Assembly (NCBI GenBank): GCA_050125095.1
Contig: JASFEA010000068.1
Span: 1-17,669 of the forward strand
Reading direction: 5' to 3'
Length of the DNA: 17,669 nt
Origin: a bacterium
GTDB lineage: Bacteria; Arandabacterota; Arandabacteria; Arandabacterales; JALGWA01
In this document: one piece after another, positions 1 to 17,669 of the stretch
How positions within the stretch are numbered: the stretch's first letter is position 1
How the letters are laid out: every line of letters starts with the position of its first letter
Translations under genes and position numbers: made by a program
The notes under the pieces: generated by a model
Databases searched by the model: none
What the model was told of the DNA's origin: nothing
What the model saw: only the letters and a program-made list of their open reading frames with translations

Positions 1-402
1 GGGGACTCCACGGCGTGGGCGGAGTTCCGGGACCTCCTGGAAACTCTCACCGGGATTACCTGGGTACAGGACTGCGGTACTTCCGGCGTCCAGGGCGACC
101 ATTATAGGGCCTGTGACCCGGCCGGGACTTCTATTGAGTCGAGGATTTCCCCCAATCCTTTCACACAACGCACGGAGATAAGGTTTAGCATAACTGATGC
201 CGACTGGGCTTGGGTGGAGGTGTTCTCTGTTGAAGGCCGCAGGGTACGCTGCCTCGGAGGGGGACACATGGAAGCCGGTATTCATAGCCTTAGCTGGGAC
301 GGTTGCGATCAGGAAGGCCGCCCCATGCCTGCCGGTGTTTACTTCTACCGCGTGACATCGGGGGGCAGTACTTCCTCAGGGCCCGTGCTACTCGTTAGAT
401 GA
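1..402 (+). CDS. 3' end of a secreted protein with FlgD-Ig/T9SS type A-like C-terminal domain (5'-truncated by window edge)
   Basis: Frame 1 is open from base 1 to TGA at 400-402: ...ISPNPFTQRTEIRFSI...VEVFSVEGRRVRCL...AGIHSLSWDGCDQEGRPMPAGVYFYRV...VLLVR. The PNPF / WDG / GVYFYR pattern is typical of this domain. Confidence 0.85.
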   Translation, partial: GDSTAWAEFRDLLETLTGITWVQDCGTSGVQGDHYRACDPAGTSIESRISPNPFTQRTEIRFSITDADWAWVEVFSVEGRRVRCLGGGHMEAGIHSLSWDGCDQEGRPMPAGVYFYRVTSGGSTSSGPVLLVR

Positions 403-494
403 GGCCCTCTTACACCGCCGGCCTCGCCCCGGCCGTGTCCACGGGAATTGACCACTGGCGCCGGACCATTTACAGGATAGCTTATCCTATGCCT

Positions 495-791
495 TCACTT
501 CCCCATCTCCTCTTCGACTTCCTTGGCGCCTTCTGCGTAGTATCGCTGCTCATCCGGTGCCAGCTCGTGAAGCAGCCGGAGGAACTCCCCGGCGTGAACA
601 CGCTCTTCATTCGCAATGTCCTCGAGCACGTCGATTGCCAGCTTGTTGTCCGTTGACTCGGCGAGCTGCATGTAGAGCTGAACCGCTTCGTACTCCGCGG
701 CAATCATGAAACGGATTGCCCGGATGAGTTCTGCCTCCGTCAGCTTCCTGTCGTTAGCCAGGCCTGAGAACGACGATGAGAATTCCGGCAT
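495..791 (-). CDS. Small ferritin-like (rubrerythrin / encapsulated-ferritin-like) diiron protein, 98 aa
   Basis: MPEFSSSFSG...ELIRAIRFMIAAEYEAVQLYMQLAE...DIANEERVHAGEFLRLL has the ExEAxxLY and EExxH ferritin-superfamily motifs. A strong RBS (AAGGAGG) precedes the ATG at 791, so the 1100 start in the ORF track is too long. Confidence 0.88.
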   Translation of the reverse strand: MPEFSSSFSGLANDRKLTEAELIRAIRFMIAAEYEAVQLYMQLAESTDNKLAIDVLEDIANEERVHAGEFLRLLHELAPDEQRYYAEGAKEVEEEMGK

Positions 792-883
792 GGTTATCCT
801 CCTTCCCCTTGAGAATGCGGAGCGAGAATACAAACAGGCCTCTGCATCGCTTTTACCTATTGAGAGCGCCAGAAGCGAGTATG

Positions 884-913
884 ATTCTAGCGTGAGCCGA
901 TTATGTGTGTCAA
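884..913 (-). promoter_or_regulatory. Sigma70-type promoter for the ferritin-like gene
   Basis: Minus strand TTGACA (913-908), 18-nt spacer, TAGAAT (889-884). Confidence 0.6.
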
Positions 914-1144
914 GACGGGCGGTTCTATACACCAGGCGCCTTGCGGTACGACTGGACGGCCTGAAGCCCGACAGATGTCCCTCGGTATTGACAGTTCTGC
1001 GGTTCACGGGTAAGTATGGATTGCAGAGTGACACGCTCAGAGAGAAGCGGCAACCATGAGATCGGTAATTGACAGGACCAGTATGAGCAGCGGGCCGCAT
1101 ACTAATGCATTCGGGGATAAAGATGTGGGAGGAGGAGAATCCCG

Positions 1145-1747
1145 ATGATAGATGTCATCTGGGCGACGCCCCTGTATGAGTTCCTGCGGCAATGCAATAG
1201 AAGCCCGTTGCCCAAAGAGGTGCTGGATTGCGGGGCAGGCGGTTCCCGCCCTCCACTGTCGCTGTTCTATCACTATGGATACAGAACCTGCGGCATCGAG
1301 ATCGCAGAAGAGGCACTCGCGAAGGCACAGCGGTTCTGCGCGGACACCGCCATGGCCCTGAACATCATCGGCGGGGATATGCGCTTCATTCCCTTCCCTG
1401 ATGGCAGTTTCAGCTTCGTATACTCATACAACGCGATTGACTTCATGACGAAGCCGGATATCGAGCTCTCGATTAGAGAGATCGCCAGAGTGCTGAGGCC
1501 GGATGGGTTGTGCTTCGTGAATTTTCTTTCGATAGACGATGCGGAGACCTGGGAACCTTTCTGCGATACGGCGCCGGCGAAGGATATCCTGAAGAGTGAG
1601 CATTTCGCCCATTTCGAGGACGATGAGGCGGATGTGTACTTCGGGGCCTTTGAGATTGTACGCAAGGAGAAGAGGCTGTTTGAGAAGCTGTGGGAAGGGA
1701 GGATGCTGAAGCAGGCGAGGATTGAGTACATCGCGAGGAAGAGATGA
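1145..1747 (+). CDS. Class I SAM-dependent methyltransferase
   Basis: Motif I VLDCGAGG, motif II GIEI, GDMRFIPFPDGSFSFVYS and EIARVLRPDG. GGAGGAGGAG RBS upstream. Confidence 0.92.
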   Translation: MIDVIWATPLYEFLRQCNRSPLPKEVLDCGAGGSRPPLSLFYHYGYRTCGIEIAEEALAKAQRFCADTAMALNIIGGDMRFIPFPDGSFSFVYSYNAIDFMTKPDIELSIREIARVLRPDGLCFVNFLSIDDAETWEPFCDTAPAKDILKSEHFAHFEDDEADVYFGAFEIVRKEKRLFEKLWEGRMLKQARIEYIARKR

Positions 1748-1853
1748 ACTGCTGCGGTGCGCCTGAGCCCCGGCCGGGGCGCAGCGGGGTGGCCGGCAGC
1801 TGAATCGGCGGCCTGATGAGAAGAAGGAGCGCAGTGCAAATTGCGAGGGGTAG

Positions 1854-2186
1854 ATGATGAGTGAACTGAGGGCTGGTGTTTCCGATGAGGAAATGAAGCA
1901 GATATTGGCGAGATTGGACCGGCAGCGCCGAATCCAGATCATCGGTCTCGCGGTCGTTGTTGTAGCGGCTTTCATGGCGCTTGTGTCGAGGTTAATACCC
2001 GCTGGGGCGCTGGGATTGCCTTTCTCCTTCTGGGGCCTCCTCGCGGTCTCACTTCTCGTGGCGAAGCTTGTGCTGCTATTCGCGGGCTGGCGTTGCCCGA
2101 GGTGTGGAGGCTCGCTCGGGTCAACCTACTGGCCACGCTATTGTCCCGGGTGTGGAATAGCCTTCCGGGATACAGAGAAGCGCTGA
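1854..2186 (+). CDS. Small two-TM membrane protein with C-terminal zinc ribbon (CPRCG...CPGCG)
   Basis: Two hydrophobic segments (IIGLAVVVVAAFMALV; FWGLLAVSLLVAKLVLLFAGW) followed by two CxxC knuckles. Start uncertain (1854, 1857 or 1893). Confidence 0.7.
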   Translation: MMSELRAGVSDEEMKQILARLDRQRRIQIIGLAVVVVAAFMALVSRLIPAGALGLPFSFWGLLAVSLLVAKLVLLFAGWRCPRCGGSLGSTYWPRYCPGCGIAFRDTEKR

Positions 2187-2264
2187 GTTGCCCAAATATA
2201 CGGCCTCACCCCCGGCATCCGGAGTGGTTCGGCAGGTAGAGGGGCAGGTGGGCCTGCCCGGCCG

Positions 2265-2906
2265 TTAGATTTGCTTTACAAGCGAGTCCACAGTCAGTAC
2301 ATACGCAAACGCATAGGCCAGGTTCTTGAGCGTGGCCACCTGGAACTCGGGCTCGGATGTGGCCGTTGCATCGGCCAGGAAGAAGACTCGGAAGTCGCGC
2401 ATGAACGCGTCCCGGGCGGTCGTCTCGCAGCAGATATTGGTGAGAATACCCGTGATGATGAGGTCTGTCACACCCATTCCCAGTAGCGCGGTCTCCAGGC
2501 CGGTGTTATGGAAGCCGCTGTATCGATGCTTCCAGATGACCTCCTCGTCCTTGCGCGGCACCAGCGGCGCGTAGATCTCGGCGCCCTTCCTGCCCTTGAC
2601 CAGGCACCGGCCCTCCTTTATCTCGGGCCACCACTCGGCCGTCATGCCGCCGTCCACAGCGGGGTCCTCGTGTGCATGGCCGGTATAGACGACCGGGATA
2701 CCGGCCTTCCGGCAGGCCTGTATGACGCGTTTGACGTTGGGGACTATGTCGAGGGCGTTGTGGAAGAAGTCGCCGCCGCTCTCGGACAGGAACTCGTTCT
2801 GCATGTCGATCACGAGGAGGCAGGCCTTCTTCTTCCTCAGTGTCATCTTGTGGAGGTTGTAGGGCCCGATTTCACGCATCCACTCAGGTGTCTTATCAGT
2901 CCACAT
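2265..2906 (-). CDS. Isochorismatase-family cysteine hydrolase
   Basis: Catalytic D-K-C motifs: LLVIDMQNEF, WKHRYSGF, GILTNICCETTARDA. GAGGA RBS upstream. Confidence 0.93.
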   Translation of the reverse strand: MWTDKTPEWMREIGPYNLHKMTLRKKKACLLVIDMQNEFLSESGGDFFHNALDIVPNVKRVIQACRKAGIPVVYTGHAHEDPAVDGGMTAEWWPEIKEGRCLVKGRKGAEIYAPLVPRKDEEVIWKHRYSGFHNTGLETALLGMGVTDLIITGILTNICCETTARDAFMRDFRVFFLADATATSEPEFQVATLKNLAYAFAYVLTVDSLVKQI

Positions 2907-2932
2907 TCCCGGCTATCCTCTTTCAGGCAATA

Positions 2933-2960
2933 AAGATAACCCAAAGTCGCGGGATTTCAA
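2933..2960 (-). promoter_or_regulatory. Possible sigma70 promoter for the isochorismatase gene
   Basis: Minus strand TTGAAA (2960-2955), 16-nt spacer, TATCTT (2938-2933). Confidence 0.4.
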
Positions 2961-3072
2961 CATAGTTCTGATTACGCGGTATATGGGTCGGATAGAATAC
3001 ACCGCGGGACCTTGGATGTATGAAGCGTGCACTTCCCGGTCAGATGACCTTAATGAATTGATATTGCTTAGA

Positions 3073-3600
3073 TTATCTTCTCCGGGTCATCGGGCGGCCA
3101 CAGCAGATCAGTCTGCTGATACCCAGGCCTTCATTCGTTATGGCGACCTCGACGCCGCACAGAGCGCATGAATAGGTGGGCTTGGGTCTCATTATGGGCT
3201 TGGGCCTGGAAACCCTGCGCTTGGCCATAATGGTGGCCTTCTTGGTAGTCCCCTTCTTGCGGGCGGGCCTTTTCTTTGCCGTCTTTCGTTTGGCTGTCTT
3301 CTTCTTTTTGACGGTCTTCTTTCTGGCTGTCTTCCTCTTGACGGTCTTCTTCGCCTTCTTCCGGGTGGTCTTCTTCTTCGCCGGCTTCCGCCTGGCGGTC
3401 TTCTTCTTCGCCTTCCTGGCGGCTTTGCGCCTGGTGGTTTTCTTCTTGGCTACTTTCCGCCGCGCGGTCTTCCTCTTGGCGGTCTTTTTCCTCCCGGCGG
3501 TCTTGCGCGCAGGCTTCCGCTTGGTGGTCTTCTTGCGCGCGGTCTTCCTCTTGGTAGCCTTCCTACGGGTAGTCTTCTTCTTGCTCCTTCGGACTGCCAT
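3073..3600 (-). CDS. Histone H1/Hc2-like Lys/Arg-rich protein with C-terminal desulforedoxin-like Cys4 metal-binding domain (175 aa)
   Basis: About 120 aa of K/R/T/A repeats with no acidic residue (KKTTRRKA, RKKTAKRK...), then YSCALCGVEVAITNEGLGISRLICCGRPM. ATG at 3600 has a GGGGGTGA RBS and a consensus promoter just upstream; the 3669 start overlaps that promoter. Confidence 0.8.
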   Translation of the reverse strand: MAVRRSKKKTTRRKATKRKTARKKTTKRKPARKTAGRKKTAKRKTARRKVAKKKTTRRKAARKAKKKTARRKPAKKKTTRKKAKKTVKRKTARKKTVKKKKTAKRKTAKKRPARKKGTTKKATIMAKRRVSRPKPIMRPKPTYSCALCGVEVAITNEGLGISRLICCGRPMTRRR

Positions 3601-3641
3601 GAACTCACCCCCTTCTGCTTGAACCCGCTTAAGCCGAAACA

Positions 3642-3669
3642 AGTATATTAGGCCTTTGATTTGTGTCAA
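3642..3669 (-). promoter_or_regulatory. Near-consensus sigma70 promoter for the histone-like gene
   Basis: Minus strand TTGACA (3669-3664), 16-nt spacer, TATACT (3647-3642), in an AT-rich divergent intergenic region. Confidence 0.7.
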
Positions 3670-3695
3670 GATTTTCTTTAAAATGCTGATAGAAT
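3656..3695 (+). promoter_or_regulatory. Divergent overlapping promoter(s) for the 3717 gene and cysE
   Basis: TTGATT (3656-3661), 17-nt spacer, TAAAAT (3679-3684); also an extended -10 TGaTAGAAT (3687-3695). TAAGGAGG RBS before ATG 3717. Confidence 0.5.
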
Positions 3696-3716
3696 GAACA
3701 TATTAAGGAGGTTTGT

Positions 3717-5114
3717 ATGGATATGTCCTATTGCCGCGGGTGGGCGGCAGCTATCTTATTGATTTTAATGGTCTTAACTCTATTCGGGACATTTTCAGCC
3801 GGGGCCGAAGAGATGTATGAGAGGACCGGTACCGCAAAAGTGCTGGATGGGGTCGAGCCTTTCGAGCTCGACTATGACTCGGGGAACATGGGATTACATG
3901 CCCTGGCGTCATGTCTCAAGGCCACCGGGACCGTAAGCGGCTACTACACGCTGGTGGGGTTTTCCAGGTCGGCCTTCAAGTTCGTCTATGACAGCACCGA
4001 GGCATATGAACCCCTGAGGGACCTCTACCCTGTGGACGTGCTGAGCCAGGCCGCCAGGAACTCGGGCCATCCCGATTGCCACTGGGAGATGAATAAGTCC
4101 ATCGATGTGGTTAAGTCATTGATAAAGGGTGAGATAGACAACGGCCGACCCGTGATAGCCCCGTTTCTCAAAGACGACGCCTACCGCGGCTTCTTCATAA
4201 TTGTGGGATATGACTATGACAGGCACCTCTTCTACCTGCAGGGCGCGCTGGGGCCGGATTCGGCTTATGTAAGCGTGCCCATCCCCGAGTACTGGGACGG
4301 CCCCACGGCAAGCCCGGAGGGTTGGGCCAGGAATCCAGTCTTCTTGCTGGGCGAGGCGGTTGAGGAATTGGACAGACGTGGGGCGCGCGAGCGGAAATCG
4401 GTGAGAATGGGCATGCGGCTCTTCAGGGGAGGCGCGCTGGAGTACGGGACTCATCCGGGCGAGGGCCGATATATGGCTGTGCCGGGTCCTCACGAGGCCG
4501 CCTACGGCCTTCCGGCCTACGATGTGCTGTCGTGGGACGTGGAGAACGCCCCGATCCTGTCTGAAAGCGAAGGCGGCCAGGCGGTCAACTTCGGGTTCCT
4601 GTGGCGGGTGGACTCCCAGGTGGGCCAGCTCTGGCATGACAGGTTCCACGGGGCCAAGTATGTGCGGGGCATTTCGCGTTTCCTCCGGTTCGAGCAGAGG
4701 ATGCTTCTCGGCGAGATAACGGAGAACTATGAGAAAACGGCCGTCGACGCGCGGACGCTGAGGAGGATGTTCTGGAATCCCGTCCCCGACACCCTGGCGA
4801 ACGCGGACGATGTAATAACCTATATTGAGGATGAGGGGGCCATTGTCTACTGGGTCGGCCAGGTCGAAGGCTTCGCGCCCGACCTGGCTTCCCGCGGGCT
4901 CGAGACCCATGATACGCCGTGGGGGCCGGTAGTTGTGCTGGATTCGCCGTCGAAGCGGCTCAGGGCCAAGCTCCTGGTGAAGAGCATAGCTTCGCGGGAA
5001 AGAAACTCCTTGTATGTGATGAGGGATATTGCCGAGCATATAGGGAGACTGGCCCCCGATGCGTTAAGACAGAAAGACGAGACCGGGGAGAGTCAGGAAG
5101 GCGGGGGCGAGTAG
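3717..5114 (+). CDS. Secreted hypothetical protein with an N-terminal papain-fold (C39/BtrH_N-like) domain
   Basis: Signal peptide (AAILLILMVLTLFGTFSAGA-EE), strong RBS, and IKGEIDNGRPVIA...FFIIVGYD...LFYLQ resembling C39-like/BtrH domains. The CDS is secure; the family call is tentative. Confidence 0.6.
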   Translation: MDMSYCRGWAAAILLILMVLTLFGTFSAGAEEMYERTGTAKVLDGVEPFELDYDSGNMGLHALASCLKATGTVSGYYTLVGFSRSAFKFVYDSTEAYEPLRDLYPVDVLSQAARNSGHPDCHWEMNKSIDVVKSLIKGEIDNGRPVIAPFLKDDAYRGFFIIVGYDYDRHLFYLQGALGPDSAYVSVPIPEYWDGPTASPEGWARNPVFLLGEAVEELDRRGARERKSVRMGMRLFRGGALEYGTHPGEGRYMAVPGPHEAAYGLPAYDVLSWDVENAPILSESEGGQAVNFGFLWRVDSQVGQLWHDRFHGAKYVRGISRFLRFEQRMLLGEITENYEKTAVDARTLRRMFWNPVPDTLANADDVITYIEDEGAIVYWVGQVEGFAPDLASRGLETHDTPWGPVVVLDSPSKRLRAKLLVKSIASRERNSLYVMRDIAEHIGRLAPDALRQKDETGESQEGGGE

Positions 5115-5141
5115 CAGGGAACACCAGGGGAGGTGCTTGAG

Positions 5142-6293
5142 TTGGACAAGAGGCAGCTCGGAAAGGTATCAAGGAAGCTCGCCGGCATATGCCGCAAGAG
5201 CAAGTTCTTCAGGTGCGCGAGCCGTTATTCGGTGCCGTCCGACGAGTCGGTAAAGGAGATACTCGCGCTGTTCCAGGAAGTGCTCTTCATAGGGTACTTC
5301 GGTAAGCAGGACATTCCCGACTGGGACCTCGAGCCCCACCTGCACGTGCATATGTCGGAGCTATTCGATGCGCTCTCAAGCCAGATAGCCAAGAGCCTGG
5401 TGCATGAGTGCCAGCGCCCGAGGGAGGGCTGCGACCTCTGCCAGGCACACGGCGAGGAGAACGCCGCCGCGGTTATAGGCAAGATCCCCGAGATACGGCG
5501 GCTGTTGGAAGGCGACGTACAGGCGGCCTTCGATGGCGACCCGGCCGCCAAGAGCTTCGATGAGATCATATTCTCGTATCCGGGCCTCAGGGCCATAATG
5601 GTGCACCGGGTAGCGCATGAGCTCTATCTCCTGGAAGTGCCCCTGCTGCCTAGGATAATGTCGGAATACGCACATGCCATTACGGGGATAGACATACATC
5701 CGGGCGCCACCATCGGCAGGAACTTCTTCATCGACCACGGCACGGGCGTGGTGATAGGCGAGACCACGCTCATCGGCGATAACGTGAAGATCTATCAGGG
5801 AGTGACCCTGGGAGCGCTGAGCTTCCCCAAGGACGAGCGCGGCAACCTCTTAAGGGACATCAAGCGGCACCCGACTCTGGAGGACAATGTCACCGTTTAC
5901 TCGGGTACAACCATTCTCGGCGGTGACACGGTCATAGGGCGCGGCTCGACGGTGGGCGGCAATGTCTGGCTCACCACGAGCGTCCCGCCGGGGACCAAGG
6001 TGGTCATAAAGACGCCGGAACTCAGGATGAAAGGCGAACTCATCGGCCACGCAAGACCCGGCGAGAGCATGGTGGGCGTGCGGGCCGGCAAGTCGGGGCG
6101 AAAAGCTACGGCCGGAAAGCCGCGGCCTGAGAAGACGTCACGCAGAGCTGCAGGTAAGAAGGCTGCGGGTAAGAAGGCGACCGGGAAGAAGGCTGCGGGT
6201 AAGAAGGCGATCGGGAAGAAGACATCGCGAAGTACGGCAGGCGGGAAGGGATCCGGGAAGCCTGCGCGTAAGAGAACCGCGAAACGCAGATAG
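5142..6293 (+). CDS. cysE: Serine O-acetyltransferase (CysE/EpsC type) with Lys-rich C-terminal extension
   Basis: GDPAAKSFDEIIFSYPG, HRVAHELY, TGIDIHPGATIG, FFIDHGTGVVIGET, YQGVTLGA, KRHPTLED. TTG at 5142 lies 6 nt after GGAGGTG and is preferred over GTG 5133. Confidence 0.93.
   Translation: MDKRQLGKVSRKLAGICRKSKFFRCASRYSVPSDESVKEILALFQEVLFIGYFGKQDIPDWDLEPHLHVHMSELFDALSSQIAKSLVHECQRPREGCDLCQAHGEENAAAVIGKIPEIRRLLEGDVQAAFDGDPAAKSFDEIIFSYPGLRAIMVHRVAHELYLLEVPLLPRIMSEYAHAITGIDIHPGATIGRNFFIDHGTGVVIGETTLIGDNVKIYQGVTLGALSFPKDERGNLLRDIKRHPTLEDNVTVYSGTTILGGDTVIGRGSTVGGNVWLTTSVPPGTKVVIKTPELRMKGELIGHARPGESMVGVRAGKSGRKATAGKPRPEKTSRRAAGKKAAGKKATGKKAAGKKAIGKKTSRSTAGGKGSGKPARKRTAKRR
6147..6221 (+). repeat. 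Coding tandem repeat, 5 x 15 bp (A-x-G-K-K)
   Basis: gctgcaggtaagaag / gctgcgggtaagaag / gcgaccgggaagaag / gctgcgggtaagaag / gcgatcgggaagaag. Units 2-3 and 4-5 form a 30-bp repeat with a single mismatch. Confidence 0.9.
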
Positions 6294-6317
6294 CCGGCGT
6301 GGAGTACGCTGATATGA

Positions 6318-6343
6318 GAAGGCCCCCGCGTGCGGGGGCCTTC
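6318..6343. terminator. Probable bidirectional intrinsic terminator between convergent cysE and aconitase
   Basis: Perfect inverted repeat GAAGGCCCCCGC-gt-GCGGGGGCCTTC; pyrimidine-rich tails follow on both strands but there is no clean poly-U. Confidence 0.72.
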
Positions 6344-6365
6344 ACCTTCTCTTAAGGGCCGGTTC

Positions 6366-8294
6366 CTATGAAACCGACTTCTTGACGAAGTTCAGGAGCC
6401 CTCCTTCGAGAACGATATCCCTCTGCCTGTCGGAGAGGTCATATGTCGCCTTGACCTCGATTCCCCTGGTCTTGTTGACCAACGTCAGCGGCTCGTTCTT
6501 CTTGAGACTCTCTCTGACGCCCTCGATCACCATCTCGTCCCCGCTGTCGATCCTGTCGTAATCGGCGGGATCTCCGAATGTAAGCGGAATGATGCCGAAG
6601 TTGATGAGATTGGCCTTGTGGATTCTCGCGAAGGACTTGACCAGAACCCACTTGATGCCGAGGTACATGGGCGCCAGCGCGGCGTGCTCGCGGCTCGAGC
6701 CCTGGCCGTAGTTCTCGCCGCCCACCAGGAATCCGCCTCCGGCCTCCTTGCAGCGGGCCGAGAAAGTGGGGTCGACGATCTCGCACACGTGCTCGGCGAT
6801 CGCCGGGATGTTGGACCTCAGGGGAAGTATCTTGGCCCCGGCCGGCATGATGTGGTCGGTCGTGATATTGTCGCCCATCTTGAGCAGCACCAGGCCCTCC
6901 AGCCTGTCCGGCATTGGTTCATTAACGGGGAGAGGCTTGATATTGGGGCCACGCAGTATCTCGACCTTGCTCCCGTCCTCCGGGGGCGGGATGATCATGT
7001 TGTCGTTGACGACGAACTTGTCGGGAAGGTCGATCCTGGGCGGGTCGCCGAGCTTCCTGGGGTCGGTGAGCACGCCCTTGAGCGCCGTGGCCACGGCCGT
7101 CTCTACGCTCGTGAGATAGACCTTGGCGTCGGCGGTGCCGCTTCTGCCCTCGAAGTTCCTGTTATGCGTTCTCACGGACACCCCGGCCGAAGGAGGCGAG
7201 GCGCCCATGCCGATACAGGGACCGCATGCCGACTCGAGTATGCGTCCACCGGCCGCGATCACCTTCTCAAGCGCGCCCGCCCGGGCCATCATCTCGAACA
7301 CCTGCTTGGAGCCGGGCCCGACGACAAGGCTCAGGTTCGGGGCGATGGTCTTGCCCGCGAGCATCTCCGCCGCCAGGAGCATCTCCTTAAGAGAGGAGTT
7401 GGTGCAGCTGCCGATGGCGACCTGGTCTACCTTCATGCCCTCGAGCTCGCTCACCTTGACGACGCGGTCGGGATTGAATGGCTGCGCCACATTGGGCTCG
7501 AGAGCGCTGAGGTCGATATCCAGCGTCTCGTCGTAAACCGCGTCCGGGTCGGAGACGATCTCGGTCCAGTCATCTCCCCTTCCCTGGGCCTCAAGGAACT
7601 CCTTTGTTATCTCGTCGGAAGGGAAGATGGACGTCGTGGCGCCGAGCTCCGCGCCCATGTTGGTGATTGTGGCGCGCTCGGGCACGGTAAGCGACTTCAC
7701 TCCCTCGCCACCGTACTCCATGATCTTGCCGACTCCTCCCTTGACGGTGAGAATCCTCAAGATTTCGAGTATCACGTCCTTCGCCGCCACCCAGGGCCGG
7801 AGCCTGCCCTTGAGTTTGACAAGCACGATCTTGGGGCTCGTAAGATAGAAGGGATAACCCGCCATCGCCGCGGCGACGTCAAGGCCGCCCGCGCCGATCG
7901 CGATCATGCCGATACCGCCGCCGGTGGGAGTATGGCTGTCCGAGCCGAGCATTGTCCTGCCGGGCACGCCGAAGCGCTCGAGGTTTACCTGGTGGCAGAT
8001 GCCGTTTCCGGGCCGCGAGAAGTAGAGACCGTACCTGGCCGCGATGCTCTGCAGGAAGCGGTGGTCGTCGGCGTTCATGAACGCGGTCTGCAGAGTGTTG
8101 TGGTCGACATAGCTCACCGAAAGGTCGGTTCTCACCCGCGGTATGCCCAGGGCCTCGAACTGGAGGTACGCCATCGTCCCGGTGGCGTCCTGTGTCAGGG
8201 TCTGGTCGATCCTGATGGCGATCGGATTGCCGGGCGCCATTTCGCCTTCGACGATGTGTTTCTCCAGGACTTTCTGTGCTACTGACTTCCCCAT
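6366..8294 (-). CDS. Aconitate hydratase (short ~640-aa type)
   Basis: TQDATGTMA, YVDHN, GNGICHQ, GSDSHT, IGSCTNSS, SACGPCIG (three 4Fe-4S Cys), HNRNFEGRSG, NITTDHI, NYGQGSSREHAA. GGAGGAG RBS. Confidence 0.95.
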   Translation of the reverse strand: MGKSVAQKVLEKHIVEGEMAPGNPIAIRIDQTLTQDATGTMAYLQFEALGIPRVRTDLSVSYVDHNTLQTAFMNADDHRFLQSIAARYGLYFSRPGNGICHQVNLERFGVPGRTMLGSDSHTPTGGGIGMIAIGAGGLDVAAAMAGYPFYLTSPKIVLVKLKGRLRPWVAAKDVILEILRILTVKGGVGKIMEYGGEGVKSLTVPERATITNMGAELGATTSIFPSDEITKEFLEAQGRGDDWTEIVSDPDAVYDETLDIDLSALEPNVAQPFNPDRVVKVSELEGMKVDQVAIGSCTNSSLKEMLLAAEMLAGKTIAPNLSLVVGPGSKQVFEMMARAGALEKVIAAGGRILESACGPCIGMGASPPSAGVSVRTHNRNFEGRSGTADAKVYLTSVETAVATALKGVLTDPRKLGDPPRIDLPDKFVVNDNMIIPPPEDGSKVEILRGPNIKPLPVNEPMPDRLEGLVLLKMGDNITTDHIMPAGAKILPLRSNIPAIAEHVCEIVDPTFSARCKEAGGGFLVGGENYGQGSSREHAALAPMYLGIKWVLVKSFARIHKANLINFGIIPLTFGDPADYDRIDSGDEMVIEGVRESLKKNEPLTLVNKTRGIEVKATYDLSDRQRDIVLEGGLLNFVKKSVS

Positions 8295-8351
8295 TACTGC
8301 TCCTCCGTGTTGCGCCTAAACCGGACCTGGTTCTTTGAGATTAGCCTCCAA

Positions 8352-8380
8352 ACCCTACCACAAAGTACGTCCGTACTCAA
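8352..8380 (-). promoter_or_regulatory. Possible aconitase promoter with an embedded palindrome
   Basis: Minus strand TTGAGT (8380-8375), 17-nt spacer, TAGGGT (8357-8352) with a TG extension. Inverted repeat AGTACG-tc-CGTACT at 8364-8377. Confidence 0.4.
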
Positions 8381-8466
8381 GGGGTCTGGTTCTGTATGCA
8401 CGGGGGGCCGGACGGCGTCATTTGCGGGGCGCCATATGCCGCGTAGGATCATATGCCGGGCCCCAT

Positions 8467-8495
8467 TTGCCGGGGAGGCCCCGATATGCTATAAT
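8467..8495 (+). promoter_or_regulatory. Sigma70 promoter for the metallophosphoesterase gene
   Basis: TTGCCG (8467-8472), 17-nt spacer, TATAAT (8490-8495), with extended -10 TG at 8487-8488. Confidence 0.7.
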
Positions 8496-8547
8496 TCAGG
8501 AGCACGGACACGACAACCAGTGCTCTTACAGCGAAGGAGAGAGGGTG

Positions 8548-10596
8548 ATGATCGGGCGACCGTCCGCGGTCCTTTTTGCTATTCTTACCGGGCTTCTCCT
8601 GCTGGCGACACTCGGCCTTCCCCGGGAGGCCGCTGCCATCGGCGACACGCTCACTGTCATCCAGCGGCCGCTTGTAAATATCCCCACCATCGTAGTATCC
8701 GACGGCACCTTCACCATCGAATGCGAGGCGGGCGCGGGGACCACCGGATGGGCGGCGGAGCTCATTCACGACGGTGTTCATGTGCCGCTTACGATAGACA
8801 GCGCCTACTATAACTCCTCAACCACCTGGTGGGAACTCGGGGCGGGCGTTCCCGCGGTCTCCCTCTACGAGCTTTATGATCTTAAGGTAACCGCCGACGG
8901 CGGGGTAATCGATATCACGAAGAACGCCGTCAAGGTCATACCCGCGTTCAAGAACGACTACTACTTCATACATATCACGGATCCTCATCTGCCCACCCAC
9001 CTCTACTATTATGAAGAAGGCGCCGACACGGACTCGTCGGAGGTGGTGGATATGAGGGAGGTCATACATGATGTGAACATCATCAACCCGGAGTTCGTGC
9101 TTCTCACAGGCGACTACATAAATGAGGGCGAGCTGGAGGAATTTCTCAACAAGCAGTACTACACGCGCTCCCAGGCGCTGCTCTACGAGTTCGAGGTGCC
9201 GGTGTATCTCACCTCCGGCAATCACGATATCGGGGGATGGGACGACTCTCCGCCGCCCGACGGCACCGCCCGCCGCGACTGGTGGCGATTCTTCGGGTGG
9301 AAGCGCCTGGACTCGCCGCCGCCGGGCGCGCCCGAGTACACCCAGAACTACTCATTCGATTACGGGCCGGTGCACTACATCGGTCTTGAAGCCTACATAA
9401 ACTACGACGGATGGCGCTACGGCATTTACGGCGGTGAGAGTTTCACGTCGGGGCAGCTGGACTGGCTCGATGATGACATGGCCGCGGCCTCCGGAAGCGA
9501 CGCCCATGTTCTCTTCTATCACTATGACTTCTCCAACCAGATCAACCTGAATAGCCTGGGCGCCGACATGTCGCTCGCCGGTCACACTCACAGGGATGAA
9601 GACGACTTCTCGCATCCTTATGAGGTAATCACCGACAACGTTTGCAACGGCGCCCGCAAGTACAGGCTCATCCGCGTATCGGGGAGCTCACTTACGCCGA
9701 CCTATACCATCTCGGCGGGTTCGAACGGCAACAACCTCAGAGTCGACTATTCGCCGGCCAATGACGGCACCAACTACACTGTAACAGCGAGCATCACCAA
9801 GAGCATGAGCGAGAACTTCGAGCACGGGCAGCTCCGCTTCCTAATGCCCAACGAGGCGGGGACTTTCTATGTCACCGGCGGAACGCTCGTCCAGGTCGAC
9901 TACTCGGGGGCGCACGCGGTATGCTATGTCGCCGTTGACATCTCGTCGCCTTCGCAGTCGGTCACCGTCACGCTTGAGCCGGCCGCTCCCGAGCCGCCGA
10001 CGGTCACTGTGGAATCGCCAGACGGCGGCGAGACCTGGTACCTTGACACCTTCTTCGACATCACATGGACTGCCGAGGACGATGTCGGCGTGGTCGGAGT
10101 CGACATCCTGCTCTCCTCGGACGGCGGCGCGACCTACCCCCATGCCATTGCCGCGGGCGAGGCCGATGACGGTGTCTACTCCTGGCTTGTGGATGTTTAC
10201 CCGACGACCGAGGCCCGCGTCAAGGTCGTGGCCTGGGACGGGGATTCGCTGAGCGGCGAGGACGAGAGCGACGCCGACTTCGAAATAAACGACCCCGCGT
10301 CGGGTGTCAGCCCTGGGGGTGAGGCGCCCGCGCATGCGCTCATCGGCGGGAACATTCCCAATCCATTCAGCGCGCGCACCGTCTTCAGGTTCGGGGTGCC
10401 CGCGGATGGATGGGCGGACCTCGGCATATACGACGTGTCGGGACGCCTGGTCGCGCGGGTAGCCGGGGGCGCGTTCGAGGCCGGTTACCATGAAGTCGCC
10501 TGGGAAAACCGCGAAGGGGTCAGACCCGGCGTATACTTCTTGAGGCTCAACTTCGGCGGCGCGGAAGCGACGCGGAAGATCGTTATCTCCAAGTAG
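8548..10596 (+). CDS. Secreted calcineurin-like metallophosphoesterase with Ig-like domain and FlgD/T9SS-like C-terminal domain
   Basis: Signal peptide after ATG 8548 (AAGGAG RBS; GTG 8545 possible). MPP motifs HITDPH, TGDYIN, SGNHD, FYH, AGHTH. Ig-like module PTVTVESPDGGETW...ITW. C-terminus PNPFS...IYDVSGRLV...PGVYFLRL...KIVISK. Confidence 0.88.
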   Translation: MIGRPSAVLFAILTGLLLLATLGLPREAAAIGDTLTVIQRPLVNIPTIVVSDGTFTIECEAGAGTTGWAAELIHDGVHVPLTIDSAYYNSSTTWWELGAGVPAVSLYELYDLKVTADGGVIDITKNAVKVIPAFKNDYYFIHITDPHLPTHLYYYEEGADTDSSEVVDMREVIHDVNIINPEFVLLTGDYINEGELEEFLNKQYYTRSQALLYEFEVPVYLTSGNHDIGGWDDSPPPDGTARRDWWRFFGWKRLDSPPPGAPEYTQNYSFDYGPVHYIGLEAYINYDGWRYGIYGGESFTSGQLDWLDDDMAAASGSDAHVLFYHYDFSNQINLNSLGADMSLAGHTHRDEDDFSHPYEVITDNVCNGARKYRLIRVSGSSLTPTYTISAGSNGNNLRVDYSPANDGTNYTVTASITKSMSENFEHGQLRFLMPNEAGTFYVTGGTLVQVDYSGAHAVCYVAVDISSPSQSVTVTLEPAAPEPPTVTVESPDGGETWYLDTFFDITWTAEDDVGVVGVDILLSSDGGATYPHAIAAGEADDGVYSWLVDVYPTTEARVKVVAWDGDSLSGEDESDADFEINDPASGVSPGGEAPAHALIGGNIPNPFSARTVFRFGVPADGWADLGIYDVSGRLVARVAGGAFEAGYHEVAWENREGVRPGVYFLRLNFGGAEATRKIVISK

Positions 10597-10720
10597 CGGC
10601 GGGCCCGCCTGACATTCTGCCTGTTGTATGGCTCCCGATCCTTGTGGTATCTTAGTCCGGCTGATTACCGGGCAGGCTTGAGCGGGGCGCTTCAGAAGAC
10701 GGTTGCCATAGGCGATTGCC

Positions 10721-11770
10721 ATGCAAATAGGCGCAAGAACCTTCAGAGTCGGATCGGGCCTCACGATTTTTCTGGCAATAAGCGTCGTGAGCGCCCTCGT
10801 CATCATAATCGCGACCGCCGACCCCGGGACATGGGCAAGCCTCAGGAGGATGAGACCGGGTTATATAGCGCTGGCCTCGGTGTTGATGGTCATACAGTGG
10901 TGCCTTAACGGCATAAGGTTCAGGATCCTGGTAAACAGCCTCGGCAACAATGTGAGTCTTCTTACCTCATTCAAGGCTTTCATGACCAACATATTCCTGG
11001 GGGCGGTGACCCCGAGCCAGACAGGGGGTGGGCCCATGCAGATCTACGTCCTCAGCAAGGCGGGCGTCCCGGTGTCGAAGGCCTTCGCCGGCTGCCTCAT
11101 GGGGGCCGTGCTCACTGTGATATGTCTTGTTTCCTCCGCACTCGCCGTGCTCCTCTCGAGCCCTGCCCTCAGGTCGGAGTTCGGCCCGCGCATGACCGGG
11201 ATACTGCTGGCCGCGGTTGTGGTGTTCGGCCTCCTGGTGCTGACTTTCGTGCTCTCGCTGACGCGCACGCGGGCGGTCAAGAGGCTCATCGGCCGGACGC
11301 TGCTTGCCGCCATGCGCGCCCTGAGGCTCGACCGGAGAATCGGGTTCACCAAGCGCGTCCTCGGTGGCGTGGACCAGTACAGGGAAAGCATGTCGGTGTT
11401 CGCAAGGACGAAGAAGTCGAAGCTCGTCGCCGCTCTCCTTATCACCATGGCCGCTATCTCCACCAATGCGCTTATCGCACCCGTGTTGCTGTCGGGTCTC
11501 AATATCGAGTACGACATAGCGACCATATACCCGGCGCAGTTCATTCTCTTCTTCATCGCCTACTTCGGCCCCACGCCCGGCGCGAGCGGCATCGCCGAGT
11601 TCAGCAACTTCTGGATCCTGACCACGCTCAGCATCCAGCCCAATTTGCTGGGCATCTACACCGTGCTATGGCGCTTCTTCACCATTTTCGTCGGGGTTAC
11701 CGTGGGCGGACTCATCGTGCTCTCGCTCCTGCCGCGCCGCAAAGAGCTGCCCGGAGCGGAATCTGTTTAA
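10721..11770 (+). CDS. Lysylphosphatidylglycerol synthase TM / flippase-like (UPF0104) membrane protein
   Basis: Polytopic hydrophobic protein with family motifs GAVTPSQTGGGP, PTPGASGIAE and LWRFFT. Confidence 0.88.
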   Translation: MQIGARTFRVGSGLTIFLAISVVSALVIIIATADPGTWASLRRMRPGYIALASVLMVIQWCLNGIRFRILVNSLGNNVSLLTSFKAFMTNIFLGAVTPSQTGGGPMQIYVLSKAGVPVSKAFAGCLMGAVLTVICLVSSALAVLLSSPALRSEFGPRMTGILLAAVVVFGLLVLTFVLSLTRTRAVKRLIGRTLLAAMRALRLDRRIGFTKRVLGGVDQYRESMSVFARTKKSKLVAALLITMAAISTNALIAPVLLSGLNIEYDIATIYPAQFILFFIAYFGPTPGASGIAEFSNFWILTTLSIQPNLLGIYTVLWRFFTIFVGVTVGGLIVLSLLPRRKELPGAESV

Positions 11771-11821
11771 GTCCGAACTCGTTGCTGGTAGAGTGAATCT
11801 AAAGAGCATGGAGGTAACGCA

Positions 11822-12748
11822 ATGAAAATCGCAGATGATATCACCAAGCTGGTCGGGAACACACCGCTCGTGCGGATAAACAAGCTGGCTGAGGGGCTGC
11901 CGGGGAACATCGTCGCGAAACTCGAGTCTTTCAACCCGCTTTCAAGCGTGAAGGACAGAATCGGGGTAAGCATGATTGATGCGGCGGAGCGGCTGGGTGT
12001 CCTCAAACCCGGGATCACCGTGGTCGAGCCGACGAGCGGCAACACGGGCATCGGGCTCGCCTTCGTATGTGCGGCGAGGGGTTACAAGCTCATATTGACC
12101 ATGCCGGAGACCATGAGCGAGGAGCGGAAGAAGCTCTTGCTCGCGCTGGGGGCAGAGCTTGTGCTCACTCCGGGCGATAAGGGCATGAAGGGCGCGGTTG
12201 CTGCGGCAAAGGAGATCGCGGCGTCGGACCCGAGGACATTCACGCCCAACCAGTTCGGGAACCCCGCGAATCCGGCAATTCACCGGCAGACCACCGCCGA
12301 GGAGATCTGGGCGGACACGGACGGCCGGGTGGACGTGGTGGTCTGCGGCACGGGCACGGGCGGGACGGTAACGGGCGTCGGCGAGGGACTGAAGCAGAAG
12401 AAGCCGGGAATAAAGATAATAGCCGTCGAGCCCGCGGAGTCGCCGGTGCTGTCGGGCGGAAAACCGGGACCGCACAAGATCCAGGGCTGGGGGCCGGGAT
12501 TCGTGCCGGACGTCGTGAACCTGGACGTGGTCGATGAGATAATGAAGGTGAACTACGAGCAGGCGGCGGGGACGACGCGGAGGCTCGCTCAGGAAGAGGG
12601 GATATTCGGCGGTGTCTCCTGCGGCGGCGCCATGTGCGCCGCGCTTGAGGTCGCCAGGCGGGCCGAGAACAAGGGCAAGCTCATCGTGGTCATCCTGCCG
12701 GATACGGGCGAGCGTTATCTGAGCACCGACCTGTTCGGTATCGCTTGA
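11822..12748 (+). CDS. cysK: Cysteine synthase A (O-acetylserine sulfhydrylase)
   Basis: [23 protein letters not shown] (PLP Lys), [41 protein letters not shown]. Confidence 0.97.
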
Positions 12749-12764
12749 TGCGAGTGGAGGAGGT

Positions 12765-13277
12765 ATGGGAGTGAAGAAAGTCGCGGTTCTTGTTGAGAAC
12801 CAGTACCAGGAGCTGGAGGTCTGGTACCCTTACCTGCGCCTCAAGGAAGCCGGTTTCGACGTCAAAATGGTGGGGACGGGCAAGGGCGAGTACAAGAGCA
12901 AGGTGGGTTATCCGGCCAGGGAAGAAGTGCCCGTGGATAAGGCGAAGGCCGCAGAGTTCGATGCCGTAGTGGTGCCCGGCGGGTACGCGCCGGATTTTCT
13001 TAGAAGGCATGAAAAGATAAACTCGTTTGTCCGCTCGATATATGATAAGGGTGGTGTCGTCGCCGGCATATGCCACGGCGGGTGGGTTCTGATCTCTGCC
13101 GGGATAATGGACGGCAAGAAAGCTACATCCTTCTTTGCCATAAAGGACGACATGGAGAACGCCGGCGCGAGATGGGAAGACAGCGAGGTTGTCGTCGACG
13201 GGAACCTCGTCACTTCGAGGAAGCCTGAGGATCTGCCGGCTTTTCTCAAGGAGATCATCCGGCTTCTGGAAGCGTAG
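12765..13277 (+). CDS. PfpI/DJ-1 family (type 1 glutamine amidotransferase-like) protease/deglycase
   Basis: YQELEVWYP, VVPGGYAPD, ICHG nucleophile elbow, VVVDGNLVTSRKPEDLPAF. GGAGGAGG RBS. Confidence 0.93.
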   Translation: MGVKKVAVLVENQYQELEVWYPYLRLKEAGFDVKMVGTGKGEYKSKVGYPAREEVPVDKAKAAEFDAVVVPGGYAPDFLRRHEKINSFVRSIYDKGGVVAGICHGGWVLISAGIMDGKKATSFFAIKDDMENAGARWEDSEVVVDGNLVTSRKPEDLPAFLKEIIRLLEA

Positions 13278-13299
13278 TTGTGGGAAACGGGAGGTGAGA

Positions 13300-13671
13300 T
13301 TGGCCAGACCTGCGCGGACGCTGCGGCTCGCGGTCCTTTTCCTGATTCTGATTGCGGCCATATACGTCGTTTTCAATTCGCGTTTCATAAGAAACGTGGG
13401 CGGGCCGGGCGTGTTCGATGTTGCCGAGCTGCTTGAGGGCGAGGTGACCGAAGGAACGGTCACCGTGCACGGCATAGTCGACATTGTCGAGCCCGAAGAC
13501 GACGTCGTCTTTCTCAAGGACTTCGAGAGGCGGGAAGTCTGCGTCGACAGCGTCTACCTGTTCGCCGTAATCAAGGTTTACAGCCACGCCCGTTTTGAGG
13601 AAGGTGAGGAGGTGGCCGTCACCGGTACGGTGAGTTACGAAGACGGCCTGCCGGTCATCATTTCCGAGTAA
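13300..13671 (+). CDS. Membrane-anchored putative OB-fold protein (paralog 1)
   Basis: GGAGGTG RBS then TTG at 13300. N-terminal TM (LAVLFLILIAAIYVVF), then beta-rich VTVHGIV...VFLKD...IKV...GEEVAVTGTV. Confidence 0.65.
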   Translation: MARPARTLRLAVLFLILIAAIYVVFNSRFIRNVGGPGVFDVAELLEGEVTEGTVTVHGIVDIVEPEDDVVFLKDFERREVCVDSVYLFAVIKVYSHARFEEGEEVAVTGTVSYEDGLPVIISE

Positions 13672-13695
13672 TACCCCTGTGATTGCGAGGGTATA

Positions 13696-14202
13696 ATGAC
13701 AGACCAAGACGGGATGCAACCGCAAGACGCCCCGCAAGCCCCGGGGCGAAGGCCCATCCCGACCATCGGCATCATCGCGGTACTCGTCGTAGTCGTTTTG
13801 ATATTCTTCGGCCCCAGGCTCCTGCGCAAGTTCGAGGAGTATCCCCCGGCGGATGTCTGCGACATCCTGAGAGGCGACGTCGAGGGCGACCTCGTGATGG
13901 TGCGCGGTATAGTGCAGAGGGAGAGAAGCGGCCAGGGGTATATCTTTCTGGGTGACGTGGAAGAACACGGCGAGATATTGGTCGACGGCATACGAATGAT
14001 GCCGGTCATTCGGGTCCAGTCCTGGGCCTGGTTCAATACGGGGGACGAAGTCAGGCTGCCCGTGCGCATAACCAGGGACAGCGACGGCAATCTGCTGCTC
14101 GTGGAGGCAAGGGAGAGGCGTGAACGCTCTCACAGGGGAATGGTTGAGCGGGGCGGGGCGGACTCGGCCGGTGCGACCCGGGAGGCACAGGACGGGCGAT
14201 GA
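13696..14202 (+). CDS. Membrane-anchored putative OB-fold protein (paralog 2)
   Basis: TM (IGIIAVLVVVVLIFF), then VMVRGIV...IFLGD...IRV...GDEVRLPVRI. Aligns by eye with the preceding ORF; its stop overlaps the next start (ATGA). Confidence 0.65.
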   Translation: MTDQDGMQPQDAPQAPGRRPIPTIGIIAVLVVVVLIFFGPRLLRKFEEYPPADVCDILRGDVEGDLVMVRGIVQRERSGQGYIFLGDVEEHGEILVDGIRMMPVIRVQSWAWFNTGDEVRLPVRITRDSDGNLLLVEARERRERSHRGMVERGGADSAGATREAQDGR

Positions 14203-14993
14203 ATGTCATAGAGGTCGCGCGGGTCAAGGTGATCGAGCCCTGTGGCCTCGACCTCTTCGATTTTCAGATAGACCCCTATTCGGGCTGTGCCCATCAATGT
14301 GCCTACTGCTATACGCAGAACGACGCACCGCTGGACTGGGAAAATGAAGTCGGCGTAGTCCCGGGACTTGAAGAGAAGCTCAGGGCTGAACTCGGTTCAA
14401 TCGCGCCCGGGACGATCTACATGGGGATGAACACGGATCCCTACCAGCCGGCGGAGAAGGACTTCCGGCAGACGCGCCTGGTGCTCGAGGTTCTGGAAGA
14501 GGCGGGCTTTTCGGTCTGCGTCCTCACCAAGTCGGACCTGGTAGAGAGGGACGCCGACGTCATAAAGCGCATGCAGGGATCATCCGTGGGATTCTCGGTG
14601 GCCTTCACGGATGAGGATGCGAGGCGAGCATTCGAGAAGAACACCATATCTCTCGAAGCGAGGCTGGCCGCTCTTGAGAAGCTCTATGAGATGGGCATCG
14701 AGACTTATGGGCTGATCGATCCCGTCATCCCAGGTCTCACAGATGTGGATGCGCTGCTGGACCTGCTGGCTCCATGCGTCGATACGGTGTGGGTTTATGC
14801 GCTGCACATGGCTTCGCGGGAGGATCCCAACTGGAGGGCGACCTGGGATGTGCTCATGCGGCGGTTTCCGGAAGCATTCGATGCTGTCGAAAGGGCCGCT
14901 CTCGATAAAAACGACGACTACTGGGCCGGCCTCCGGGAGAGCCTGCTGGATAGGGCGGAAAGCCTTCCTGCCAAACTCGAAATACACGTCTGA
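14199..14993 (+). CDS. Radical SAM protein, spore photoproduct lyase-like (SPL/Rv2578c-like) family
   Basis: IDPYSGCAHQCAYCY (CxxxCxxC), TDPYQPAE, LTKSDLVERD, PVIPGLTD. Confidence 0.88.
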   Translation: MNVIEVARVKVIEPCGLDLFDFQIDPYSGCAHQCAYCYTQNDAPLDWENEVGVVPGLEEKLRAELGSIAPGTIYMGMNTDPYQPAEKDFRQTRLVLEVLEEAGFSVCVLTKSDLVERDADVIKRMQGSSVGFSVAFTDEDARRAFEKNTISLEARLAALEKLYEMGIETYGLIDPVIPGLTDVDALLDLLAPCVDTVWVYALHMASREDPNWRATWDVLMRRFPEAFDAVERAALDKNDDYWAGLRESLLDRAESLPAKLEIHV

Positions 14994-15007
14994 GCCTCTC
15001 CCCGGTA

Positions 15008-15128
15008 GTGTATTCTAATACCTGACCCCCAAAGACAATTGTGCATTTCAAGACCTGGCCCCCGGAGATTGTGCATTTTAAGACCTGACCCCGAAAAGAA
15101 TGCCCCATGTGTGCATCTAAAGACTGGG
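15008..15128 (+). repeat. Intergenic array of 3-4 degenerate ~22-bp direct repeats (GTGCATTTYAAGACCTGACCCC), REP-like
   Basis: gtgtattctaatacctgacccc (15008-15029), gtgcatttcaagacctggcccc (15041-15062), gtgcattttaagacctgacccc (15071-15092), and partial gtgcatctaaagactggg (15111-15128). Periods are 33, 30 and 40 bp. Confidence 0.8.
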
Positions 15129-15149
15129 TGGAGGGGATGAAGGAAACGA

Positions 15150-15178
15150 CAGACATAGACCGGGATTTTTGGTATAAT
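15150..15178 (+). promoter_or_regulatory. Sigma70 promoter (extended -10) for the C10 peptidase gene
   Basis: CAGACA (15150-15155), 17-nt spacer, TATAAT (15173-15178), with TG at 15170-15171. Confidence 0.6.
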
Positions 15179-15246
15179 GTATATTGGCTGGTAATGTCCC
15201 GGGGTCTCGTTAGCGGGCCCCTCTTTTAATGGAAAGGTGGATAGAA

Positions 15247-17669
15247 ATGACGTCAAAGACCGCACTGGCGGCGTTCCTTGCCATCATGTTTGTCCCTTTG
15301 GCAGGGTTTGCCGATATTGTCACTCCCGAAGAGGCGACAGCCGTGGGAGAGAACTTCTTAGATCATCAGATTGAGGTACGGGGAGGATGGGGAGAGTCAC
15401 CCTGGGCCGAGGTGGCCGAGATCAGCGAGATCTGGAGGAATGACAGGCTGCTGGGTTACCACCTGTCGATCTCGCCCAGCGGCCATATCGTCGTTCCCAT
15501 TACGAGGGCCCTCACGCCGGTGAAGTCATTCTCCTATACCGAGGACTTCGTGACGGATTCAGAGGTGGGTTACTGGCAGCTCCTCAAGGACGCATTGGAG
15601 TATACGCTTATACAGATAGAAGAAAAGCAGGGGCCGCTCAATCTGCTTAAGGCTGCCCCGCAGCCGAGGGCGGTCGGGGACATCTGGGACTGGACGCTCG
15701 GCTCCAGCCCGCCCCCGCCCATGCTCACGACCGTGGGCCCTATTGTGATGACCAAGTGGGACCAGAGTTATCCGTGGAACCTCTTCTGCCCCGAGGGCGA
15801 CGGGGGGCGCACCATCGTTGGCTGCGTTGCGACAGCGGGCGCCCAGATCATGCGCTACTGGCGCCATCCCTCCTACGGCACGGGCAGCCATTCATACTAC
15901 TGGAACGGCGACCAGTCCTGCGGCGGCACGACGTCCGGCCAGATTCTGAGCGCGGACTTCGACCATCCGTACGATTACTGGAAGATGAAGAGAACGGCGG
16001 TGGCCTATGACTCGGTACAGGCCGCGGCAGCCTCATGGCTCTGCTCGGATGTGGGTATCGCATGGCAGATGGACTACGGGCGCTGCGGTTCGGGCGCATA
16101 CACGGCCAGGGGCCTTACGGTTTACCCGACGTGGTTCAAATATCTCGGCACGGTGGAGCGGCATAACCGGCCCGACTACCCGAGCAGGCAGGCCTGGTTC
16201 GACCTTCTTAAGGGCGAGTTCGAAGCCGACCCGCCGCGGCCCATTCACTACAGGATCAGCGGCCACTCCATAGTCTGCGACGGCTACATGGACGACGGCG
16301 GGCTGTACATTCATCTCAATTATGGCTGGGCGGGATCTTCGGACGGCTGGTACGCCGTTGACAGCCTGCACTGCACCTGGGACGGATGCAGCCCGGATGT
16401 GGAATACGCTCTGATAGGGATCGATCCGGGCGCGGATTTCATAGACGCGACGGCCGGGCCCGCAGGGGACGCGGCCGACACCTATGGCGTGGCATGGGGC
16501 GACTACAACGGCGACGGTTATCTGGATCTATACCTGTCCAATGATGGAACCGCCAACACGCTGCTGGAGGGCGACGGCACAGGCGGCTTCACCGATGTCA
16601 CGGCCGGGCCTCTCGGGGACACCGGCAGCGGCAGGGGCGTCGCCTGGGCGGACTATGACAATGACGGCGACCTCGATCTCTACATATGCAACACCTCGGG
16701 CGGTGCAAACAAGCTCCTGGAGAACAACGCGGGTGTCTTCACCGATGTAACCTCAGGCCCACTGGGCGATACCGGCAACTCCGAGGGCGTCGTCTGGGGA
16801 GACTTCAACGGCAACGGTTATGTGGACCTCTACATAGTCAATAACGGCGCTTCCAACAAGCTCCTGCTCAACTCGGGCGGCCTGTTCGCCGACGCCACCG
16901 CGGCGCCGCTCGGCGATACCGGCGCCGGATACAGCGCGGCGGCCGGCGACTATGACAATGACGGCGACCTGGATATCTATATAGTGAACTCGGGCGCGAA
17001 CGTGCTCCTGAGGAACGAGGGCGGCGGAGTCTTCACGGACGCCACGGCAGGGCCCCTGGGGGACACCGGGGACGGCCGCGCGGCGGCCTGGGGCGACTAT
17101 GACAATGACGAAGACCTGGACCTCTATATCGGCAATCACGGAGACAACGTTCTCCTACGCAACGACGGGGGCACATTCACCGACGTAACCGATACGCCCC
17201 TTTTCAATTCCAACGACGCCTTCGGGGTGGCCTGGGCCGACTACGAGAACGACGGCGACCTGGACCTTTTCCTGAATAACTCCTCCGGCGCCAACAGGAT
17301 ATTCAGGAACCTCGGCGGCGACGCATTCCAGAACATCACTGTGACGCCGCTGGGAGCGACCATCTCCGGAAAGGGAGTGGCGTGGGGTGACTACGACAAT
17401 GACGGTCTCTCCGATCTCTACGTAGCGAATTCAGGCGGGGCCAATTACCTCTACCATAACGAGTTCCAGCAGCGGCCGGACTATCTCAAGGTCAAGCTGG
17501 TGGGCGTCTATTCCAATGCCGCGGCGATCGGGGCGCGTGTGCGCGTCGTGGGCGGCGGTGAGGTGCAGGTGAGGGAGATCTCGGGCGGATCGGGCTATTG
17601 CTCGCAGAACTCCATGATCGCCGGTTTCGGCTTCGGGGACCTCGACACTGTTGACTCGGTTCAGGTGCT
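15247..17669 (+). CDS. Secreted C10-family (streptopain-like) cysteine peptidase with 7 FG-GAP/VCBS repeats and ASPIC/UnbV domain (3'-truncated by window edge)
   Basis: Manually translated; open from ATG 15247 (MTSKTALAAFLAIMFVPLAGFA-D signal peptide) to the window end. Prodomain, then KWDQSYPWN...VGCVATAGAQIMRYW (Cys codon 15823), GHSIVCDGY (His codon 16264), HLNYGW. Followed by WGDYDNDGDLDLY repeats and YLKVKLVG...SNAAAIGARV...GGSGYCSQNS. Confidence 0.92.
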   Translation, partial: MTSKTALAAFLAIMFVPLAGFADIVTPEEATAVGENFLDHQIEVRGGWGESPWAEVAEISEIWRNDRLLGYHLSISPSGHIVVPITRALTPVKSFSYTEDFVTDSEVGYWQLLKDALEYTLIQIEEKQGPLNLLKAAPQPRAVGDIWDWTLGSSPPPPMLTTVGPIVMTKWDQSYPWNLFCPEGDGGRTIVGCVATAGAQIMRYWRHPSYGTGSHSYYWNGDQSCGGTTSGQILSADFDHPYDYWKMKRTAVAYDSVQAAAASWLCSDVGIAWQMDYGRCGSGAYTARGLTVYPTWFKYLGTVERHNRPDYPSRQAWFDLLKGEFEADPPRPIHYRISGHSIVCDGYMDDGGLYIHLNYGWAGSSDGWYAVDSLHCTWDGCSPDVEYALIGIDPGADFIDATAGPAGDAADTYGVAWGDYNGDGYLDLYLSNDGTANTLLEGDGTGGFTDVTAGPLGDTGSGRGVAWADYDNDGDLDLYICNTSGGANKLLENNAGVFTDVTSGPLGDTGNSEGVVWGDFNGNGYVDLYIVNNGASNKLLLNSGGLFADATAAPLGDTGAGYSAAAGDYDNDGDLDIYIVNSGANVLLRNEGGGVFTDATAGPLGDTGDGRAAAWGDYDNDEDLDLYIGNHGDNVLLRNDGGTFTDVTDTPLFNSNDAFGVAWADYENDGDLDLFLNNSSGANRIFRNLGGDAFQNITVTPLGATISGKGVAWGDYDNDGLSDLYVANSGGANYLYHNEFQQRPDYLKVKLVGVYSNAAAIGARVRVVGGGEVQVREISGGSGYCSQNSMIAGFGFGDLDTVDSVQV
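16435..17460 (+). repeat. Seven FG-GAP/VCBS coding repeats (probable 7-bladed beta-propeller)
   Basis: W(G/A)D(Y/F)xxxxxxDL/I-like motifs start at 16495, 16645, 16795, 16942, 17089, 17233 and 17383 (spacing 144-150 nt). Most are preceded by FTDxTxGPLGDTG. Confidence 0.88.

Follow-up and report, generated by a model that had tools for sequence, protein, structure and literature searches.

The window analysed here is a 17,669-nucleotide stretch of DNA from an uncultured, wetland-type member of Candidatus Eisenbacteria (genome 3.35 Mb, 60% G+C). One of its minus-strand genes encodes a protein in which a long polycationic tail precedes a small four-cysteine (Cys4) domain. The question raised by this locus is what such a combination does: whether the protein coats nucleic acid, carries electrons, accompanies the ribosome or serves some other polyanion.

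Gene and polycationic tail

The coding sequence (positions 3073–3600, minus strand; ORF list and translation) is a single ORF with an ATG at 3600 and a stop codon at 3073–3075. It specifies a protein of 175 residues with a computed mass of 20.2 kDa, a pI of ~12 and a net charge of ~+81. Two longer readings, one from a TTG start at 3669 (198 residues) and one recorded with 256 residues (P0002), both run through the promoter described below; the ATG at 3600 is preferred because the conserved ribosome-binding site precedes it. A hydrophobic ORF of 148 residues on the plus strand (3176–3622) is an antisense reading of the repeat and was rejected, since it is the minus strand that carries the conserved Cys4 domain, the ribosome-binding site and the promoter.

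The tail comprises residues 1–141 (3178–3600, minus strand). It contains 51 lysines and 27 arginines (78 of 141 residues, 55%) and no aspartate or glutamate, giving a charge of ~+78; the non-basic residues are chiefly threonine, alanine, proline and valine. The sequence follows a (K/R)3-(T/A/V)2 pentamer rhythm, with an autocorrelation of basic positions that peaks at 0.59 at lag 5 and reaches 0.37 at lag 10, and with KRKTA, KKKTT and KKTTR as the most frequent 5-mers. The corresponding DNA contains imperfect tandem repeats of 15, 27, 30 and 54 nt. A preliminary description of this DNA had reported an N-terminal region that was more than half lysine and arginine and free of acidic residues, and this is correct, although the region extends over ~141 rather than ~120 residues. 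No signal peptide or membrane segment was found on reading the protein sequence. The Atlas model of the whole protein is of low confidence (pLDDT 0.53, pTM 0.20).

Desulforedoxin-type C-terminal domain

The Cys4 domain spans residues 143–172 (3085–3174, minus strand) and is followed by a short RRR end (3076–3084). Its first cysteine pair is C145-x2-C148 (3157–3168, codons at 3166–3168 and 3157–3159), and the second is the vicinal pair C166-C167 (3100–3105); both pairs are unchanged in all 20 family members that were aligned. The cysteine-containing C-terminus, which ends in ...YSCALCGVEVAITNEGLGISRLICCGRPMTRRR, had been read correctly in the preliminary description, and the desulforedoxin-type domain proposed there is upheld by profile searches and by a structural model. 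The whole protein matches Pfam PF06397 (Desulfoferrod_N) with 33 bits (E 4.5e-8, cut-off 23), and the last 43 residues alone score 37.4 bits, so that the expected match of the C-terminal ~40 residues to Desulfoferrod_N was obtained. The same Pfam family is matched by 19 of 20 family members (E ≤ 0.001). Scores against NCBIfam TIGR00319 (23.5–27.7 bits) lie under its cut-off of 36. A profile search of the PDB returned the Desulfovibrio gigas desulforedoxin (1cfw/1dxg) with an E-value of 7.6e-5 and an end-to-end alignment. PRDM9 zinc fingers appeared in that search as repeated partial matches to the KPY-C-x2-CG segment, none passing alone.

An AF2 model of the last 50 residues, built from a 20-sequence alignment, has a mean pLDDT of 76. 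Foldseek placed superoxide reductase (SOR) N-domains and 1dxg at ranks 1–6 for this model, with 2ji1, 1dxg and 1dfx as the top matches (probability 0.99–1.00, rmsd 1.6–3.1 Å over 34–37 columns); the weak E-values of 0.08–0.3 are attributable to the tiny size of the domain. Compared with 1dxg, the model has a TM-score by target of 0.78 and a sequence identity of 40%. By sequence profile and predicted fold, then, the C-terminal domain is of the desulforedoxin type.

Desulforedoxin (D. gigas, 1dxg and 1cfw) and the N-domain of desulfoferrodoxin or 2Fe-SOR (1dfx, 2ji1, 1vzg) share their Pfam family with the window domain. Desulforedoxin and the window domain have in common the CxxC...CC arrangement with a vicinal pair, the glycine after CxxC and the G..M after CC, and a profile of the window domain covers 33 of the 36 desulforedoxin residues. 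The window domain differs, however, in being basic rather than acidic, in carrying an additional polycationic tail of 141 residues, and in its cysteine spacing. The spacing given as canonical for desulforedoxin in the SORGOdb article is CXXC-X15-CC (PMC3116461), whereas 17 residues separate C148 from the vicinal pair in the window protein. X17 occurs in all 168 basic-tailed sequences gathered, while X15 without a basic tail occurs in 4 of 4 classic desulforedoxins and desulfoferrodoxins; the proteins are therefore assigned to a distinct subfamily of the fold and not to desulforedoxin proper. According to HMMER, the two additional residues follow the G-x-G turn; they sit in the loop that leads to the CC pair, and because of this position a desulforedoxin-like dimer geometry cannot be assumed. 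A two-copy complex prediction for the last 50 residues with the family alignment, run without controls, scored 0.29 (mark 0.42), which speaks neither for nor against a dimer. The C-terminal catalytic domain of SOR, which carries the Fe(His)4Cys site, was sought without success: there is no PF01880 match, TIGR00320 scores 16 bits against 146.9, and the protein stops three residues past the desulforedoxin-type domain.

Promoter, transcript and gene neighbours

A consensus scan located a promoter upstream of the gene (3642–3683, minus strand), consisting of an A/T-rich stretch TTTTAAAGAAAATC (3683–3670), a −35 element TTGACA (3669–3664), a 16-nt spacer and a −10 element TATACT (3647–3642). It agrees with the consensus at 11 of 12 positions, and the genome (3.35 Mb) contains a single copy of the combined motif; the 1-kb region contains three promoter-like sites where 0.6 are expected from shuffles. 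The block TAAAG-AA--CTTGACA ... AATATACT is invariant at 13 of 13 orthologous loci, and the sequence further upstream is not conserved. The claim that the gene has its own near-consensus promoter thus stands. The ribosome-binding site GGGGGTGAG (3604–3612) lies 3 nt 5' of the ATG, and its core GG-GGTG is unchanged upstream of all 13 orthologous genes (GGAGGTG-type). An GGAATTCC-like sequence in the −35/−10 spacer of one other family (f2) was considered as a conserved operator and rejected, as it is absent from the window's genus.

Metatranscriptome run X1 contains two contigs of 151 nt that match the locus without differences, at 2987–3137 and 3110–3259, although DNA carry-over is possible. 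The former overlaps the 3' part of the gene and marks a downstream untranslated stretch (2987–3072). The rest of 2200–5200 is uncovered in this run, and these read-length contigs are too few for an expression rank or a habitat. This run contained 8% of the sampled words, in the form of the two contigs. No intrinsic terminator is predicted on the minus strand 3' of the gene. A leader or structured RNA was also considered, but the predicted folding of the 174 nt downstream is not better than that of shuffled sequences (z −0.61). The conserved promoter, A/T-rich block and ribosome-binding site suggest high expression, to which the RNA contigs add little weight.

The neighbours of the gene in Eisenbacteria encode an isochorismatase, a secreted protein of 465 residues, a hexapeptide transferase and an aconitase, and are uninformative about a role in chromatin.

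Orthologues and the wider family

Orthologues are present in 13 of 18 Eisenbacteria genomes, and all 13 consist of a basic tail and a Cys4 domain, with tails of 43–141 residues, 41–57% K+R and 0–1 D/E. The gene is absent from two 96%-complete genomes of a sister family. Within the genus, protein lengths are 127, 140, 168, 175 and 175 residues; the 33-residue domain is identical in five of five sequences, while the tails contain indels and are 72–75% identical in three of four comparisons (99% in the fourth, with a near-identical contig). Selection, as judged from these alignments, acts on the sequence of the domain but on the composition of the tail only. The architecture is not a product of chance, because it recurs together with the promoter and the ribosome-binding site in 12 other genomes, and on this comparative basis the gene is real and under selection.

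Beyond Eisenbacteria, the protein belongs to a wider family that comprises 156 or more protein clusters and also has members in Ignavibacteria and Zixibacteria; within it, the window protein has the longest tail. The members listed for the clusters supplied one further organism name, a Zixibacteria record. Its visibility depends on the search. A single-sequence search with residues 131–175 against 5.8 billion proteins returned one near-identical protein, and the family emerged through profile searches; a search of 1.84 billion representatives with the last 50 residues gave 20 matches at E ≤ 0.001, a small number because the query is short. A search for longer proteins, in which 7997 word-sharing candidates were scored, found two, and long fused forms may be missed. 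Look-alike Atlas clusters in Nitrospirota, WOR-3, Aminicenantota, Planctomycetota, Chloroflexota and Thermodesulfobacteriota serve as leads only, with window-protein scores of 0.85–0.88 (<0.9).

Of 130 single-domain proteins in the wider family, 125 have a basic N-terminal tail, and only 23 of 4346 tail residues are D or E. The basic region is thus retained among homologues, in these 125 as in all 13 Eisenbacteria orthologues, as the idea of a functional tail in the preliminary description had implied. Short forms of 51–66 residues, basic on either side of the Cys4 knuckle, appear ancestral. The family has a specific loop, G-[LM]-G-[IV]-[ST]-R-L. Automatic JGI labels of some members read 'ribosomal protein S14', 'RPC12/RpoP' or 'Elf1', and pipeline mislabels in the family include DamX.

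Among 201 sampled Ignavibacteria genomes, 21 contain the gene; this distribution, and its absence from the near-complete genomes of the sister family of Eisenbacteria, indicate that it is dispensable. At five of the 21 Ignavibacteria loci, a short form lies co-directionally and directly upstream of a ~150-residue rubrerythrin that is without a rubredoxin domain, and at four of these five it is also directly downstream of AhpC (gaps of 26–162 nt). Other genes near these short forms encode ferritin-like, rubredoxin-like and thioredoxin-reductase-like proteins. The AhpC/rubrerythrin context is missing from the other 16 Ignavibacteria loci and from all Eisenbacteria loci. No ribosomal or translation gene adjoins any family member among the annotated neighbourhoods.

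Comparison with other basic and desulforedoxin-containing proteins

The tail resembles chlamydial Hc2 (HctB; PF07382, NF038052) and the Burkholderia-type H1-like proteins (NF038053) in its Lys/Arg/Ala/Thr low complexity, its pentamer rhythm and its lack of acidic residues. The corresponding HMMs all score under their cut-offs (28.3 against 40 bits for PF07382, 20.1 against 135 for NF038052 and 20.3 against 80 for NF038053), and the HC2 model matches one of 20 family members at E ≤ 0.001. The likeness is therefore one of composition, with no sign of common descent. Hc2 is developmentally expressed, unlike what the constitutive-looking consensus promoter of the window gene would suggest, and it has no Cys4 domain, whereas the window protein has one. 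Variation of Hc2 length by repeat number between close strains is described in PMC2848022. The variation of tail length within the window's genus resembles this behaviour.

DksA proteins carry a Cys4 zinc finger as their C-terminal module. No DksA family match was found in the window protein by Pfam search. The Streptomyces protein DdbA (SCO2075) is described as joining an H1-like N-domain, which binds and condenses DNA in vitro, to a DksA-like C-domain, and its null mutant as sensitive to oxidative stress (PMC3643593). DdbA and the window protein share a design in which a basic H1-like N-terminal tail is followed by a small C-terminal module; however, the DksA-like coiled coil and zinc finger of DdbA are unrelated to the desulforedoxin knuckle, and the phylum differs. 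SORGOdb lists 19 HTH-Dx-SOR superoxide reductases with a helix-turn-helix N-terminal to the desulforedoxin domain (PMC3116461). In these, as proposed for the window protein, a desulforedoxin domain is tethered to a DNA-binding-type module; they contain a folded helix-turn-helix and a SOR catalytic domain, whereas the window protein has no enzyme domain and a disordered polycation as its DNA-binding candidate. No description of a basic tail combined with a desulforedoxin-type knuckle was found in the literature searched.

Possible functions

We tentatively favour, at somewhat under an even chance, an abundant and non-specific coating protein of nucleic acid, probably DNA, with a metal-folded node. 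The protein would then likely be a nucleoid protein of the functional type of histone H1 and Hc2. Nucleic-acid binding, the choice of metal, dimerisation, abundance and a response to redox state are properties that we infer. The 141-residue tail, presumably disordered, would follow the phosphate backbone and neutralise its charge. The C-terminal knuckle of 33 residues would fold around a single Fe or Zn ion through CxxC and the vicinal CC, as in desulforedoxin, and provide a small folded node for the tail. By analogy with the desulforedoxin homodimer, the node may pair two tails, in which case one particle could bridge two duplexes. The node would exist only as long as four thiolates hold the metal, so that it could be loosened by oxidants or by loss of the metal; redox gating is plausible as a possibility, and the tie of nucleoid compaction to iron or oxidative state put forward in the preliminary description is conjectural to the same degree.

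This assignment is suggested by the desulforedoxin-type domain, by the joint retention of tail and knuckle, by selection on the sequence of the one and the composition of the other, and by the signs of expression. The absence of ribosomal or translation neighbours among annotated family members also counts in its favour, and DdbA, in which a DNA-condensing basic tail accompanies a Cys4 module, supports it by analogy. Against it, a polycation binds RNA, polyphosphate or acidic proteins just as readily, the gene is dispensable, its Eisenbacteria neighbours say nothing about chromatin, and the H1-like HMMs remain below cut-off. The genome also contains four HU/IHF-family genes, so there is no gap among its nucleoid proteins that needs filling; replacement of HU was rejected because of the same four genes. 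A stronger version, in which paired Fe(Cys)4 knuckles and two ~140-residue arms bridge and condense DNA until thiolate oxidation or iron loss dissolves the node, is improbable. The nucleoid would here toggle between bridged and merely coated states, and the short-tailed relatives would be co-expressed with peroxiredoxin and rubrerythrin. The hint of a redox link comes only from another phylum, in the AhpC/rubrerythrin flanks of five of the 21 Ignavibacteria loci.

Those same loci are an argument for a redox protein of oxygen or peroxide defence, an explanation that we regard as unlikely though the foremost of the rivals, in which Fe(Cys)4 would, in the manner of rubredoxin-type centres, carry electrons to rubrerythrin, peroxiredoxin or superoxide reductase and the basic tail would dock acidic partners or hold the carrier on DNA for local protection, following a Dps-like logic. 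Known desulforedoxin domains are iron redox centres, the genome encodes a classical desulfoferrodoxin (on contig C19), and a rubrerythrin-domain ORF lies in the window 2 kb downstream on the same strand (495–1100). The genomes with these five loci, however, are related, so that the loci do not count as independent cases, and the context is not seen elsewhere in Ignavibacteria or in Eisenbacteria. A tail with +78 charges far exceeds what docking needs, and electron carriers are usually compact proteins of acidic or neutral character.

The short forms recall ribosomal proteins in their size, their charge and their strong ribosome-binding site, and a constitutive-looking promoter would fit an abundant housekeeping product. 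It is rather doubtful, nevertheless, that the protein is an accessory ribosomal protein or RNA chaperone with a basic metal knuckle, comparable to zinc-ribbon ribosomal proteins or retroviral nucleocapsid knuckles, whose tail expanded in Eisenbacteria. The S14, RPC12/RpoP and Elf1 labels that point this way are automatic names only; Pfam and NCBIfam give no match to ribosomal protein families (bL31, bL32, bL33, bL36, uS14 and bS18 types), and none of the members with annotated neighbours belongs to an operon of ribosomal or translation genes. The patchy distribution is unlike that of a core ribosomal protein, and a protein fitted into rRNA would not be expected to vary so freely in the length of its tail. 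The ligand is not fixed by charge alone, so polyphosphate, extracellular DNA or acidic envelope polymers might be bound or condensed instead, or the tail, which evolves fast through repeat gain and loss, might be drifting repeat DNA of no important function. We consider these options the least probable. An extracellular role would require lysis because the protein lacks a signal peptide or membrane segment, and the invariance of domain, promoter and ribosome-binding site across the order argues for selection.

Significance

Accounts of bacterial chromatin mostly centre on HU, IHF, H-NS, Dps and a small number of H1-like proteins from cultured pathogens. Here, an order-wide and strongly promoted gene of an uncultured phylum combines a polycation of the H1/Hc2 type with a redox-capable Cys4 site, in a family that has no name in any database. 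The window protein is small and easily tested. To our knowledge, the desulforedoxin fold is otherwise known only from electron-transfer proteins, and whether the tail is bound to DNA or RNA, the fold would acquire a structural or nucleic-acid-related function. Binding to RNA or the ribosome would define a new accessory ribosomal or RNA-chaperone family. Were DNA the ligand of the tail, and iron or oxidants the signal sensed by the knuckle, the protein would offer anaerobes a simple new means of linking the state of the nucleoid to oxygen stress, and, should the cross-linked form exist, a direct switch from iron and oxygen to chromosome structure in oxygen-sensitive bacteria.

The gene, its product and expression signals

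The only gene present at positions 3073–3600 lies on the reverse strand, with its ATG at 3600 and its stop codon at 3073–3075. It encodes a basic-tailed, desulforedoxin (Dx)-like protein of 175 residues (20.2 kDa) with a computed net charge of about +81 and pI of about 12. An antisense ORF (3176–3622) and a longer, TTG-started form of the protein were rejected as artefacts. On the same strand, a ribosome-binding site (GGGGGTGAG) is located three bases upstream of the ATG. The near-consensus promoter of the preliminary description is confirmed at the level of the motif: TTGACA-16 nt-TATACT matches 11 of 12 consensus positions, with TTTTAAAGAAAATC just upstream. When the 130 nt upstream of the orthologues were aligned across 13 genomes, the block TAAAG-AA--CTTGACA ... 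AATATACT was unchanged, as was the GG-GGTG ribosome-binding site; beyond the promoter block, the upstream sequences are unrelated. The A/T block and −35 motif occur in combination only once in the whole window genome. Two read-length contigs from a wetland metatranscriptome run, identical to the window at 2987–3259, span the 3′ part of the gene and 86 nt past its stop, with the rest of 2200–5200 uncovered; they are a weak sign that the gene is transcribed and say nothing about its level. Public gene calls for the family often begin too far upstream (e.g. database proteins P0002, P0137, P0003 and P0066), such that the conserved promoter and 5′ leader are translated ('...KENLD..S..NIL...RGGE.M') and lengths are inflated (256 aa recorded, compared to a true length of about 181).

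The polycationic tail and the Cys4 domain

Lys (51) and Arg (27) make up 55% of residues 1–141, which lack Asp and Glu altogether; the remainder is Thr, Ala, Pro and Val. Basic residues followed by small ones give a (+++oo)n rhythm, whose autocorrelation is 0.59 at lag 5, falling to 0.37 at lag 10, and the underlying DNA contains imperfect repeats of 15, 27, 30 and 54 nt. The earlier observation of a basic tail free of acidic residues, a Cys4 domain and a promoter is confirmed, and its sole correction is the tail length, about 141 rather than 120 residues.

The proposed assignment of the C-terminus is borne out by the Pfam model of the desulfoferrodoxin N-terminal domain (PF06397), which matches residues 143–172 with 33 bits, above the cut-off of 23, and the last 43 residues alone with 37.4 bits; the protein is below the threshold of the stricter NCBIfam domain model. 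A profile of 20 family members, all of which keep the four cysteines, aligns to Desulfovibrio gigas desulforedoxin (E 7.6e-5) over 33 of its 36 residues, and three desulfoferrodoxins are further matches. The AlphaFold2 model of the last 50 residues has a mean pLDDT of 76, and its six best PDB neighbours are superoxide reductase (SOR) N-domains and D. gigas desulforedoxin (1dxg), with E-values of about 0.1 for this very small domain. Compared to 1dxg, the TM-score normalized by the target is 0.78, with 40% identity.

The HMM match, the ligand set and the fold place the domain in the Desulfoferrod_N family, but its cysteines are spaced CxxC-X17-CC, rather than with the canonical X15 quoted for Dx domains in the SORGOdb account (PMC3116461). 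Two residues inserted into a conserved G-[LM]-G-x-x-R-L loop account for the difference. X17 is found in all 168 basic-tailed sequences among 175 distinct single-domain sequences, a biased sample gathered with the family profile, whereas the four classic Dx or desulfoferrodoxin sequences of that set have X15 and lack a basic tail. All other defining features of desulfoferrodoxin are missing, including a SOR domain, and the true desulfoferrodoxin of the genome is encoded on a different contig.

Conservation within Eisenbacteria

The window genome (3.35 Mb in 268 contigs, 91% complete, 60% G+C) belongs to Candidatus Eisenbacteria. The last 50 residues find strong matches in 12 of 15 other genomes of the order (E 1e-15 to 1e-27), and the family profile matches 13 of 18 genomes of the phylum (E≤1e-22). 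Of the remaining five, three are incomplete (57, 73 and 83% complete), and the other two are the 96%-complete genomes of the sister family. The basic region is kept in all 13 orthologues, with tails of 43–141 residues (41–57% Lys+Arg, 0–1 acidic residues) followed by the pattern Y-[ST]-C-x-L-C-G-V-E-V-...-G-L-G-I-[SN]-R-L-x-C-C-G-x-P-M. Five sequences of the window's genus (127, 140, 168, 175 and 175 aa) have an identical 33-residue domain, while their tails show 72–75% identity (99% in the near-identical contig L056) and carry indels relative to one another. Selection thus maintains the domain sequence, tail composition and expression signals, but not tail length.

The wider family

A profile search of a 5.8-billion-protein set, with 8000 candidates scored, found 156 clusters at E≤0.001 (proteins of 27–116 residues), to which longer proteins add two more members. 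A basic N-terminal tail is present in 125 of 130 single-domain proteins, usually of 15–28 or 40–47 residues; the window's protein and its near-twin have the longest. Acidic residues are rare in these tails (23 of 4346). In the class Ignavibacteria, 21 of 201 sampled genomes encode short forms (51–66 residues), in which the domain is followed by a second basic stretch, often with a fifth cysteine at its end; a Zixibacteria genome accounts for one record. Atlas look-alikes, as leads only, hint at further phyla. Source labels are absent or conflicting automatic names (S14, RpoP, Elf1, DamX, 'desulfoferrodoxin-like iron-binding protein').

The fifth cysteine, at or close to the final residue of the second basic stretch (...KRRC, ...RKRVC), is found in 28 of the 130 single-domain members (P0031, P0040, P0061, P0125 and others; loci L027–L029), not including the window's protein. 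It may act as a fifth ligand or as a site of disulfide cross-linking. The representative search also returned unnamed proteins of 83–88 aa (P0009–P0013, P0018, P0019) in which two Dx-like domains stand in tandem, CCN replaces CCG and a basic tail is absent; they seem to form a distinct, uncharacterised branch of this fold.

Gene neighbourhood

The gene order in Eisenbacteria is fixed: aconitase, hexapeptide transferase, a secreted 465-aa protein, the Dx-like gene and, on the same strand as the latter, an isochorismatase-family gene. None of these neighbours suggests a function. The 465-aa protein (3717–5114, forward strand) has a hydrophobic, signal-like segment at its N-terminus and belongs to no Pfam family, its sole match being a weak one to Peptidase_C39_2 (E 0.22), and its gene is kept at this position in all 15 other Eisenbacteria loci that carry it. 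It is transcribed divergently from the Dx-like gene, and the two promoter regions must overlap. A 201-aa ORF (495–1100, reverse strand), 2 kb downstream on the strand of the Dx-like gene, matches the Rubrerythrin family over residues 133–190 (27.5 bits, cut-off 22.8), its N-terminal 130 residues having no family assignment. Elsewhere, the window encodes an LPG_synthase_TM homologue (lysylphosphatidylglycerol synthase transmembrane region; 10721–11770, forward strand, 131 bits), adjoined by a PALP (cysteine-synthase-type) gene (11822–12748), and a large protein with a Peptidase C10 (streptopain-type) domain, at least six FG-GAP repeats and an ASPIC/UnbV domain (15229–17667, forward strand, running off the end).

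In five of the 21 Ignavibacteria loci, the short form is co-directional with, and just upstream of, a rubrerythrin of about 150 aa that lacks a rubredoxin domain; AhpC also precedes it in four of these, and ferritin-like, rubredoxin-like and thioredoxin-reductase-like genes are nearby. The arrangement, (rubrerythrin, rubredoxin-like protein,) AhpC, basic Dx-like gene, rubrerythrin, with gaps of 26–162 nt, is found at L036:856–3159, L037, L040:455–3155 (with additional ferritin-like and thioredoxin-reductase-like genes), L042 and L043:383–2207, and is probably a peroxide-stress operon. At the remaining 16 loci, the short form has unrelated genes beside it (iPGM in three, dockerin/GAF in eight, others in five).

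Proposed role and relation to known systems

The two parts of the protein, their conservation and the expression signals are directly observed. We tentatively propose, at somewhat less than even odds, that it coats nucleic acid non-specifically, most likely in the nucleoid of a bacterium that also has four HU/IHF genes. The disordered polycationic tail would neutralize and coat the backbone, as do H1, the H1-like chlamydial nucleoprotein Hc2 and the H1-like half of Streptomyces DdbA, and the metal-folded knuckle (the C-terminal Cys4 domain) would supply a node. This node may, in the manner of the desulforedoxin homodimer, pair two tails and so allow bridging. The ligand, metal, dimer, abundance and any redox response of the protein are presumed here.

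The Ignavibacteria operons lend some support to the redox link of the preliminary description, and the Eisenbacteria context none. The same operons would suit a redox carrier of peroxide defence, which we consider unlikely; a full redox-gated chromatin cross-linker is quite improbable. An RNA- or ribosome-associated protein is doubtful, and ribosomal genes adjoin no family member with annotated neighbours. We give little credence to the binding of another polyanion, or to the lack of any important role.

In composition and repeat behaviour the tail is like Hc2/H1, yet it falls below the cut-off of every Hc2/H1-like HMM and does not belong to those families. The nearest described design we found is DdbA, which, from the account in PMC3643593, combines an H1-like tail that binds and condenses DNA with a DksA-like module. 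The HTH-Dx-SOR proteins described with SORGOdb (PMC3116461) are another case of a Dx domain tethered to a DNA-binding element. A full-text search of non-subscription literature found no paper on a Dx-type domain with a histone-like or lysine-rich tail. Undescribed in that literature and widespread, the architecture is made from two known modules, and the window's protein has its most extreme tail.
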